64,000 nucleotides of DNA, taken from assembly GCF_050320075.1 (NCBI RefSeq), contig NZ_CP190022.1; one strand, written 5' to 3'. Below, in pieces: positions 1 to 64,000 of the stretch. The translations under genes were made by a program, and so were the position numbers. The notes below the pieces were generated by a model that worked only from the letters and a program-made list of their open reading frames with translations, did no database searches and was not told where the DNA came from. Source of the stretch: Escherichia coli (GTDB taxonomy: Bacteria > Pseudomonadota > Gammaproteobacteria > Enterobacterales > Enterobacteriaceae). Numbering within the stretch: position 1 is the first letter of the stretch; each line of letters opens with the position of its first letter.

Positions 1-380
1 GCCGTGCCCTTCACCAGGATGAAACCGATCCGGAACTGATGTTTCAGGATTATGAGGGATTCCCGGGGAATATGGCCTCTGAATGTCATATCAACTGGGC
101 CTGGGTTGAAGGCTTCCGCCGGGCACGGGATGAAGGCTGCGAAGAGGCTTATCGTCTCTGGGTGGATGATACCGGTGAGACGGATTTTGACAGCTTCCGC
201 GATGCCTGGTGGGGCGAGGCTGACAGTGAGGAGGCTTTTGCGGTTGAGTTCGTCAGTGATACCGGCCTGCTGGCTGACGTGCCGGAGACGGTGGCGCTCT
301 ATTTTGACTATGAGGCGTATGCGCGGGATTTATTCCTGGACTCCTTCACCTTTATTGACGGTCATGTGTTCCGTCGGTGA
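1..380 (+). CDS. ardA: Antirestriction protein ArdA, C-terminal part (5-prime end lies outside the window)
   Basis: Reading frame is open from position 3; acidic C-terminus ...ELMFQDYEGFP...YFDYEAYARDLFLDSFTFIDGHVFRR resembles ArdA family proteins as I recall them; position ~5 kb from oriT fits an IncI leading region. Confidence 0.7.
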   Translation, partial: RALHQDETDPELMFQDYEGFPGNMASECHINWAWVEGFRRARDEGCEEAYRLWVDDTGETDFDSFRDAWWGEADSEEAFAVEFVSDTGLLADVPETVALYFDYEAYARDLFLDSFTFIDGHVFRR

Positions 381-734
381 TTTACTCCCCCGCTCCGGCG
401 GGGGTATGGCCTGCCGGGCCGCCGGAAAACCCTGGCAGGCTTACGCCTGCCTGAAATACAGGAGGGCCGCGCCTGCGGCGCTGCCCTTCCTGCCCGTCAT
501 GGTGTGAGGCATTTTTCTGTTTTGTCGTTTCTGTTGTTCTGATGCCCGGAGGCGGGGACACCCTTCGGCTCCCGGCTGCCTGGCGGCATCCGGTCGTCGG
601 CCCGACTCCGACAGGCAGCTGCTGGCGCACCCGCCAGTCTCCGCCGAACCCGCTGGCGCGGTTTCGGGCTGCCGCTACGGTCCGATGTCTGAAAAACCAG
701 GCCTGCAGCGACCGTTCCGGTCGCGCCGCCCCTG

Positions 735-1085
735 TCGCGCCGGAAACGGCGCTCCCTGCACACCTGACGGTGTGTAAGGCCACTGCGCCTGATGGCGCAG
801 TTGTCTGCCCTTCCGCCGCCACCCCTGCGGCCTGTTTCCCGCTGTGGACTTTCCGGGGGCTGAAGCGGCCACAACACGTCTCAGCCGTCCAGGGGAAGAT
901 GTACCAGCCACAAAACTTTTTGCCGCAGGCGTCAAAAACTTTTGCGTCTGCCCCCGGACAACTGCCCCGTGCCGTGGCAGTCGCTGCCCCATCGGAAAGG
1001 TCCACTGCGGGGAGAAACCCCGAAGAAGTGGACGGCAGAAGGGGCTTTCGCCCCTCCGGGGAATAACCGGTCGGCCCGGCGACCT
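735..1085. promoter_or_regulatory. Frpo/ssi-like leading-region repeat, copy 1 (putative single-strand promoter)
   Basis: About 350 bp, roughly 85 percent identical to 3632-3990; GC-rich, many short inverted repeats (e.g. acacctgacggtgtg, ctgcgcctgatggcgcag); ends just before the start codon at 1110. Confidence 0.5.
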
Positions 1086-1109
1086 GATTCAGCAGAAGGA
1101 GACGTTTTC

Positions 1110-1544
1110 ATGACAGTCAGCAGCACGATTTCCGTTTTTTGCCGAGACGGGGTGTTCCGTACCGTTTACTGCCACCTGCACGGTGAGCCGACCTGGAACG
1201 GTCGCATCCTGCATACCCACTATGCCACCGGTCAGCTGGCCGAAGCCCTGGTTGAACACGGAGATATCCGTTGCCTCGGTCCCCGTTGCGACAAACCCGC
1301 CGGGCATACGCTTCAGAACCCGGTGGACGGTGTGACGGCTTATTACGGACGTGACAGTGGTTTCCGGATGGACAGTGAAGCGCGTGAGTACCGCTCTTTC
1401 AGGGAGGCTATTGCCACTGAAAGCACAGAAGAGGTGCGCTTCCATTATGTGTTCATCGACGGCTACTGGAAGGTGATGTACCGCACGCCGGAAGGCTGGA
1501 AGATGAAAGCGCTCGCGCTGGCACTGCGTCGCTGTCCGGAATGA
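1110..1544 (+). CDS. Hypothetical leading-region protein, 144 aa, Cys/His-rich
   Basis: ATG at 1110 preceded by aggagacg RBS; ORF track frame 942-1544 trimmed to the RBS-supported start; directly downstream of Frpo-like repeat 1. Confidence 0.55.
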   Translation: MTVSSTISVFCRDGVFRTVYCHLHGEPTWNGRILHTHYATGQLAEALVEHGDIRCLGPRCDKPAGHTLQNPVDGVTAYYGRDSGFRMDSEAREYRSFREAIATESTEEVRFHYVFIDGYWKVMYRTPEGWKMKALALALRRCPE

Positions 1545-1636
1545 AAAAAAGCAGGGCGATAAACCCTGCCTTTCTCCGCCGGCGCTTCCCCGTACGGAAG
1601 TCCGGCATCTCATTCACTAACTATGGAGATTATGCT

Positions 1637-1903
1637 ATGAGGCCATCAATTATCTTCGCAACCGCCGAGTATGTAAAGCGTCTGCGTGAAGAGTGCCGGC
1701 GGGAGAACAAACCCCTGCACCGCCATACCCGCTTCAGACGCCAGGAACTGGCACCGGATGAGATTAACCCGGACGTCCTGGCGATGGGCGGTCATATCGC
1801 CAGACGCTGCAGTGAGCGGAAGCGGGTGCGTATCCCCGCCATGAAAGTCAGCGAATGGGGCCACCTGCTCCGCGCGCTTGAAATTGAGCGGGTCTGCCAC
1901 TGA
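1637..1903 (+). CDS. Hypothetical basic protein, 88 aa
   Basis: Internal ATG of ORF 1541-1903 with ggag 8 nt upstream; Arg-rich. Confidence 0.4.
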   Translation: MRPSIIFATAEYVKRLREECRRENKPLHRHTRFRRQELAPDEINPDVLAMGGHIARRCSERKRVRIPAMKVSEWGHLLRALEIERVCH

Positions 1904-1967
1904 TTAACCCTTGCCGTCTGCCTGTGCAGGCGGCAGGATACGTTCAGACATCTCACCAGGAGGAACC

Positions 1968-2906
1968 GTGAGTAAGAAGAAAACCACCACGACGCCCACG
2001 CCGCATGATGCCGCGTTCCGGTCGTTCCTGGCGAACCCCGACGTCGCCAGAGATTTTCTGGAACTGCATCTTCCGGCGGAGTACCGGCAGTTGTGCGACC
2101 TGTCCACGCTGAAGCTGGAACCCGCCACCTTTGTTGAGCCGGACCTGCATCAGTACGCCAGCGATATCCTCTGGAGTGTGAAAACCACCGGGGGTGAAGA
2201 CGGCTATATTTATACGCTCATCGAGCACCAGAGCACCGAAAATCTGTACATGCCTTTCCGCATGTTACGTTACAGTGTGGCGGCGATGCAGAGACATCTG
2301 GAGCAGCACAAAACATTGCCACTGGTGATTCCGGTGCTGTTCTATCATGGTGAGCGCAGCCCGTACCCGTACAGCATGAACTGGCTGGACTGTTTTGAGG
2401 ATCCGGCGCTTGCGGCTAAAATATACACAAAGCCGTTTCCGCTGGTTGATATCACTGTCGTTGATGACAATGAAATCATGAACCATCGCCGGATGGCCGC
2501 ACTGACGCTGCTGATGAAGCATATCCGCCATCGTGACATGATGGAGCTGCTGGACAAACTCCCGCAGGTCATGGTGGAAATTTCAGACGAGCAGGTGCGT
2601 GTTCTGATTCATTACATCGTTAACGCAGGGGACTCTGTATCACCGGAATTTATGCGGGCGCTGGCTGAGCGTCTGCCGCAGCATGAGGATAAACTGATGA
2701 CTATTGCCGAACGTCTTGAGCAGCAAGGAATACAGAAAGGAATACAGCAGGGAATACAGCAGGGAATACAGCAGGGAATACAGAAAGGCCGCATGGAGGA
2801 GAAGCAGGATATTGCGCGTCAGCTTCAGAAAACGGGAATGCCATCTGCACAAATCTGTCAGATCACCGGACTTTCCGAAGCTGAACTGAAGAACATCACT
2901 CACTGA
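1968..2906 (+). CDS. Rpn-family recombination-promoting nuclease (YhgA-like, PD-(D/E)XK) with C-terminal GIQQ repeats
   Basis: GTG at 1968 after aggagg RBS; N-terminal PHDAAF(R)SFL...DFLE...HLP and central IEHQS motifs typical of the YhgA/Rpn family; C-terminal QGIQKGIQQGIQQGIQQGIQKG repeat. Confidence 0.7.
   Translation: MSKKKTTTTPTPHDAAFRSFLANPDVARDFLELHLPAEYRQLCDLSTLKLEPATFVEPDLHQYASDILWSVKTTGGEDGYIYTLIEHQSTENLYMPFRMLRYSVAAMQRHLEQHKTLPLVIPVLFYHGERSPYPYSMNWLDCFEDPALAAKIYTKPFPLVDITVVDDNEIMNHRRMAALTLLMKHIRHRDMMELLDKLPQVMVEISDEQVRVLIHYIVNAGDSVSPEFMRALAERLPQHEDKLMTIAERLEQQGIQKGIQQGIQQGIQQGIQKGRMEEKQDIARQLQKTGMPSAQICQITGLSEAELKNITH
2727..2786 (+). repeat. Five tandem 12-bp units (ggaatacagcag / ggaatacagaaa) inside the Rpn gene
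   Basis: Directly visible tandem repeat; encodes (GIQQ/GIQK)x5. Confidence 0.85.
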
Positions 2907-2920
2907 TGAGAACCACAAAG

Positions 2921-2944
2921 CCCGGCAAAATGCCGGGTTTTTTT
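2921..2944 (+). terminator. Rho-independent terminator after the Rpn gene
   Basis: cccggcaaaatgccggg hairpin followed by ttttttt. Confidence 0.6.
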
Positions 2945-2968
2945 GTCAGCAGGAGCAGAGCAAACAGC

Positions 2969-3151
2969 ATGACGATTGCAGAACGTCTTATACAGAAAGG
3001 TTTCGACGAAGGTTTTAAGAAAGGTGCGCTTGAAGTGGCGCGGGAAATAGCCTGCCGGCTTCGGGATATAGGCTGGTCGCCGGAACGGATTCAGGAGGTC
3101 ACGGGACTTTCCGGTGAAGAACTGAAAAAACTGTTTCCTGATGAGCTGTAG
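2969..3151 (+). CDS. Small protein (60 aa) resembling the Rpn C-terminal domain (YpaA-like)
   Basis: ATG at 2969 after aggag; MTIAERLIQKG...EVTGLSGEELKKL parallels the C-terminus of the upstream Rpn protein (MTIAERLEQQG...QITGLSEAELKNI); the longer track ORF from 2906 reads through the terminator and is rejected. Confidence 0.5.
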   Translation: MTIAERLIQKGFDEGFKKGALEVAREIACRLRDIGWSPERIQEVTGLSGEELKKLFPDEL

Positions 3152-3181
3152 CCTGGCATTCTGCCAGGCTGTGAATCACGC

Positions 3182-3433
3182 TCACACATCCTCTGCCGTT
3201 TCCCCCAGTTCATTTTCCAGTCGCCTGATGATATCTGCCTTACGCATCCCCTGCATGTGAGGCAGCAGGTCACGGACTGAAAGAGCCTGGGTGGTCCTCC
3301 AGACGGTGACGTCCACCTGTTCCGCATTTTCCCAGGCGTGCCATGTTCTCTGCGTCACGCCAAATTCTCTGGCCGCTTTTTCGCGTGACCAGAGCATGCT
3401 TTTTCGCCAGATTCGCAGTTCCCAGCCGGTCAT
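3182..3433 (-). CDS. Helix-turn-helix DNA-binding protein (83 aa)
   Basis: EKAAREFGVTQRTWHAWE looks like a helix-turn-helix segment; aaaggtg RBS before the ATG at 3433. Confidence 0.55.
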   Translation of the reverse strand: MTGWELRIWRKSMLWSREKAAREFGVTQRTWHAWENAEQVDVTVWRTTQALSVRDLLPHMQGMRKADIIRRLENELGETAEDV

Positions 3434-3450
3434 AAAACACCTTTGAAAAA

Positions 3451-3532
3451 GTGAAAAAACTTCACTTTATTTTATCATCATAATCATCAAATCAGCGCGA
3501 TAAATAAGTGTGAAAAAGTGAAGAAATTTCAC
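3451..3532. promoter_or_regulatory. Two GTGAA-N5-TTCAC palindromes in the AT-rich promoter region of the HTH gene (putative operators)
   Basis: gtgaaaaaacttcac at 3451-3465 and gtgaagaaatttcac at 3518-3532, both with aaag/cttt flanks. Confidence 0.4.
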
Positions 3533-3631
3533 TTTTTTTTGATTGTGGGTGTCGTGCTGTTTTCTCTGTTTTCACCTGTGCGGGAGTGGTGTGCCAGTGA
3601 CCACCACATGCCATTGTTGTGCCGTCGTTTT

Positions 3632-3990
3632 TCTTCAGTCGCGCCGGATGCGGCGCTCCCTGCACACCTGACGGTGTGTAAGGCCACTGCGCCTGATGGC
3701 GCAGCTGTCTCTGCCTGTCTGCCGCCGCACTGCGGCCCGTTTTCCGCAGACGGACTTTCCGGGGGTACATACACGACCACATCCCGTTTCAGTCGTCCAG
3801 GGGAGAGATGTACCAGCCACAAAACTTTTTGCCGCAGGCGTCAAAAACTTTTGCGTCTGCCCCCGGACAACTGCCCCGTGACGTGGTGAGCGTCCCCCGT
3901 CGGAAAGGTCCACTGCGGGGAAATCCCCGAAGACCCGGACGGCAGAAGGAGCTTCGCTCCTCCGGGAAATGACCTGGCTGACCCGGCAGT
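3632..3990. promoter_or_regulatory. Frpo/ssi-like leading-region repeat, copy 2
   Basis: Imperfect direct repeat of 735-1085, ending just before the start at 4011. Confidence 0.5.
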
Positions 3991-4010
3991 CGTGACGATG
4001 AGGAGACAAT

Positions 4011-4862
4011 GTGATGAATCAGACTTTACCCACTGCTGACCTGAATACTGCCGGCACGACAGATGTTATTCCGTCTGTGGCTATCGACCGCATCATCGCG
4101 CAGCGTAACGAAGGTATTGCACTGTTCATGCAGGCGATGGAATGCCTGGCGACAGCGCGCAGGATTCTGCTCGATGCTTCCGGTGACATTTTTCTCTACG
4201 GGTTTGAAGACTGCGTGACTGATTCCGTTCGTCGCATGGATAAACCGGAAGAAGCGAAAAGGAATATCACCCGTCTTGCCGACCGGAAAATCTGGGACCG
4301 CCTGATGACAGATACGGGCATGTACACCTTCATGAGTTCATGCCAGCGTGATGAGTGGAACAGCCAGCTGATGAGCGACACCTGTCCTGAAATCATCCTG
4401 GACAATGTACTGGCAACATTCCGCCATCTGAATGCCAGCAAAATGCAGACATTTGAACAGGGACTGATTGATGTCTACCGGAAATTGTCATGGGATTACA
4501 GAACCAATAATCCCTGCCGTCTGGGCAAGAGAATCATTATTGAAAACCTGCTGTACCGCTGGAGTAACGGGCGTGTGACGCTGGACTGCAGCGGGCGGGA
4601 GGCACTGGATGACCTGGTACGTCCGTTTTATCTGCTGGATGGGCGCAACATTCCTGACTTCCGGAGCAGCATCGGGGCGCAGTATGGTGAATTTCTCGGG
4701 AACGGCGACAATGTCGGTAAGCTGTTAGAAGGGGAATATTTTACGGTGCGTGGCTACCAGAAAGGGACCGTACACATTGTCTTTAAGCGTTCTGACCTTG
4801 TTGAAAAACTGAATGATATTATTGCACGGCATTATCCTGGTGCATTGCCGCCACGAGTCTGA
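4011..4862 (+). CDS. Hypothetical leading-region protein, 283 aa (family not recognised with confidence)
   Basis: aggag RBS at 4001-4005, GTG 4011 / ATG 4014; preceded by Frpo-like repeat 2; followed by a hairpin with a T-run at 4875-4903. Confidence 0.55.
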   Translation: MMNQTLPTADLNTAGTTDVIPSVAIDRIIAQRNEGIALFMQAMECLATARRILLDASGDIFLYGFEDCVTDSVRRMDKPEEAKRNITRLADRKIWDRLMTDTGMYTFMSSCQRDEWNSQLMSDTCPEIILDNVLATFRHLNASKMQTFEQGLIDVYRKLSWDYRTNNPCRLGKRIIIENLLYRWSNGRVTLDCSGREALDDLVRPFYLLDGRNIPDFRSSIGAQYGEFLGNGDNVGKLLEGEYFTVRGYQKGTVHIVFKRSDLVEKLNDIIARHYPGALPPRV

Positions 4863-4947
4863 TTAAAAAGAAAAGCCCTGGTATTTATGCCGGGGCTTTT
4901 TTTTCTGTAATCATCATAATCTCAGAACATGATGTGACATTGTCACA

Positions 4948-5283
4948 TCAATTGTTGTTCATATCGATGCCATCTTTTCTGCCTGAATCTGTCTTTTTAG
5001 GTGCTGTTTTAGAGGAAGAACGGCGGGATGGTTTTTTCGATTCTGCTTCCCGAATAATGTCACGAAGTGCCTTCTCTCCTACTTCATACCCTGCATTTTT
5101 GAGCGTGTCACGAACATCTGCCAGTGTATAACCCTTTGTCCTTACCAGGACAATGATGTCATCACGAATGGCATCAAGAAAATCACGCAATGTTTTCCGT
5201 TGAGCGGTGAGGTCCGGCAATTCCGATAAGGCAGATTTTGCCAGCTGGATGTCATCATCTGAGTAAAATTTTTTAGAAGCCAT
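4948..5283 (-). CDS. Hypothetical protein (111 aa) with Lys/Ser/Pro-rich C-terminal tail, divergent from nikA
   Basis: ATG at 5283 with ggagag RBS; tail SKKPSRRSSSKTAPKKTDSGRK suggests nucleic-acid binding. Confidence 0.45.
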   Translation of the reverse strand: MASKKFYSDDDIQLAKSALSELPDLTAQRKTLRDFLDAIRDDIIVLVRTKGYTLADVRDTLKNAGYEVGEKALRDIIREAESKKPSRRSSSKTAPKKTDSGRKDGIDMNNN

Positions 5284-5329
5284 TAGCACTTTCTCTCCGT
5301 TTCATGTTGAAGTCTGATTTTATCATCAA

Positions 5330-5515
5330 AAACTGACTCCTGGCAGGGCTGCGCCCTGCCTCTGCCGTCTGCATAAGACTATGATGCACAAAAATAACAG
5401 GCTATAATGGCCTGAAAAACGGGACAGGATGTGGGAATGTCGGACCGCGCACGCGCACTCAGACATTCCCCACCTGGTCAGGGCTTTGCCCCGACACCCC
5501 GGTAAGGAGCAGACC
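5330..5515. other. Origin of transfer (oriT) region, approximate
   Basis: Immediately upstream of nikA; inverted repeats ggcagggc-tgc-gccctgcc (5343-5361) and gggaatgtc...gacattccc (about 5433-5471); nick site not identified. Confidence 0.45.
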
Positions 5516-5848
5516 ATGAGTGAGAAGAAAACCCGAACGGGCAGTGAGAACAGGAAGAGAATTGTAAAATTCACGGCGAGATTCACGGAGGATGAGGCTG
5601 AAATCGTAAGAGAAAAAGCGGAGTCAAGTGGACAGACGGTTTCAACATTTATACGAAGCTCTTCACTGGATAAGGTGGTTAACTGCCGTACTGACGACCG
5701 TATGATTGATGAGATTATGCGTCTTGGCCGCCTTCAGAAGCATCTGTTTGTGGAGGGAAAACGCACTGGTGATAAGGAGTATGCAGAGGTTCTTGTTGCC
5801 ATTACTGAATATGTCAATGCTCTGCGAAGAGACTTAATGGGACGCTGA
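5516..5848 (+). CDS. nikA: NikA relaxosome accessory protein (ribbon-helix-helix)
   Basis: aaggag RBS; MSEKKTRTGSENRKRIVKFTARFTEDEAEIVREKAE matches my memory of R64 NikA; about 110 aa; directly followed by the relaxase. Confidence 0.85.
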   Translation: MSEKKTRTGSENRKRIVKFTARFTEDEAEIVREKAESSGQTVSTFIRSSSLDKVVNCRTDDRMIDEIMRLGRLQKHLFVEGKRTGDKEYAEVLVAITEYVNALRRDLMGR

Positions 5849-5859
5849 GATAACTGCTG

Positions 5860-8580
5860 ATGAATGCCATTATTCCGCACAAAAGACGTGACGGCAGGTC
5901 TTCCTTTGAAGACCTGATTGCGTACACGTCTGTGCGGGATGATGTGCAGGAAAATGAGCTCACAGAAGACAGCGAAATCAAGAGTGATGTCCCTCACCGC
6001 AACCGTTTCAGACGGCTTGTTGATTATGCAACACGCCTGCGTAACGAAAAATTTGTCTCCCTGATTGATGTGATGAAAGACGGCAGTCAGTGGGTAAATT
6101 TCTATGGCGTAACCTGTTTCCATAACTGCAATTCACTGGAAACAGCTGCTGAAGAGATGCAGTACAAGGCGGACAAAGCTGTTTTTTCCCGTAATGATAC
6201 AGACCCCGTTTTCCACTACATTCTTTCCTGGCCTGCGCATGAAAGCCCGCGTCCTGAGCAGCTTTTTGACTGTGTGCGTCACACACTGAAATCTCTTGAA
6301 CTCTCAAAACATCAGTACGTGGCTGCCGTTCATACGGACACGGATAATCTGCATGTGCATGTTGCCGTGAATCGTGTACATCCTGAAACTGGTTATATTA
6401 ACTGGCTTTCCTGGAGCCAGGAAAAACTCAGTCGTGCATGCCGTGAACTTGAACTTAAGCACGGATTTGCGCCGGATAATGGCTGCTTTGTGCATGCACC
6501 CGGCAACCGTATTGTGCGCAAAACAGCGCTGGTACGTGAGCGCCGTAATGCCTGGCGACGCGGGAAAAAGCAGACGTTCAGGGAATATATTGCGCAGATG
6601 TCGATTGCCGGGCTGCGTGAAGAGCCCGCACAGGACTGGTTATCTTTGCATAAACGGCTGGCCAGTGATGGTCTGTATATCACGATGCAGGAAGGGGAAC
6701 TGGTGGTGAAGGATGGCTGGGACAGAGCGCGGGAAGGTGTTGCACTCAGTTCGTTCGGACCGTCATGGACAGCTGAAAAACTGGGGCGGAAACTGGGGGA
6801 ATATCAGCCTGTACCGACAGATATTTTCAGTCAGGTGGGGACACCCGGTCGTTATGATCCGGAAGCCATAAACGTGGATATCCGGCCGGAAAAAGTGGCA
6901 GAAACGGAGAGTCTGAAACAGTACGCCTGTCGTCACTTTGCTGAACGCTTACCGGAAATGGCGCGAAATGGTGAACTGAAAAGTTGCCTGGCTGTACACC
7001 GTACTCTGGCAGAGGCGGGATTATGGATGGGGATTCAGCACGGGCATCTGGTACTGCATGATGGATTTGATAAACAACAGACACCAGTACGTGCAGACAG
7101 TGTGTGGCCGTTAATGACGCTGGATTATATGCAGGATCTGGATGGTGGATGGCACTCTGTACCGAAGGATATTTTTACTCAGGTTATACCCGAAGAACGA
7201 TTCCGGGGACACAGTATTGGCACTCAGGCTGTCAGCGATTACGAATGGTATCGCATGAGGATGGGCACTGGTCCACAGGGTGCCATAAAGCGTGAACTGT
7301 TTTCCGATAAGGAAAGTCTGTGGGGATACGCTCTTATTCAGTGCAGGAGCCAGATTGAAGAGATGATAGCTGGCGGGGATTTCAGCTGGCAGGCATGTCA
7401 TGAGATGTTTGCGCGTAAAGGGCTTATGCTGCAGAAACAGCATCATGGTCTCGTGATTGTGGATGCGTTTAATCATGAACTGACACCGGTGAAGGCCAGC
7501 AGTATCCACCCGGATTTGACGTTATCCCGGGCCGAGCCTCAGGCCGGGCCATTTGAAATTGCGGCTGCAGATATTTTCGAACGGGTGAAGCCTGAATGTC
7601 GCTACAATCCGGAACTTGCTGCCAGTGATGAAGTGGAGCCCGGCTTCCGGCGCGATCCTGAGCTGCGTCGTGAGCGCCGTGAAGCCCGTGCAGCTGCGCG
7701 GGAAGATTTGCGTGCGCGTTATCTTGCATGGAAGGAACACTGGCGTAAACCCGATTTACGTTACGGCGAACGGTTGCGGGAAATTCATGCTGCCTGCCGT
7801 CGTCGCAAGGCTCATATCCGCGTGCAGTTCCGGGATCCACAATTGCGTAAACTGCATTACCATATTGCAGAAGTGCAACGTATGCAGGCGCTGATCAGAC
7901 TGAAGGAAAATGTCAGGGAAGAGCGACTGGCGCTGATGGCGGAGGGTAAGTGGTATCCGTTGTCCTACCGGCAGTGGGTGGAACAACAGGCGGCGCAAGG
8001 CGACAGAGCTGCAGTGTCACAGCTCCGAGGCTGGGATTATCGCGATCGTCGCTCGCGTAATAAGGATAAAAGACGCACAACTAATGCTGATCGTTGTGTC
8101 GTTCTCTGCGAACCCGGAGGAACGCCACTTTTTAATAATGTTGCAAAACTTGAAGCTCGTCTTCAGAAAAATGGAAGTGTTCATTTCAGGGATACGCGGA
8201 CAGGAAAAAATGTCTGTACGGATTACGGAGATCGGGTTGTGTTCTACCATCACACGGACCGAAATGAACTGGCAGAGAAGCTTGATTTAATTGCGCCAGT
8301 TCTGTTCAGCCGCAACGGAAAGCTTGGTTTTGAGCCGGAAGGTTCATACCAGCAGTTTAATGATGTGTTTGCAGAAATGGTGGCCTGGCACAATGCAGCG
8401 GGAATAACCGGAAACGGACACTTCACCATTACTCGTCCGGACGTGGATTTGCACCGTCAACGCAGTGAGCAGTATTACCGGGAATATATCAGACAGCAGA
8501 CCCGTTTATCGGAGAGCCATGATGATAATTATACGTTACGGCAGGAGAAAACATGGGAGCCACCATCACCTGGAATGTAA
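5860..8580 (+). CDS. nikB: NikB relaxase (MOBP family)
   Basis: 906 aa, start MNAIIPHKRRDG; relaxase His motif region HTDTDNLHVHVAVNRV; size and position as in R64. Confidence 0.85.
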   Translation: MNAIIPHKRRDGRSSFEDLIAYTSVRDDVQENELTEDSEIKSDVPHRNRFRRLVDYATRLRNEKFVSLIDVMKDGSQWVNFYGVTCFHNCNSLETAAEEMQYKADKAVFSRNDTDPVFHYILSWPAHESPRPEQLFDCVRHTLKSLELSKHQYVAAVHTDTDNLHVHVAVNRVHPETGYINWLSWSQEKLSRACRELELKHGFAPDNGCFVHAPGNRIVRKTALVRERRNAWRRGKKQTFREYIAQMSIAGLREEPAQDWLSLHKRLASDGLYITMQEGELVVKDGWDRAREGVALSSFGPSWTAEKLGRKLGEYQPVPTDIFSQVGTPGRYDPEAINVDIRPEKVAETESLKQYACRHFAERLPEMARNGELKSCLAVHRTLAEAGLWMGIQHGHLVLHDGFDKQQTPVRADSVWPLMTLDYMQDLDGGWHSVPKDIFTQVIPEERFRGHSIGTQAVSDYEWYRMRMGTGPQGAIKRELFSDKESLWGYALIQCRSQIEEMIAGGDFSWQACHEMFARKGLMLQKQHHGLVIVDAFNHELTPVKASSIHPDLTLSRAEPQAGPFEIAAADIFERVKPECRYNPELAASDEVEPGFRRDPELRRERREARAAAREDLRARYLAWKEHWRKPDLRYGERLREIHAACRRRKAHIRVQFRDPQLRKLHYHIAEVQRMQALIRLKENVREERLALMAEGKWYPLSYRQWVEQQAAQGDRAAVSQLRGWDYRDRRSRNKDKRRTTNADRCVVLCEPGGTPLFNNVAKLEARLQKNGSVHFRDTRTGKNVCTDYGDRVVFYHHTDRNELAEKLDLIAPVLFSRNGKLGFEPEGSYQQFNDVFAEMVAWHNAAGITGNGHFTITRPDVDLHRQRSEQYYREYIRQQTRLSESHDDNYTLRQEKTWEPPSPGM

Positions 8581-8799
8581 GCCCGGATAAGTGATGGTGC
8601 AAAGATTCAGCCCAAAAACGGCAGGAACCTTCGTCAATAAGGGCGGGAGTAGTCACTGAATTGAGTTTATACCCGGTTAACTCTGAATTAAGGGCCGTGT
8701 CTGCGGCCCTTATCCAGTGCGCCGTAAACCCCGGACTTAGTGAACAGGGTTTTACAGTCTGATTGACAGATATGGTCACCAGAAAATATTTGTATTCCT

Positions 8800-11100
8800 T
8801 CAGTATTTTTCGTCAGTTGTTGGTTGTGCTCCACATGATTTCTGGGGATGATCATTATTTATTGTCTGCGATTTATTATTTTCAGCGACCGGTAACAGTA
8901 TCTCCAGGGGGAGCAGGGTATTCAGAATCGCCTTCACTGAAGGTATATCTTCAGGACCGGAGTGTTCCTCTTCCGGACGATTCAGTGTGATATAACATAC
9001 CCGGCGTTCTTCCCTGGTTGTGTTATTGATAGTGTGCACAGCCTTTTTCCACAGTTCGTTTGCCCGGGATTCGATATCTGTATCATATTGCGGAAGCAGA
9101 TCCAGTGATGTCTGCGCTGTTGCCAACCGGCGCTGGAATGTATCAATGATACGGTAAGGCTCTGTACGGTTTTTACGACGTTTACGGGATGGTTTTGCTG
9201 TCAGTACACCAATAATGCTGCTGACATGCTCCGGTGTGGGAAAACGGCGCTGCACTGTCCTGGGGACAAGACGGCGGAGACGTTCCAGTCGGGGGGCTTC
9301 AACAGAGATATAACGGTTGATGACCACTGGATCACTGTCGCAACTTTTTTCGCTGTCCGGAATATACACAGAGGCTGACGGCACCACATCCCCCTGGAAA
9401 ACGGTAAAGAATTCACCGGCATTCAGTTTGATTAAATCCTGCACGTTGATTTTGCTTTCCATCTGGATTGTGATCTGGTTACCGTCCACCCAGGACTCTC
9501 CCATCACACCATCGTGGCGCTGCAGGCTGCCCATTCTGGCGCGGGCCTCTTCACCGGCGGCATTTTTCACCGTCCTTGCTGTTTTGTCGTCACTGACAAT
9601 GCGTCCGGCGAATTTGGTGCCGGCGTTCTGCATCAGCGTGGCGGTGTTGGTGGCAGAAGTCTGCCCTTCGATTCGCTCCTGATCCTGCGCCGTCATTATC
9701 AGGGAGAACTCCAGTGAACGTACCTGGGTGGCCTCCACTGCAATGCGGTCCGTGTAGTAGGCACCGACTTCGTCAAGGATACAGATATAGGGGAAGCGGC
9801 CTTTGTATTTTTTGACTTCCAGGGTCTGTGCATCTGTGCCTTCCAGGCGGTAGCCCAGGTCACGGGCGAGGATCATGCTCTGCTGGGTGATGAACATACG
9901 ACCGAGTGCCGACGTGGTATGGGCTGATGTGTCCAGTGCGGGGATCATCACAATCAGAATTCGGTCGCTGTGGATACTGTCGCGAATATCGATGTCGCCG
10001 GCATCTGCCGCAAAGACGTCCCCGAAGGTTTCGGCAAAGGTTGTGAACGTTTCCGAGAACTGACCGGAGAGATAAGCATGCTGTTTACGGGGCTCCTCAG
10101 TCCAGGCTGACGGCGTTCTCACCAGTGACATATCGAATCCCGGGACATCCTGCAGGTAGTTTCGCAGTGGTGCGATAGCTTCTTCCGGCCACTGGTCATC
10201 AAGGCCACGGCAATAGAGTTTTGCCATCCCTTCCAGCGTCATATGTTCCCGTAACATATGCAGGGACATGGTTTTACCTTCCCGGACGCACCAGAATTTT
10301 GTGCCAAAGACCAGGGCCTTGTTCATGGCTATCGCCCGTGACTGCCATTCTCCCCCCTGAACGTTCTGGGGCAGCATGGACTGCATGGTTTCGGCGGTGA
10401 AGGCTTCGGTGCTGAATGCGAACGGGTTCCAGGTGTTTGACTGTGGGCGGGATTTATCGCCACTCTGAATGACTTCACTGCGGGATTTTCCGCCGTTCAT
10501 GAAGTTGATGACCTCGATATCATCCTCCCGGCCAAAACGTCGGGAGAGATACCAGATTGTCCTCGTGGTATCGTTCTGTGCCTTTCCGTCAACAAAGGTA
10601 AAGCCTCTTCCCCAGCAGAGCGGGTTGAGCAGCCAGGCAAAGGTGGTTTCTGTTTTACCGCCACCGGTGGTGGAAAAAAATATGATATGCCGGGTGAGGT
10701 CATCCATGCTCAGCCAGAGCTCACGACCGATATCGTTGATACGGCGGTAACCGACATAAAAAATCCCCCGTGCGGGGGATGTTTCATCTGCTTCATACTG
10801 AAACAGGGTAGGCCAGAAGCTGAAGAGGCTTCGCCTGACCTTTCTGTCCTGGGAGGGGTCATCAAGGCTGAGCGTCATGGGCATACGCAGGGGGCATCGC
10901 CAGCGTTGCAGCGTGAATATCACGGAGGTGACCAGGGTGAACAGCAGACAGACAGGAAGGGCCAGTGGCCATATCAGGGCCGTAATGATACTGCCAGCCA
11001 GACACAGACCAATGATGTTCAGGTTGTGCAGTGCATTCCACAGCGGGTTTCCCCAGGCCGTGCGGTGTATGAGGTCAGGATTAACGTGATGCTGGCTCAT
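8800..11100 (-). CDS. trbC: TrbC, DotL/IcmO-like type IV coupling protein
   Basis: 766 aa; N-terminal TM helices; Walker A FSTTGGGKTE and Walker B ICILDEVG. Confidence 0.8.
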   Translation of the reverse strand: MSQHHVNPDLIHRTAWGNPLWNALHNLNIIGLCLAGSIITALIWPLALPVCLLFTLVTSVIFTLQRWRCPLRMPMTLSLDDPSQDRKVRRSLFSFWPTLFQYEADETSPARGIFYVGYRRINDIGRELWLSMDDLTRHIIFFSTTGGGKTETTFAWLLNPLCWGRGFTFVDGKAQNDTTRTIWYLSRRFGREDDIEVINFMNGGKSRSEVIQSGDKSRPQSNTWNPFAFSTEAFTAETMQSMLPQNVQGGEWQSRAIAMNKALVFGTKFWCVREGKTMSLHMLREHMTLEGMAKLYCRGLDDQWPEEAIAPLRNYLQDVPGFDMSLVRTPSAWTEEPRKQHAYLSGQFSETFTTFAETFGDVFAADAGDIDIRDSIHSDRILIVMIPALDTSAHTTSALGRMFITQQSMILARDLGYRLEGTDAQTLEVKKYKGRFPYICILDEVGAYYTDRIAVEATQVRSLEFSLIMTAQDQERIEGQTSATNTATLMQNAGTKFAGRIVSDDKTARTVKNAAGEEARARMGSLQRHDGVMGESWVDGNQITIQMESKINVQDLIKLNAGEFFTVFQGDVVPSASVYIPDSEKSCDSDPVVINRYISVEAPRLERLRRLVPRTVQRRFPTPEHVSSIIGVLTAKPSRKRRKNRTEPYRIIDTFQRRLATAQTSLDLLPQYDTDIESRANELWKKAVHTINNTTREERRVCYITLNRPEEEHSGPEDIPSVKAILNTLLPLEILLPVAENNKSQTINNDHPQKSCGAQPTTDEKY

Positions 11101-12205
11101 TGTGATTATCCTCGGTATCTGTGGCTTTCAGGAACAGGCTGACGGTAGTGGCGTCTTTCAGGATGCCGGACGGCAGGTGCCAGCCGGTATCGGATAACAC
11201 CCATGGGGTACCGCCAAAACCGAACTGGCGGAAAGCCTGGTTATTGACATCGATGGCAGCACGAGCAGCGGTCAGACACTTTTCATCCGGTGCAGCCGGT
11301 GCATCGACGGTGGGTGCCATACCACCGTCTGCGGAATACAGCTGATGCCATCCGGTCGCCCGTTTTTGTGCGTCCGGTTCACACAGCAGTGGCGCAGTCC
11401 GGTTTGTGCTGGCCTCTCCGCCGATTACGGAGACCGGATAAATCACCACGCTGAATTCCCGGGCCAGTTGCTTAAGCGCGGGCTCCAGAAGACGGCAGTT
11501 GATGCATGCGGGGTCAAGGAAGGCGTAGAGTGTGCGTTCATGACCAGTGGAGAGATTAATGGTGAACATACCCCGGTCCGCGTTGCGTTTAAGTACTGTG
11601 GACAGATTACGGCGGGCCTCAGCGGCCTGAACGTGTTGTTCTTCCGTCACTGCCGTCGGGGCGGGGGCAGAAGAAGGTTCCTGCTGTGTGGGAGCCGGGC
11701 GGGCCGGGATGCTGTTAACATGATGTTCCGTATGTGGGCGTGGTGTCTCTGTGTCGGTTACTGGTTCAGCTCTCCATTCCTGAGATGTAGGGTAAGCCAG
11801 CGTGGAAGGGGGCTCTGCCTTCATCCAGTGGTAACCTGCAACTGTCGCCGGCAGAGCAATTCCGGCGATAAAGCCACACATCAGTGTCCGCCAGAAGCCA
11901 TATTTCCGGGAGGGATGTTTTCCTTTTCCGGCATATTCGGCATCCAGGCAGGCATCAATCGCTGAGAGCATTCTGCCGATGTGATGTCCGGGACGTTCTG
12001 CATCAACGGTATCAACAAGCACCGTTTCGGTTATTTCGCGAAAAGGGGAACTGAAGGACAGGTGCATCAGCCTGTTATTACGGTTAATCAGTGCGCCCAG
12101 TTCTGTTACCGGCAGGATGGCAATCACCTCCCGATTACCGTCAGGGTACAGGGCGGTCAGGGACAGGTGTTTATTATTCAGGGTTGCAGTGTAGCGGATG
12201 GTCAT
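11081..12205 (-). CDS. trbB: TrbB, thioredoxin-fold protein with CxxC motif
   Basis: 374 aa; one TM segment; FLDPACINCRLLEP motif; sits between trbC and trbA. Confidence 0.6.
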   Translation of the reverse strand: MTIRYTATLNNKHLSLTALYPDGNREVIAILPVTELGALINRNNRLMHLSFSSPFREITETVLVDTVDAERPGHHIGRMLSAIDACLDAEYAGKGKHPSRKYGFWRTLMCGFIAGIALPATVAGYHWMKAEPPSTLAYPTSQEWRAEPVTDTETPRPHTEHHVNSIPARPAPTQQEPSSAPAPTAVTEEQHVQAAEARRNLSTVLKRNADRGMFTINLSTGHERTLYAFLDPACINCRLLEPALKQLAREFSVVIYPVSVIGGEASTNRTAPLLCEPDAQKRATGWHQLYSADGGMAPTVDAPAAPDEKCLTAARAAIDVNNQAFRQFGFGGTPWVLSDTGWHLPSGILKDATTVSLFLKATDTEDNHNEPASR

Positions 12206-13464
12206 TGTGCTTTTTCCTTGTCTGCGGGATGCCGGGTTTCGGTGGTTTCACCAGTGTCAGTGTCTTCGTCGTTATCATGGCGGCGGGGTATCACGTCATC
12301 CGTGAGTGACCAGCGGGTCCTGATCTGACGTTTACGATCGCGATCTGGCTGAGGTTCGTCCCATATCAGGCCCAGCCCCAGCATGTCCCGTCGAAGCCCT
12401 TCAATGGCCTCTTCCACACAGGGTTCCGGGCAGGGGAGGCCGAGACGGCTGGCTTCATTTTCTGCCCGGGCAACGGCCACCACGCCGGCCCCTTCGATGA
12501 AGCCTTTTGTGGTGTTTGCCCGGTGAAGGGCATAGAAGAGCGTCCGGTCAACGCCCTTGAGCCACAGCCAGTTCGGAGGCGTCAGGCGCAAATCATGTGC
12601 GTAAAGCCAGACCAGACCGCTGCGAACGTAACGGTGCTGCCTGAGCCACTTTTGTGCGCCTTCTGTTTTGATGACCCGGATAAAGGCGTTTCTGGCCAGT
12701 GAATACACCGGCGTGCTGAAACGCCCCTGGTCCCGTTTACTTTTGAGCCTGCAGGAGAGATTGAGGTTGTTCATCAGGGCTACCGCTGCTTTCCGGTCAC
12801 CGAGGAAGAACTGCAGGCCAAAGATGGCAAAGAGCGCTTTTTCATGTGGGGCCATGTCTTTCCAGCTGGTCAGTGGTTGCCCCAGTTGCGCCATGAAGCA
12901 CTGGCGTGTGGACGCAACATCGAGCTGCATGTTGCGGATAAGGTTGTTCTGCTCCACAAAGGCTTCGGGGGTTAGTGCGACACGGCGCTCGGGACGTTTT
13001 TGTCCGTGGAAGAGTCTGTTGTTGTCTCCATCAGCCAGAACGGGGGCGATCGCCGGTGACAGAGCTGAAAAAATATGGGGCAGTGTGTGGATATTCAGTG
13101 GCCTGCGGGTAAAACGGGGCTGGGCCGGATGGTGAAACCACATCCACAGAAAGCCGAATGTCATGGGAAGCAGAATCAACCAGAGGATCCCCACTGTCCG
13201 GGACATAACATCCAGCCACTGGCTGAAAGTGATGGTTGCCGCGTTGTTAGCAGTGATGGCCAGCAGGTTGTAACGGGGGGCGGCAAAGTTGTGAAAGGGC
13301 CCCCAGTCAATCATGCCCCACAGTGTGTGCAGGATCAGGCAGGAGGCGAAGACGATTTCAGGTAAAAAGCGCCAGATGATAATCGCAAAGAGCAGGCATA
13401 TGGCACCGACGATATACCATATAGCCATTGGATCTTCGGCGGCAGACGTCTGTTGGTAAGACAC
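12202..13464 (-). CDS. trbA: TrbA, DotM/IcmP-like inner membrane protein
   Basis: 420 aa; N-terminal TM helices; ATGA overlap with trbB; synteny with R64 trbABC. Confidence 0.65.
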   Translation of the reverse strand: MSYQQTSAAEDPMAIWYIVGAICLLFAIIIWRFLPEIVFASCLILHTLWGMIDWGPFHNFAAPRYNLLAITANNAATITFSQWLDVMSRTVGILWLILLPMTFGFLWMWFHHPAQPRFTRRPLNIHTLPHIFSALSPAIAPVLADGDNNRLFHGQKRPERRVALTPEAFVEQNNLIRNMQLDVASTRQCFMAQLGQPLTSWKDMAPHEKALFAIFGLQFFLGDRKAAVALMNNLNLSCRLKSKRDQGRFSTPVYSLARNAFIRVIKTEGAQKWLRQHRYVRSGLVWLYAHDLRLTPPNWLWLKGVDRTLFYALHRANTTKGFIEGAGVVAVARAENEASRLGLPCPEPCVEEAIEGLRRDMLGLGLIWDEPQPDRDRKRQIRTRWSLTDDVIPRRHDNDEDTDTGETTETRHPADKEKAQ

Positions 13465-13993
13465 GGGGATTCCTCCATAGATGAATGGATAAATTTCGGG
13501 ATTAAGTCGGGTGGCATGAATGCGAATCAGCGCCGGTAATAACCGGACAGGAATGAGTTCAACAGGACATTTTCACAGAGAAGAGCGTGGGAGACAGGTA
13601 CAAAAAAACCGACTGGTGAGGCCGGTTTTTTTGCGATTCCGGGGTGGAGTTGGTGGCTCTGACCGGAGGAAGTCTCTTTTCAACTAACGTTACCAGAATA
13701 GCGTTATATTCACCTGATCGCAATCTGTCAGTTACAATCTATTATTCTGGGAGTAGCGATATCGCCTGAAACAAGTATAATCAGTAAGTTAGCCTTGTCT
13801 GGAGACTTACCTTCGCATCAATCCATCGGGACTATGGATCTGTGCTATTCAAAGACCTGGCCGGACAAACAGGTGGTGCTGTGTCTGGTGCTCTGGCCGG
13901 AGGAAGTCTCTTTTCAGCTAACAATGAGAGAGCTGTTGTGACAGGCAATGTAAGAGTAAGCAGCAGTGATTTCCTCCATTGACGGAGAAACGG

Positions 13994-14089
13994 ATGATTA
14001 ACCTGTTAATCATCGTTCTCAGGGCAGTTGTTGCTGTGGTCAATGCAGTGATAGCAATCCTGGAACTGATCCGGGAGCTTATTGACTGA
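13994..14089 (+). CDS. Small hydrophobic peptide (31 aa), candidate type I toxin-like ORF
   Basis: ggag RBS 6 nt before ATG; MINLLIIVLRAVVAVVNAVIAILELIRELID; followed by hairpin at 14108-14136; below the 60-aa track cutoff. Confidence 0.3.
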   Translation: MINLLIIVLRAVVAVVNAVIAILELIRELID

Positions 14090-14107
14090 TAATCCCGGAA
14101 ACGTACT

Positions 14108-14136
14108 TAAGGGCAGCGGGTAACCGCCCTCTGCCC
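14108..14136 (+). terminator. Hairpin after the small ORF
   Basis: gggcagcgggtaaccgccctctgccc then ttta. Confidence 0.35.
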
Positions 14137-14151
14137 TTTAACAAAATATGC

Positions 14152-14328
14152 TCAGGTTAAAAATCGAAAACCTTCCTGCACTTCCTGCGCCTGTTCCCGT
14201 GAGTCAAACATGAGCCGGCTTTTCCCCGGAACTCCCCAGGAAATATATTCTACATCCACCCACCATTTTCCGTATTCTTCATACGGTCCGGATATCACTT
14301 TAGTGACAAATGCATCAACCAGGTTCAT
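14152..14328 (-). CDS. Small ORF (58 aa) downstream of nuc
   Basis: Hand translation: MNLVDAFVTKVISGPYEEYGKWWVDVEYISWGVPGKSRLMFDSREQAQEVQEGFRFLT; aaaggtg RBS-like sequence before ATG. Confidence 0.2.
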   Translation of the reverse strand: MNLVDAFVTKVISGPYEEYGKWWVDVEYISWGVPGKSRLMFDSREQAQEVQEGFRFLT

Positions 14329-14478
14329 TTTTACACCTTTCTGTTATTCTGCTTATTACGGCCAGCAAACAGCAAATATTAAAAATAACGCGGCGGTAAA
14401 AATGGCAATTTTTTCCCATACTGTATTTTTTCCATTTATTTGCTTTGAAATGTTTTTTTGCTTCATATCAGTAAATGA

Positions 14479-14946
14479 TTATTTTTTATTCTGTTTCCTC
14501 CAGGCCCATGGTGGCACCGGATTTTCATCTGCCCATAATCCCCGTTTAAGGGCACGGGCATCGCGCTGGAGAGCCGGGAGAGTATAGTCCTTGTTGTAGT
14601 CCGGGTATACCCAGGCCGCTCCCTTCCTGATTTGCTCACGATTCGCTTCAGTGCCGTCAGCGGTATAGACTCTGCCGAGAATACGGTTATATCTGTCGGT
14701 CTGTAAGTATTGTACGGTTACAGGCTTACCGGCCACCAGGTCTTTTAACTGAGAGGCAGACCAGCGTCCAAAGGGCTGTTTCTTTTCCGGTGCATCAATA
14801 TTTGCCAGGCGGACCCTGACAGTTTTTTTATCCTGTAATATTTCCAGTGTATCACCATCAAGAACGCGGATAACGTTTCCCTGAATCTGTGCAGCGCAGA
14901 GGGAACCTGAAAAAATAATAGCGAGAGAGAATATATATTTTATCAT
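14479..14946 (-). CDS. nuc: Secreted thermonuclease (staphylococcal nuclease family)
   Basis: Signal peptide MIKYIFSLAIIFSGSLCAAQ; motifs VLDGDTLE, RLANIDAPE, RYNRILGRVY. Confidence 0.8.
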   Translation of the reverse strand: MIKYIFSLAIIFSGSLCAAQIQGNVIRVLDGDTLEILQDKKTVRVRLANIDAPEKKQPFGRWSASQLKDLVAGKPVTVQYLQTDRYNRILGRVYTADGTEANREQIRKGAAWVYPDYNKDYTLPALQRDARALKRGLWADENPVPPWAWRKQNKK

Positions 14947-15109
14947 TTTATTACATCCTTTTTATTCATGAAAAACAGGCGGCGTTTATATTATGGAATA
15001 ATATCGTTAAGTTGAGTTTATGTTTCCGGTAATGTAATGCTTCACGCAGCGCATGAATTCCAGTAGGCTAATATTCATGATGATATAGTAACAGATATCC
15101 GGTGACAGT

Positions 15110-15733
15110 ATGCAGGAACATATTGATTATCAGATTGAGAAATATCAGTTCAGGGCCAGGAATGAGTCTCCGCGACTGATGCGCCAGTGGGCAGATGTCA
15201 TGCGTGAATGCCGTGATACCGGAGCAGGAGCCAGGGAGCGGCTGCGGATTGCCTTACTTAATGTTGATTATGTGACCAGTTTTGAGCTGCCGTTTCGTCT
15301 GCTGTTAACCCGGACACCGCAGATGATTGACAGCATGCGGCGGGAATGGCAGCTCAGCCAGAAAAAAGTCGTCTTCAATGAGCGGCAGCGGGGATGTGTA
15401 TACAGTCTGCAGAATGACTTATCCGGCGTGCCGGATAGCTTCAGTTACAGTCTTGCGACGCGAATACGGCGGATGGACTGCTATGGCATGACGACGCGTT
15501 GTTTTACTGATATCGCCGGGCAGGTTAAAGCCCCGACGGCACGGCTGAAACTAGCGCTGGAAAGCGGGTTGCTGGTAACGGCACTGGATGGCCTGTTCTG
15601 GCTGGGAACTCAGCGAATTGCAGCTGATGTGCAGAGACTGCGTCAGTCAGGTATGGTTATAGTCACCCGGGAAGTTGAGGTATCAGACTCCCTGACCGGA
15701 ACCACCAGACTGGTTTCTGCCTACACACTTTAA
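15110..15733 (+). CDS. Hypothetical protein (207 aa)
   Basis: Divergent from nuc across an AT-rich promoter region; no family recognised. Confidence 0.5.
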   Translation: MQEHIDYQIEKYQFRARNESPRLMRQWADVMRECRDTGAGARERLRIALLNVDYVTSFELPFRLLLTRTPQMIDSMRREWQLSQKKVVFNERQRGCVYSLQNDLSGVPDSFSYSLATRIRRMDCYGMTTRCFTDIAGQVKAPTARLKLALESGLLVTALDGLFWLGTQRIAADVQRLRQSGMVIVTREVEVSDSLTGTTRLVSAYTL

Positions 15734-15820
15734 AGCACAGGAGGAATCTTTGTTACCGTATTCGCACTGATTCTGAAATTTACCATTGTTTACCGGGACA
15801 GATTACAGACAGGATATTTT

Positions 15821-16276
15821 ATGCGAGATAAATCAGAAGTATTAACCGGAGCGCAGAAAAACAGATTTGGTCTGATTCTTTATATTATACTATTATCAGT
15901 TGTTTATATATTGATAACAAGACTTAATCTCACAACCACATATTATTCGCTGTATTCATCTCTGGATGAGAATTCACAGGTGACGGAGTATTTTATAATA
16001 TCCATAGCTACCTTTCTTTTTCTGGCGGCTTTATGTTTGTTCTTCATTTATTCTTTCTTTAAACGGAAAAGAGTTGTCGGGAAATTACTTCTGTGTATTT
16101 ATATTCTTTATATATCACACTATGCTATCACTTTTGTTTATTGTCTTTATGTTGTCGGTGCTGAGTGTATGGCAACCGGAAAGATTGAGCATATTTTGAT
16201 TGATATTATTATAGCCATGCTTTCTCTTTCGTATGTTTGCCTTTCCGGGAGGGCAAGACATATTTTTGTTAACTAA
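15821..16276 (+). CDS. Hypothetical polytopic membrane protein (151 aa), low GC
   Basis: Several hydrophobic helices; AT-rich codon usage unlike the backbone. Confidence 0.45.
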   Translation: MRDKSEVLTGAQKNRFGLILYIILLSVVYILITRLNLTTTYYSLYSSLDENSQVTEYFIISIATFLFLAALCLFFIYSFFKRKRVVGKLLLCIYILYISHYAITFVYCLYVVGAECMATGKIEHILIDIIIAMLSLSYVCLSGRARHIFVN

Positions 16277-16454
16277 ATGTATTCTGAGTGTTTTATGGTT
16301 ATGAGGCCTTCATCGGGTTATGCGAATAATCTGGTTCGGGGAGCAGTTGCTGTAAGCACAGAACCTGATAATATGTAAATCCTGCTGGACAGGGTAGGGT
16401 ATTTTTGTGAACTGTTTCATATAAATATCCATGCGTTGAAATGATCGTCTGTGT

Positions 16455-18011
16455 TTGTACAGGAAAATGACTGGCGTGTCTTGTATTAAAGAAAAATCAA
16501 AATATACTTTTGAGAGAGCAAAACAGTTTTATTTTATGTTGTGGTGTAAAGAGTCACTGATTTATCTGTTGTTTTCTGTGCTTGTTACATGGTGTTGCGG
16601 ATATACAGTGAAAAACACCCTGGGGAATGTGCTTATATTGTTCCTGATGTTGTTGTTGGGGCGGCAGAATGTTATTTCAGCAACGTGTGTCTGTATCTTT
16701 CTTTTGTTAAGTGCATTCTATGCTCCGGTTGGGATGATTTACGGAAAAATAAACAACAGTTTTATTGCGTCTGTAATGCAGACAAATCTAAATGAGGCAG
16801 GTGAATTTATCACAGGCATACCTGTTCTTTATTTTATTGTTTCACTGATTATTGCTGCTTTTACATTCTGGTTCTGGCGTAAGCGTGATAAAAGCCACCA
16901 GGGATTTATCTTTCTGTTGTTCTTTATCGTATTGTCAGTAAATGCATGGCCAAAACGTATGGTTACGAATGTAATGACAGGGATAGCTGAAACCAGAGAA
17001 GAAATGATGCGATATGAATCGCTGAAACACAATCAGAAAGATTCATGGGATATTGTGAATGTGGAGAAGAAATATAAAACCATAATTATCGTAATTGGTG
17101 AAAGTGTCAGACGGGATTATCTTTCTGTTTATGGGTATCCTTTGCCGACAACACCATGGTTGAATTCTGCTCCGGGTATATTTATTAATGGGTATTTCTC
17201 CGCAGCTCCGAATACGATAGGTTCACTCAGCAGAACACTGACTCTTGATTACACTGAAACAGGTAATCCGGGTAATAATATTGTTACGCTTGCCAGAAAA
17301 GCCGGATATGAGACGTGGTGGATATCAAATCAGGGCTCTTTAGGGCGACATGATACGCTGATTTCTGTCATCGCCGCCAATGCGGATAAGAAATATTTTC
17401 TTAAGGAAGGGAGCTCTTCTTCCCGTCGCATTGATGATGAAGATATGCTTCAGTATGTCAGGGAAGCTGTTAATTCGTCTTCTCCAAAAGTGATTTTCAT
17501 TCATATGCTGGGGTCCCATCCTAATCCCTGTGACAGACTTTTTAATGATGCACAGCCGTTCAGGGAATTATTCGGAAATAAAGTATCCTGTTATTTATCA
17601 ACATTGCTTAAGCTGGATCGGTTTCTTCAGGCAATTTATAACATGACGACAGAGCATGGCGATGATTTTGCCATGCTGTATTTTTCTGATCATGGGCAAT
17701 CCGTCACTTCAGACAGCACCCCTGTGCATCATGCGCCAGGTTTGCGTTCGGGATACGATGTACCTCTCATGATGATGGCCAGTGATATTACTGAGCACCA
17801 CCTCAATCATGTGCATATCAGTGCACGTCGTTTTCCCGAGATTTTTCAATGGATCACAGGGATACAAACCAAAAATCTGCCGTTAAGTTTTTCTTTGTTA
17901 CAGAATGATTTCGCTGAAAGTGTTTCTGTATTCAATGGTGAACGTGACGTTCCGGTAATGTCTTTGCCAGAAGAGCCGATACTGACCGGAAATGCTGAAT
18001 CAGAAAAATAA
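16455..18011 (+). CDS. Phosphoethanolamine-transferase-family (sulfatase-fold) inner membrane protein
   Basis: N-terminal TM helices, then IIIVIGESVRRDYLSVYGY, FIHMLGSHPNP and FSDHGQS motifs resembling EptA/LptA-type enzymes; low GC; exact start uncertain. Confidence 0.6.
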   Translation: MYRKMTGVSCIKEKSKYTFERAKQFYFMLWCKESLIYLLFSVLVTWCCGYTVKNTLGNVLILFLMLLLGRQNVISATCVCIFLLLSAFYAPVGMIYGKINNSFIASVMQTNLNEAGEFITGIPVLYFIVSLIIAAFTFWFWRKRDKSHQGFIFLLFFIVLSVNAWPKRMVTNVMTGIAETREEMMRYESLKHNQKDSWDIVNVEKKYKTIIIVIGESVRRDYLSVYGYPLPTTPWLNSAPGIFINGYFSAAPNTIGSLSRTLTLDYTETGNPGNNIVTLARKAGYETWWISNQGSLGRHDTLISVIAANADKKYFLKEGSSSSRRIDDEDMLQYVREAVNSSSPKVIFIHMLGSHPNPCDRLFNDAQPFRELFGNKVSCYLSTLLKLDRFLQAIYNMTTEHGDDFAMLYFSDHGQSVTSDSTPVHHAPGLRSGYDVPLMMMASDITEHHLNHVHISARRFPEIFQWITGIQTKNLPLSFSLLQNDFAESVSVFNGERDVPVMSLPEEPILTGNAESEK

Positions 18012-18103
18012 TAAAGATTATTTATGACCGAGCTCAATGCCTCATGTGTATGAGGCATTGAGCGTTTATTTCAGGCTGACACTGTTTTCAGCCCATACCT
18101 GGA

Positions 18104-18466
18104 TCAGTGAATATGCTGACCTGTTTTTTCGCGAATATCAGCCCCCTGTAATTGTATCAATATACCCTCTCCGTTGAGCATCAGGCTGTCCAGTGAATGG
18201 ATCCCACTCCTCCTCATCAGTTCGTAGCAGAGTGTACTCAGCATGGCAAGTGCAGCTTCTGATGATTTACAGTGTGTATTCAGGAGGGTAAAAAATTGTT
18301 CAAAAACATCCGGGTTTATACTGGTGCTTTGATATTCGTTACTCATAGTATTTCCTTCCAGGTCATTATTACTTCCAGATTTAACATGATGTCTGTAACC
18401 ATAAAATAATGAACGTGTTCCGGGAATCCTTGCCGTGTAGTTTCCCGTAAAAATACTGTTGTGCAT
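18104..18466 (-). CDS. Hypothetical protein (80-120 aa depending on start)
   Basis: ORF in the low-GC block; internal Met (MSNEYQST) may be the true start. Confidence 0.3.
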   Translation of the reverse strand: MHNSIFTGNYTARIPGTRSLFYGYRHHVKSGSNNDLEGNTMSNEYQSTSINPDVFEQFFTLLNTHCKSSEAALAMLSTLCYELMRRSGIHSLDSLMLNGEGILIQLQGADIREKTGQHIH

Positions 18467-18559
18467 TACATGTCATTAGGTGGAAACCGATTGTGGCAGA
18501 CTGAAAATCGATTAGAATAGCGGCGGGCGCTTGAGGCTGTATGCTGAAAGCGTTTTGTG

Positions 18560-18626
18560 GACGGCATGCAGCAGAAAGCCCCAGGCGATTTTTTTATCAA
18601 TCAACCCAGGGCCCACTGTAATGCCT
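18560..18626 (-). ncRNA. Putative Sok-like antisense RNA of the pnd locus (approximate)
   Basis: Perfect TATAAT on the minus strand (plus-strand coordinates 18633-18638) with upstream TTGCCT; would be antisense to the pndC start region; extent inferred. Confidence 0.25.
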
Positions 18627-18824
18627 CAACAACATTATAGTAGCCCGATGACGGCCGAAAGGCAATGGAGGGGCTGCGATGCCACAACGAACGTTTTTAA
18701 TAATGTTAATCGTCGTCTGTGTGACGATACTGTGTTTTGTCTGGATGGTGAGGGATTCGCTTTGCGGATTTCGTATCGAGCAGGGAAATACAGTGCTTGT
18801 GGCAACGTTAGCCTACGAAGTTAA
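18621..18824 (+). CDS. pndC: PndC (Mok-like frame overlapping pndA)
   Basis: Reading frame overlapping pndA in a different frame, as in hok/mok loci; start chosen at an internal Met. Confidence 0.35.
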   Translation: MPQQHYSSPMTAERQWRGCDATTNVFNNVNRRLCDDTVFCLDGEGFALRISYRAGKYSACGNVSLRS

Positions 18825-18831
18825 ACGTTAA
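18679..18831 (+). CDS. pndA: PndA, Hok-family type I toxin (50 aa)
   Basis: Hand translation MPQRTFLIMLIVVCVTILCFVWMVRDSLCGFRIEQGNTVLVATLAYEVKR; Hok signature SLC...R...G...V.A.LAYE; hairpin ggcggcaggaaatctgccgcc follows. Confidence 0.85.
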   Translation: MPQRTFLIMLIVVCVTILCFVWMVRDSLCGFRIEQGNTVLVATLAYEVKR

Positions 18832-19087
18832 CGGGCAACATGGCGGCAGGAAATCTGCCGCCGGATTGTTGCGAAAGCAAACCTCAATGCGCCCTTTTTT
18901 ACCTGGATTTCTGCAGCGCGTTTCAGCATAGCATGCAGTTCTGTGCTGATCCTTGCTTCCAGTCGGGCAGTTTGTGTTGCTGATGGCATGATTTGTACTT
19001 CCTGAATACACTGAACGTCAAATTGCCGTATTGTGCTAATTACAGTCTGATACAGGGACGGCAGACAGGCATTCTGCCTGAAAAGAA

Positions 19088-19112
19088 AAAGCCGGTTCAG
19101 AGAAAACCGGCT
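19088..19112 (-). terminator. Rho-independent terminator after excA
   Basis: On the minus strand: gccggttttctctgaaccggc followed by tttttctttt. Confidence 0.45.
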
Positions 19113-19144
19113 GACGGATTATCGTCTAACAGTTGGTCGCTACC

Positions 19145-19795
19145 TTAAAATACTTCTGCAACAGGAACACCGGCAACTTTTTCCCACTCTTTAACCCGAT
19201 ACCGAATCATCTGCGGGAAACGTTCCTTGTACTCATATCCACGTGCAGCCATGGTGTGCATGGTGTTGGCCAGCGTCCTTGATGAGATGCCGGAGATTTC
19301 CAGTGGGATCATCGGCAGACTCACATATGTAGTGTGGATTTCCAGCTTGCCGTCTTCAGCAACCGTGCGGGTAAAGTTGTGAATATCCAGACCAATCACA
19401 TCCATCACATTGTTTGGGTAAATGCGCACATACAGCATGGTGCCGTTTTTAATGTCGATCCCGAAATAACAACTCTTCGAGAATGACAGTTGCTCGTAAT
19501 CGCTGGTCGGCGCAAAGAGACAGCTTTCTTTTATCTGCTTAACAACCTGCTGGATTTTCTTTTTCTTCGCTCTGGTTCTCAGATATAGCCAGAGTGGGGG
19601 AATAAAAAGAAGAAAATAACATCCATATGCCAGAATAAAAAGGCTTGTTGAATTCGTTAGTTTATCATCTAATAAATATGATGTATAAGCTGTTGCGTAT
19701 AAAGCTAAGCACGGAATGCCTAATAAAAAATAAGCGTTGCGGGCCAAGTGGTAATATGCCCACCAGGAAGGATATCTGCTTTTTGTTTTGTTCAT
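19145..19795 (-). CDS. excA: ExcA entry-exclusion inner membrane protein
   Basis: 216 aa with TM helices, immediately downstream of traY as in R64. Confidence 0.6.
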   Translation of the reverse strand: MNKTKSRYPSWWAYYHLARNAYFLLGIPCLALYATAYTSYLLDDKLTNSTSLFILAYGCYFLLFIPPLWLYLRTRAKKKKIQQVVKQIKESCLFAPTSDYEQLSFSKSCYFGIDIKNGTMLYVRIYPNNVMDVIGLDIHNFTRTVAEDGKLEIHTTYVSLPMIPLEISGISSRTLANTMHTMAARGYEYKERFPQMIRYRVKEWEKVAGVPVAEVF

Positions 19796-19883
19796 AATAA
19801 ACCTCCATATTCACCTGAATATATTTTAAACTCTTCAGGTGAATATGGCAATGCTGTTTTATTGGTTTTTCTATGTTTTCATT

Positions 19884-22049
19884 TTATTGTTTTATTCCGT
19901 CTTTATCATCTCTATTAATATTTTTCAGTTTTTCTTCACGAACGCCAGGTGTTCTGCGCATATTGGTATTACCTCCGGCAATAATATCTTTGACTGAAGA
20001 AACCATATTCCCCAGCATATTAACACCGTCACGCCCGCCCAGAAAATTAATTACATGGTCAGGCAGATAAGCCTGAAGTGCAAAAATGGCCGCAACCAGC
20101 GTGGTACAGGCTCGGGCATAAATCATCAAAAATCCCGCCATGCTGAACACGCCCGTCACAGAATTTATCTGGACATTCATCAGCGCAGCAGCAAACAGCG
20201 CATTCAGGATTGTGCCGCCGGCCACGATGGCGACCGATGCAAAAAAGAATCCGAACACCATCAGCAGCGGTCTGATCATGCTGTCTATCAGGTAGATGTA
20301 ACCGTAAGCGGCCCGGCTTCCCCGGTCCTGACTTGTTCCCAGATGGGTGGCGGCCCACAGGGGGCCAGCAGCACATCCAATCAGTACGCTGAGTATCCAG
20401 TTGCCGATGCCGGTCATCCAGAAGATAAACGGAATAAACGGCAGGTAAATGGATAACGAAAAACCGGCACAGAACAGCAAAAACAGCAGGAAGTAGAGCG
20501 GTGGTGCGGATGCTTCCAGAAAAGCCTTTGCGGCGTCAGATAAGCCGCTGACGGCATTGACCAGTCGGCCAAAAACGGAGTTGCTGCCGGCAGTTGAAAG
20601 CACCCTGACGGTGGTATAACCCGCCCAGATGGTTTCGGTTGTGACCATGGTGTAATCACCAATGTTTTTCATTTTTATTAGCGGATTTAGTTGGTCCGAG
20701 GTGGTTCCAGTTCCTGAATGTATGGTTGCAATTTGATTGGTAAATAACGTCAGGTCATTCCCTAGGAGTTTTAACAGGGCTGATTGAGGATTCTGTGTAT
20801 TAGATGCCTGGTATTCACTGGCTGAGGTGGCTGTTCCCAGTGCAGGTGTATATGGTGAGTTTTGCAACTGTGCCTGGTAAGCCCCCTTGACTTCCTTCAG
20901 GAACTCCGTATCCCCGGCTTCGCCCAGTGACGAGACGCCACTCACAGTAGGAGCGCGGTTGGCCAGGTCTTCCAGTCGCTGGTTGGCGGTGGCAAAGGTC
21001 TGGTACCAGGCGCCCAGGGCAACCCAGCCGTAGGTGGTCAGGTAGGATTTCAGCTGCTCCCTGCGCTCAGTTTCTGCGTTATCTGCCGGCAACGCCTTCT
21101 GCACCGTTTCTTCATACCGGTTGGCAGCCTTCTGAATACGGCTTTCAATATCCGGCAGGTTGCCGTTACCCGTGTCGCGTCGGGTCCGGTACGCTGACAC
21201 AAATTCCTGCGCCGCGCTGTCCAGGTCACGGAGCATGGTATCCATGGCGGAGCGCTGTGCCGTCAGAACCCCCTGATATTCCGTTTCAATGAAGGGATTG
21301 AAAAAATGGGCCAGCGCGGACTGCTTGTTACTGCCGTTTCCTTTCACGGAGAGACTCACACTCCCGCAGGTGGCGCTGCCATTTGAGACGGTGACGGTAT
21401 ATCTGCCATTCTCTGTCCGTGAGGATTCGCTCATGGGCGGCGTTGATGAACGTGCGGTACGGTTAAAGTCATCGAGGCCCGTATTCATGGCGTGTTTGCA
21501 CAGTTCCATCTCCAGTATTCCCCGTGCTGCCGTGCGGGTGGAGACATGTACTGGCTGTACGGTCATTGAATAGCCTTCAGCGATGTTTTCTGCCGCTGTC
21601 TGAACCATGATATTGGCGGAACCGATGCCCATGATGGATGCGCCCCACAGCATGACCAGTTGTGCCAGACTCCAGCCGGAAGCGGTGGGCACAATCATCA
21701 TAAAACCGCTCACAATACTGAGCATTCCGACGACGTCCCGTCCGTTGTTAAAGACATTGCCCTGGTGTCCCGTGCGGACAGCATGACGGATACCAATAAA
21801 CAGAAACCAGACTATCCCCATCGTGGCGATAATTGCGTTAAACACCATGAACAGGTTGCCAATGATGGTGTTGCTGCTGGCTGTCAGGGGATTTGTGACC
21901 ACATCACCAAAAATGGTGACCAGTGCCTGGCGCGACAGGTCATCCGGATTGGTGGCGGCACTCACAATGTCCTGATAGGTGACGAAAGCCTGTGCAGGTA
22001 CGGCAGCCAGCGCCAGACCTGCACTCAGTGCTCTGGGTATGATTTTCAC
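19884..22049 (-). CDS. traY: TraY, DotA-like polytopic membrane protein
   Basis: 721 aa; signal peptide and many TM helices; last gene of the tra operon. Confidence 0.7.
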   Translation of the reverse strand: MKIIPRALSAGLALAAVPAQAFVTYQDIVSAATNPDDLSRQALVTIFGDVVTNPLTASSNTIIGNLFMVFNAIIATMGIVWFLFIGIRHAVRTGHQGNVFNNGRDVVGMLSIVSGFMMIVPTASGWSLAQLVMLWGASIMGIGSANIMVQTAAENIAEGYSMTVQPVHVSTRTAARGILEMELCKHAMNTGLDDFNRTARSSTPPMSESSRTENGRYTVTVSNGSATCGSVSLSVKGNGSNKQSALAHFFNPFIETEYQGVLTAQRSAMDTMLRDLDSAAQEFVSAYRTRRDTGNGNLPDIESRIQKAANRYEETVQKALPADNAETERREQLKSYLTTYGWVALGAWYQTFATANQRLEDLANRAPTVSGVSSLGEAGDTEFLKEVKGAYQAQLQNSPYTPALGTATSASEYQASNTQNPQSALLKLLGNDLTLFTNQIATIHSGTGTTSDQLNPLIKMKNIGDYTMVTTETIWAGYTTVRVLSTAGSNSVFGRLVNAVSGLSDAAKAFLEASAPPLYFLLFLLFCAGFSLSIYLPFIPFIFWMTGIGNWILSVLIGCAAGPLWAATHLGTSQDRGSRAAYGYIYLIDSMIRPLLMVFGFFFASVAIVAGGTILNALFAAALMNVQINSVTGVFSMAGFLMIYARACTTLVAAIFALQAYLPDHVINFLGGRDGVNMLGNMVSSVKDIIAGGNTNMRRTPGVREEKLKNINRDDKDGIKQ

Positions 22050-22121
22050 GATAACTCCGGAACCGAAGGGATGCAGGGCATCAGCCTCCGGAATGAGGAA
22101 AAGAAATTGCAGACCGGACGG

Positions 22122-22691
22122 TCAGTACTGCCGGTGGGTAATGGCCAGCCATGTGGCCTGTTTCCAGCCGTGCCGGGCCTGCAGGTAATCGGGGAAGGTG
22201 CCCTGTTCGTCCTCGCTGACCCGCCGTTCATTCAGTTGCCAGAGGCGGTATGACACAATCAGGGTTTTTGAGGCACACAGTGCTGCAATGGCACTCATCA
22301 GTAACAGGCAGGCCAGTATACGTATCAGGGTGATGGCCGGAAGCGCTGTGGCAGCAAGGGCCATGCCGCACAGCAGAAGTACCGGTATCATCATCAGCCA
22401 GAATCCTGTCCGCCAGAACATCCTGCGACGTCGCAGACGCCGATCCAGTTCGTTGACCGTAAGGCCGCTGGCCCTGACGGCTTCTTCCCAGGTCATACAG
22501 ACCGGAATCTCCGGTTGCCGGTCGGGCATGAGGCGCTTCAGGCGCGTTTTATGCTGGCCCAGCATATGGCGGCAGCTGCGCAGCATCCACCGGGTTTCGG
22601 CCAGTGGTGCGAACAGGTTTATCCCGATGTCACCGATGCGGCGGAGACGGGGGGCCGGTTTTTTTTTGTCGGTGCTGTTGTCGTCTTTCAT
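22122..22691 (-). CDS. traX: TraX membrane protein
   Basis: 189 aa with TM segments; ATGA overlap with traW. Confidence 0.5.
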   Translation of the reverse strand: MKDDNSTDKKKPAPRLRRIGDIGINLFAPLAETRWMLRSCRHMLGQHKTRLKRLMPDRQPEIPVCMTWEEAVRASGLTVNELDRRLRRRRMFWRTGFWLMMIPVLLLCGMALAATALPAITLIRILACLLLMSAIAALCASKTLIVSYRLWQLNERRVSEDEQGTFPDYLQARHGWKQATWLAITHRQY

Positions 22692-23893
22692 CTTACGCTC
22701 CCCTGGCTCATGGCCTGTGACAGTTCACCGAGACGCTGTCCGTAATACTGTCGTGCCGCCAGTGCCAGCTGCTGCCCGGCGATAACATTACCCTGGCGTA
22801 TCTGCTCTTTCAGGTCGTTCATCTGCCAGTTCAGCAGGGCGGTAGTGCGCAGCAGTTCACGGAGAAGGTTATCGCCTTCCATGCCCTGCAGATCCTGCTG
22901 CCAGTCGGTGTTTGCATAGCGTCTGCCGGCTTCAAAGGCCTCAAACTCCCGCTGGCTCATGTGACCACGGGTGCGGGCCTCTGATGATGCGGTCCGGTCA
23001 AAATATGCCGCAGCGGATGGTGACTGCAGGGCTTCAGTCAGTGCTCCACGGGTGGCCTCATTAGGGGTACTGTCAGCTATCAGTGACAGTTGCGGATGAG
23101 AGGCGGCATCGATGATGCCGTTGTATTCATTCTGCAGGCCCACATACGTGCGCCCGGTCTGTGTTCCCACTTCACCTTTCCCCGGGGCACGACCCGCTGA
23201 CGGTCTGGCGGTGTTTTTCATGTAAGCCGTGGCAGCATCAATCTGTTTCTGATCCCAGGTGAGGGCGGCAGGGGTATCAGCTGTGCCTGCACCCTGATAG
23301 AGCGATCGCACCTGGCTGTCTCCGCCCGGCAGCTCGCCCACGGCAGGGCAGACATCGGTTCCGCCAAAGCGGGCATATTCAGCTTCCGTGCAGTAACCGG
23401 CATGAATGCCTGCACTGTCATATGCCTCGCGGGTTGGTGAGTCTGCTGCCCGGGAGAGACGTTCACGGATGGGTTTACTGCTGACGCCTCCTCCCTGACT
23501 CAGACGTGCAGCCGCAGACGCTGCTGCACGGCGACTTTCAGCTGCAACTCCGGAGGCGGATTCACTGCAGATGGAGTCCGGCACGCTGAAGCTTTTCCTG
23601 GCCTCCTCAAGCCGGCGGGTTTCATTACTGAATATCATCTGCTGACGGGTGGCCTGCCCGTCCTGTGCGATGACAGAGGCCAGCTTCTCTGAACTCTGGT
23701 TGATGGCTGTGCCGGTGGCTGTCTGCATACGGACCATCTCTGCCATCACGCCCTGAATGGCGGCCAGCTCCGGCATGATTTGTGTGGTGACAGGCTGGCT
23801 GGCCACTACGGTCACAGAATAGGCATGGGTGGCAGGAATAACCGCACAGCCTATCAGGAGTGCAAGCAGTGTGGTTGCAGATTGTCTTTGCAT
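22688..23893 (-). CDS. traW: TraW lipoprotein
   Basis: Start moved to MQRQSATTLLALLIGCAV (ggag RBS, lipobox LIGC), giving 401 aa. Confidence 0.6.
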   Translation of the reverse strand: MQRQSATTLLALLIGCAVIPATHAYSVTVVASQPVTTQIMPELAAIQGVMAEMVRMQTATGTAINQSSEKLASVIAQDGQATRQQMIFSNETRRLEEARKSFSVPDSICSESASGVAAESRRAAASAAARLSQGGGVSSKPIRERLSRAADSPTREAYDSAGIHAGYCTEAEYARFGGTDVCPAVGELPGGDSQVRSLYQGAGTADTPAALTWDQKQIDAATAYMKNTARPSAGRAPGKGEVGTQTGRTYVGLQNEYNGIIDAASHPQLSLIADSTPNEATRGALTEALQSPSAAAYFDRTASSEARTRGHMSQREFEAFEAGRRYANTDWQQDLQGMEGDNLLRELLRTTALLNWQMNDLKEQIRQGNVIAGQQLALAARQYYGQRLGELSQAMSQGSVR

Positions 23894-24471
23894 TCTTTTT
23901 TCTCCGTTTTCGGGGGATACAGGATGTCTGGTACGCGATGACTGAGTGATTCCGGCAGCGGAGCCAGCGGGAAACACTGGAAGCGGCGCGTGATCCATCC
24001 CTGACGGTTACGGTTATCGATGAGCGTGAAGGTACGACGCTTCACGCGTTTCAGTGTCGGGGTGTCGCTTTCCATGACCGGCCAGTCTCCGGCTGTGAGT
24101 GCCGGTGTGCCGGGGACATCCGGCCACAGCCAGGTGTTGTCAGACATCAGCGCCGTGAGAGGCGAGGGCAGAAGCCAGTGAATGACATGCTGTATATCAA
24201 AAGGCGGTCGCTCCGGCACGTTAACCTGCCAGGTGGCCGTTGTTATCAGCGTGCCTGTCTCTCCGGGCAGGGCCAGGCGAATACCACTCATCTCCCCGTC
24301 AGCCCGTCTGTCACTGGCAAAAATGACCCGGGGATTGGGGGACGGTCGCAGTGTGAAGCAGGCGGACGGCAGGGTGAAGCTGAAACTGTCACCGTCCACG
24401 CGCAGCGTTTTCAGGAAGACCTGTCCCCGTGCAGGACGCCGGCAGCGGGGAGTGATGTGTATGCTGTACAT
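23854..24471 (-). CDS. traV: TraV
   Basis: 205 aa between traW and traU; named by synteny. Confidence 0.5.
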   Translation of the reverse strand: MYSIHITPRCRRPARGQVFLKTLRVDGDSFSFTLPSACFTLRPSPNPRVIFASDRRADGEMSGIRLALPGETGTLITTATWQVNVPERPPFDIQHVIHWLLPSPLTALMSDNTWLWPDVPGTPALTAGDWPVMESDTPTLKRVKRRTFTLIDNRNRQGWITRRFQCFPLAPLPESLSHRVPDILYPPKTEKKECKDNLQPHCLHS

Positions 24472-27400
24472 CAGAGGTGATATCCCTGCTTACGGATGAG
24501 TTCCGCAGCCAGATCATGGATGACGTTTTCACTGTCATGTGTACGGGCGCGGTGTTCTATCAGTGAGGTGGCTGAACCACGGGGAAAGTTTTCTGCCAGG
24601 ATCTGGCGTGCCCGCAGTGACCCGAGCTCCTGCGTCAGCGCACGTCTCAGGGCGCTGTCTTTGGGTGAGGAATTCAGAGCCCACAGCTCCAGTGGACCGA
24701 GAGTGAATTTCAGGATCCGGGCCAGCGTACCGTTTTTTACACGGAACACAGCCAGTACCGGGACACCGCTGCCATCCGGTGCAGCCCCTTCCGGCATTTT
24801 CAGAAAGCGCCGCAGGGTGACTTCAGGGACACCAAAATTATCCCGCAGAAACGGAATTTCGTCAGGGCGGTAACGCAGCAACCAGAGGGTGTTGGCGGAT
24901 TTGAGAACTGCCGGTGGATAGTCCTGCAGTAGCTGGGTGCTCAGCACTGTGCGTATCCCGAACTTACGCTGCTCCAGCTCCTGGGTGTCCAGGGCTTCCC
25001 AGATGAAGTTGATCCCTTTTGCATTGTGCAGTTCGTCATAGACTTTGGTCTTGACCTCCTGATCAAGCTGTTCAATGCGGCGGAAAATCACCTCATGGTA
25101 GCGTGGGTCGAGATTTTTCCGTATTTCCTCCTGATACTGCGGCAGGACAAAATCCCCGCCGGCGATTTGTCCTGCCAGCAGGTACATGATGCCGGTGCGC
25201 AGACGCCCGGCAGGTGTCTTGTCACCGGCCACATTGTTCAGATCAACGGCCACAACGCGGGTGTCGGGGCTGAGCATAAACCGGGTACAGCCGGACATCA
25301 TCGGGTAGTCACTGTGTCCCTGATCGAGGGCACGGCGGATGTAGTCCAGTAACAATTCTGCTGAGTTATCGCGCTGAACTGTGCCGAACACATCCCGGAT
25401 GGATGGCTGTCCCAGCAGGGCGGACATTTCAGCCAGCAGGGGCATGGCCTGGTAGTGTGCCCGCTGGGCTGCGGGGATATTGCCAGCCATATGCAGCATG
25501 TCCCTGATTTCAAACCAGGTGGCAGCATTCCACCATCCAGCGTCATGTTGTTCTGCGATGCCACTCTCTTCCAGGGCGAGATCCACAAGGGGCTCTGTTC
25601 CTGCACGGTACAGTCTGGGGTTGTTTTCGCCATACTCCCTGAAGGCCAGATCCACCAGGTTGCTTATGATTTGCCGGGTGTCACCGGGATTACAGGGCTG
25701 ACCGGTGCCGGTATCCACGCACAGTGCGCAGAGTACAGATACCATGAAGTTCTTTTCCGGGGTGGCGGGTTTTTTAGCACCGTACATCACATCAAACAGG
25801 TTACGGGTGTGTTCCGGATCATTGCTCAGAATGATCCCCACGGCTTCGTCCTTTCTCTGCTCCGGCAGGCTGTCACGGATAAGCTGTACCAGTCCCTGTG
25901 CACTGAATCCCTTGTCGATATAGGCAATGAAAGGCAGGTTCTTCTGGGCTGAGGCTATCTGGATCTCCGACAGTGCGTTGATGAGTACCGATTTGCCCAG
26001 ACCGGGTGCGCCGGGCGTCAGTTCCGTGTGCTTGTTCTGTTGTGACGATGCCAGTGCGACCTCCCATGCAGAGCCGTCCTCGGTGTGCATCATCAGATTT
26101 CCCTGTCCCCGCCAGACAGAGCCTGCCCTGTTCAGGGGAAACAGGGAAAGGGCGTGTGAAAGGGGCGGGTAAAGGGGGACTGGACCGGAACCGTGGGAGG
26201 CTGCCAGAACCGTGTTCACCCAGGCACGTCTCGGATCACCGAAGGTGGTGGTGGTGCCGCATACCCCCCAGCCTTCCAGCGCAGATTTCAGGAGAGCCTG
26301 GTTACGGGTACAGACTTCCCGGCTGTTTCCCCATGTGGTGGCAACAATGGTCATGATACAGACCGGATCATGTTTGTTGATGTCATTCAGCATCATCACC
26401 GAGTCATACATGGGCCGGAGAGGGGAAATAAAGCTGCTGTAGGTCAGCAGGGTTTTCTTGACCCCAAGCGCCTTCATGCCGCCGGGCATCAGATCCATCC
26501 GGATACGCCAGGGGATTGCGCGGGGCACATCCCTGACCAGCTGGTTGAATGTCCGCAGATTCTGGGGGGGCAGGGTAATGGCGACCATACCGTGCCAGAG
26601 GTCACCGGCCTTTATCAGGCTGCCGTGTGTTTCAGGCTGTGTGGTGAATAACTGCAGATTCAGCGACGGTGCGTGGAATACAGAGGTATCCTCGCCCTGT
26701 CGCCAGCCGGCAGGACGGGCATCTTCAGGCAGATGAGGCTGCCATACTGCAGGTGTGCTGTTGCGCTCCAGTTGACGGCGGATTTCCCGTCCCACTTCAT
26801 GAATATCTATCAGGCGAACCAGCAGACCATCAGAATCATGTGTCAGGGCCTGCTCCAGCGTGTCCAGAAAGGCGTCATGCCGTATTTTGAGTGCGGAAAG
26901 TGTCCAGCGCCATGGATCCTGCGCAAATCGGGCTGGCGGAGCGTGTTCAGCGAGTTTCCTGATACGGGTCTGGTGGTCCTTGCGATCGGTCCGGCTCAGC
27001 AGTTCTTCAGAGCTCCAGACGGTCAGCCAGCAGCGTTCCCGGACAAGCCAGGGGGTGAGCGTGGTGACTTTTTCATCCAGAACGTCCTGAAGCAGGATCC
27101 CCGTGCGTGCGATGGATTTTCGCTGGGGTAAGAGCATGGCTTCGATTTCATCCCTTCCACGCTCCGGATCGCGTTCGAAAACAAAACTGATTTTGTGACC
27201 GATGTTTTTCCAGGCAGTGTTCATTCGCTCTGCCAGCGCTGTAATCAGTGATTCCAGTGTGCCGGGGGCTGTCAGGTCCGGGTTTTCATCCATTTCTTTC
27301 AGGGCACCGCTGATTTCAAAGACGGAAAGGTAATACCCCTGTTTGGTGGTGGCAATGTAGGGGGCTTTCAGCCAGGGGCGGCGTTCGCGGTCCTGCTGGT

Positions 27401-27527
27401 CCAGACCGATGACGGTGTGCAGATCACAGTAATCGGGGAAGAATGCGGAAACGGAATACCGTGACAGGGTACTGATACAGTCTTCAATGGCAAAAATAAT
27501 GCGGTTGATATTCATGGCATGGAGCAC
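24471..27527 (-). CDS. traU: TraU, DotO/IcmB-like ATPase
   Basis: 1018 aa; Walker A LTPGAPGLGKSVLIN. Confidence 0.8.
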   Translation of the reverse strand: MLHAMNINRIIFAIEDCISTLSRYSVSAFFPDYCDLHTVIGLDQQDRERRPWLKAPYIATTKQGYYLSVFEISGALKEMDENPDLTAPGTLESLITALAERMNTAWKNIGHKISFVFERDPERGRDEIEAMLLPQRKSIARTGILLQDVLDEKVTTLTPWLVRERCWLTVWSSEELLSRTDRKDHQTRIRKLAEHAPPARFAQDPWRWTLSALKIRHDAFLDTLEQALTHDSDGLLVRLIDIHEVGREIRRQLERNSTPAVWQPHLPEDARPAGWRQGEDTSVFHAPSLNLQLFTTQPETHGSLIKAGDLWHGMVAITLPPQNLRTFNQLVRDVPRAIPWRIRMDLMPGGMKALGVKKTLLTYSSFISPLRPMYDSVMMLNDINKHDPVCIMTIVATTWGNSREVCTRNQALLKSALEGWGVCGTTTTFGDPRRAWVNTVLAASHGSGPVPLYPPLSHALSLFPLNRAGSVWRGQGNLMMHTEDGSAWEVALASSQQNKHTELTPGAPGLGKSVLINALSEIQIASAQKNLPFIAYIDKGFSAQGLVQLIRDSLPEQRKDEAVGIILSNDPEHTRNLFDVMYGAKKPATPEKNFMVSVLCALCVDTGTGQPCNPGDTRQIISNLVDLAFREYGENNPRLYRAGTEPLVDLALEESGIAEQHDAGWWNAATWFEIRDMLHMAGNIPAAQRAHYQAMPLLAEMSALLGQPSIRDVFGTVQRDNSAELLLDYIRRALDQGHSDYPMMSGCTRFMLSPDTRVVAVDLNNVAGDKTPAGRLRTGIMYLLAGQIAGGDFVLPQYQEEIRKNLDPRYHEVIFRRIEQLDQEVKTKVYDELHNAKGINFIWEALDTQELEQRKFGIRTVLSTQLLQDYPPAVLKSANTLWLLRYRPDEIPFLRDNFGVPEVTLRRFLKMPEGAAPDGSGVPVLAVFRVKNGTLARILKFTLGPLELWALNSSPKDSALRRALTQELGSLRARQILAENFPRGSATSLIEHRARTHDSENVIHDLAAELIRKQGYHL

Positions 27528-27690
27528 TCCGGTAAGGATGAATCATCACGGTCTGATATTTTTTGATGCCACAGCAGGGGATGTGGCATGAAAAAACAGC
27601 AGAGAAAATAAATAATCTGTTGAGGGGCAGGTGCGTATTTCTGTGTGATTACAGTAAATAATAAAAATGTAATAAGGTGGAAACACGCTG

Positions 27691-28074
27691 TCAGCGTAGT
27701 GAATTTACTGGCGGATAAGTGATTTTATTAATATGTACAACAATAGATTTTCTTCTTTTATTTTGTATAAATACCGGTGGGACATAAAAGAAACGGAGAC
27801 TGCAGAGACAGAGATGCAGTTGTTTTCCCCGTTTCCTTAATGAAAATTCAGTCAGGGGTGTGGCCGGATAATTATGCCGGGCGCTTAATTCCCTGTTGAA
27901 CTGAAGTATTCCGGCAATATTCAGCAGTATGCCGGCCAGCCTGCCGTCATCATCCCGAAGGAACCGACGGAGTAGCCGGTGCTCTTCTTTGGCGGTACTG
28001 TCAGCTTTTCCGGCCAGGTGTGCGAGGATGAGTGTTATAAGCGTCTCCGGGGATATGCGGTGAATTTTCATCAT
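27691..28074 (-). CDS. Hypothetical protein (127 aa) between traT and traU
   Basis: ATGA start/stop overlap with the upstream ORF and aggagaag RBS; C-terminal 40 codons run into an AT-rich stretch. Confidence 0.4.
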   Translation of the reverse strand: MMKIHRISPETLITLILAHLAGKADSTAKEEHRLLRRFLRDDDGRLAGILLNIAGILQFNRELSARHNYPATPLTEFSLRKRGKQLHLCLCSLRFFYVPPVFIQNKRRKSIVVHINKITYPPVNSLR

Positions 28075-28430
28075 TCTTCTCCTGATTTTGTCGGGGGTAC
28101 ACCCGGATAAATAAACTGCTGGCGGCGAATGAAAAAATCACAGAAGGGCATATCCGGTAATTCCGGGAGACCGGATACGGCAATATCCATCCATGAGAGA
28201 TAGTTATCGACACTCACTGTGACGGTGATGCTGTTATGGGTACGGGATCTTTCATGAATTTCTGCAGCCAGAAAGAGCAGCCAGCCGCCGTTAAATGCCG
28301 GGTGGCGGAGAATGAACCGGGCAATTTCTTTTTCATCTCCGTCAGGCGGAATATTGTCAGTCAGCGTCCGTATAATAAAACGCCGGAATGAATCTGCAGT
28401 GAACTGATATCCGGCAGAGTGTGTATCCAT
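28071..28430 (-). CDS. Hypothetical protein (119 aa) between traT and traU
   Basis: Translationally coupled to the next ORF; no family recognised. Confidence 0.45.
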   Translation of the reverse strand: MDTHSAGYQFTADSFRRFIIRTLTDNIPPDGDEKEIARFILRHPAFNGGWLLFLAAEIHERSRTHNSITVTVSVDNYLSWMDIAVSGLPELPDMPFCDFFIRRQQFIYPGVPPTKSGEE

Positions 28431-28497
28431 TTTTGTTCCTCTGTAAGTTGAATGTGTGCCGGCAGAATGTCATCGGTACCGGTGTGGGAGGGCTGCA

Positions 28498-29316
28498 TCA
28501 CCAGACGAACTCCCTGTCAGGAAACGAATCCGGCAGCAGAATGAGCGCCACCCCGTCCATTTTCTCCCTCAACGTTTTACGCTGTGCCGGCGGCCAGCGG
28601 CGCAGTGCATCAGCAAAATCCGCCGGACGCCAGGTGCGAAATTTCTCCTCAACGGCCAGGCGGTTCTGTACCAGGGCATTCAGTACGGCCCGTCCCTGTC
28701 TGACTCGCTTACGCTCATCGCTGAAAATTTCCTTCAGTGCCCGTGCATTGAGAGCAACTACCGAGGCCGGATGCAAATCAGGGAGCCAGACCATCACCCC
28801 CTGTGCGGCAGCGTAGCCGTTCAGGCAGTGCCAGGCGTGGCAGAAGACACAGAGATGAAAGGGCGGGCCTTCCGGCTGCAGCAGTTCACTTTCATTTTCG
28901 CTGAGTGCATCTGTTGTGACGATTTGTGACTTTTCCACATGACGCAGGGCCAGTCGCCTGGCCGACAGGCGGGCCTGTGCCAGGGACCGCTCCGCATCCT
29001 GCAGGGTTCGGGTGTGTTTCTTTTTTTCGTCAGCGTTTTCCGGTACCGGATGTTTTTTCAGGCGCATCACCCGGGTGAGGTTTTTTTCCAGCAGGACGAC
29101 CGTATCCCGGCAGGTGTCAGCCATCTGCTGTAATGGCCATGAATCCTCCAGAATGAAGCGGTGAGTGACGGTCCTGCGACAGCAGGGACAGCGTCCGGGT
29201 GTTGAGAGCACGGGTGGTGGCAGCAGGGATTCACCGCTGAATACCGTGTCCGGTTGCGGGAGCGGGAAAAGCCAGCGTTCCCGGGCCGGGGCGATGAGTG
29301 GCGGTGTTTTGTTCAT
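28498..29316 (-). CDS. traT: TraT, Cys-rich DotN/IcmJ-like protein
   Basis: 272 aa; Cys clusters PGRCPCCRR and HLCVFCHAWHC; position before traU matches icmJ-icmB order. Confidence 0.55.
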   Translation of the reverse strand: MNKTPPLIAPARERWLFPLPQPDTVFSGESLLPPPVLSTPGRCPCCRRTVTHRFILEDSWPLQQMADTCRDTVVLLEKNLTRVMRLKKHPVPENADEKKKHTRTLQDAERSLAQARLSARRLALRHVEKSQIVTTDALSENESELLQPEGPPFHLCVFCHAWHCLNGYAAAQGVMVWLPDLHPASVVALNARALKEIFSDERKRVRQGRAVLNALVQNRLAVEEKFRTWRPADFADALRRWPPAQRKTLREKMDGVALILLPDSFPDREFVW

Positions 29317-29482
29317 ACGTTTTTCTCTCTGTATACAGGGTGACGGCAGCCAGAATCAGTGCTGCGATGGCGGTGGAATAACATTCTGCAAACACAAACT
29401 CCTGATTATCCCGGTTGTCGCGGGCAATCACGTTGCCGTGCTCTGTTCTGAGCAGGGTGAAAGGGGGCAGCTCACAGGACAT
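29231..29482 (-). CDS. TraS-like small protein (83 aa)
   Basis: Internal Met MSCELPPF with gaagagga RBS; overlaps the traT start by about 85 nt. Confidence 0.3.
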   Translation of the reverse strand: MSCELPPFTLLRTEHGNVIARDNRDNQEFVFAECYSTAIAALILAAVTLYTERKTYEQNTATHRPGPGTLAFPAPATGHGIQR

Positions 29483-29538
29483 GGTCTGGTCCTCTTCATT
29501 GTGTGAAGACGGCACCGGGAAACCGGTGCCGTTGTGGA

Positions 29539-29937
29539 TTAACTGATGGAGACCGGAGAAAGACCGAGCGTTTTCTGTCCACTGCTCATCATTTCCGGTA
29601 CGACGGCAAGACAGGCACCGACCACAATGGACAGTATGCAGGCCACCCCTGCTCCGGGTTTTTTACCGATTTGTTTGAGGCCAAGCAGGCCGGCAATAAA
29701 GAGCACCAGACCAATAACCTGAGCGATGGTCACAAATGAACTGCTGGAGCCTTTTGCACCATCGCCAACGGTTTTGATCATATCGAATAGGGTGTTTGCC
29801 ATCGCTGTGTGGGGCAGCAGTATCACGGGAAGCAGAAGTAACAGGCGTATCAGCCGATCACGGCAGGCCACCAGGCATAACTGAACATAAATAAATGCAG
29901 CGCACAGACGCGCCGCCATGGCACGGAATCGTGACAT
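29539..29937 (-). CDS. traR: TraR, IcmD/DotP-like small membrane protein
   Basis: 132 aa, hydrophobic; named by synteny. Confidence 0.55.
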   Translation of the reverse strand: MSRFRAMAARLCAAFIYVQLCLVACRDRLIRLLLLLPVILLPHTAMANTLFDMIKTVGDGAKGSSSSFVTIAQVIGLVLFIAGLLGLKQIGKKPGAGVACILSIVVGACLAVVPEMMSSGQKTLGLSPVSIS

Positions 29938-29983
29938 ATAGTCTCCTTAACTAACAGACTGAATTACTGAAAATGAATGTGGA

Positions 29984-30514
29984 TCAGAAGGCGAGACCAA
30001 GACTCGCCAGAGAGGCATCGATGACGCGATCGATAAAAACCAGCAGAACGCCGGCAACAAACTTGACGTTTCCTTTGCTGATGGACTCACTGCTGCTCAG
30101 GGCGGTATGCCCGTCCAGCAGGGATTTACGCCAGATGGAAATGCCGTTCATGGCAAACCCCACTCCGGCCAGTTTTACCAGTGAGAGCATGGCATTGGCG
30201 GCACCGGCAGCGGCACCAAAGGTGGTTGGTTGTACATAAGCGATAGGGCCGAAGGAATCTGCCCTGAATCCCATCTGGGTACCCCCGGCATTGATGAAGG
30301 ATGGCAGGGCGACCAGCATGCCGCAGATGACGATACCGGCGATAAATTTTCCCGGTCCCATACTGTGACGCCCTTCAGCCCGGGCACGCATCAGATGACC
30401 AATCAGGCCGATAATCCCCAGCAGCTCTCCCCAGGTGAAGAGAAACTCCATGCCTGCACTGAATATACCGCTGGCAAAGTTCTCTATGGCTGTCAGGGCA
30501 TCAATGCTCATCAT
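29984..30514 (-). CDS. traQ: TraQ, IcmC/DotE-like membrane protein
   Basis: 176 aa, TM helices; matches the R64 TraQ size as I recall it. Confidence 0.6.
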   Translation of the reverse strand: MMSIDALTAIENFASGIFSAGMEFLFTWGELLGIIGLIGHLMRARAEGRHSMGPGKFIAGIVICGMLVALPSFINAGGTQMGFRADSFGPIAYVQPTTFGAAAGAANAMLSLVKLAGVGFAMNGISIWRKSLLDGHTALSSSESISKGNVKFVAGVLLVFIDRVIDASLASLGLAF

Positions 30515-31224
30515 CGTAATGTACCGGCAGAGGTGATGACTGAGCGGCTGGACGGTTCAATCCGGGTGATGGTGATATTCCCCAGCCTGTCACCTTCCCG
30601 TACTGCCCAGGCGCTACCCTGCCAGCGGATCCAGGCCATTCCTTTTTCCACCGACATGATTTGCATGCCCTGCAGGCGGGAAGGCGGGGTTTTCGTTGAC
30701 TGGCCGTTATTCCCGGTCGGGATTTGCAGTGGTCCCTGCATCTGCAGGGCATGCACCTGCTTACGGGTTTCATCAAGCAACTGACGGGTTTCCTGTGCCC
30801 AGGCCTCATCTTTCCGTATGGTGTCGCCAAGGGTTGTGATGCTCTCTTTCAGCATGGTCAGGGTACGTCGGATTTCCTCATCCCGCCTGTCCAGCTCTGC
30901 TTTCAGGTCACGGGCAAGCTGCTGCATGTCTGCCTGTGGGGTGACAGGAGGCGCGGACATGGTGTTTCCGCTCCCGGTCTCCGTTATGGGCATGGGCTCT
31001 GCCCAGCTTTCGGCTGCGGGCGGTGTGACATCGAAGCCTGCATCTGCAGGGGGCTCTGAGGGTGTCCGCAGAAACTTGTACCAGATGGCGGCCAGGATGA
31101 TGAGGGCACAGCCGGCCCAGACCGGCAGGCTGTATCCCATATACTGGCGTTTCAGGAAGGATTTGCCGGATGCCGGTGCCGGCGTTTCGCCAAAGCTGCC
31201 GGGATCTTCATGTTCGTTTTTCAT
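30511..31224 (-). CDS. traP: TraP, DotF/IcmG-like bitopic protein
   Basis: 237 aa; one TM helix and a coiled-coil-like region; ATGA overlap with traQ. Confidence 0.55.
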   Translation of the reverse strand: MKNEHEDPGSFGETPAPASGKSFLKRQYMGYSLPVWAGCALIILAAIWYKFLRTPSEPPADAGFDVTPPAAESWAEPMPITETGSGNTMSAPPVTPQADMQQLARDLKAELDRRDEEIRRTLTMLKESITTLGDTIRKDEAWAQETRQLLDETRKQVHALQMQGPLQIPTGNNGQSTKTPPSRLQGMQIMSVEKGMAWIRWQGSAWAVREGDRLGNITITRIEPSSRSVITSAGTLR

Positions 31225-32552
31225 GGATAACTTTCCTGTTGTATGCCGTAGCGTTGCCGCATTTCATTCTGTTTACGGAGGACAGCTGCCTGGATTCTGT
31301 CAGAGGCCTGGTGCTCGGCCTCCGCCTGGGTGAGCGGACGTCCTGAGGATGGTGGCACTGAAGGGATACTCCCGGAGGAGGTGGGACTGATATCGTTGCT
31401 CATGACCGGCTCAACAAACAGAATTGAGACGACCTCGCCCCGTGATACTGTCACCTGACGGTAAGGTTCGCTCTCCGCCTGGCGGGTCAGCAGCTCGCTG
31501 CCCCGTTCGGCCATGCCGCCTGCCATGACGCCGGCCAGCGCCCTGCCATCAGGCATTCCCACCCTGCCGGTAAGACTGCCGTAGTTTCCCTGAAGGATCT
31601 GTGTGTTGGCGTCTTTGTAAAGACTCCCTCCCTTTCCCGCACCGCCAAGTATGGACGGCAGAACAATGTGCTTAAACCAGCGGTGGTTCACGTCGCTGGC
31701 CACGGTTGACATTCCTGTTCGTTCATTCAGGGCATATGCATTGACCTTCAGAAACATGCCCCGCCACATCATCCGGTCAAAGTGGATATCCATTCCCTTG
31801 CCGGCGAGTCTGGCGTCCTGGCTGTAGAGAACGGCTCCGGCCCATGGCCCGGCAGGTACGGAGGCCACCACGCGGGAGACAGCATTGTCAGAGTCCACTT
31901 CCGTATCAATGAAGGCAGGTACGCGGGTCAGTGCCGGTATCAGCTGGATCCCCTGACGTGTAGCCGGTGTTGCCAGACTCGTCTCCTGCAGACGGGGATG
32001 CTGTGATGTAACGGTACCGGACGGTGACGCATGAGGGGCTGTCCCGGGCGCGCCGGTGGTGCTCCACATGGCAGCTGCCACTACCGGTGGCCGGGCATCC
32101 TGATGCTGTGTGTTGATACGGGCAAGCAGTTTCTGTAATGCCTCACGCCGTTTTTCCCGGGCCGTCTGATCTTCCTGAGGAGGGGATGCGTTTTGCCCGG
32201 AAGTGCCTGACTGATCATCGGGGGGATTATCCCTTTTCTGATCGTTTCCGGTATCGGTATCCAGTCCCCGGGGCAGACTGGCGATAAACGTCTCGTTATT
32301 ACGTAACGCTTCTGCAGCACCACGTTCATTGTCAGCCCGCAGTAAATCCCGGTAGTGCTGTGTCTCCATCACGGTCCGCCCGCTGCCTGTTGTCGTGCTG
32401 TTGATATTGACTGACGAGAGCGATGCGCTGTTTTCGGGGGAAAGCCAGGTGAGCAGCAGGTATCCGCCCCCGATGATAATCACGCCCCCGAGAACCAGCA
32501 GGGCTGACAGTTTTTTGCCGGACTTTGCGGCTGTGTCCTGTTCTGCGCTCAT
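31221..32552 (-). CDS. traO: TraO, DotG/IcmE-like (VirB10-like) protein
   Basis: 443 aa; N-terminal TM helix and Pro/Gln-rich linker. Confidence 0.6.
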   Translation of the reverse strand: MSAEQDTAAKSGKKLSALLVLGGVIIIGGGYLLLTWLSPENSASLSSVNINSTTTGSGRTVMETQHYRDLLRADNERGAAEALRNNETFIASLPRGLDTDTGNDQKRDNPPDDQSGTSGQNASPPQEDQTAREKRREALQKLLARINTQHQDARPPVVAAAMWSTTGAPGTAPHASPSGTVTSQHPRLQETSLATPATRQGIQLIPALTRVPAFIDTEVDSDNAVSRVVASVPAGPWAGAVLYSQDARLAGKGMDIHFDRMMWRGMFLKVNAYALNERTGMSTVASDVNHRWFKHIVLPSILGGAGKGGSLYKDANTQILQGNYGSLTGRVGMPDGRALAGVMAGGMAERGSELLTRQAESEPYRQVTVSRGEVVSILFVEPVMSNDISPTSSGSIPSVPPSSGRPLTQAEAEHQASDRIQAAVLRKQNEMRQRYGIQQESYP

Positions 32553-32555
32553 GAT

Positions 32556-33530
32556 TTACTCCAGTTCAGGGGTGACGTGAATGGACTGACCATTCACGGA
32601 GAAGGTGAGTAAGGGAGTCACCGGCAGTTTCCACAGACGCGTACCGTCAGCAGATGCCAGCGTCTGTTCAAATTCATCCCGCAGCATGGCCCGCGATCGC
32701 ACGAGCAGATCATCGCCGTGCTGCCAGATGGTGGTGTCCGGAACATTTCCGGAGAATTTCAGCCGACGCACGGTGGGATCATCGGGAGGAACACCGTCCA
32801 GAAAGGCCTGCAGGGTGGCATCATGCAGGGCAATCTTCTCTGATGGTACGGCTACCACAGGACTGGCAGGTCCCTGACGGGGAATGCGCAGATCCAGACG
32901 GCTGTCGATCTCCTGACTCAGGGTATTGGTGTCGGTTTCACCACTGGTGATATTCAGAATGACCGGTACAGACAGTCCTTTGAGGTAGACCGTTACATTC
33001 CCTGCAGCCCAGGCGCGCAGGGGGGTGACGGAGACCATATTGCCGTTGAACTGCACATCAAAGTGACCGGGTGCCGCGTTATAAGGCGGATCCGACTGAG
33101 GCCACGGGGAGCCGTTGATGTCCGTGAACGTTACCACGCTGACGTTATGCAGTGCGGTTCGGACAAGCGGCAGACTGGCCCCGGGTGACAGATTTACCGT
33201 GAGGGAGCTGATACGGGGCACCACACTGGTGACAGGTGCGCTGATGGCCCGTTCGTTATCGGCCATTCGTCCCCGCAGTTCCCGAATTTCACCTGCATTC
33301 AGGGGGGAATCCAGTGATGCGGCTTCCTGAACAAGAGGAGAGGCAGGTGGCGGCAGGGGGCCTGTGAGTTGTGTGGCTGGCGGGGGGCCGCCTGCGGGGG
33401 CGCTCCCGGGAGTCTGTCCTGTCTTTCCGCCAGCCTGTGGGGTTCGTGCGTTCTGCCAGCCCGGGTTATCTGCAGCCGTGACAGTGCCGCACACAATAAG
33501 CAGTGCGCCAAGAAGATGATGTATTTGCAT
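32556..33530 (-). CDS. traN: TraN, DotH/IcmK-like outer-membrane-associated protein
   Basis: Start moved to MQIHHLLGALLIVCGTVTAA signal peptide (324 aa). Confidence 0.6.
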   Translation of the reverse strand: MQIHHLLGALLIVCGTVTAADNPGWQNARTPQAGGKTGQTPGSAPAGGPPPATQLTGPLPPPASPLVQEAASLDSPLNAGEIRELRGRMADNERAISAPVTSVVPRISSLTVNLSPGASLPLVRTALHNVSVVTFTDINGSPWPQSDPPYNAAPGHFDVQFNGNMVSVTPLRAWAAGNVTVYLKGLSVPVILNITSGETDTNTLSQEIDSRLDLRIPRQGPASPVVAVPSEKIALHDATLQAFLDGVPPDDPTVRRLKFSGNVPDTTIWQHGDDLLVRSRAMLRDEFEQTLASADGTRLWKLPVTPLLTFSVNGQSIHVTPELE

Positions 33531-33540
33531 GATATGAGTC

Positions 33541-34236
33541 TCAGATTCCTGCTGCGGCGTTACGGGAAACCATCTGGCTGATTTCCATGCCGCCGGGTTT
33601 GATTCGTGGGTCCACGCGCCGGACAGTGATTTCAAAGGTGAAGGCCTGCTCGGGGCGGGTGCTGGTCTGACCGACCAGACGCATCCTGACCGGATACTGG
33701 AATTTCCAGAACCAGATGCCGTTTTCCATCTGCCCCTGATTCACCAGCGTGCCGGCCCCGATAGTGGTTGTGAGGTTAAATTTCTCCTTTTTAATGGTGT
33801 CCAGAATGTTGGAGGCCTGAAGAGCATTCACATAGCCGGCAAAACCGGCTTCGGAAAAGCGTGGAGCCAGTGTCGTGATTTGTTTCCTGTAGTGGACAAA
33901 ATCCAGATTAAAAGCTTCGCTCAGCGTCATGCTGCCAAACGTCATGACGTCGCTCTGACTCCAGGCTGGCTGACTGGTGGGGGCCAGGCGGACCAGCCGG
34001 CCATTGTCGGTGGCAAAGTATTCGCGCGTCACGTCGGTGGCATGCCAGTACTGTATGATATTGCCGGTCAGACTGATGACGAGAGCTGCGCTGCTACACA
34101 GCAAGGCCCTGACCAGTCCGGGAACCAGTGCGGCCCGTTGTTCTGACTGTGCGATGGTTCTGAGCACGGGGTTATAAATATCTCCGCTGTTATCCGCTTC
34201 CGGTGAGACAGGGGAGGTGGGTTGTGCTTCGCTCAT
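33541..34236 (-). CDS. traM: TraM, Dot/Icm core membrane component
   Basis: 231 aa with one TM helix; named by synteny. Confidence 0.55.
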   Translation of the reverse strand: MSEAQPTSPVSPEADNSGDIYNPVLRTIAQSEQRAALVPGLVRALLCSSAALVISLTGNIIQYWHATDVTREYFATDNGRLVRLAPTSQPAWSQSDVMTFGSMTLSEAFNLDFVHYRKQITTLAPRFSEAGFAGYVNALQASNILDTIKKEKFNLTTTIGAGTLVNQGQMENGIWFWKFQYPVRMRLVGQTSTRPEQAFTFEITVRRVDPRIKPGGMEISQMVSRNAAAGI

Positions 34237-34247
34237 GGTGCTCCTGT

Positions 34248-34598
34248 TCAGAGGTTATAGTCTTTCCAGGGGTCGATATTCCCCGGCAGATGTTCATTCA
34301 CCCGATCCACGACGGCATCACAGACCTGGTTTTCCAGGTCGCGGAGGAGTTTGTCCAGGCTGGGGAACTGCGGAAGAGTGATGCTGACGTCCTTGATGCG
34401 GGACAGGCAGGACTGCAGGGAAGAGGCGACGTCATTCTCCCGCTGTGACCATGCCTGGCTGGCTGTGCGCGCCCGCTCCCAGGCGGCTCTGCTGCCGGCT
34501 TCGGCAGCGGCCCCCGCCCGGCAGGTGGCGGCACCTGCCACCGGTGATGCCAGGGTGATGCCGGTCAGTATGACCAGCAGCGTTTTTTTCATGTTCAT
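34248..34598 (-). CDS. traL: TraL, secreted/periplasmic small protein
   Basis: Start moved to MNMKKTLLVILTGITLASPVAGAA signal peptide (116 aa); aggacgacc RBS right after the sog stop. Confidence 0.6.
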   Translation of the reverse strand: MNMKKTLLVILTGITLASPVAGAATCRAGAAAEAGSRAAWERARTASQAWSQRENDVASSLQSCLSRIKDVSITLPQFPSLDKLLRDLENQVCDAVVDRVNEHLPGNIDPWKDYNL

Positions 34599-34614
34599 GG
34601 TCGTCCTTACCGGC

Positions 34615-37600
34615 TCATCGGCCGGGGCTGTGAGATTGTGCCTGTTGCAGAGTTTTTTCCTGCCTGTCCTCCGCCTTTTGGCTGTCAGACCACTCTTTCC
34701 AGGTCTGCTCAAAACCCAGAGAGCGGAAAAGCTTGTCCGGCTGCTCTTCCGGTTTATGGATGGCGGCAAACAACGGCGTATCCTGTTGCTTCAGGTGAAA
34801 CTGCATCATTTGTGGGGCCGGACGCTGATGAGTATTCTCATCGTGGTTGACAGCTTCACCGTAGCCGGCAAACTGCAGACCGTTATCCGTCAGTGCATTG
34901 ATGACCAGCTGACGGTTGTTTGTTGTCGGGGTGGCCAGTGCCGGGTAGAGGGTGCCGTTCAGACGGACCACTCCCTGCAGATGCTCATCTGCGCTGTGGA
35001 CCAGCAGAAGATTCAACTGACGATTGTCCTTATCGGCGGAGGCGACGGCAGGAATCAGTTCATCGGGGGCTTTACCAGCGAGGGGGAGTCGCATTGATTG
35101 ATCCTGAGGTTCTGATGCCGGTTGTCTGTCCTCACCAATGTACAGATTATTGGGAGGATTTTTGGGGGAACGAACTTCCTGCATTATCTGTGGCCAGTGT
35201 TGCTGCATTTGTGACATTACCTGACTGAATGTTTTCATCGGAAATTCCAGGATATGCTGACCAGCATGAGGAAGGTCATTATCGACGGTAATGCCGTTAC
35301 TGACAGGAGTCATGGCCCAGATATTTCGCACCCATTCCGGTTTGCCCGGTGATGAAGGTAATCTCTCCCGGGCCTGCAATGTCAGCGTGACGGGGTCGCC
35401 TTTCTGGTGGTTTTTGACCAGTTCTTCCAGGCCTTTTCCCCAGTATTCCCGTTTGCCACTGCGGTTGGTGAGCTCCACAAAAAAGCAGCGCCCTTTTCCG
35501 GGCGCATACTCTTTTTCTCCGTAGTTTGTCAGGACGGCAGTCACACTTTCACCGGGGCTGAGCTTGCCGGGCGGCTCTTCCTCCGGTGTGTCGGGTTGCT
35601 GCGGCTGTGCACTGACAGGGGCTTTTTCTGGCGCTGACGACGGGGCGGCTGGTTGTTCCGGTCTGTCGGCCCGGGGGGCTTCAGCTTTTGCCGTGACCGG
35701 CGCTTCCGGATGCGGTGTTTCAGCCGTACTGCCTGCTGTTTGTTCAGCCTCTGCCTTCGGTGACACAGGGGGTTCCGGTTGTGCCATTGTTGTTTCTTCC
35801 GGTGACTGGCGGTTGAGTTCCGGCGTGGGTCTGTGGGTGACAATGGCATCATGCACCATCTCTTTTTCCTTGCGGAGTTTTTCCAGTGCTGCCCTCTGGG
35901 CCGGGAGTTTCATGCGAACCTTGATGTCGTATTCGACAATCAGCTGCATGGCTTTTTGTTTAAAGGCATCACTGCCGGTCAGCTCGATAACGCCGCCATA
36001 GAAGTTGGTGGCCACAGCAAGGGCAGCCAGAACCTTTTTGTCATCCGCGCTGGCACCATCCACCATTTCGAGACAATAGAGTCTGTCCAGGAAGGCTGGT
36101 TCGCCGTCAACACGGAAGAGCGCTGTCCTGTCGGGAAACTCTTCGTGCTCAAGATTTTTAATAATCTCGTCCAGGTTGTGCCGCTGCGGACTGTCGGGAC
36201 GGCGGGGCGCAAAGATAATCGTGTCCGGTTCCGCTGACGATGTGTCTTCCGGGCTGTTTTCCGGTGGTGATGGTGGTGCGACCTCCTCTGTTGCTGTTTC
36301 AGCCTCCGTGGGCTTTTTCTCCTGAATAACGGAAGGTTCTGAGGTACGTGATTTCCCACCGGTCAGAAAACGGCGCAGACGGCTGAAAAGCGATGGCGTT
36401 TCAGGGTGGGCTGCTTCATTCGCTGTGCTGGTCTCAGTGGCAGACACAGGACGCTCTTCCTGCAGTTTATCTTCAGCCGTCGGTTCAGCGGTGGCCTGCC
36501 GGACTGGCTGAGTTTCTGCAGGTTCAGAAGGTGAGGCTGTTTCTGCTGTGCCGGTGTTGTGAACAGCAACCGTGGCATCGGCATTGAGCTCCTCAGCGGG
36601 TGCGTTCCTGTTGTCATCGGTGATGTCAGAGGAGTTCTCTGCGCCGGTCTCAGCGGCAGACGCAACGCTCTTTTCCTGTGCTTTATCTTCTGCCGTCAGT
36701 TCAGTGGTCACCTGCTGAACTGGCCGCATCCCGGCCGGTTCAGAAACTGTGTTTGTCTCCGCGTTGTCGGTGTTGTGAACAGTGGGGGCCCCCGGAGTGT
36801 CAGCGTTGAGATCTTCCGCAAATGCGCTCCAGTCGTCAGCGGTGGCCATGGAGACCTGCACTTGTTCTTCAGACTGCGTTGTGGTGGAGTGCTGTATCCC
36901 GGCCGCGTCGGAGAGGGAGGTTTCCGGTGTGTCTTCACTCCGGGGATGTTCTTCTGCCTGCGTGCTCTGGTTGTCAGCGGTGGTGGCAGAGGCTTTTTCT
37001 TCACCGGTATCAGCGGTAGCCACAGAGGCATTTTCTTCCCTGGTATCGGCAGCGGAAACAACGTTCTCGTGTGGTTTATCTTCTGCGGTCGGTTCAGTGG
37101 TTGCCTGCTGCACGGACTGCATCCCGGCAGGTTCAGGAAGCGTTCCTGTTTCTGCTGTGTTGGTGTTGTGAGCGGTGTCTGTACCTGTGGCGTCTGTATT
37201 GAGGTCTTCCTGGTCGCCAGCGGTAGCCGCAGAGGTATTCTCTGTGCCGGTATCAGCGGCAGACGCAATATTCTCCAGTGGTTTATCCGGGGATAACGTC
37301 TCCGTAGTTACTGACTGCAGGGATGCATAGGCGGCATAGTCATCTTCATATGCCTGGTTTTCTGTCTCTTCAGTGTGGATGTCATAAGGCGTATCCGGTG
37401 TCGCCAGCACCGTTTCCGGGGCTGTGCTCTGTTTGTTTTCAGGGGACATTTGTGGCTTCTCATCTTTTACCGGTGTGAATATCAGGTTGCCGATCACGAC
37501 AGCTTCACGGTGGTCGGCAGTGTCACTGTTGGGTGTGGGGATACCGATATGTTTTAACTGTGCGTTCATGACATGCTGAAAGTCGTCCCGTCCCCGGCTG

Positions 37601-38676
37601 GCGTCCAGGTCATTGAAATCGGTCAGTCCCTGTGCTTTTTCCTCCTCCGTAAAGGCCGGAATAATGACTTCGCCATTCGTGACTTCTGCGGCTTTTGTTG
37701 CACTAAAAACCCCCTTGTTAATTTCCCGTTGATGATCGTTGTCGGCACAGAAGACAAAGGGGCTGTCAGTCCAGATTTGGCGGGCATTTTCTGCCACGGC
37801 AATCATATTGCCGGCATCAACTGTCATCAGAACCGGAAGGCCGGTGGCTTCGTGCAGGGAGGCGGCAGTAGCGTAACCTTCCGCAAATAACAGGGGACGG
37901 CCATTTTCCGGGGTTCCGAAGGTGAACCAGTTGCCGGTTTTCTCGGAGTCTTTCAGAATGCGGGCATCCTTCCCGCCGGTGACCGGAATACGCTGGTACG
38001 AACGTATTTCCCCCCGGCCGTTGCTGAAGGGAATAACCAGCTCATTTTTATTGTTCAGCCGCACGCCAGGCGCGGCCCGGATGCCCTTGCGCGTCAGGTA
38101 TTCATGTGCTGTTGCCTGTGGCAACCCGTTAATATAGGAGCGGGCATACCGGGCCTGTTTGTTGTACTGTTGCTGCAGTTTACGTGCGTTATCATCGCGC
38201 TGTTGCTGAGCGAATGCCCGCAGATGCAGTCTGGCCAGAGGATCGTGTTGTTCTCCGCCGGAAAATACCCAGTTTGTGGGACTGTCATCGGCGCTCCGGT
38301 AGTCGCGGTACCAGCCAGCGGGGCGCCCATCAAGATAGGCTTTGTATGCGCCACTTTTGGCCCCTTTTTTGTCATCCCGGGTGGCGACTCTGTGTATGGC
38401 GCCATCCATCTGTGGCAATCCCTGAATAACCAGCCCGGCGTTTTCCAGGACCTGAGCAAATTCGGTGACCGGATCGCCGGCATCCATCGACAGTTCCTGC
38501 GGCCGGGGTAACCAGCGCTCCAGCAGAGAAAGTTCGGTACCTGCCCGGGCATACCAGAGTTTTTTTTCTGGATCCCATGCGACAGCTTTGCGGCCATTTA
38601 ACGGGGGTACTGCATTTTTTACGGCTTCTGTCTCCTCAGGCGGGACAGCAAGCCAGGTACGATATCTGGACTTCAT
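34615..38676 (-). CDS. sogL: Sog DNA primase (SogL; SogS would arise from an internal in-frame start)
   Basis: 1353 aa; N-terminal DnaG-type TOPRIM motifs FAEGYATAASL and FCADNDHQ; long acidic repetitive middle region. Confidence 0.8.
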   Translation of the reverse strand: MKSRYRTWLAVPPEETEAVKNAVPPLNGRKAVAWDPEKKLWYARAGTELSLLERWLPRPQELSMDAGDPVTEFAQVLENAGLVIQGLPQMDGAIHRVATRDDKKGAKSGAYKAYLDGRPAGWYRDYRSADDSPTNWVFSGGEQHDPLARLHLRAFAQQQRDDNARKLQQQYNKQARYARSYINGLPQATAHEYLTRKGIRAAPGVRLNNKNELVIPFSNGRGEIRSYQRIPVTGGKDARILKDSEKTGNWFTFGTPENGRPLLFAEGYATAASLHEATGLPVLMTVDAGNMIAVAENARQIWTDSPFVFCADNDHQREINKGVFSATKAAEVTNGEVIIPAFTEEEKAQGLTDFNDLDASRGRDDFQHVMNAQLKHIGIPTPNSDTADHREAVVIGNLIFTPVKDEKPQMSPENKQSTAPETVLATPDTPYDIHTEETENQAYEDDYAAYASLQSVTTETLSPDKPLENIASAADTGTENTSAATAGDQEDLNTDATGTDTAHNTNTAETGTLPEPAGMQSVQQATTEPTAEDKPHENVVSAADTREENASVATADTGEEKASATTADNQSTQAEEHPRSEDTPETSLSDAAGIQHSTTTQSEEQVQVSMATADDWSAFAEDLNADTPGAPTVHNTDNAETNTVSEPAGMRPVQQVTTELTAEDKAQEKSVASAAETGAENSSDITDDNRNAPAEELNADATVAVHNTGTAETASPSEPAETQPVRQATAEPTAEDKLQEERPVSATETSTANEAAHPETPSLFSRLRRFLTGGKSRTSEPSVIQEKKPTEAETATEEVAPPSPPENSPEDTSSAEPDTIIFAPRRPDSPQRHNLDEIIKNLEHEEFPDRTALFRVDGEPAFLDRLYCLEMVDGASADDKKVLAALAVATNFYGGVIELTGSDAFKQKAMQLIVEYDIKVRMKLPAQRAALEKLRKEKEMVHDAIVTHRPTPELNRQSPEETTMAQPEPPVSPKAEAEQTAGSTAETPHPEAPVTAKAEAPRADRPEQPAAPSSAPEKAPVSAQPQQPDTPEEEPPGKLSPGESVTAVLTNYGEKEYAPGKGRCFFVELTNRSGKREYWGKGLEELVKNHQKGDPVTLTLQARERLPSSPGKPEWVRNIWAMTPVSNGITVDNDLPHAGQHILEFPMKTFSQVMSQMQQHWPQIMQEVRSPKNPPNNLYIGEDRQPASEPQDQSMRLPLAGKAPDELIPAVASADKDNRQLNLLLVHSADEHLQGVVRLNGTLYPALATPTTNNRQLVINALTDNGLQFAGYGEAVNHDENTHQRPAPQMMQFHLKQQDTPLFAAIHKPEEQPDKLFRSLGFEQTWKEWSDSQKAEDRQEKTLQQAQSHSPGR
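36400..37330. repeat. Three to four imperfect ~250-330 bp direct repeats inside sog
   Basis: Repeated DNA blocks (e.g. ...gcagacgcaacgctcttttcctgtgctttatcttctgccgtcagttcagtgg...) encoding ...EPAGM(Q/R)(S/P)VQQ(A/V)TTE(P/L)TAEDK... several times; coordinates approximate. Confidence 0.7.
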
Positions 38677-38739
38677 GTCGTTCTCCGGGGATTAAAGATG
38701 AGGGCGTTGTGATACGCCGGGATGATGGACAAAAGAGGG

Positions 38740-39030
38740 CTATTCTGGTCCGTGCCATTCACGGGGTAATTCTGTGCGGTGTCGGTACCACCAGGGACGT
38801 CCTGATGCCTGCTTACCCTGAAGCAGGCTGTACAGACGTATACAGAGGGTGCGGACTGTCCAGCCGGAATATCCCAGGAGCATAAAAAACAGCAGAATGC
38901 CGCTGCACACCCAGAATGTCGTTTTTGACGGATACGGAAACAACAGCAGGTAAATCATGGTAAACGGCAGGGGGACACCATAAATGTTGAGCGGTGGAGT
39001 TACATCCCGCCAGAAGCCTTCGCGTTTCAT
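38740..39030 (-). CDS. traK: TraK, IcmT-like small membrane protein
   Basis: 96 aa, two hydrophobic segments; ATGA overlap with traJ. Confidence 0.55.
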   Translation of the reverse strand: MKREGFWRDVTPPLNIYGVPLPFTMIYLLLFPYPSKTTFWVCSGILLFFMLLGYSGWTVRTLCIRLYSLLQGKQASGRPWWYRHRTELPREWHGPE

Positions 39031-40175
39031 CGGGGGAACTCTCCGGCCGGGATGAAGAGCGCTGCTTCTGATTTCTCAATGCGGTCGTTCTGATACATGG
39101 TCAGAACCTGATCCCTTATCCGCCGTTTTTCCTGACGAATGATTTCGTCAATGTAATGTCCCCATGTTGCATGGGATTGTCCGGAGAGCGTATTGCGCAG
39201 TTCGTCAGTCATGACGATGTATTCCCGGACAGCCTGCCTGCCGCCGTCATTTGTTCTGACCAGTACCTGCACCAGAATGAACTGTACGAGGGAAAGCGTG
39301 GCTGCAGCCATCGAATCCCTGATTTCAGGAGGAAACAATCCCAGCAGGCGGGCAAAGGTTTCTCCGGGTGATTTTGTGTGCATGGTGCCGATACAAAAGT
39401 GTCCGGTATTACCCGCCTGGACTGCGGCATCTGCTGTTTCATAATCCCTGATTTCACCGATACCAATGATGTCCGGATTACGGCGAACGGCAGAGCGAAG
39501 TCCTGCAGCAAAACTTTCCACATCGCGCCCGATTTCGGCCTGATGGGGAGGCAGAAGGTCATTCTCTCCGCCCAGAATGTATTCCACCGGATCTTCATAG
39601 GTCACTATTTTGCGATCGTGGAAATTTTTCAGAATGTGGCGATACAGTGCCGCCGCCAGTGTGGATTTCCCGGAGCCGGTTTCTCCGCAGATGAATCCCA
39701 GGCCGGTTTTTCTGAGCATGGCATCCAGCAGATCCGGTTCAATATTCATAGTGAGGATGTCCGGAATATCTGACGGGATCACCCGCATGGTGACGGAAAT
39801 GGCTTTTTCTTCTGTTGCCGATGTTCCCTGTATCAGGTGGCAGCGCAGGCGAACACGCTGACCTCGTTGCAGGCCATAGCGACCGGAGGCATCTCCGCTG
39901 ACCTGAATGGTACGATCCACGGGATGACCTGACAGAACCCGGGGAAGAACCTCCCGCCCAAACAGCTCATCACTCAGTGCCATCATGATGGAGGACGGAA
40001 GGGGATTTACGGATGAGCGAACCCGCCGTCCAAAGCGACTGACGGATACCGGTGAACCGCCGGTCAGATCAATATCACTGACGCGGTGGCGGGCACACCA
40101 GGCAAAAAAATGGCGAAACTCTTCTGCCGTAAAACGGGAGAAGGGGAAGGTACCGAAGTCATCTGGTGATATCAT
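39027..40175 (-). CDS. traJ: TraJ, DotB-like secretion ATPase
   Basis: Start moved to MISPDDFG (aaggag RBS), 382 aa; Walker A GETGSGKST. Confidence 0.8.
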   Translation of the reverse strand: MISPDDFGTFPFSRFTAEEFRHFFAWCARHRVSDIDLTGGSPVSVSRFGRRVRSSVNPLPSSIMMALSDELFGREVLPRVLSGHPVDRTIQVSGDASGRYGLQRGQRVRLRCHLIQGTSATEEKAISVTMRVIPSDIPDILTMNIEPDLLDAMLRKTGLGFICGETGSGKSTLAAALYRHILKNFHDRKIVTYEDPVEYILGGENDLLPPHQAEIGRDVESFAAGLRSAVRRNPDIIGIGEIRDYETADAAVQAGNTGHFCIGTMHTKSPGETFARLLGLFPPEIRDSMAAATLSLVQFILVQVLVRTNDGGRQAVREYIVMTDELRNTLSGQSHATWGHYIDEIIRQEKRRIRDQVLTMYQNDRIEKSEAALFIPAGEFPR

Positions 40176-40995
40176 TTTTCTCTCCTTCGGTGCTGACAAG
40201 AGGGCGCCAGCGCGATTTCTGCAGCGTAAATTCAGCATGTGTTTTCAGGCGGCGGACGCGATCGCCAGTGATGAGTTTTTGCCCGTTGCCGGTAACCGTC
40301 TGCATCTGCTCTGTGACATCTGGACGTGTGATCATGCCCTGACGCCACAGAAGGGCGTAAAGCATCATGCCCCGGTAATCACGGGTCAGGCGCTTCTGAT
40401 TAGCTTCCAGTGTGAGATCTGCGTTGAGGCGCCCTTCCTGCCATCCCTGACGTAAGGCGTTTTCCCATAGTCTGCGTTGTGCCCGGTCTTCCGGCACAAC
40501 CCGGCCTTCAGTGCCTGGTGTGGCGGTGGTTGAGAGTCCTTTCAGCAGCCAGTCACGCCATCCAGGAGGATTACTGACAAAGCGTTCCGGGCGGAGGATA
40601 GTCCAGACACGGGAGGCTGTTCTTATCTGGTCCGGTCTGATGTGTGCAACATCCTGCGCTTCATCGATAACAGGAGGCAGCCAGCCTTCCTTGCTGATGA
40701 GAGGCCGGAAATCATACAGGGCATTCAGGGTACTTTCCCGGGCATTCAGTGCCTGAATCAGTTCCCATGAGCGCTGTGCTTTTCCACCACGGAATCCCAG
40801 CGTTCTGCCGGCATCCGTGAGCATCTGACGACGGGTATCTGAAATACCATCATCCTGGTTGCCGGAGGGCGTCAGCCATGCACGGATATCCGGGGGCGGT
40901 GCGTTTTCTGTCATGACGGCAGAAGAACGGTGATGCTGTCCGGCACAGCCTGTAAGCAGGAGAGCAGACAGCAGGAGACACAGGTGTGTTTTCAT
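40159..40995 (-). CDS. traI: TraI lipoprotein (DotC-like)
   Basis: 278 aa; lipobox LLTGC. Confidence 0.6.
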   Translation of the reverse strand: MKTHLCLLLSALLLTGCAGQHHRSSAVMTENAPPPDIRAWLTPSGNQDDGISDTRRQMLTDAGRTLGFRGGKAQRSWELIQALNARESTLNALYDFRPLISKEGWLPPVIDEAQDVAHIRPDQIRTASRVWTILRPERFVSNPPGWRDWLLKGLSTTATPGTEGRVVPEDRAQRRLWENALRQGWQEGRLNADLTLEANQKRLTRDYRGMMLYALLWRQGMITRPDVTEQMQTVTGNGQKLITGDRVRRLKTHAEFTLQKSRWRPLVSTEGEKNDITR

Positions 40996-41444
40996 TTTTT
41001 CTCCGGCGTCATAAAAGACAGATGTAAACGCCCGGCTGACTGCGAGAGTGTTGCCCGCCAGGCAGTCTGGGCTTCAGTGAGACGAAGGACATCAGCAAAG
41101 GTCATGTCGCGGACGTGCAGTGAGACGGGTAAGGGGAGACGGACGCCGCTGTAGCTGAACTGCTGGCCGCGCAGACGGGCCAGTTCGTTGAGCAATTCCA
41201 GGGCATCGCCTTCCCAGTCAAAGGAAACACGGTCGCTGTGAGCCTTCAGACTGCCGCCGGACTGACGCTCCGGAAGGGCTGCAGAGTAAATTCCCTGCCC
41301 CCATAGCTGATACTGCGCATGCCGGGCGACGGCGACATCAGAGGCAGCACCATACTTTCTGGTCGGAGCTGTATTATCCGGGGGGAGATGGCAGCCGTTC
41401 AGGCAGAGTACGGCGAGACATCCCGCAGGTATCATACGGTTCAT
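40992..41444 (-). CDS. traH: TraH lipoprotein (DotD-like)
   Basis: 150 aa; lipobox CLNGC; lipoprotein-lipoprotein-ATPase order mirrors dotD-dotC-dotB. Confidence 0.55.
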   Translation of the reverse strand: MNRMIPAGCLAVLCLNGCHLPPDNTAPTRKYGAASDVAVARHAQYQLWGQGIYSAALPERQSGGSLKAHSDRVSFDWEGDALELLNELARLRGQQFSYSGVRLPLPVSLHVRDMTFADVLRLTEAQTAWRATLSQSAGRLHLSFMTPEKK

Positions 41445-41492
41445 GGTGTATTTTTCCTGAGCAGTGAAAGAAGAAAGCGTTGTGGGGAGGAT

Positions 41493-41663
41493 TTACTGGT
41501 TCGTGTTTTTGCTGAATGGCTGGAACACCTCAGAGGGTGACAGTGCTACCCGGATACAAATATCGTTTGCTATCACGATATTACATTCGTTAGCTGTCGG
41601 ATCCCGGAACGGTTCCACCATAAAGGCTTTGTTTTCGATATGCGTTTTATTTTTGTTAAACAT
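41493..41663 (-). CDS. Small hypothetical protein (about 56 aa)
   Basis: Short ORF between the FadL-like gene and traH. Confidence 0.25.
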   Translation of the reverse strand: MFNKNKTHIENKAFMVEPFRDPTANECNIVIANDICIRVALSPSEVFQPFSKNTNQ

Positions 41664-41802
41664 GCATTTCCTCATGCGAAAATGATATGTCAGATAACAG
41701 CCAGATCAGAGGCAGCACTACAGGTCTGGCTGTGTCGTTTGATGGTCGGAAAACGCGAGGATGCAGGTCTGGATACCCCGGTCAGTACCGGGGCAGAGAT
41801 GA

Positions 41803-43005
41803 TCAGAATGTGAACTGCAGTTGTGCAACGGCACCGTAGTTGTTGTCTGTGCCTGCTATACCCGCCACATCAATATGGACGACATCAAATGGTGAGATAC
41901 CCAGCCCGGCGGTGAACGCACTGTCATCATTGCTGGCCAGATTCTGGCGGTAGCCTGCACGTAACTGTGCCCATTTCCAGGCATTAAATTCAGCACCAAT
42001 GGCAGCAAACTGACGTTTACTGTCTGATGTGAAGCCACTGGCCGGGGTCAGGTCAACATCCAGTGCTGTAGTGAACATGTCGTTGTGCCAGGAGACACCG
42101 GCAGTCACCTGCGGGCGGATCCTGAAAGTTTCAGTGACACCATGTACCTCTTTGGTCTCAATGCTGCGTGGGATCAGGTTCTGTGCGACCAGACCCAGCG
42201 TCCAGTTGTCATCCAGGTCCATGCTGGCACCGATATCAGCGTTAATACCGTTTTGGGTGTTGTGGTAACGGTTACCTTTGAATGCGCTGCTGTCATAGTT
42301 TTTGATCAGCGTATTGTAGTTAAACAGGTCAACACGCTGGAATTTTGGTGTGAAGCCCAGTGACCATTTTTGTCCGGCCGTTTCCAGTTCAGTGGCCAGC
42401 GCAACGCCCACATCGGTGATCAGTGCGGCACGGGCAAAAGCCTGTGAGGTCAGTCTGTTTTTATCCACATCCTGGCTGCCACTGTCTGCAATGCTTTCCA
42501 GATAGTTCAGGTCGGCATCGCTGACTTTACCGTCGACGCTGACAGTCCCGAACGTTTTCAGCATCAGTGCAGCAGCGAGGGTATCACCGGGAAGGGCCGC
42601 CACAGCAGATGTTCCCACCTGTGCGTCAGCATGCGTGTGACGGAAGTCCTGAAGTCGCGTCTTCAGACGTGCAGCAGTCTGCGACACGTTGCTCTGACTG
42701 TCGATGGCACGATCAAAGGCTTTCCAGTCATCGCTGATTTTGTCGGCGTTGTCGGCGATATTACCCGGATCGGACAGCTGCGCACCCACGGACGGAAGCA
42801 GAAGACTGAAGTCATCTTTTGCACCGGATTTTGTCAGCAGTGCCGGGTTTGCCAGTGGGGCCACACCATAGTGAGAGGAGGCTACCCCGGTTCCCCCCAT
42901 TGCATCATTGCGGGCTTCAAAATATGAAGTTGCGGCTGTTGAATTAAAGGAAAATAAAACAGCAGATGCGATGAGAGTTCGGGTAATGTGCATATTCATC
43001 ATCAT
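41803..43005 (-). CDS. FadL/OmpP1-family outer membrane beta-barrel protein
   Basis: Signal peptide MMMNMHITRTLIASAVLFSFNSTAA; N-terminal NPALL motif; C-terminal ...AVAQLQFTF ending in Phe. Confidence 0.55.
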   Translation of the reverse strand: MMMNMHITRTLIASAVLFSFNSTAATSYFEARNDAMGGTGVASSHYGVAPLANPALLTKSGAKDDFSLLLPSVGAQLSDPGNIADNADKISDDWKAFDRAIDSQSNVSQTAARLKTRLQDFRHTHADAQVGTSAVAALPGDTLAAALMLKTFGTVSVDGKVSDADLNYLESIADSGSQDVDKNRLTSQAFARAALITDVGVALATELETAGQKWSLGFTPKFQRVDLFNYNTLIKNYDSSAFKGNRYHNTQNGINADIGASMDLDDNWTLGLVAQNLIPRSIETKEVHGVTETFRIRPQVTAGVSWHNDMFTTALDVDLTPASGFTSDSKRQFAAIGAEFNAWKWAQLRAGYRQNLASNDDSAFTAGLGISPFDVVHIDVAGIAGTDNNYGAVAQLQFTF

Positions 43006-43094
43006 TTCAGTTTCCTGGTTTGAGGTGTTTTGGGTACAGCAACGGTATGACACGACTGTGCCATTAAAAATTTACTGGTTTTTTCTCTGCGTTA

Positions 43095-43916
43095 TTACCA
43101 GGGTAATAACGGTATACTGAATAACTCAGCAGGTAATATTTTTCCTGTCATCAGATATTCTGCCTGTGCCGGACGAAGCGTTACGGTCCGGACGGATGTC
43201 TTTGCATATAAATTGCGGGCAGTGTGAAACCAGTTTTCTTTTTCCTTATTCATTCTTACAGGTGATAAAGAAAGTACAGGATAAATGATGGCTTTATTAA
43301 TTTCTTTTTTCTTGCGGAACAGTACACCGCAATATTCCTGTGAATGAACACCGGCAAAAGGAAAACTGTGCCAGATAATAATATCCACATTATCGCTGGC
43401 TGAAATAAGCTGGCAGAACGCATCCTGTGTTGCTGGCCACTCACCGGCACGGCTTAAAGGATAACGTACCCTGCCGTTCAGCCATTCCGGGTTGAGATAA
43501 AACCAGTCAGCCAGAGCAGTCAGAATCTCTCCTGTCAGATAATCTGCGAGTTTGTCCGGGTCACGGAAAACGGCAGGACGGATATTCCAGGGAGCCAGTA
43601 ACGTTGTCATCGTTGTTACGCAGACATCATGTGCCTGCATGATGTGTTCTGTCCGGCAGATAAGACGGTGAACGATGTTTTCAGCCGGGAGAAACATTTC
43701 AGTTAATGCATCTTCGACCAGGATACGCGTCAGGTCGGATACAGAAAGGGAGAGTTGCTCGCTCATTATTCCGAGTGCTTCTCTGACGCCCTGCGGATAA
43801 CGGATCTGCAGGGGAGTGGACTGCAACTGGCGGTTATTGAGCAGAGCTTCGCTAATCCGGGCCCTGTCAATGGAGAGCATCATGCGGGCAGCAATGCCTG
43901 TGCTGTTTGGTTTCAT
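43095..43916 (-). CDS. Hypothetical protein (273 aa), tra region
   Basis: ORF in the traE-traG position; no family recognised. Confidence 0.45.
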   Translation of the reverse strand: MKPNSTGIAARMMLSIDRARISEALLNNRQLQSTPLQIRYPQGVREALGIMSEQLSLSVSDLTRILVEDALTEMFLPAENIVHRLICRTEHIMQAHDVCVTTMTTLLAPWNIRPAVFRDPDKLADYLTGEILTALADWFYLNPEWLNGRVRYPLSRAGEWPATQDAFCQLISASDNVDIIIWHSFPFAGVHSQEYCGVLFRKKKEINKAIIYPVLSLSPVRMNKEKENWFHTARNLYAKTSVRTVTLRPAQAEYLMTGKILPAELFSIPLLPW

Positions 43917-44166
43917 TTCACCTCCGTGCGGTTCATATGTTAAGTCTAAAGAGCGTGTTTACTGAACGGAAACGAGTTATTTCGATCGTTATGATCGAGT
44001 GTGTTTCAAGAGTGCTTTTAACTCTGTTTTAAGCGTGAATGAAAAGGATTCGGACAGGACGTGATTTAGCATGCCGCTGGTCTGGCATTATGCTGCAGAG
44101 CAGACGGAGTCAGGAGATTGAAGGGCGGTACAGTCTGCGAAGACTGGACACGGGGTGTGTCGGGAA

Positions 44167-44712
44167 TTAACGCACGTGAGGCGTAATGAGAACGACGCGT
44201 TTTTCGCTAGCTCCACCTCCGGCGAATCCATTCATGACAAGGGACTGTTCCGGTCTGAGAGAAATGCTCTGCTCAACAGTCTGGTTTCGTTTCTGGTCTG
44301 TGGTCGAGAGTCGCAGAGTGATATTGCCCCCCTTAATATCCGGCGATATCTGCATTCTGACATCGGGGGATACATCAGCAGTAAAGGCATCCGGACCTAC
44401 GGATGTTACCTGTGATTCAACACAGGACGTATTCTGCATCATCCCGTGGAGCGTTTCAGGTGTCAGCGTCAGGCTGTCATTAAAAAAAGCACTGTGTGAA
44501 ATGACCCCCTGAGCATCGGCAAACAGGTCCGGATGGCGCTCATTAAGAAGGCTTCCGTATTTTTCCGCCAGGCAGATTGGGTTGCTGGCCGTTGTGTCTG
44601 TTCGCACGGTATCGACCGTGAATGTCACCTGCGGGTGATGTTCCCTGTGGCCTGTGCAGCCGGACAGCAGTGCGGCGGCTATCGTCATCCAGAGTAGTGG
44701 TTGTTTTTTCAT
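44167..44712 (-). CDS. Lipoprotein (181 aa)
   Basis: MKKQPLLWMTIAAALLSGCTGH signal peptide with lipobox LSGC. Confidence 0.5.
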   Translation of the reverse strand: MKKQPLLWMTIAAALLSGCTGHREHHPQVTFTVDTVRTDTTASNPICLAEKYGSLLNERHPDLFADAQGVISHSAFFNDSLTLTPETLHGMMQNTSCVESQVTSVGPDAFTADVSPDVRMQISPDIKGGNITLRLSTTDQKRNQTVEQSISLRPEQSLVMNGFAGGGASEKRVVLITPHVR

Positions 44713-44830
44713 GCTGTTAATTTCCTCTCAGGGTAAAAAGAAAGACTCGCACCGTCATGTCAATGGTAAGCGTACAGCCTGAACCGTCTGGTCAGAATCT
44801 GACGAATTAGACATAGGGGCAAATCCATGT

Positions 44831-45142
44831 TTATTTTGCATCCATCATCTCGCCCATCAGCAGTCGGATACGCTGCCAGGTGTCATGATCCAGTACAGGT
44901 GATGGTATTACCATGCAAGCACTGTGCCCGGTAGCGGCGGCAGAAAGCATGGCTTTAACTTCGTAGGCATTGCCAGTAAGGATAACCCTCCCCGTCAACC
45001 CCAACACTGAGTTGGCGTGAATTGGTGGTGTGAATTCGATTTCGTTAATGTCCCGGCCAGTTAGGATGCGATTATTATCCGCATTGGCAGCACGGGAGGA
45101 TACGTGTTTCATAAAGAACCTCATTGCGTTAATTTTGAACAA
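44831..45142 (-). CDS. Hypothetical protein (about 100 aa) downstream of rci
   Basis: ORF only; start ambiguous. Confidence 0.3.
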   Translation of the reverse strand: MFKINAMRFFMKHVSSRAANADNNRILTGRDINEIEFTPPIHANSVLGLTGRVILTGNAYEVKAMLSAAATGHSACMVIPSPVLDHDTWQRIRLLMGEMMDAK

Positions 45143-45152
45143 AATTGTTTGC

Positions 45153-46322
45153 TCAGCAAGGGGATGTGAGAATAGTGGTTGATTTTGTCATAAGCTGGTC
45201 GTTTGTTAACGGACAAATCATTACCCGTTCATCAATGTTTGTAGGAAGTTCGCCAGGAGTTGGGACACGCTCTCCTCGCTGGGCGGCTTGTGCCAGTGTT
45301 CGTAGCAGCAACACGCTGGCATGAAATATGGCCTGTTCTTTTGTGGCTGCGCTTGTTTCCAGGTCGAAATCACTCAGAGTCACAACGACTTGCCCGTTTC
45401 TGTTCTCGACCGTTGCCGGGTAGGGAACAAAATAGGGAGCGATTTTGCTGGTTTGCTTGCGTCGGGCATCGAGTTTACTGACAAGTTGATAAGCCCGAAG
45501 GTGTGTGTATCGTTTCAACATGTTCAGGGAGCGATGGCCTGAAATAGCGGCAACTTCAATGACGTTCAATGTACCAAGTTCGAAAAATCGGCTGATAGCC
45601 TCATGACGGAGGTCATGAAAATGCAAGTTTTCTATATTCAGTTCCTGAAGTGCTGTTCGCCAGGCACTTTTGAATCCCGAAGATGTATAAGAAAAAATAT
45701 TACCGTTAAGCTGTATTGGCAGCATTTGCAGGTAACTACGGGCTTTCCTGGATAGCGGAACATCGCGTGGAGCACCATTTTTGGTTGTTGGAAGATGAGC
45801 TACCCCATGTTGCAGATCGACGTGTTCCCAACGCAATGACAAGATTTCACCTTGTCGCATTGCTGTTTCCAGCGCCAGATGAAAAATGACGTAAAGAGCC
45901 TGATTTTTTTCTTTGAAATACCGCGAAAGTCGGCGTTCTTCTCCTGAAGTCAGGCGACGATCGCGCCCGCTACTGATTTTGGGTTTTCTGACCAGTTCGA
46001 CAGGATTCATACGGCATGTTCCCCATTCCACACGGGCGATATTGAATAATGATGATAAAAGGGCAAGTTCAAGACGGACGGTATTTCCGGTGATTTGACG
46101 CCCTGTTCGTGGGTTAATTTGAGCTAAACGCTGATCCCGGTAACCGGCGATATCAATGGTAGTGATTTCATCCATATAGCGCTCGGCCATAGGGTGACGT
46201 TTAATCACATTGACGCGATAAAACTCCTGCAGATGACCTTTTTTATGGACGGAAACGGTTTTCAGGTATTTGTCCAGCGCCCGGTTGAGAGTCATTTTGC
46301 GAATTTTGATTTTTCGAAACAT
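45153..46322 (-). CDS. rci: Rci shufflon-specific tyrosine recombinase
   Basis: Start chosen at [12 protein letters not shown] (389 aa); integrase-family motifs including HDLRHE; adjacent to 19-bp sfx repeats. Confidence 0.8.
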
Positions 46323-46384
46323 ATCTGCCTTCCACGATAAAAACGGGGAAGGTAGGAATAGTGAAACGGAAATGCAATATCGCC

Positions 46385-48758
46385 GTGCCAATCCGGTATC
46401 TGGACAACGACAAAAATGAACTTCACTACCAGTACATACAATATCGGGAAAAATACCGTAATCTGAGCATTGGCGTACATGCGTACTGCTCGTGGACATA
46501 CCTTAATGGCTCGCCTTTTGGTGGTTTTCAGCAGATATACGCCGACCAAAACAAGGTTTGGTATGTGAATAATTATGCGTGGGGAAATTATGAGTCCGGT
46601 GGCACAATTACAGTGACATGCCTCAACCTTCCTGGTGCCGGAATCTAACCAAAAGGGCAACAGTAAGCATCGACGTGCTCTTCATCAACACCATCTCCGA
46701 TGCCGTACATTCTTGTACCTGTCATGACGTACCCGGCAGGGCACTGAATCGGCTTGTAATAAATAGAACCTCCACTTCTGCCACCGATAAAATGTGCGGA
46801 GGTCGCTTCATACCATTTACAGGCAGAATAGTTCACTTTATTGCCTCCAAGCCACAAACCGGATTGGCACTGGCCTCCGTGCCAATCCGGTTCGTGGACA
46901 AGTAGCCAAAAGAAAGAACGTTTCACGGTATACGGAATAAGTGGATGTGGGCATACACCGTCCTATGCGGTATGTCCTGATGGCAGTGATTTAGTTTCTG
47001 GTGGGTATCAGTTAACGGCTTGGTCCCAGGATAACCGGAACCCGTTTAACTCACCAGACTCAAGTTACCCAGACTGGAATAATAAACGTTGGGTTGTCGG
47101 AGGTACCGGAACTATCACGAGCTGTTTCCGCTCAGTAGCTGTATGTGCCAGATAATGTGCGACAGAGCTTTCAACGGAAACAGTGAACAGTGATGTAATA
47201 GCTGCTATACAATGTGCCATTGTACGCACTCCAATTCATCTCGCCGTTTACATCTGGATTATCTGTCGGCCAGACTCTTGTCATTGCAGTTTCCTTTCCG
47301 TCTATACGATATGTATTAACGCAAAGTTTGAATTTTCCCAGAGCCTTCGTTGTGGTTGGGTACAAGGTGAAGGATGTTACTGATGTCCACGGCGCAGCAG
47401 AACCGATTGATTTCCACGAACCGGATTGGCACTGGCCTCCGTGCCAATCCGGTTCGTGGAAAAATGCAGGAAAAGGCGATATTGAAATCGTCAAAGTAAC
47501 AGCATCAAAACTCCGCTGGCCTGGTGCTACTGCCACCTGCCCAATGGGTAAGAAGGTGATCGGGGGTGGTGCAGAATGCAGCTCTGGAATTGGCTTTATC
47601 TGGCTTGTCCGTTCAATACCTGTAAACAATAATGCCTGGTATGGCTATTGCGATACGACAGAACACATCATTGGAAAAATAACTGTACATGCCATTTGCC
47701 AATGACAAAGTGATTTACTGGCAAACCACAATGTAACTACATTTCCCCGTCAGGTCGTTCCTGTTTGTACCGCCGTGAAAATTGTATTCATCGTAGTAAC
47801 CACACTTCACAATCCTGTTCGAATCATATGTCGCAACAGAACCTGCGAAGTAATTTGGCTTCCAGCCATGCGGGTTTTCAGCATTGCTGACGCTCCAGGT
47901 ACACTGGCTGGCAGAAAAACCAGACGGCAAAGGTAGTCGTTCTCCATTTGCGATTTTTCCTGTCAGAACAGTGCTACCTGATACCCTAATCCACGAACCG
48001 GATTGGCACTGGCCTCCGTGCCAATCCGGTGTGTGGGTTGGCTTTGAATCGGACCCTGTGGGAAGCCCTATCCCGTGGCCATCTGCCACTCCTCCACAAG
48101 GCTATCTGTTGATGAACGGCCAGTCGTTTTCCTGTTCCCGGTATCCTCAGCTTGCCCGTGCTTATCCTGGCTGTAAATTGCCCGATCTGCGCGGTGTTTT
48201 TATCCGTGGCTGGGATAACGGGAAGGGACTTGCATGGTGATCCACAGACAACTCCTGGTTATCAGGCCGATCAATCAGGCGTCTATCACGAACGTGGCGG
48301 ATGGCTGAAAGGGCATCATAGTTATGCCATACTGGGCACAGGGGAGTACCACATGTGAAATGCGTCCCAAAAATATTGCATTCAACTACATTGTTAAAGC
48401 CAGCTAGGGACTCACATCTGATAGGCATACACAGATAACACCGTTACCACAGGCGTAAATTTTGTGTTGGTCTGGAGATGATTTGATATGACGCTCCCAC
48501 TGGCACGGCAAATGAAATAAATGCTGTCTTTCCGTAGGAGGGGTTATTGCTGGCATTCATACCAATGAAAGCGCCGTTCACATAGCCCTGAAGATTTGAT
48601 GTGTTGGCGCAATCACCGCCACCGGCACCATTTCCACCGGAAGCGTACACAAACAAAGCCTGCCGTTATTTCTCCCGTTAAATGTTCCCCGGTGAGAACC
48701 CAGATTGCTGTAACTTCCGTCAGGTGCACCAATCGTTCGCCACACACCGGATTGGCAC
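46385..48758. mobile_element. Shufflon: four invertible segments bounded by 19-bp sfx repeats, carrying alternative PilV C-terminal ends on both strands
   Basis: sfx copies gtgccaatccgg(t/g)(a/t/g)(t/c)(c/g)tgg at about 46385, 46879, 47441, 48018 and inverted copies at about 46851, 47414, 47991, 48740; track ORFs on both strands begin with the repeat-encoded HEPDWHWPPCQSG / PDWHGGQCQSG. Confidence 0.8.
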
Positions 48759-49741
48759 GAAAGTATTGCCCCTTTACTGTCGCGGCCTACAAGTCCGTCC
48801 GGTGAGCAGGAAGTACCTGCGGTGGCTGTTTTTTCCAGCTGTAAATACTCACCTGTGGAAAGACGACCGTCAGACCGGACAGTTCCACCACTGACTTTTC
48901 CTCCTTTGAGCTCTCCTTCGGTTGTGATCCCTTTGTTGTTAACAGCACGTATCCATTCGCTGTCCGTCATGGTGAAACCGCCTCCGTGCGTCGTGTTCAT
49001 CCACCCCTTGTTGTTTCTGGTGATAAACCAGCCGTCTTCGCTGGTTATATCGCCTTTCACCGTGGCTTTCTGACCATTGAGGTTACCGGCGTTATTGATG
49101 TCATTTCCGCCCATGTTGATAGCTGTGTGCATCTGGTTCAGCTCTGGTCTCTCCGGGACCTGGAAACGATACAACCTGTCGCTTTCCTGCAGATCATCAC
49201 CCGTCATGACGACGGCAATGTGACCTGCCGAACAGGTGAGTCCGTAATCCCCCGGTTTGTCTGTCCAGGCGCCGAATGCGCCGGTTGCTGTTCCGTTTTT
49301 ACCAATATAACCACCCAGCCCGGGAAGCTGTCCTGCCACACTGCGCAGACCATCTTCTTTGATATTCTGCCCCCCTGTTGAGCAGGTCAGGGCTTCAAGA
49401 CGTCCTGTAGTCTGGTTACGGCGGATACCCGTGATATAACTCTGCCCAAACGGAGAATGATTAAATCCCTGTTTCAGGTATCCCTTGCGAATCAAATCAT
49501 CGGCTGTAAAGTTTGCCGGAAGGCTGCCGTTGTGCAGAGTGGCATTGTTATCGGCAATGTAATTTCTGGCTGCGGTATTGTAGGCATCTGCATGAGAAGC
49601 AGCACTCTGGTAAAGCTGTTCATTCAGCCAGTTTTCTATTTCGGAATAAATCAGCGGCGTGGCGATACCAATCACTATCAGTCCCGCCAGTATTTCAAGC
49701 AGAATAAAACCTTTGTCGTCATCGTGTCTGAACTTTTTCAC
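48578..49741 (-). CDS. pilV: PilV thin-pilus tip adhesin (prepilin-like) in its current shufflon configuration
   Basis: Prepilin-type N-terminus KGFILLEILAGLIVIGIA; constant region ends at the sfx at 48740 and continues into the adjacent segment; GTGA overlap with pilU. Confidence 0.75.
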   Translation of the reverse strand: MKKFRHDDDKGFILLEILAGLIVIGIATPLIYSEIENWLNEQLYQSAASHADAYNTAARNYIADNNATLHNGSLPANFTADDLIRKGYLKQGFNHSPFGQSYITGIRRNQTTGRLEALTCSTGGQNIKEDGLRSVAGQLPGLGGYIGKNGTATGAFGAWTDKPGDYGLTCSAGHIAVVMTGDDLQESDRLYRFQVPERPELNQMHTAINMGGNDINNAGNLNGQKATVKGDITSEDGWFITRNNKGWMNTTHGGGFTMTDSEWIRAVNNKGITTEGELKGGKVSGGTVRSDGRLSTGEYLQLEKTATAGTSCSPDGLVGRDSKGAILSCQSGVWRTIGAPDGSYSNLGSHRGTFNGRNNGRLCLCTLPVEMVPVAVIAPTHQIFRAM

Positions 49742-50445
49742 GTGAATATCTCCGAAGTGCGGAAAACGGAATCAGGGAGGAGGGTTAGTGCATACAGTGA
49801 TGCGCAGAGAAACGGGGCGAACGGCAGTGCCTGCTGATGTCTGTGACGGCAGAAGAGGAGGATAAACAGAAATGCCCCGGAAGCTGCGGCGGTGATTAGC
49901 AGCGGCGTGTGTTGTGGCTGTGTCCACATTGCAATTCCTGCTATCAGGAATACATCACCAAGGCCGAGTGCTTCTGTTCCTTTTGCCGTTATGAAAAACT
50001 GCCGTAGCAGGTATGTCATGCCGAACCAGAGTGATGCGTTGAGGAGGCTGTATGTGAGCTCCTCCAGGCTGTACCTGAACGCTGCCCCCAGAACAATCAG
50101 TGAAAGCGTGAATATCCGGGGAAGCCGACAGACGGCGATGTCCGTCAGCGTCATTACAGTTAATAATCCCGTCAGAATGGAAAGGAATAACAGCCCCGTG
50201 GCTTCAACACCATATGCGCCGTTGAGGCTGACACTCACTATGGCCAGAAGGCAACACACGTACACCACCGGCCTGGGCGGCCGGGTGTCGTGTACTGCTG
50301 ACAGGTAGAGAGCGGCGGTGATGTATGCAAGATAAAGAATAACCGCCAGGATGATGATTATTATTGTCATGCTCAGTAATGCGCTCACCGTCACCTCGTA
50401 TTTATTAATATTGTCTGAAATACCGGTTGTGGATTTTTCGGGCAT
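49738..50445 (-). CDS. pilU: PilU prepilin peptidase
   Basis: Polytopic membrane protein with ALGLGDVFLIAGIAMW motif. Confidence 0.65.
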   Translation of the reverse strand: MPEKSTTGISDNINKYEVTVSALLSMTIIIIILAVILYLAYITAALYLSAVHDTRPPRPVVYVCCLLAIVSVSLNGAYGVEATGLLFLSILTGLLTVMTLTDIAVCRLPRIFTLSLIVLGAAFRYSLEELTYSLLNASLWFGMTYLLRQFFITAKGTEALGLGDVFLIAGIAMWTQPQHTPLLITAAASGAFLFILLFCRHRHQQALPFAPFLCASLYALTLLPDSVFRTSEIFT

Positions 50446-50881
50446 ATATCATGCGCCGGGCTGTGTTATTTTTGCTGAAACCGGCGTTATAGCTGCCCAG
50501 GCATTCCCAGTTAACGCCGCAGCGTTGAAAATGGCGGGCCAGTATCCAGGCACCGGTATGAATATTCAGGCAGGGCTTTTTAAGCAGTTCATCCTTGTTT
50601 TTAATGACGCCCAGTTTTTTCAGTTCAGGAATATGCACTGAATTAATCTGCATTATTCCGTAATCCGTACTGATGATTTTTCCGGATTTGTTTTTATTGT
50701 GATTTATCGCAGTGGCGACCAGGCCGCTTTCCTGCTGTGCAATGGTTTTCAGAAGCTCAGGGGCAATCAGGTAACGTTTTCCGGCCTGAATAAAACAGGA
50801 ATCGAGATGATTATTATTCATCACAGATGCGATTGATGTGTTACTGAATAAAAGCAGGACAGAGAGATATAACCATTTCAT
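50405..50881 (-). CDS. pilT: PilT lytic transglycosylase
   Basis: Signal peptide; SLT-domain motifs AQQESGL and DYGIMQIN. Confidence 0.65.
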   Translation of the reverse strand: MKWLYLSVLLLFSNTSIASVMNNNHLDSCFIQAGKRYLIAPELLKTIAQQESGLVATAINHNKNKSGKIISTDYGIMQINSVHIPELKKLGVIKNKDELLKKPCLNIHTGAWILARHFQRCGVNWECLGSYNAGFSKNNTARRMIYARKIHNRYFRQY

Positions 50882-50939
50882 TATGATAATCCCGGCAGTG
50901 ACAGCATCCTCTGGTATTTAAGGATGCTGTCCGGAAACA

Positions 50940-51476
50940 TTAGCTGTTTGTTTCAAGGGTGATGTTATTTTTGTCGTTACTACATACTGTTACGGGATCC
51001 ACAGTAGCCGGGGCGGTATTCATGATTTTGGTAAACATGGATGAACTGCGCAGGCTGTTAATGAGTTCCACGCAATTTTCTTTCGGTACATTATTGCTGG
51101 TAATCGTATAACCATACTTGTCTGCCGTTGCCTTAATGGTGACATCACCGCCCCAGGCATTTTTGGCCTTGTTACCACCGGCGATCATATCAGCCGGCAG
51201 GGAACCACTCTGCGTCAGCGTTTTGATATAATCACTGCTGGTATATTGTCCCTGGAACTTGTACTGCTTCATTTTGGTTGCAATGGTCTGCAGGTTTTTC
51301 ACTTCGCGCTGGTTATCACTGGATGACATGGTACTGGACATCTGACTCATTGCGAGAACAACCACAATACCGATAATAATCAGTGCGCCGGCAACTTCCA
51401 GTAAGGTTAAACCTTTATCCTCCTCTTTCTCTTTTTTTAAAGCAAAATAAGAATAAAGACATGATCTGAAGTTCAT
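50940..51476 (-). CDS. pilS: PilS type IVb prepilin
   Basis: Long leader, then GLTLLEVAGALIIIGIVVVLAM prepilin motif. Confidence 0.7.
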   Translation of the reverse strand: MNFRSCLYSYFALKKEKEEDKGLTLLEVAGALIIIGIVVVLAMSQMSSTMSSSDNQREVKNLQTIATKMKQYKFQGQYTSSDYIKTLTQSGSLPADMIAGGNKAKNAWGGDVTIKATADKYGYTITSNNVPKENCVELINSLRSSSMFTKIMNTAPATVDPVTVCSNDKNNITLETNS

Positions 51477-51525
51477 ATATCACTCCTGGTTTATGGGATG
51501 TTTCAGAAATATTCTGTATGCGGGA

Positions 51526-52626
51526 TTATTGTTTCAGCATGTCGCTGATACTGTAGATGGCAGATATCATGTTAAGAATAAAAAAGAAGACAAAAACTCC
51601 TGATATACCGGTAATAATTAATCCAATTCGTTTTACCCGTTTTTTTGCTTCCTCCAGCCACTGATCGGCATAGAGTGCCATGGTTGCCACACTGTCCTCC
51701 CTTTCGGAGTTCAGGAGCAGTTTATTGATGCATATTCTGGACGGAAAATCGTAACCGGAATTTCGCATTGCTGTGGCCAGATTCTGACCGGATAATACAT
51801 GTTTTCGTATTGCCTGAATTCTCTCCTTTAACCATTTATTCTTTTCTGCACCTTTTTCCATTCGGAGCAGCGCCTGCGAAAGAGGAATATTAATCTGCAG
51901 CATGGATGAAATACTGAACAGATAATTCACCCCGTGTAAGGTCTGATACAGTGACCAGGGGGGAGCCTTGTCCAGCATCCTCCGGCCGGGGCCGGTATAC
52001 CGGCTGAATGAAAAACGGATCAGAAGCGTCAGGGCGAAAATGGTCCCACAGAGCCAGAATCCGTACCCGATGAAAAATTCCGACATGCCGGCAAGCAATT
52101 TCATCTGGAATGACCATTTATCTTCTGAAGCAAACGCACTGACGATGGGGATGATACGGGTATGGGCGTTGTACATATTCACCACACAGAGCGAAAGCAG
52201 CAGAAGGGGGTAGAGGCAGACGGCAATGAGGCTGGATGTCATTTCCCGCCGGGCTTTAACGGTTCTGGCCACCTGGAAAAGGGCGTCGGCAATATTCCCG
52301 CGCTCTTCCCCGTTTCTGATTAACGTGGCTTCCTCCGGTGGCACCCAGGTGAACAGGGCACCGGATAACATGCCGCTGGCTTTGATGGACGCGATGCATT
52401 CTTTTGCCAGAAAATACATGCCGGATGTGCCTTTCTTTTCACCAAAATCGGTTTCGATCTCGCAGAGAAATTCGAGGGCACGCAGGGACGGCGTTCCGTC
52501 ACGTATCATGCCGCCCAGGGCTTCGTAGAACTCCACCCGGTTCAGGGCAAAGGTTTTTCTGGCCATCCAGATGGTCAGCGCTGTCAGCTCAATGTCGGTG
52601 CTGTTGAGTTTTTCCAGAAATTTCAT
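51526..52626 (-). CDS. pilR: PilR inner-membrane platform protein (GspF/PilC-like)
   Basis: Start moved to MKFLEKL, 1 nt after the pilQ stop (366 aa); polytopic. Confidence 0.65.
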   Translation of the reverse strand: MKFLEKLNSTDIELTALTIWMARKTFALNRVEFYEALGGMIRDGTPSLRALEFLCEIETDFGEKKGTSGMYFLAKECIASIKASGMLSGALFTWVPPEEATLIRNGEERGNIADALFQVARTVKARREMTSSLIAVCLYPLLLLSLCVVNMYNAHTRIIPIVSAFASEDKWSFQMKLLAGMSEFFIGYGFWLCGTIFALTLLIRFSFSRYTGPGRRMLDKAPPWSLYQTLHGVNYLFSISSMLQINIPLSQALLRMEKGAEKNKWLKERIQAIRKHVLSGQNLATAMRNSGYDFPSRICINKLLLNSEREDSVATMALYADQWLEEAKKRVKRIGLIITGISGVFVFFFILNMISAIYSISDMLKQ

Positions 52627-52627
52627 A

Positions 52628-54136
52628 TCAGTGCAGCAGCGTATAGCTGTCCTCATCGACGGGAGAGATGTAATGGGCCGCCAGCGGATCAACCTGTCCG
52701 CTGTTGATTTTTCCCAGCAGATGCTGATTACGGGTCATTCCGCCCAGTTCCCGGTGCCAGTAGGTTCTGGCCTCGATACGCCCCTTTTCCCGGTACAACT
52801 GGAAAAAACGCGCATCCGGGGAGATAACTTCTGCGATCACCGTTCGCCCCGTCACGCCACGCCAGCAGTGCGGGCAGCCGTCATGGTTTCGCAGATATAC
52901 CTGGTCCGGGTTACAGACGCTTTCCACCAGGCGCCGTTCATCATCCGTGCGCTCGGTAGCCACCTCATGCCAGGGGCGACGGCAGTGCGGACATATCAGC
53001 TGAACCAGACGCTGGCTCAGCAGGCCAATGAACAGTTGCGGGTCGGCAATCATCCTGGCCTGTACCCCCTCCATCTCAAGACGTTCGAGGATGTTAATCG
53101 GGTCGTTCGCATGAATGGTGGTCAGCATCAGATGGCCGGTCATGGCGGCTTTTATTGCCGTAATGGCGGAATCGTGGTCGCGGATTTCACCGTTCAGGAT
53201 CCCGTCGGGGTCAAGACGCAGTGCCGATTTGATGGAGTCCACCCAGCCCTGCGCGGTATCCATGACGGCGGTCTGAATGGCACCGGGTATACGGCCCTCT
53301 GGCGGGGATTCAATGGTGAACAGCCTGCGACGGGGCAGAAGAATACCGCCGGTATTGTTGAAGCCGTACTGTTCAAGGTACGCCGCAGAGGCGGTTCTCA
53401 GCGTGGTGGATTTTCCTGAGCCGGTGGGGCCTGAGAGCGTGATAATGCCTTCAGGGCGCTGCAGAATGCGGCGAAGAGTGCGCTCCTGGTCAGGGTGATA
53501 GCCCAGCATACTGAAGGTCGGGATTTGCTGACTGTCATCCTTGATCAGACGGAGCACAGCATAGAGGCCGCCCACACAGGGGTAGTGGGAGTAGCGTGCA
53601 CCAAACAGACCGGCCAGTTTCAGATACTGCTCTGAAAGACGTGCATCCTGAGGCACCCCGGGATCAAACTGTGTGCCCTTGATAACATCGGTCATGCCGG
53701 AATAGGTGGCCCCCAGTAATTCGAGGCCTTCTTCTTTCCGGAGGATATCGAGCACTTCCAGTTCGCCGTGAACCCGGGCTTCCACATAGGTGAAGTCCGT
53801 GTTGTCTCGTCCCGGGGTCATATGAAGGTCTGAGGCACCAAGAGAGGCAGAATGGCGGATATAGCCGAGCATTTTTTGCTGTACCGGGTTAATGACGCTT
53901 TCATCACCGGCGGTTGTGGTGTCCTGTCTGAGGCGGGCTATCACATCCAGGGTGGTGAATTCAAAGTCTCCCACACGCCCCTGATGACGTGCGCGCAGGC
54001 GGGTCAGATATTCCTGGACGGCACGCAGATGTTTTTTTCCCTCCACGACCCTGACCCGCAGATGACCGGTTTTATCTGTGTCGATAGCCACATAATCCAG
54101 AATGTCATCCGGTGGCAGGTCTGCAGGATCCAACAT
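52628..54136 (-). CDS. pilQ: PilQ pilus assembly ATPase (GspE/PilB family)
   Basis: aaggagg RBS; Walker A SGPTGSGKSTTL; Cys tetrad CPHC...CPHC. Confidence 0.85.
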   Translation of the reverse strand: MLDPADLPPDDILDYVAIDTDKTGHLRVRVVEGKKHLRAVQEYLTRLRARHQGRVGDFEFTTLDVIARLRQDTTTAGDESVINPVQQKMLGYIRHSASLGASDLHMTPGRDNTDFTYVEARVHGELEVLDILRKEEGLELLGATYSGMTDVIKGTQFDPGVPQDARLSEQYLKLAGLFGARYSHYPCVGGLYAVLRLIKDDSQQIPTFSMLGYHPDQERTLRRILQRPEGIITLSGPTGSGKSTTLRTASAAYLEQYGFNNTGGILLPRRRLFTIESPPEGRIPGAIQTAVMDTAQGWVDSIKSALRLDPDGILNGEIRDHDSAITAIKAAMTGHLMLTTIHANDPINILERLEMEGVQARMIADPQLFIGLLSQRLVQLICPHCRRPWHEVATERTDDERRLVESVCNPDQVYLRNHDGCPHCWRGVTGRTVIAEVISPDARFFQLYREKGRIEARTYWHRELGGMTRNQHLLGKINSGQVDPLAAHYISPVDEDSYTLLH

Positions 54137-54232
54137 AAGGCCTCCTTACGGGCAGCGGCGCCCGGAAAATATGTTTTCTGTTATTAAGCGAGGGAAATAA
54201 TCAGTTCTTCTGCGGAGAGAATCTGGACATTT

Positions 54233-54907
54233 TCAGCACAGGCTTAACAGTGTAAAAATGATTACGCCTCCAAAAGCGAATAACAGGGGAATGTTTTTCT
54301 CCGGCTGTGTTGATCTCAGCGTTAATACCGGTGTGGCGAGAGCGTAAAAAATAATACCTGCGGTATAAATAAAATAAGGTGTGATGCCGGACAGATTACA
54401 TACACTGGCGAATATCATAAGCATGACGGCAACTACCGATAAAATAATGGAAGTATTCTTCCATTCACCAGATGGTGTAAGTGAAATGATATCGCCATCC
54501 TGTTTATAGTTCGTGTTCAGCTTCAGGAAATGACGGATATCTTTCAGCGTGTTCAGTTTCTGCTGGATCTCTTCCACAAGTTCCTGTCTGTCGGTTTTTT
54601 CACGGAGCAGCTGGAATTTTGTCTCCCTCAGTACAGATATAATACGGTCCACCTGGCCGGGGGAGGGATAGTAATGATGTTCGAGCATCCACCGGATATC
54701 GGCGATTAACCGGTCAGTTACCGGTGTATTACCGTTGTTAATGAGAGGTGTTTCGTGCATCCACTGAAATATGCGGTAGATATGTTGCTTAACAAAAATA
54801 AAATCATCGGTGGTTTTATTCTCCAGCATGAGATATATCCCGTCGAGTGTTAATAATAAAACGTCCCGGGTGTGAGGTGATTTGTGATGTATTGTACGGA
54901 ATATCAT
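54233..54907 (-). CDS. Hypothetical membrane protein (224 aa) between pilP and pilQ
   Basis: Soluble N-terminal ~140 aa then three hydrophobic helices; lower GC than flanking pil genes. Confidence 0.45.
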   Translation of the reverse strand: MIFRTIHHKSPHTRDVLLLTLDGIYLMLENKTTDDFIFVKQHIYRIFQWMHETPLINNGNTPVTDRLIADIRWMLEHHYYPSPGQVDRIISVLRETKFQLLREKTDRQELVEEIQQKLNTLKDIRHFLKLNTNYKQDGDIISLTPSGEWKNTSIILSVVAVMLMIFASVCNLSGITPYFIYTAGIIFYALATPVLTLRSTQPEKNIPLLFAFGGVIIFTLLSLC

Positions 54908-54924
54908 TTCTGCACTGTAATCGT

Positions 54925-55479
54925 TTACGCAGGTGATATATCACACCAGAGTAAATACAGCGGAATGAAGCTGTAGAGTGACCAGAAAAGCCCGACGGGA
55001 TCTTTTGCCCACAGGCATAAGAATGTCAGTCCGGTGCACCATGCGCCGGCAAGTGCCGCGCATAATTCAGCGCCTCCGGAATTGCCGCTCTTCATCATAT
55101 AACAGAGCGCGATCAGCAGTGGGATAATGAAGACGAGCGGCAGGACAAAGGATTCGGCTGCGGATATCCATTCCCGGTAACGCCAGCGGTCGTTTAATCT
55201 GTCGGCATCATATTTCAGACAGTTGCTCAGGAACGCCAGATCGTTCATGAGGGGGGCGTCCTGGCCATACTGCGCCGCGAGGCGCATTCTGGCACCCCAC
55301 AACCGGGCACTCAGGGCACGGAGTTGTGCCGGGGTGACCTGTTTTCCCCGACAAAGTTGTACCTGTAATTGTGTTGCCTCGTGGACAATATCTGTGTGGT
55401 TCACCCCATATTCTGCAGCGGCTGTTTCCAGGTCACGGATGATCAGGCTGAGCCAGGATATCAGTTCACTGATGTTCAT
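54925..55479 (-). CDS. Hypothetical membrane protein (184 aa) between pilP and pilQ
   Basis: Soluble N-terminal ~100 aa then hydrophobic helices; same architecture as its neighbour. Confidence 0.45.
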   Translation of the reverse strand: MNISELISWLSLIIRDLETAAAEYGVNHTDIVHEATQLQVQLCRGKQVTPAQLRALSARLWGARMRLAAQYGQDAPLMNDLAFLSNCLKYDADRLNDRWRYREWISAAESFVLPLVFIIPLLIALCYMMKSGNSGGAELCAALAGAWCTGLTFLCLWAKDPVGLFWSLYSFIPLYLLWCDISPA

Positions 55480-55527
55480 TGTCGTTCATCCTTTTGTACG
55501 GACAGCCGCCTGTACTGGCGGCCGGTT

Positions 55528-55980
55528 TCATGGTCGCAGGGTTTTTCTGATGCCGGACTGCTCCAGTACCACACTGTCCGGTGTGATTTTCTCCACGAGA
55601 TAAGGGGTTCCGGGGATGTTCTGGCCCGTCTTCACATCGGTGATGTGTCCACCCGAAAGTTCTATCCGGGCGCTCAGCTGAGGCTGTACACCAAATATTT
55701 CTGTCAGACGGGGGGATGTCGCCGTCGACGGGGCAGTCGGGATGGCGGACGTGCTTTCCTGCGGACGACCGGGCTCTGCGGGAATACCCTGCTCCAGCAT
55801 GCGCAGTTCATGACGGATTTTCTCTCTCGCCAGCATGGCTTCATACAGGGCTGTTTCGTCCTGTATCCGCTCAATCTGCAGTTGCCGGGGACTCTGTTCC
55901 TCTGCGTTTCCGGTTGTGGCCATTGCCGTTGCCGGTAACAGCAGCGCTGAAACCAGAAGGGCTTTTGTTTTAGCGTGCAT
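55528..55980 (-). CDS. pilP: PilP periplasmic pilus biogenesis protein
   Basis: 150 aa with signal peptide MHAKTKALLVSALLLPATAMA. Confidence 0.55.
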   Translation of the reverse strand: MHAKTKALLVSALLLPATAMATTGNAEEQSPRQLQIERIQDETALYEAMLAREKIRHELRMLEQGIPAEPGRPQESTSAIPTAPSTATSPRLTEIFGVQPQLSARIELSGGHITDVKTGQNIPGTPYLVEKITPDSVVLEQSGIRKTLRP

Positions 55981-57265
55981 AATATTTACCTGTAAATTGA
56001 TAGTGGAAACGACCGTTCTCCAGTTGTCGTGTGACAGAGATAAAACGGACAGAAGGCGCCTTCAGACGTTCAACCAGCTGGTATGCCGGGAGTAGCGTCT
56101 GTATCTGAAGGTCATACTCTTTCCACGGAGGCTGGATAATATTTCCGTTTTCATCGGTGACGCTGTTACTGACCTCCTGCCAGTCCAGCGTCAGTGGCAT
56201 TGACTGAGCAAGCGTGGTCAGTTGTTCTTGCAGGACAGAGCTTTCCGGCAGAGCATCAACGTCGACGGGATGTTCAGGCAGGCGGAAGCTGACTGGCAGG
56301 CCAATGCCGCCGGTCTTTCCTTCCGGCATCACAATAAAGGGGCGGGTGCCCGTCATATCACTGATGCGCCGGATGAAGTCAGTCACTGTCGCGCCAGCTG
56401 TATTAGTGTACGAGGCGCGAAGATTGCCGTTGCCGCCGTCAGTTGAACATTCAGCCAGCGAATAACGCCATCCGGCGGCAGACAATGGCAGTGACGTCCA
56501 TATGTCAGCACATCCCTGGATAAAGGCGTCGGTTTCGGGGAGTCCGGGCCAGGGGGGACTGATTCGTTCCTCTGTGGCCTGTCGGGCAACCGCTGCCTGC
56601 GCGGCTTGTTCAGTCTTCCACCGTTCATAATACTGCCAGCCGTACCATGCAGCGCCGAGAAGGGCGATGATCAGCGAGACAGTGATGAACTGCGCTCCCC
56701 GGGATACCGGATTCAGGCGCGCGGCAGCCGGATGTTTACCAGAGCCGGTCAGGGTGGACAGCGGCAGGGCCTGATTCTGAGCGCCTGCTGAAAATGCCAC
56801 CGGTTCATAGCGTGTCCAGCCCTGCTCCGGTTCGGTGTTGATGGAAAGAAAGGTATCCCGGGCTTCACGGACCTCTTCCCCGCTTCCCACCAGGTCACTG
56901 ACGAGAACACCGTCGACAACGGAAACAAAGCTGTAGCGCGGTGTTTCTCCGGGTAACGTCAGTTCCGTGATGGCATAGCCGCCATGTTCAAGTAGTGGCA
57001 GGATCAGCAGGGCGAGGGAGAAGCACTGACGGGGTTTTCCGGGCAGTATGCGGCGACTGACAGTGGCCACCATGGTGTGGGTATCGGCATCTTCATTACT
57101 GAGATACTGACAGGCCAGGAAAAGGTCGGCTTTCTGTGCCCGGGCAAAGTCGCGGGCATGCCGGTACTGTGAGGGCAGTGTTTTCCATTCCAGACCGGCC
57201 AGAAACATATTCCGTCCTGCCGTCAGCGGAAATACCTGCCGCTCTGTCGGTGAAATATCCGTCAC
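55970..57265 (-). CDS. pilO: PilO pilus biogenesis protein
   Basis: 431 aa with central TM helix; synteny. Confidence 0.6.
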   Translation of the reverse strand: MTDISPTERQVFPLTAGRNMFLAGLEWKTLPSQYRHARDFARAQKADLFLACQYLSNEDADTHTMVATVSRRILPGKPRQCFSLALLILPLLEHGGYAITELTLPGETPRYSFVSVVDGVLVSDLVGSGEEVREARDTFLSINTEPEQGWTRYEPVAFSAGAQNQALPLSTLTGSGKHPAAARLNPVSRGAQFITVSLIIALLGAAWYGWQYYERWKTEQAAQAAVARQATEERISPPWPGLPETDAFIQGCADIWTSLPLSAAGWRYSLAECSTDGGNGNLRASYTNTAGATVTDFIRRISDMTGTRPFIVMPEGKTGGIGLPVSFRLPEHPVDVDALPESSVLQEQLTTLAQSMPLTLDWQEVSNSVTDENGNIIQPPWKEYDLQIQTLLPAYQLVERLKAPSVRFISVTRQLENGRFHYQFTGKYYAR

Positions 57266-57285
57266 GATCGTCCTCCTTGTGAAAA

Positions 57286-58905
57286 TCAGATGATATTGGG
57301 CGTGATCAGCACCACGAGAATGGTGTCGTGGTTTTCACTGTTGATCCCACCGCCAAGACCGAAGAATCCCGGCGTGCCTACACCCTGTTTTCCGCTGCGA
57401 CGTCCTGACTGCTGGAAGCCACTGATAATGACCGTCTGCCCGGATTTCAGATCCACGGTCTGATTGATGGTTTTCAGATCCACATTCGGCAGCTGGGCTT
57501 TACTTCCACCGCTTTCATAATTCTCAATAACCGGTTTGTCGGAGAGACTCATGGAATAGAGCAACTGCAGTGTCTGTGAGTCCGGGAGAATGAACGGCAG
57601 AAGGGTCATGTTAAAACCGGTGGTGATGGTGGCCGCATTCAGGGAGGTGGATGAGCCGACATTGGCAGTGGTATCCGTCGTCACACTCTCGATGTAACTC
57701 TGCTGATTGGCGATCTGCATTGGCACCGGCGTCAGGTTTTTGGTGACGGCAGAGTTCTGGGTCACCACACTGACATACCCCTGGGAAGACAATGCTTTCA
57801 GGAAGGCTTTTGAACCGGTGAGTTTACCGTCCACAATGGAAACACCACCTGTGATGGCATCACTGGCTGCTCTGGTGAATGTGCTGCCGAGACTCAGTCC
57901 CAGCGTTCTGTCGCTGAAGACTGCGTTCCAGTCGATACCGGCCTGCTCATTGCGGGTTTTCCGGATACTCAGAATTTCCACATTCAGCACCACCTGACGT
58001 TTCATCTCTTCATTGCGTTTTTCAATGAATGCCCGGACCGTTTCCAGAACCTGTGGATTATCTGTGACGGTGATAAAGCCCGTGGACATGAACATGCGTC
58101 CGATACCCGGGGTCAGCATTGATGTGACCGCATTTTTCACATCCTGATACAGCGCAGACTTCATATCCACGGTGGTGGTCTGGGTATTGCTGGCATCACC
58201 GGAAATGGCATCTGATGCACTGCCTCCTGATGAGCCGTTTGAGGACATGGTGCCGCTGACCACAGTGGCGTTATAGGTCACCTGACTGTCCATATAGGTG
58301 ATGGGGAAGGTCTGTGTCTCGAGATAATAGAAGATGATATGCGAGCCGTCATAGCGCCAGGATATACCGAGACGGGAGGAGACCGCATTCAGCAGGGTCG
58401 TCAGGCCGGAGGCATTCAGTTCAGACAGTGCTGCGGTATTTCCCGGCAGACGGGATGCTGGCGTGTCAGATGCGCCAATGGCGGCAAGGGGAACCATGCC
58501 GCTTGCATCCGGTGGGGGTAACGCGCCCTGGATTTGTTGTGTGCTGCCGGTTGTGGATGTATTCAGGAATGTCAGTACATCAGGTGTGATCCGTACAGGA
58601 ATATGGCAGCTTTCCGTGATCCGCTGAACCACCTGCTGAAGGGTGATGCTCTGACGGGTATGAATGACAATGGGACAACCGGGAACGGTTTTGCCGGTGT
58701 TTTTATCCATGACCGGACGGGGATTGATCCATTGTCGTGATGATTCCTTAACAACCGGCGTCCGGGTTCGCAGATCAGACATCATTTCCCGTGCCCGTTG
58801 TTGTTCCGCAACGGCTTCCTTTCTTGTGCTCTCAAGCTCTCTGTAACTGGCACAGCCCTGTAACAGAGCGGCGGCAATCATAATGGCAAGAATTTTTTTA
58901 TTCAT
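57286..58905 (-). CDS. pilN: PilN secretin-family outer membrane lipoprotein
   Basis: 539 aa; lipobox LLQGC; C-terminal secretin-like region. Confidence 0.75.
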   Translation of the reverse strand: MNKKILAIMIAAALLQGCASYRELESTRKEAVAEQQRAREMMSDLRTRTPVVKESSRQWINPRPVMDKNTGKTVPGCPIVIHTRQSITLQQVVQRITESCHIPVRITPDVLTFLNTSTTGSTQQIQGALPPPDASGMVPLAAIGASDTPASRLPGNTAALSELNASGLTTLLNAVSSRLGISWRYDGSHIIFYYLETQTFPITYMDSQVTYNATVVSGTMSSNGSSGGSASDAISGDASNTQTTTVDMKSALYQDVKNAVTSMLTPGIGRMFMSTGFITVTDNPQVLETVRAFIEKRNEEMKRQVVLNVEILSIRKTRNEQAGIDWNAVFSDRTLGLSLGSTFTRAASDAITGGVSIVDGKLTGSKAFLKALSSQGYVSVVTQNSAVTKNLTPVPMQIANQQSYIESVTTDTTANVGSSTSLNAATITTGFNMTLLPFILPDSQTLQLLYSMSLSDKPVIENYESGGSKAQLPNVDLKTINQTVDLKSGQTVIISGFQQSGRRSGKQGVGTPGFFGLGGGINSENHDTILVVLITPNII

Positions 58906-58935
58906 GGGAGATCCGTGATTTATTCAGATTCGTGA

Positions 58936-59373
58936 CTAATTCATCCAGAGGATGACGTGATCGGGGATCACTGACGGAAGTGTGATGGAAAGCGCTCTGC
59001 CGGCAGTGTCCAGCAGTCGGCCGTTTTCCACCCTGCCGAGCAGAGCAGAGTCATTACTCTGTTCCCTGAGCGCGGCCATCAGGCCCGGGGTTTCTGTGGC
59101 CCAGACAAAAACATGTTGCTGGCTGATGATATGACTGACGGTATCCGTCCCGGGAAGCCCGAGCTGAGCGGATGTCAGCCGACCGCCGGCAGTCCGTCGT
59201 TCCGGATGCAGGTACAGGTAATCATTGATGGCATTCATATAACGAATGAACGTTGCAGCCTGTTGTGAGGTTTCTGCTGCCTGATGACGGTGTTCGCTGC
59301 GGGAGAGCTGACTGGTGAACCAGAAATTGCCTGTGGTCGTGATGACCATGATGAACACGATGAACCAGCCCAT
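58936..59373 (-). CDS. pilM: PilM
   Basis: 145 aa with N-terminal TM helix; synteny. Confidence 0.55.
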   Translation of the reverse strand: MGWFIVFIMVITTTGNFWFTSQLSRSEHRHQAAETSQQAATFIRYMNAINDYLYLHPERRTAGGRLTSAQLGLPGTDTVSHIISQQHVFVWATETPGLMAALREQSNDSALLGRVENGRLLDTAGRALSITLPSVIPDHVILWMN

Positions 59374-59377
59374 AAGG

Positions 59378-60448
59378 TTATTCCTGCGGACGGTCTGTCA
59401 CCCGCAGCAGACATTGTGCTGTACTGGTCCGGGCATACAGCGGTTTTTCTGCCGGGGTGTAGAGTGCGAAGAGCTGCTCCAGCGCCTGGCGGAAACTGCC
59501 GGTGAAAACCAGAGGAGCATCGATGCTGTAGTTGACAGGTGTTTCCCAGCGCAGTGTCCATGTGCCGTGCGGGCATTTTTCGGATGATGTCCAGCGGGCC
59601 AGTCCGTCTTTCAGGGTGGTCCCCTTTTCCATTTTCCATTGCCGTGGCGGTATGACCTTCTGCGGTGGTGGCACTACCGGTTTCGTGGCCACCGGGGCTG
59701 GCGTGGTTGTTCTGCTCTCTGGTGTTCCGGATGCCCCGGTGGTGGTCTGAGCCCGGGATACGCTGACGGCAGGTGTCACTGGTGTCGGGCCTGCCGGCGT
59801 TGCGGTGCTGCCCCTGAACGGATTACGCGGTGTATCAGCAGCTTTCTGTGAACCCTGCGGTGCCGTGACGTCGACCGGCGGTGTTGCAGAGGTCGTGACA
59901 GTCAGTATTTTCCTGTTCCAGTCCATATGTCCGTAAAGCTGCTGGCCGGCCAGCAGCGCATTCAGTGCCCGGTGCCACTGGTCATTAACGGACCAGGAAG
60001 GGAGGCGTTTGTTCAGTGCCGGTGTGGCGGCATTCTGCTGGCGGAACTGCCAGCCGGTTGGCAGCAGCTGGCGTATCCAGTCACTGACGGTGCGCTGACG
60101 TGCTTCACGTAAATAAACGACGGATGAGGGACCGGGCTTACCGGTCATAACCAGTGCAGACAGCGGTGTGGCCTGAAGAAGCGGGCGGGGAGGCAGTGCG
60201 GTACTCTGGCTGCTGACAGTGGTTGAGGGTGTCGCCGTTGTTGTCGGACGGGGCGGTGTCACAGGGCGGGTCACCGGTGGCGGAAGCAGACGTTTTTGCG
60301 TATGGGTGATAATGGCAGCACTTTCGCGAATTTGTCCGTCGACGAACACCAGAGCCGGAGGCGTGGTGTCAGGAACAGGCGTGGCATTAAATGCCGTACA
60401 GCCGCTGAGTAATGACGGCAGAAGGAGTGTCAGTGATTTCTTTTGCAT
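59378..60448 (-). CDS. pilL: PilL lipoprotein
   Basis: 356 aa; lipobox LLSGC; Pro/Thr-rich linkers. Confidence 0.6.
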   Translation of the reverse strand: MQKKSLTLLLPSLLSGCTAFNATPVPDTTPPALVFVDGQIRESAAIITHTQKRLLPPPVTRPVTPPRPTTTATPSTTVSSQSTALPPRPLLQATPLSALVMTGKPGPSSVVYLREARQRTVSDWIRQLLPTGWQFRQQNAATPALNKRLPSWSVNDQWHRALNALLAGQQLYGHMDWNRKILTVTTSATPPVDVTAPQGSQKAADTPRNPFRGSTATPAGPTPVTPAVSVSRAQTTTGASGTPESRTTTPAPVATKPVVPPPQKVIPPRQWKMEKGTTLKDGLARWTSSEKCPHGTWTLRWETPVNYSIDAPLVFTGSFRQALEQLFALYTPAEKPLYARTSTAQCLLRVTDRPQE

Positions 60449-60510
60449 AGAATATAATCCGGTATATTACGGGTTACGGTATAAGACAGGTGGCGGGTAA
60501 CTGGCCTTAA

Positions 60511-60828
60511 GTGGAACTGCTCAGGAAAATGATGACAGATTCATTATTAGGGTGCTCAGTAGGATATGTGTTTTCGAAAATACTGAAGATATCCTTTCTG
60601 CGTTTTATTCAGTCTGAGGGGGGATGGGATATTATTACTTACTTTTTGTGGATGCTGGGAATGCTTATTGTCATGGCCGTGCTGTTTATCTGGATGTGCG
60701 CCGCTGTATGCTATGAGCTTCGGATGTATAAAATAAAAACAGGAAGGGAGAACGATATATTATTCTGGGTGTGGATTCTTCTTTTTGATGTCGCGGTTGT
60801 ATTTTCGCTGGGTAATGTTATCTGGTGA
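60511..60828 (+). CDS. Hypothetical small membrane protein (105 aa), low GC
   Basis: Two hydrophobic helices; stop codon directly abuts the stop of the convergent minus-strand ORF. Confidence 0.35.
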   Translation: MELLRKMMTDSLLGCSVGYVFSKILKISFLRFIQSEGGWDIITYFLWMLGMLIVMAVLFIWMCAAVCYELRMYKIKTGRENDILFWVWILLFDVAVVFSLGNVIW

Positions 60829-61260
60829 TTATGGGTTCAGTGACATATGGAAAAAGATAAGTGCGAACATTGATACTGAAGAATAATATATCCACGAATA
60901 GAAAAACATGAATTTCGGAGATGGTTTCTTCTGTCTCCTGTTTTTCAGGGGAGTCTGTGGGTCAAATGTTATCAGCGTCATTAAAGGATACCCTTTCATA
61001 AGAATAAAAATATAGACGCATAAATGAACGTAAAGAGGTAACCTGTCCTGCCAGAACAGAATCATCATGATGACGGCAAGATGAAATGTCGTTACATTGA
61101 TATAATAAAACCAGCTGTATTTACGCAGATACTGTTGGATATTCACGCTGTCAGCATGCGGTTCTGGTGAACAATTTATGCAAAAACAGAAGAAAGAAAT
61201 GATGATGAACACGGTCAGAGTGACCGGTAATACAGTCACAAGCAGAAAGAGTATGGACAT
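60829..61260 (-). CDS. Hypothetical polytopic membrane protein (143 aa), low GC
   Basis: Four hydrophobic segments; occupies the position upstream of pilL. Confidence 0.4.
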   Translation of the reverse strand: MSILFLLVTVLPVTLTVFIIISFFCFCINCSPEPHADSVNIQQYLRKYSWFYYINVTTFHLAVIMMILFWQDRLPLYVHLCVYIFILMKGYPLMTLITFDPQTPLKNRRQKKPSPKFMFFYSWIYYSSVSMFALIFFHMSLNP

Positions 61261-61332
61261 AAAAATATCTCCGTCAGGATAGTGTGATTATTCCTTTATG
61301 GTTCCATAACCCGGCGTAGCTCCGTCGACTGG

Positions 61333-61713
61333 TTATAATTTTATCCGGGACCTGGCTTTAAGGGGTAATGCCACCTCTTTCCATTCACTACAGCTTCCGG
61401 GAATACGTTCTGTGCGTCGTATTATTCGTGTGTTCTGGCATACAATAATCAGGGCATTGTCTGCCGTCTGAAAAGGCATAATCGCAATGTTAATATCTTC
61501 TGTTGCCGGGATACAGATGACTTTCTTTTCACATGTATTGGTGTATATGACAACTCTGAATTTTTCTGCGGACATTTTCAATCCTCTTTTAAACCAGAAT
61601 ATCCCGTGAGGGCATTCTTTGTGAAAAAGTTCTGTGGACTTCTCTATGACGGCAGGTAATGCATCCAGCAGGGCAAGACGGAAGCGGAGGCTGGTCTGCT
61701 CATCCGAAAGCAC
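61333..61713 (-). CDS. Hypothetical protein (126 aa)
   Basis: ORF between the regulator genes and the pil operon. Confidence 0.35.
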   Translation of the reverse strand: MLSDEQTSLRFRLALLDALPAVIEKSTELFHKECPHGIFWFKRGLKMSAEKFRVVIYTNTCEKKVICIPATEDINIAIMPFQTADNALIIVCQNTRIIRRTERIPGSCSEWKEVALPLKARSRIKL

Positions 61714-61851
61714 GTTAATGGCATCGTTCAGTGCGCGCTGTGCTTCTGCTTCTGCCAGACCTTTCTGACGGGTGGCCTCCGCCAGTTCAATAATTGCTGC
61801 TGCCTGGAGAAGTCAGCGGAGAGTGGCTGCTGTTGTGGCTGTCCCGGTATT

Positions 61852-62517
61852 TCAGTGTAACAGGTGATTGCTGTGATCTATGCCCCATTCGGCTTTCGGT
61901 AAACCTGAATGCCCCACATGAAGAATGCGTGACAGCATGTTTCTGCCGCTGCCGTTCAGGCTGCATTCGCGTCCGTGCGCGAGTATAAAACCTTCATCCC
62001 GGAATATCTCTTCCACTTCTGAAGATTCGAGGGATGCCGGATGAATTAATGAAAATGCCACCGGTCTGAGCATTCTGCCCGTGGTGGAAAAGGTGTCTCT
62101 GGTACTGTTCAGCTGCAGGATATGACGTTTACCTGTTTGCGCACGGGAAAGTGTCTCACTCAGCAGCTGGTCGTTCCATGCGCACGTGCCAATCTGCCAT
62201 CCCAGACTTCGGCACGCGGAAAGAGCCGAGCGGAAGCGGTACAGGTCGTATAATGCTGCGTTATTGCCACTTTCCAGCAGTGATTTCAGCGTATTTGCTA
62301 CCGGTATGTCCGTATTAGTGGCCAGCAGTTTTCGCAGAGTCGTAAACTCTTCTGCCATTCCTCTGAACTCGCGCATCTGACGGGCAGTGTCAAGCCAGTT
62401 CAGCAGGTAACGCCGGCGACGCCGTTCGTTGTTTATGTTGTCCGGGGCGGTGGAGAGTGCTTCGAGCATATTCTCCAGTAACAGAATGACAGGGTTTTCC
62501 TGGGATAGAATGGTCAT
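61852..62517 (-). CDS. Hypothetical protein (221 aa), possible transfer regulator (TraC position)
   Basis: ORF downstream of the NusG-like gene; named by position only. Confidence 0.45.
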   Translation of the reverse strand: MTILSQENPVILLLENMLEALSTAPDNINNERRRRRYLLNWLDTARQMREFRGMAEEFTTLRKLLATNTDIPVANTLKSLLESGNNAALYDLYRFRSALSACRSLGWQIGTCAWNDQLLSETLSRAQTGKRHILQLNSTRDTFSTTGRMLRPVAFSLIHPASLESSEVEEIFRDEGFILAHGRECSLNGSGRNMLSRILHVGHSGLPKAEWGIDHSNHLLH

Positions 62518-62657
62518 AAAGGCGTCCTGAAAAAATGCCCGACAGCCGCTCTCCGTACACCCTCAGGTGTCACCGGTGCCGGGCATTGTGGAAACAGAAG
62601 GGAAAAAAATCCCGGCCATAAAGGCCGGGAAAAGTCGTCAAATTAAGACAGCAATTT

Positions 62658-63299
62658 TCATGTCAACGCTCCGTCATCAGATACCAGGTGCAGGAGCAGG
62701 GCGATCCTCGACTCCGGCAGAGGCTGTGCATCAAGCCGGAGGAGGTACTGGTAACGCGCTTTTGTCAGCCAGAGGGTGGAGGCAGCATCCAGCTCCTCCC
62801 TGGCTGCCGGATTGAGCGCAGGATCCGGGTACACTTTCATTAAAGACTGAACGATATCCTCCCTGACGGTTTTGATTTCACCGGCCATTTTCACGAAGCC
62901 CAGAAAGGCACTGTGACGGCGCAGGTGAGTGAAAGCGTGGCGTTCGGGGTCTGCTTTCAGGAAGAAGTAACCGGGAAACACGGCGTGTATATGTCGACGG
63001 TAACCACAGACTTTATCCGTGCGGCGGACTTTTTTCAGTATCAGGGGTGTCCAGGGAAGGACGTGTTGTTCGGAAAGCCAGGAAAAGAGATGTTCGCGGT
63101 TTTTGCCGGCAGGGATGTACTGAGCCAGATACCAGTTGCGTTGATGTAATTCACTGATATTCAAAATCCGGAACGCTCCGCGAAAATCGATCCCCGCAGG
63201 GGGGCTTCGATGTTGTTGTGAACGGCGAATACATAAAGCATGTGTCGGAAACAGCGGCTGACCCACGTTCAGCCCGGCCTGCAGTTCTGACAGGCACAT
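62658..63299 (-). CDS. traB: NusG/RfaH-like transcription antiterminator (TraB-like)
   Basis: NWYLAQYIPAGKNREHLFSWL...HAVFPGYFFLKAD resembles the NusG N-terminal domain; true start probably internal. Confidence 0.55.
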   Translation of the reverse strand: MCLSELQAGLNVGQPLFPTHALCIRRSQQHRSPPAGIDFRGAFRILNISELHQRNWYLAQYIPAGKNREHLFSWLSEQHVLPWTPLILKKVRRTDKVCGYRRHIHAVFPGYFFLKADPERHAFTHLRRHSAFLGFVKMAGEIKTVREDIVQSLMKVYPDPALNPAAREELDAASTLWLTKARYQYLLRLDAQPLPESRIALLLHLVSDDGALT

Positions 63300-63846
63300 G
63301 ATTTACGCACTCTTGTAAGCCTTGTGGACGGTTTCGAGGCGGGCGAAAACCGACAACTCCTGCAAACAGGATTAATGGCTGGAAAATATATTACATAAGG
63401 ATGTATCTGTGGCAAGAGTTAATATAAGTAGTTGAATAGATCGTTATATTTGATAAATCAGCATATCATGCTGATTTGTGTGCAGTGTCTGGAGGATTAG
63501 ATCGTTTAAAAATTTTAGGCGATCTCTTCTACTAAAAATGATGAAAAATACAGCATAAAAGATCGTTTGTGAAATTGTTCATTTTTTGACACAGTTCAAA
63601 AAAACGACGCTTTTTCGGGGAGTTAAAGAGGGCCACTGTAACCCTGAGAAATCATGTCGGCTTTTCAAAGCGGTGGAAAAGGGGTATATTGCGGATCGTT
63701 ATGCAGTGGCTTTTGGGATCGTCAGGATCCGGGAAGTCAGAAAACGGCAGGATGCGCCATAAGGCATTCAGGACGTATGGCAGAAACGACGGCAGTTTGC
63801 CGGTGCCGGAAGGCTGAAAAAAGTTTCAGAAGGCCATAAAGGAAAA

Positions 63847-63897
63847 CCCCCACTATCTTTCGTCGAACTTTGGCGGGATCGTGAAAGATAGTGGGGG
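63847..63897. promoter_or_regulatory. Stem-loop with TTGGCG loop motif: candidate structure I / Inc RNA control element of an I-complex replicon
   Basis: Perfect 15-bp stem cccccactatctttc / gaaagatagtggggg around a 21-nt loop containing ttggcg. Confidence 0.5.
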
Positions 63898-64000
63898 CCT
63901 CACAGAATACGGGATAAGTATATATGAAACCGTGTCAGAGATTCAACCCTTTGCAGTGCATTAACGCACGGCAATTTGTTCCCGCCATAAGCGACAGCTT

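Follow-up and report, generated by a model that had tools for sequence, protein, structure and literature searches.

A folded leader and a terminator, both conserved, flank traB of an IncK2/Z-type plasmid and look like an undescribed switch

In the I-complex conjugative plasmid analyzed here, the gene for the NusG paralogue TraB is preceded by a folded leader and followed by a terminator. Both are conserved, and together they look like an undescribed switch. The explanation that we favor, with a probability of roughly 0.7, is that TraB is an RfaH/PrfaH-type factor acting in a leader-terminator feed-forward switch, a mechanism that we infer. Transcription would start in an AT-rich spacer and cross the structured leader, RNA polymerase would pause at an invariant CGCGGAGCGT block 11-12 nt past a hairpin (hairpin II), and TraB would load onto RNA polymerase at its own leader. 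Without TraB, transcripts would end at the intrinsic terminator just past traB and yield only TraB; once TraB had accumulated, the modified polymerase would pass the terminator and go on to transcribe traC and, in the same direction, the pil-shufflon-tra-excA genes, a feed-forward logic like that of lambda N/nutL/tL1. More tentatively, and at somewhat less than even odds, we propose that the leader (helix I, hairpin II and CGCGGAGCGTT) acts together with the terminator downstream of traB as a recruitment-and-gate module, not described before, for TraB-class NusG paralogues, with a hairpin-stabilised pause and a terminator-resistant polymerase. I-complex plasmids, which include IncI1 and IncB/O/K/Z, rank among the major carriers of ESBL and AmpC genes. 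TraB is already known to be essential for their transfer. The gene call adds nothing new; the leader-plus-terminator architecture could matter, as a concrete cis target for TraB comparable to the ops-like IncX PrfaH site recently mapped, and could represent a defined switch point for turning on conjugation.

The window, a 64,000-nt stretch of Escherichia coli contig NZ_CP190022.1, carries three open reading frames in this region, all confirmed on the minus strand: 62658-63299 (213 aa), 61852-62517 (221 aa) and 61333-61713 (126 aa). A sequence-only reading had described the first as a NusG/RfaH-like gene heading the transfer genes, and the other two as unknown ORFs. Both of the latter exist, but they are the known genes traC and pilI. 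Our revised assignments are:

62658..63164, minus strand: traB coding sequence, most likely 168 aa, with a TTG start at 63164 and a TGA stop at 62660-62658; NGN domain plus a predicted helical C-terminal domain
61852..62517, minus strand: traC, 221 aa; no known domain; conserved partner of traB in every lineage
61333..61575, minus strand: pilI, 80 aa; first gene of the thin-pilus (type IVb) cluster

As a 126-aa ORF that begins at 61713, pilI is over-extended. The Pfam PilI family (PF10623) covers only aa 51-124 of it (E=1.9e-31), a near-identical GenBank record annotated by PGAP has an 80-aa PilI at 61333-61575, and ATG 61575 is preceded by a good ribosome-binding site (AAGAGGA).

On sequence grounds, the 213-aa ORF, which contains NWYLAQY...FPGYFFLKAD, is TraB of an IncK2/Z-type I-complex conjugative plasmid. 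This identity was already known and is not new, the GenBank annotation being NusG family protein. The best-matching record, NZ_MG825371.1, is 100% identical across 3.6 kb around traB (60400-64000), carries annotations for a NusG family protein and, after it, for traC and PilI, and is typed IncK2/Z, MOBP and MPF_I. Outside the traB region its identity to the window falls to ~98.6% and the shufflon is rearranged, so other gene positions were re-checked on the window's own ORFs. TraB is 96-99% identical to annotated IncB/O/K/Z proteins, and we found both orthology to I-complex TraB and the corresponding synteny (replicon, traB, traC, pil) on an MPF_I/MOBP plasmid. Here the transfer region begins with traB, after which ~43 kb of genes (traC-pil-shufflon-tra-excA) follow in the same direction without interruption. 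No remnant of traA or traD was found up- or downstream of traB, and tblastn with four TraA/LuxR-type proteins gave no match in the 63319-63838 spacer. TraB homologues occur on 2336 of 72,556 plasmid records. In the literature TraB is a NusG paralogue required for pil and tra expression: deletion of traB from pESI lowered pil transcripts 4-fold and abolished transfer (PMC5013300), and TraDIS and TnSeq screens identified traBC as needed (PMC10286972, PMC4288162). Of the proposal that this gene encodes an antiterminator driving the pil and tra operons, the requirement for pil/tra expression and transfer is documented for homologues (PMC5013300, PMC10286972, PMC4288162), while antitermination itself is suggested by analogy.

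Profile searches for NGN and KOW domains, the check proposed with the sequence-only reading, gave a divided answer. Pfam NGN (PF02357) matched aa 55-153 of the 213-aa ORF with E=3.1e-5 and 24.8 bits, above the gathering score of 22.2, and matched all 30 TraB family members scanned (best E=2.8e-9). The NGN-like core is thus more than a chance resemblance, and the outcome that would have refuted the sequence-only reading, a lack of any NGN match in profile searches, did not occur. KOW (PF00467), in contrast, had no match at E<=1 in TraB or in any of 30 homologues, and where RfaH has its KOW glycines, TraB has K, A and Y. Although NCBIfam RfaH models match TraB at E=4e-9, its scores with the RfaH equivalogs TIGR01955 and NF006534 (35.6 and 36.5 bits) lie far below the cut-offs of 144.5 and 124, and its score with the LoaP model NF033641 (21.3 bits) far below 125. 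By these sequence comparisons TraB is an RfaH-like paralogue and not an RfaH orthologue. With a TraB family profile as query, PrfaH (9ik0) matched at 4e-14 and RfaH at 2e-7, each across both domains, versus only 1.6e-3 for housekeeping NusG; the single TraB sequence matched PrfaH 9ik0 at E=2.9e-7. An AF2 model of TraB (pLDDT 84, pTM 0.79) has an all-helical C-terminal domain, with three helices in residues 119-162, and this predicted domain resembles autoinhibited RfaH. With the model as query, the top Foldseek matches were RfaH:ops (5ond; E=4e-10, TM 0.77), PrfaH (9ik0) and autoinhibited RfaH on RNA polymerase (8pfg), and the best structural matches (5ond, 2oug, 8pfg, 9ik0) span ~156 columns. 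By predicted fold and by profile, TraB is closer to RfaH and PrfaH than to housekeeping NusG, and its nearest relatives of solved structure are PrfaH of IncX3 and RfaH of E. coli. Taken together, the NGN match, the predicted fold and the first-gene position bear out a NusG/RfaH-like gene at the head of the transfer genes.

The length of 213 aa fared less well, as traB most likely starts at TTG 63164, judging from family alignment and substitution pattern. The stretch at issue is:

63165..63299, minus strand: in-frame extension of 45 codons that PGAP annotates as well; most likely untranslated leader

In the family alignment the M-N-I... start falls on the TTG at 63164, all other lineages begin at MNI, and the extension is not conserved among homologues. 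In comparison with an 81%-identical relative, codons 46-213 differ at 16/7/58 sites by codon position (45 synonymous, 25 non-synonymous changes), whereas codons 1-45 differ at 7/11/10 (2 synonymous, 16 non-synonymous), without third-position bias (Fisher p=5e-5). The first 45 codons thus show no coding selection. Leader alignments, moreover, contain indels that are not multiples of 3. It could be argued that in the IncB/O/K/Z clade the true product is the longer protein, with 45 additional N-terminal residues, given that the long frame is open here and in two relatives (96% and 81% identical) and that PGAP annotates the 213-aa form. We regard this as highly improbable: in addition to the non-coding substitution pattern and the MNI starts elsewhere, ATG 63299 lacks an upstream ribosome-binding site, the 45-codon stretch is a paired RNA structure conserved across lineages, with frame-breaking indels, and PGAP also annotates the 168-aa version, in 623 sequences. 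The revised start also corrects a widespread mis-annotation, in which a product of probably 168 aa is listed as 213 aa.

The region upstream of the revised start comprises the following elements:

63165..63318, minus strand: traB leader, ~150 nt, conserved and covarying; no Rfam family
63227..63312, minus strand: leader helix I, a long irregular hairpin; its helices 1-3 hold 29 pairs, 18 of them changed on both sides
63184..63209, minus strand: leader hairpin II, CGAAGCCCC-CCTGC-GGGGATCG here and GAATTATCC...GGATCAATTC in other lineages; positions -45 to -20 relative to the start codon
63172..63182, minus strand: ops-like block CGCGGAGCGTT, nearly invariant; GCGCG[G/A]AGCGTT in other lineages
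63319..63838, strand not applicable: AT-rich spacer (42% G+C) from the replicon control region to the traB leader; no traA
63388..63415, minus strand: candidate sigma-70 promoter, TTGCCA-16-TAATAT, from a consensus scan only; such matches are no commoner than in shuffles

The leader is conserved and covaries in 11 plasmid lineages, down to 46% TraB identity, with pairwise identities of 0.48-0.77 compared to ~0.3 further upstream. Across its 41 pairs, 91% of cells were paired, versus 34-40% in slid controls; 21 pairs showed compensatory changes, and the observed values were reached by none of 500 shuffles. The window's single leader sequence folds no better than shuffles (z=-0.19), so it is covariation that carries the case for structure. 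G-U pairs are confined to the sense strand, and this implies that the structure exists at the RNA level. Rfam 15 gave no leader match at E<=1 within 63165-63318, and the only real matches in 60000-64000 were PK-repZ and a CopA-like RNA at 63839-63988. Hairpin II (helices 4-5) has 8 pairs, 93-96% paired and 3 of them compensatory, and folds in 4 lineages. It is a candidate nascent-RNA pause hairpin or recognition hairpin; its 25 nt are too many to fold within a transcription bubble of 11 nt, which rules out a DNA hairpin of the ops type. The spurious 213-aa frame opens at ATG 63299, in the 5' arm of helix I. We also considered a conserved upstream small ORF and rejected it, as its conserved ATG is explained by helix I pairing and its length and frame vary between lineages. 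The AT-rich region upstream of traB noticed in the sequence-only reading is real (34.9% G+C at 63350-63650, versus 54% in traB). A promoter in this spacer is plausible from its sequence and, with the candidate listed above, the transcription start would fall ~65 nt upstream of helix I.

The ops-like block is the best conserved part of the leader (identity 0.77). It begins 1-2 nt past hairpin II, with its GCGT end 11-12 nt past it, holds a GGAG ribosome-binding site, and agrees with E. coli ops, GGCGGTAGCGTG, at 7 of 12 positions, with AGCGT in common. Since the block contains GGAG, part of its conservation may be translational. Its resemblance to ops is likewise no evidence for the same recognition, because the RfaH residues that read ops (K10, H20, R23 and R73; PMC5995543) are replaced by P, W, E and S in TraB; the W and S at the positions of H20 and R73 are invariant across the TraB family. 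The sequence-only reading had also suggested looking for ops-like elements in the leaders of downstream operons, and here nothing emerged: both strands of the window held 5 ops matches at <=1 mismatch compared to 3.7 expected by chance, the correct strand has no canonical ops, and the sole exact 12-mer (41946-41957, plus strand) lies inside traF on the template strand. Within the window, the leader element itself occurs only before traB. An extended 22-mer of the block is found once in the window (0 expected by chance), the leader covariance model finds one copy at 51 bits with the next match at 8.5, and neither the 22-mer with 3 mismatches nor an unfiltered covariance-model scan detected further copies in the window before the pil, tra, trb or nik operons. 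IncI1-type plasmids, however, carry a diverged second full copy (39.5 bits) upstream of Hft/traA, a sequence present in 1438 plasmid records and followed by neither traB nor any conserved ORF. This location argues that the leader is a discrete cis module rather than merely the traB ribosome-binding site. If the recruitment-and-gate module were real, the copy upstream of Hft/traA would be a second loading site, and this might account for the high-frequency-transfer phenotypes of Hft insertions, which are puzzling.

Downstream of traB, two hairpins precede traC:

62603..62630, minus strand: intrinsic terminator, TCCCGGCC-TTTAT-GGCCGGGA followed by T7, 28 nt past the traB stop; -19.9 kcal/mol
62530..62586, minus strand: second hairpin, ATGCCCGGCA...TGTCGGGCA, with T6 after it; 13 nt upstream of the traC start

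The terminator lies directly after traB in all 11 lineages, in the same place and with differing stem sequences, and traB, terminator and traC form a conserved module. The second hairpin is the short form of a long-range stem found in other lineages. From traB to the end of the array, strong intergenic hairpins with T-runs on the minus strand were found at only two sites before traC and one after excA. RfaH is weak against intrinsic terminators (PMC7819879), so that for TraB to read through the strong hairpin and its T7, an activity like that of LoaP or PrfaH would be required. Read-through of intrinsic terminators is what LoaP, also a NusG paralogue, achieves (PMC7819879, PMC12691694).

Two other readings compete with the switch. 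TraB and TraC could be a conventional activator of initiation at several tra and pil promoters, with a repurposed NGN fold and a terminator that only insulates traB from traC. Older literature, as cited in PMC10286972 and PMC5801416 and to the extent that these represent it, speaks of TraB and TraC as trans-acting "positive regulators"; the orphan protein TraC is always encoded along with TraB; and with one leader element in the window, distant operons with their own promoters would need another route. Nevertheless, we consider such an activator improbable, since TraB is RfaH/PrfaH-like in fold and profile over both domains, domain profile searches found no DNA-binding domain in TraB or TraC, the IncX homologue leaves promoter activity unchanged and acts after initiation (PMC11880322), and past the traC start the single co-directional array contains no strong intergenic terminator until excA. 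Weighing against the switch, expression of traB::lacZ in pESBL relied on TraA and on a region of 54 bp (PMC5801416), which shows additional promoter-level control.

Alternatively, the leader could control traB post-transcriptionally, through exposure of the ribosome-binding site, mRNA stability or as an sRNA/Hfq target, and have nothing to do with TraB recruitment. The GGAG 5-11 nt before the start codon, a hairpin III that places the block in a small stem-loop, the sense-strand G-U pairs, the weak start codons of several lineages (TTG, GTG) and the preliminary hfq effects on traA and traBC expression mentioned for pESBL (PMC5801416) all fit such control. Against it, the second IncI1 copy cannot in that position serve traB translation, and bases flanking GGAG are invariant even where GGAG varies to GAAG; moreover, the leader element occupies the same position as the mapped PrfaH site (PMC11880322). 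We hold a purely post-transcriptional leader to be unlikely, though less so than the initiation activator, and note that post-transcriptional and recruitment roles are not exclusive.

Among known systems, the closest are the orthologous TraB proteins of IncI1 plasmids (R64, ColIb-P9, pESBL) and of pESI, in the traABCD region, which are 63-65% identical over the 168-aa core. As in IncI1, traB stands next to the replicon and before traC and pil, with the same leader and a terminator after the gene. Unlike IncI1, the IncK2/Z-type plasmid lacks traA, traD and the Hft region, has one leader copy rather than two, starts traB with TTG instead of GTG, and has a traB-traC spacer of 140 nt compared to 253. 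The best solved-structure match to TraB by sequence is PrfaH (ActX) of IncX (PDB 9ik0), which likewise combines an NGN with a two-helix C-terminal domain and is encoded at the head of the transfer genes. PrfaH overcomes a stem-loop termination signal from a site at -42 to -25 in its own 5' UTR (PMC11880322); this is the position of hairpin II in the TraB leader, where a conserved element that is unique in the window spans -45 to -8, and an intrinsic terminator lies downstream of traB. PrfaH and TraB are nonetheless only about 22-30% identical, the IncX partner is a VirB-type T4SS whereas that of TraB is an I-type T4SS with a type IVb pilus, and IncX has no TraC homologue adjacent to the PrfaH gene. 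Homology of the two RNA leaders was considered and rejected: the leader model finds nothing in the IncX5 leader, and at most CGGGG(A)TC is common, so that by sequence the TraB leader and the IncX PrfaH site are positional analogues only.

E. coli RfaH packs a helical C-terminal hairpin on its NGN, as is predicted for TraB, and aligns over both domains. The C-terminal domain of TraB differs from that of RfaH in lacking the KOW glycines and ending ~9 residues earlier, and RfaH is a lone chromosomal cistron while traB adjoins its putative target. Lambda N/nutL/tL1 would share with the proposed traB module the arrangement of a leader recruitment site, an antiterminator gene and a terminator to be overcome; N has no homology to TraB. 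In Bacteroides, a NusG paralogue and a small partner, UpxY and UpxZ, open a long surface-structure operon, as TraB and TraC may do, and UpxY is recruited in the leader through non-template DNA together with a pause hairpin (PMC11685472). TraC differs from UpxZ in being needed for transfer, while UpxZ is an inhibitor of non-cognate UpxY proteins. Separately, the published trans action of traBC on other tra genes could mean that some targets carry no leader.

Three genes make up the locus, all on the minus strand:

61333-61713, minus strand: ORF of 126 aa, pilI, over-extended
61852-62517, minus strand: ORF of 221 aa, traC
62658-63299, minus strand: ORF of 213 aa, traB

The sequence-only reading had given the 213-aa ORF a NusG N-terminal-domain-like core, and this assignment held: Pfam PF02357 (NGN) matched aa 55-153 (24.8 bits; gathering score 22.2) and was found in 30 of the 30 TraB homologues scanned. 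A profile search for the KOW domain gave no match in any TraB family member. The best NCBIfam matches to TraB were the RfaH equivalogs (E=4e-9), yet these fell far under their cut-offs. In the search of solved structures, sequence similarity was highest to 9ik0, the PrfaH of an IncX3 plasmid (E=2.9e-7), followed by E. coli RfaH, with an alignment spanning both domains; a TraB-family profile matched PrfaH at 4e-14, RfaH at 2e-7 and housekeeping NusG at only 1.6e-3. AlphaFold2 (42 sequences as input; pLDDT 84, pTM 0.79) modeled an NGN domain followed by helices 119-129, 135-146 and 150-162, for which the best structural matches were ops-DNA-bound RfaH (5ond, E=4e-10, TM 0.77), PrfaH and autoinhibited RfaH on paused polymerase. 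These findings show that TraB is an RfaH/PrfaH-like NusG paralogue and, as judged from the profile matches, not RfaH. TraB forms a narrow family, with 54 cluster representatives at E<=1e-3 among 1.84 billion, yet is common on plasmids (2336 of 72,556 records, conjugative for the most part).

The NusG/RfaH-like identity of this ORF was already known; the sequence-only reading described a known gene correctly. Positive regulation of IncI1 transfer is classically ascribed to TraB and TraC of R64, as cited in PMC10286972, PMC4288162 and PMC5801416. Others have shown that transfer, like pil and tra expression, requires TraB homologues: deletion of pESI traB reduced pil transcripts and abolished conjugation, and the same authors pointed out the NusG similarity of pESI TraB (PMC5013300). 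Reviews include TraB among NusG paralogues (PMC6391919), and an IncX study named R64 TraB as a PrfaH homologue and found that 45% of the plasmids carrying an annotated gene of the nusG family belong to the I-complex (PMC11880322).

The two ORFs previously listed as unknown are known genes, encoding TraC (the 221-aa ORF) and PilI (the 126-aa ORF). The PilI Pfam match was confined to aa 51-124 of the 126-aa ORF, and PGAP called an 80-aa product starting at ATG 61575 with a good ribosome-binding site. Homologues of TraC (36-42% identity) lie after traB in 10 of the 10 other lineages examined; searches of Pfam, NCBIfam and PDB gave no relative of TraC, and none of its structural neighbors was convincing. 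As for the 213-aa ORF, the frame exists and its product is probably shorter. In a 30-homologue alignment the family start M-N-I- corresponds to L46, a TTG codon at 63164, and N-terminal extensions, where found in homologues, are unrelated from lineage to lineage. The DNA upstream of the traB start, aligned across 11 lineages, contains indels of 1, 5 and 6 nt. Set against a relative of 81% identity that retains the long frame, the window gave:

codons 1-45: differences at positions 1/2/3 = 7/11/10; 2 synonymous, 16 non-synonymous
codons 46-213: differences at positions 1/2/3 = 16/7/58; 45 synonymous, 25 non-synonymous

The two segments differed (Fisher p=5e-5), and the pattern in codons 1-45 is therefore that of an extension without coding selection. 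Based on homologue start and codon pattern, TraB is most likely 168 aa long.

Window positions 60400-64000 are 100% identical to NZ_MG825371.1, an E. coli plasmid typed as IncK2/Z, MOBP and MPF_I, in which the three genes are labeled 'transcription termination/antitermination NusG family protein', 'traC' and 'PilI type IV pilus biogenesis protein'. The remainder of the window is ~98.6% identical to this record and differs in its shufflon, which is rearranged; the window therefore represents a very close relative of this plasmid, and gene positions beyond the traB region were re-checked using the window's own ORFs. Transfer genes begin with traB: the array opens with the leader, traB and the terminator, continues with traC and ~43 kb of pil, shufflon and tra genes, and stops at excA. 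The window plasmid lacks traA, traD and Hft, the high-frequency-transfer locus of pESBL.

Both the leader and the terminator of traB are conserved. The leader, 150 nt before the TTG (63165-63318), is conserved to the same degree as coding sequence, with a mean pairwise identity of 0.48-0.77 vs ~0.3 farther upstream, and is retained in plasmids from Escherichia, Salmonella, Citrobacter, Leclercia, Enterobacter, Mixta and Pectobacterium with TraB identities of only 46-65%. RNAalifold predicted three elements:

63312-63227, minus strand: helix I, long
63209-63184, minus strand: hairpin II
63182-63172, minus strand: invariant block CGCGGAGCGTT with the short hairpin III in it

On the alignment, 91% of cells were paired, compared to 34-40% with partners slid 1-3 columns; compensatory changes affected 21 pairs (4-9 in slid controls), and 0 of 500 shuffles attained any of these measures. 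G-U pairing is seen in the sense strand, implying a structure read at the RNA level. Because the window leader alone folded no better than shuffles, the case rests on covariation; the leader matched no Rfam family. For the promoter proposed in the sequence-only reading, a plausible candidate, TTGCCA-16-TAATAT (63415-63388), was identified by consensus match only. The 3' arm of hairpin II contains a GATC (Dam methylation) site (63188-63191, minus strand), conserved at the equivalent alignment position in 10 of the 11 lineages.

Two hairpins follow traB:

62630-62603, minus strand: intrinsic terminator TCCCGGCC-TTTAT-GGCCGGGA then T7, 28 nt past the traB stop
62586-62530, minus strand: second hairpin with T6, ahead of traC

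The terminator occupies the equivalent site in 11 of 11 lineages with differing stem sequences; the second hairpin is replaced in other lineages by a long-range covarying stem. A minus-strand scan that covered the co-directional array from traB onward to its end found strong hairpin-plus-T-run sites between genes at three places only: the two before traC and one 55 nt past excA (~19090). The rest lay within genes. The part of the traB-traC spacer past the terminator (62518-62602 in the window, and its counterpart in other lineages) contains a long-range inverted repeat with compensatory changes, e.g. CCGGCAATGACGTCTG...CAGACGTCATTGCCAG, enclosing a conserved center, CCTGCCCGATGAACACCCTCTGTTCC; the window's version is shortened, with T6 at its end.

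Features of the leader suggest that it is a recruitment site and not merely a translation signal. Its invariant block (GGCGGTAGCGTG) resembles E. coli ops, the RfaH recruitment element (GCGCGGAGCGTT), sharing 7 of 12 positions with it; these include AGCGT, the site of the RNA polymerase pause at ops. The block starts 1-2 nt past hairpin II, placing its GCGT end 11-12 nt downstream of the hairpin, which is the geometry of hairpin-stabilized pauses and of UpxY hairpin-assisted ops sites (PMC11685472). Hairpin II spans -45 to -20 relative to the start codon, and the IncX PrfaH site was mapped to -42 to -25 (PMC11880322); we confirmed the sequence of that site in an IncX5 leader. Several differences argue against a simple ops analogy: the ops-reading residues K10, H20, R23 and R73 of RfaH (PMC5995543) align with P, W, E and S of TraB, the length of hairpin II exceeds what a transcription bubble can hold, and the invariant block contains a GGAG ribosome-binding site. 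The chief alternative reading of the leader, post-transcriptional control of traB, is compatible with TraB loading there. Two further features favor a recruitment site, namely copy number in the window and a second copy elsewhere. A covariance model built from the final 65 nt of the leader found a single copy in the 64-kb window (51 bits; runner-up 8.5). IncI1/pESI-type plasmids carry a second complete, diverged copy upstream of the Hft region and traA (39.5 bits, E ~1e-9), with no traB after it:

1290-1439 of the pESI-like plasmid locus examined (CP100658.1): second leader copy
NC_002122.1:93027-93187 (ColIb-P9): second leader copy

This copy, ~330 nt upstream of traA and just before the equivalent of the pESBL 'Hft' locus, occurs unannotated in 1438 plasmid records including ColIb-P9, and was absent from other traA-bearing lineages. 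An exact E. coli ops 12-mer, GGCGGTAGCCTG (41946-41957, plus strand, inside traF), was rejected, as it lies on the template strand of tra transcripts and ops matches occur at chance frequency.

For TraB itself, the main rival is activation at the level of initiation, jointly with TraC; PrfaH works post-initiation from its own 5' UTR, overcoming a stem-loop (PMC11880322). The model inferred here is that TraB loads at a pause within its own leader and lets polymerase through the terminator after traB. Basal transcription would therefore yield TraB alone, and its build-up would then open the entire transfer regulon, a logic that may be likened to that of lambda N. We found no description of this leader-and-terminator module in the literature searched, and it is directly testable.

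Other features of the window were also recorded. An AT-rich segment (37-44% G+C; 60829-61260, minus strand, and 60511-60828, plus strand) separates pilI from a pilL-like TcpQ-family gene. Its 143-aa minus-strand ORF, very hydrophobic and without a family match, occupies the position of IncI1 pilJ/pilK; PGAP instead called a 105-aa ORF on the opposite strand. Between a nuclease gene and excA lies a 518-aa phosphoethanolamine-transferase-family ORF (16455-18011, plus strand), which is not a recognized colistin-resistance gene, since it scored far under the cut-offs of all NCBIfam models, those for MCR among them (best match CptA, 108 bits vs cut-off 404). The best-matching GenBank record carries the name 'IncFII', yet is typed IncK2/Z. 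A PK-repZ pseudoknot (Rfam; 63839-63988, plus strand, 167 bits) and, on the minus strand of the same interval, a CopA-like antisense Inc RNA (Rfam; 41.7 bits, under its gathering score) mark the region of I-complex replication control, which is separated from the traB leader by ~520 bp.

Follow-up and report, generated by a model that had tools for sequence, protein, structure and literature searches.

The window, by which we mean the whole stretch of 64,000 nucleotides that was analysed, carries near its right end a stem-loop at 63847-63897 on the plus strand, with a perfect 15-bp stem (arms cccccactatctttc at 63847-63861 and gaaagatagtggggg at 63883-63897), a 21-nt loop (gtcgaactttggcgggatcgt, 63862-63882), and an outer 3-bp extension (AGG 63840-63842 with CCU 63898-63900). 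In the rep mRNA leader this structure is stem-loop I (SLI), at which the antisense RNA is directed. The loop contains the hexamer 5'-UUGGCG-3' at 63870-63875, so that both the perfect stem and the TTGGCG loop described in the original prediction are present. The role of this loop motif is known from the ColIb-P9 literature, summarised in PMC4705826, and by analogy its GGCG (63872-63875) would be the site of kissing contact for the Inc RNA as well as the 5' partner of a pseudoknot. Perfect hairpins with a stem of at least 12 bp and a loop of 3-30 nt were sought throughout the window, and six turned up. SLI ties for second longest among them, and three others look like shufflon repeat pairs; when the window was shuffled 20 times by mononucleotides, stems never exceeded 12 bp. 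The plus-strand RNA from 63830 to 63920 gave a folding energy of -33.5 kcal/mol (z = -3.57).

When positions 62000-64000 were searched against Rfam 15, the family RF01087 (PK-repZ, "Pseudoknot of the regulatory region of the repZ gene") matched the plus strand at 63839-63988 with 167.3 bits against a gathering score of 44 (E = 3.5e-39). The match covers positions 1-150 of the 150 in the model, i.e. its full length, which bears out the earlier identification of the hairpin as structure I of Inc RNA and RepZ mRNA. PK-repBA matched below its threshold (35.5 bits vs. 45). An E-value below 1e-26 with such a model is the published criterion for membership of the I-complex (PMC10286972). The RefSeq annotation enters neither the control RNA nor the leader peptide.

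On the opposite strand, the gene for an Inc RNA (RNAI) of about 70 nt is placed at 63838-63910, its 5' end being predicted from a promoter-like site at 63917-63946 that was found by consensus scan (TTGAAT at 63946-63941, an 18-nt spacer, TATACT at 63922-63917) and overlaps the start region of repY on the plus strand. From this candidate promoter a minus-strand transcript would start near 63910 and end past the hairpin in UUUUCCUUU, the hairpin and UUUUCCUUU together forming what looks like the terminator-like end of the Inc RNA itself. The predicted length agrees with the approximately 70 nt reported for Inc RNA (PMC3817090), and in the numbering of PMC10724649 the 60-nt RNAI core runs from 63901 to 63842. 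As minus-strand RNA, 63910-63838 folds with -32.8 kcal/mol (z = -6.68), and none of 200 shuffles folded as well. CopA (RF00042), the one Rfam antisense model compared, matched the minus strand at 63925-63839 with 41.7 bits, below its gathering score of 60. Antisense binding and control have been shown experimentally for ColIb-P9 and for IncK minireplicons (PMC4705826, PMC10724649, PMC7491321), and RNAI of this type was shown in experiments to determine IncK1/IncK2 incompatibility (PMC10724649). IncI plasmids have a FinO-domain protein, FopA, which binds to Inc RNA and accelerates formation of the duplex (PMC7491321). A possible counterpart of FopA is a ProQ/FinO-family gene that the nearest records carry 3.2 kb beyond the right end of the window (PF04352, 58 bits; 3233-3856 in NZ_MG825371.1).

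An open reading frame that starts with the ATG at 63924 (MKPCQRFNPLQCINARQFVPAISDS..., MKPCQRFNPLQC...) runs past the end of the window. With the window joined to position 1 of NZ_MG825371.1 it translates as a rep leader peptide, repY, of 29 codons (MKPCQRFNPLQCINARQFVPAISDSLWRP; 63924-64000 within the window, plus strand), and the proposal that this frame is the repY leader held, since its length is that of repY and its position also fits. Its last 13 nt lie outside, at virtual positions 64001-64013, with the UGA stop at 64011-64013 and hence 10 nt past the initiator GUG at virtual 64001-64003. No NCBIfam model covers the 29-aa leader peptide. Further leader elements are predicted downstream of the repY start. 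Stem-loop II (UUGCAGUGCAUUAACGCACGGCAA) is predicted at 63951-63974 by the minimum-free-energy fold, and the distal pseudoknot partner UCCCGCCA at 63980-63987, with its core CGCC at 63983-63986, is complementary to the loop segment UGGCGGGA at 63871-63878; the computed duplex UCCCGCCA:UGGCGGGA has 8 bp and -16.7 kcal/mol. Stem-loop III, whose 5' arm and loop occupy 63978-64000, is predicted to form by pairing of CCGCCAUAAGC (63982-63992) with GCUUGUGGCGG (63997-64007), its 3' arm and the GUG being taken from near-identical records. In the fold of the window joined to NZ_MG825371.1, stem-loop III buries both the CGCC and the initiator GUG just outside the window, a geometry that matches the inhibitory structure described for ColIb-P9 (PMC4705826). 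Upstream, a consensus scan revealed a candidate promoter for the rep mRNA at 63662-63690 on the plus strand (TTTTCA, 17-nt spacer, TATATT), a stretch that shows no variation among five I-complex plasmids, which represent three clades.

In near-identical records the initiator gene follows immediately. In NZ_MG825371.1 (PLSDB) and NZ_JBVWEU010000003.1 (RefSeq E. coli), both 100% identical to the window over its last 701 bases, an 873-nt repA starts at the base next to the window end, and it has the same position in NZ_CP023144.1 and NZ_CP016548.1, where the record origin does not split the region. Beyond base 64000 the expected continuation would be GTGGCGGCCCTGA, then the 873-nt repA. It had been proposed that the replicon lies immediately to the right of the window. 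In these records the initiator does begin at the next base, within 1 kb, but the window itself already holds most of the control region. Extension to the right was likewise expected to reveal repY and repZ; the near-identical records do contain repY and an initiator, but the latter is an IncFII-type RepA and no orthologue of RepZ. In these records it is a protein of 290 aa that scores 571.1 bits with TIGR03474, against an equivalog cut-off of 446.9, and 83.5 bits with Pfam PF02387, and a RepA4 pseudogene lies downstream of repA. BLASTP of this initiator against the 343-aa RepZ-type protein of IncI1/Iγ/K1 plasmids gave no significant match (best E-value 0.58), and for the 343-aa RepZ-type initiator found in plasmids typed Iγ/K1 and I1/B/O only the broader model NF040977 is reached. 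Between clades the DNA is near-identical up to the repY stop codon and then shows no similarity, and this boundary is a recombination junction located about 13 nt past the end of the window. Because the similarity stops after repY and RepA is of the FII type, the replicon is a mosaic, in which a control cassette of the I-complex has been placed on an FII-type initiator. Such a mosaic was reportedly described already for IncZ, by Praszkier et al. in 1991. It fits with the definition of the K2/Z clade on the initiator gene (PMC6361801), and it explains the misleading name of the closest record, p1106-IncFII, which is nevertheless typed IncK2/Z.

BLAST of the last 701 bases against PLSDB returned 1,686 plasmids, almost all of them conjugative (MOBP/MPF_I) and almost all from Escherichia, Salmonella, and Shigella. 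For the last 162 bases, which make up the control region, 49 PLSDB records show 100% identity. NZ_CP016548.1, which is among the 49, and NZ_MG825371.1 are both typed IncK2/Z by MOB-suite, the only replicon that MOB-suite lists in the closest records, and the further K2/Z-typed records examined match at lower identity. To place the allele we rebuilt the wild-type RNAI sequences of IncK2 plasmid pT.1.09 and IncK1 plasmid p754 from published mutagenesis primers (PMC10724649). Exact matches to pT.1.09 were found at 63855-63888, 63880-63910, 63889-63918, and 63911-63940, the last of which equals the published primer R1, and none of the p754 (IncK1) RNAI versions was found in the window. At all five positions that discriminate IncK1 from IncK2 the window has the IncK2 state (no A2 insertion, G3, C9, T24, and C40), and the allele is therefore IncK2. 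RNAI position 24 corresponds to base 63878, the same base that closes the 8-bp pseudoknot. By the original prediction the hairpin, with a loop motif ascribed to IncI-alpha/IncB replicons, would type the plasmid as I-complex. The complex is confirmed in that the nearest relatives are typed IncK2/Z, but the subgroup is IncK2 (K2/Z clade) and neither IncI-alpha nor IncB.

Over its last 25 kb the window is 99.9% identical to NZ_MG825371.1, in four pieces, and the first 1.5 kb of the window matches other plasmids better. We rejected the idea that the window was cut from NZ_MG825371.1, as the identity is 99.9% only and the first 1.5 kb is closer to other plasmids. Since the window is not exactly that plasmid, the last 13 nt of repY and the initiator were read from near-identical relatives. 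The leader segment at 63703-63751 (GGGATCGTCAGGATCCGGGAAGTCAG) is a variant shared with the Iγ/K1-typed CP027583, and other K2/Z plasmids have GGGATCCTCGCGGTCCGGAAAGCCAG in its place. This patch accounts for the contrast between the whole 701-nt stretch, for which only two public records show 100% identity, and the 162-nt control region, for which 49 do.

Comparative support came from an alignment of 12 control regions, taken from K2/Z-, Iγ/K1-, and I1/B/O-typed plasmids, in which the IncI1/B/O and Iγ/K1 representatives are BLAST matches and R64 (AP005147) is not among them. TTGGCGG is invariant in all 12. Compensatory double changes occur at five of the 15 stem pairs (such as C:G/U:A to U:A/A:U), and two of the seven pseudoknot pairs counted covary, with A:U in seven sequences and G:C in three. 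Cells are paired to 96.7% in the stem of SLI and to 95.7% in the analysis that also took in the pseudoknot; shifting the 3' partners by 1-3 columns lowered the latter figure to 47-53%, and the covariation score was reached by none of 500 shuffles.

These data bear on how the replicon may be controlled. In the IncFII plasmids R1 and R100, CopA blocks translation of the tap leader and an activating pseudoknot is not needed, and control of this type would agree with the adjoining RepA, an IncFII equivalog (TIGR03474, 571 bits) followed by the RepA4 pseudogene, and with the weak CopA match on the minus strand (41.7 bits). CopA, however, stays below its gathering score of 60 while PK-repZ reaches 167 bits; the pseudoknot partner, stem-loop III, and the GUG are conserved with the pseudoknot-dependent I-complex replicons up to the repY stop, the pseudoknot pairs covary, and no copB-like repressor gene lies upstream. 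With the pseudoknot elements both conserved and covarying and CopA sub-threshold, we rejected a pure CopA/tap scheme as quite improbable. A second alternative is that the control region is a remnant, the replicon being inactive and the plasmid maintained by another one. Whether the initiator is intact in the source molecule is not seen directly, as the gene is located beyond the window end; however, the closest records have an intact 290-aa repA and IncK2/Z as their only replicon by MOB-suite, and the region is 100% conserved in 49 plasmids, which leaves inactivity even less probable than IncFII-type control. The idea that the hairpin plays no part in replication and is instead an intrinsic terminator for some unrelated gene upstream can draw on the long G+C-capped stem and on TTTTCCTTT after the hairpin on the minus strand, but it is excluded for practical purposes, since the plus strand has no T-run after the stem (cctcacagaatac), no credible plus-strand gene ends upstream (traB, 62658-63299, is on the minus strand and points away), the T-rich minus-strand tail is the expected end of the antisense RNA itself, and the full 150-nt PK-repZ model matches.

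We conclude with high confidence that the region is the copy-number and incompatibility control of an IncK2 plasmid replicon (I-complex, K2/Z clade) acting through antisense RNA. The sequence elements, their complementarity, the covariation, the family membership, and the allele identity are direct observations from sequence, and we see nothing in the sequence that argues against reading it as an IncK2 control region. Transcription, RNA-RNA binding, and translational coupling at this locus we infer from ColIb-P9, pMU720, and the IncK minireplicons. In the published mechanism, translation of the leader and its termination expose a CGCC just upstream of the weak Rep ribosome-binding site, and the resulting pseudoknot keeps the SD and the GUG open for re-initiation; Inc RNA first competes for the loop by a kissing contact that blocks the pseudoknot and then forms a stable complex that blocks the SD of the leader (PMC4705826).

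Applied to the window, the rep mRNA would run rightward through the window end, with SLI of its leader displaying 5'-UUGGCG-3' in the loop, and an Inc RNA (RNAI) of about 70 nt would be transcribed leftward from the promoter-like site at about 63946-63917 and end at the same hairpin. In the absence of Inc RNA, ribosomes would translate the 29-codon repY, and termination there would melt stem-loop III. The CGCC at 63983-63986, once freed, could pair with the GGCG of the SLI loop to give a pseudoknot that would keep the weak ribosome-binding site and the GUG open, so that RepA could be made. Inc RNA would kiss the SLI loop through CGCC:GGCG and then form a longer duplex, presumably blocking first the pseudoknot and second the translation of repY. 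Through this two-step block, synthesis of RepA would fall as copy number rises.

Several other features were observed in the window. Six of its 21 GATCGT sites fall within 444 bp, at 63439-63882, all on the plus strand, and the motif (T)AGATCGTT recurs at 63439, 63500, and 63561, exactly 61 bp apart. GATC density in this cluster is about 16 per kb vs. 2.6 per kb in the whole window. The array is situated between the rep promoter and traB, which is divergent, and its GATCGT motifs do not vary among plasmids from three I-complex clades. One possibility, which we regard as unlikely, is that the array is sensitive to Dam/SeqA or bound by a protein and in this way ties the transcription of rep or tra to the state of replication or methylation. 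Also between traB and the rep promoter lies a palindrome at 63455-63477 (AAATCAGCAT-ATC-ATGCTGATTT), the arms of which read CAGAAT/ATTCTG in an I1/B/O plasmid for CAGCAT/ATGCTG here, a compensatory change that suggests a conserved hairpin or operator. No traA was found between traB and the rep leader (63300-63650), where some Iγ/K1 plasmids have it. Between traB and traC, the minus strand has a terminator-like hairpin at 62610-62630 (TCCCGGCC-TTTAT-GGCCGGGA, then TTTTTTT). The traB gene encodes a NusG-family protein (PF02357), and this hairpin may be a site of action of the NusG-like TraB. Weak Rfam matches at 62602-62692 (Hrs1, anti-hemB, and others) are due to the same hairpin and were dismissed as far below gathering. 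Farther to the left, perfect inverted pairs of ACCGGATTGGCAC / GTGCCAATCCGGT around TGGCCTCC at 46857-46892, 47411-47462, and 47997-48030 resemble what we take to be the shufflon (sfx) recombination sites of a pilV region. Two more perfect hairpins, at 18032-18063 (14 bp, loop GTGT) and 19805-19848 (15 bp, 14-nt AT-rich loop), lie in what the annotation of related plasmids gives as the excA / traY / Hok-Gef (pnd-like) region.

The control hairpin is already known, as an Rfam family, as a target of replicon typing, and as an allele that has been mutagenised experimentally, and what is reported here is a typing result and not a discovery: the window is part of an IncK2 conjugative plasmid of the poultry-associated kind. 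The basic replicon, with repA and presumably the ori beyond it, is placed directly to the right of the window. As the RNAI allele predicts which plasmids can coexist, it is useful in the epidemiology of resistance plasmids, and names or annotation derived from the initiator alone can mislead, as in "p1106-IncFII".

Among the known systems, the closest are the IncK2 plasmid pT.1.09 and the poultry-associated IncK2 plasmids (Rozwandowicz et al.; PMC5328535, PMC10724649), to which the window is identical wherever the primers allow comparison. The control region has no differences from IncK2 plasmids, and the upstream leader at about 63703-63751 is the Iγ/K1-like variant. The IncZ replicon (pIE545, pO26-CRL-125) belongs to the same K2/Z clade by its initiator gene and likewise combines I-complex control with an IncFII-family RepA. 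Other K2/Z-typed plasmids (for example, pDETEC82 and CP027673) have an RNAI loop and upper stem unlike those of the window.

With ColIb-P9 and R64 (IncI-alpha, IncI1; Asano and Mizobuchi; RF01087) the window has the architecture in common, and the mechanism is presumed to be alike: SLI with UUGGCG, an antisense Inc RNA, a 29-codon leader, a GGCG:CGCC pseudoknot, a GUG start within stem-loop III, and a leader that stops shortly after that codon. Their control region is about 86% identical in DNA to that of the window, but the loop flanks differ, the pseudoknot of the window is one G:C pair longer than the Rfam consensus (GGCGGGA:UCCCGCC vs. GGCGGA:UCCGCC), and their initiator is the 343-aa RepZ, whereas the initiator beside the window has 290 aa and is no RepZ orthologue. 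The CopA/CopT-tap-repA system of IncFII plasmids (R1, R100; RF00042) also directs an antisense RNA against a leader stem-loop, has a related loop motif (CGCCAA in the antisense RNA), couples a leader peptide to repA, and uses an initiator of the same equivalog family. Unlike it, the window falls below the CopA threshold, has no copB upstream, and carries the pseudoknot elements of the I-complex.
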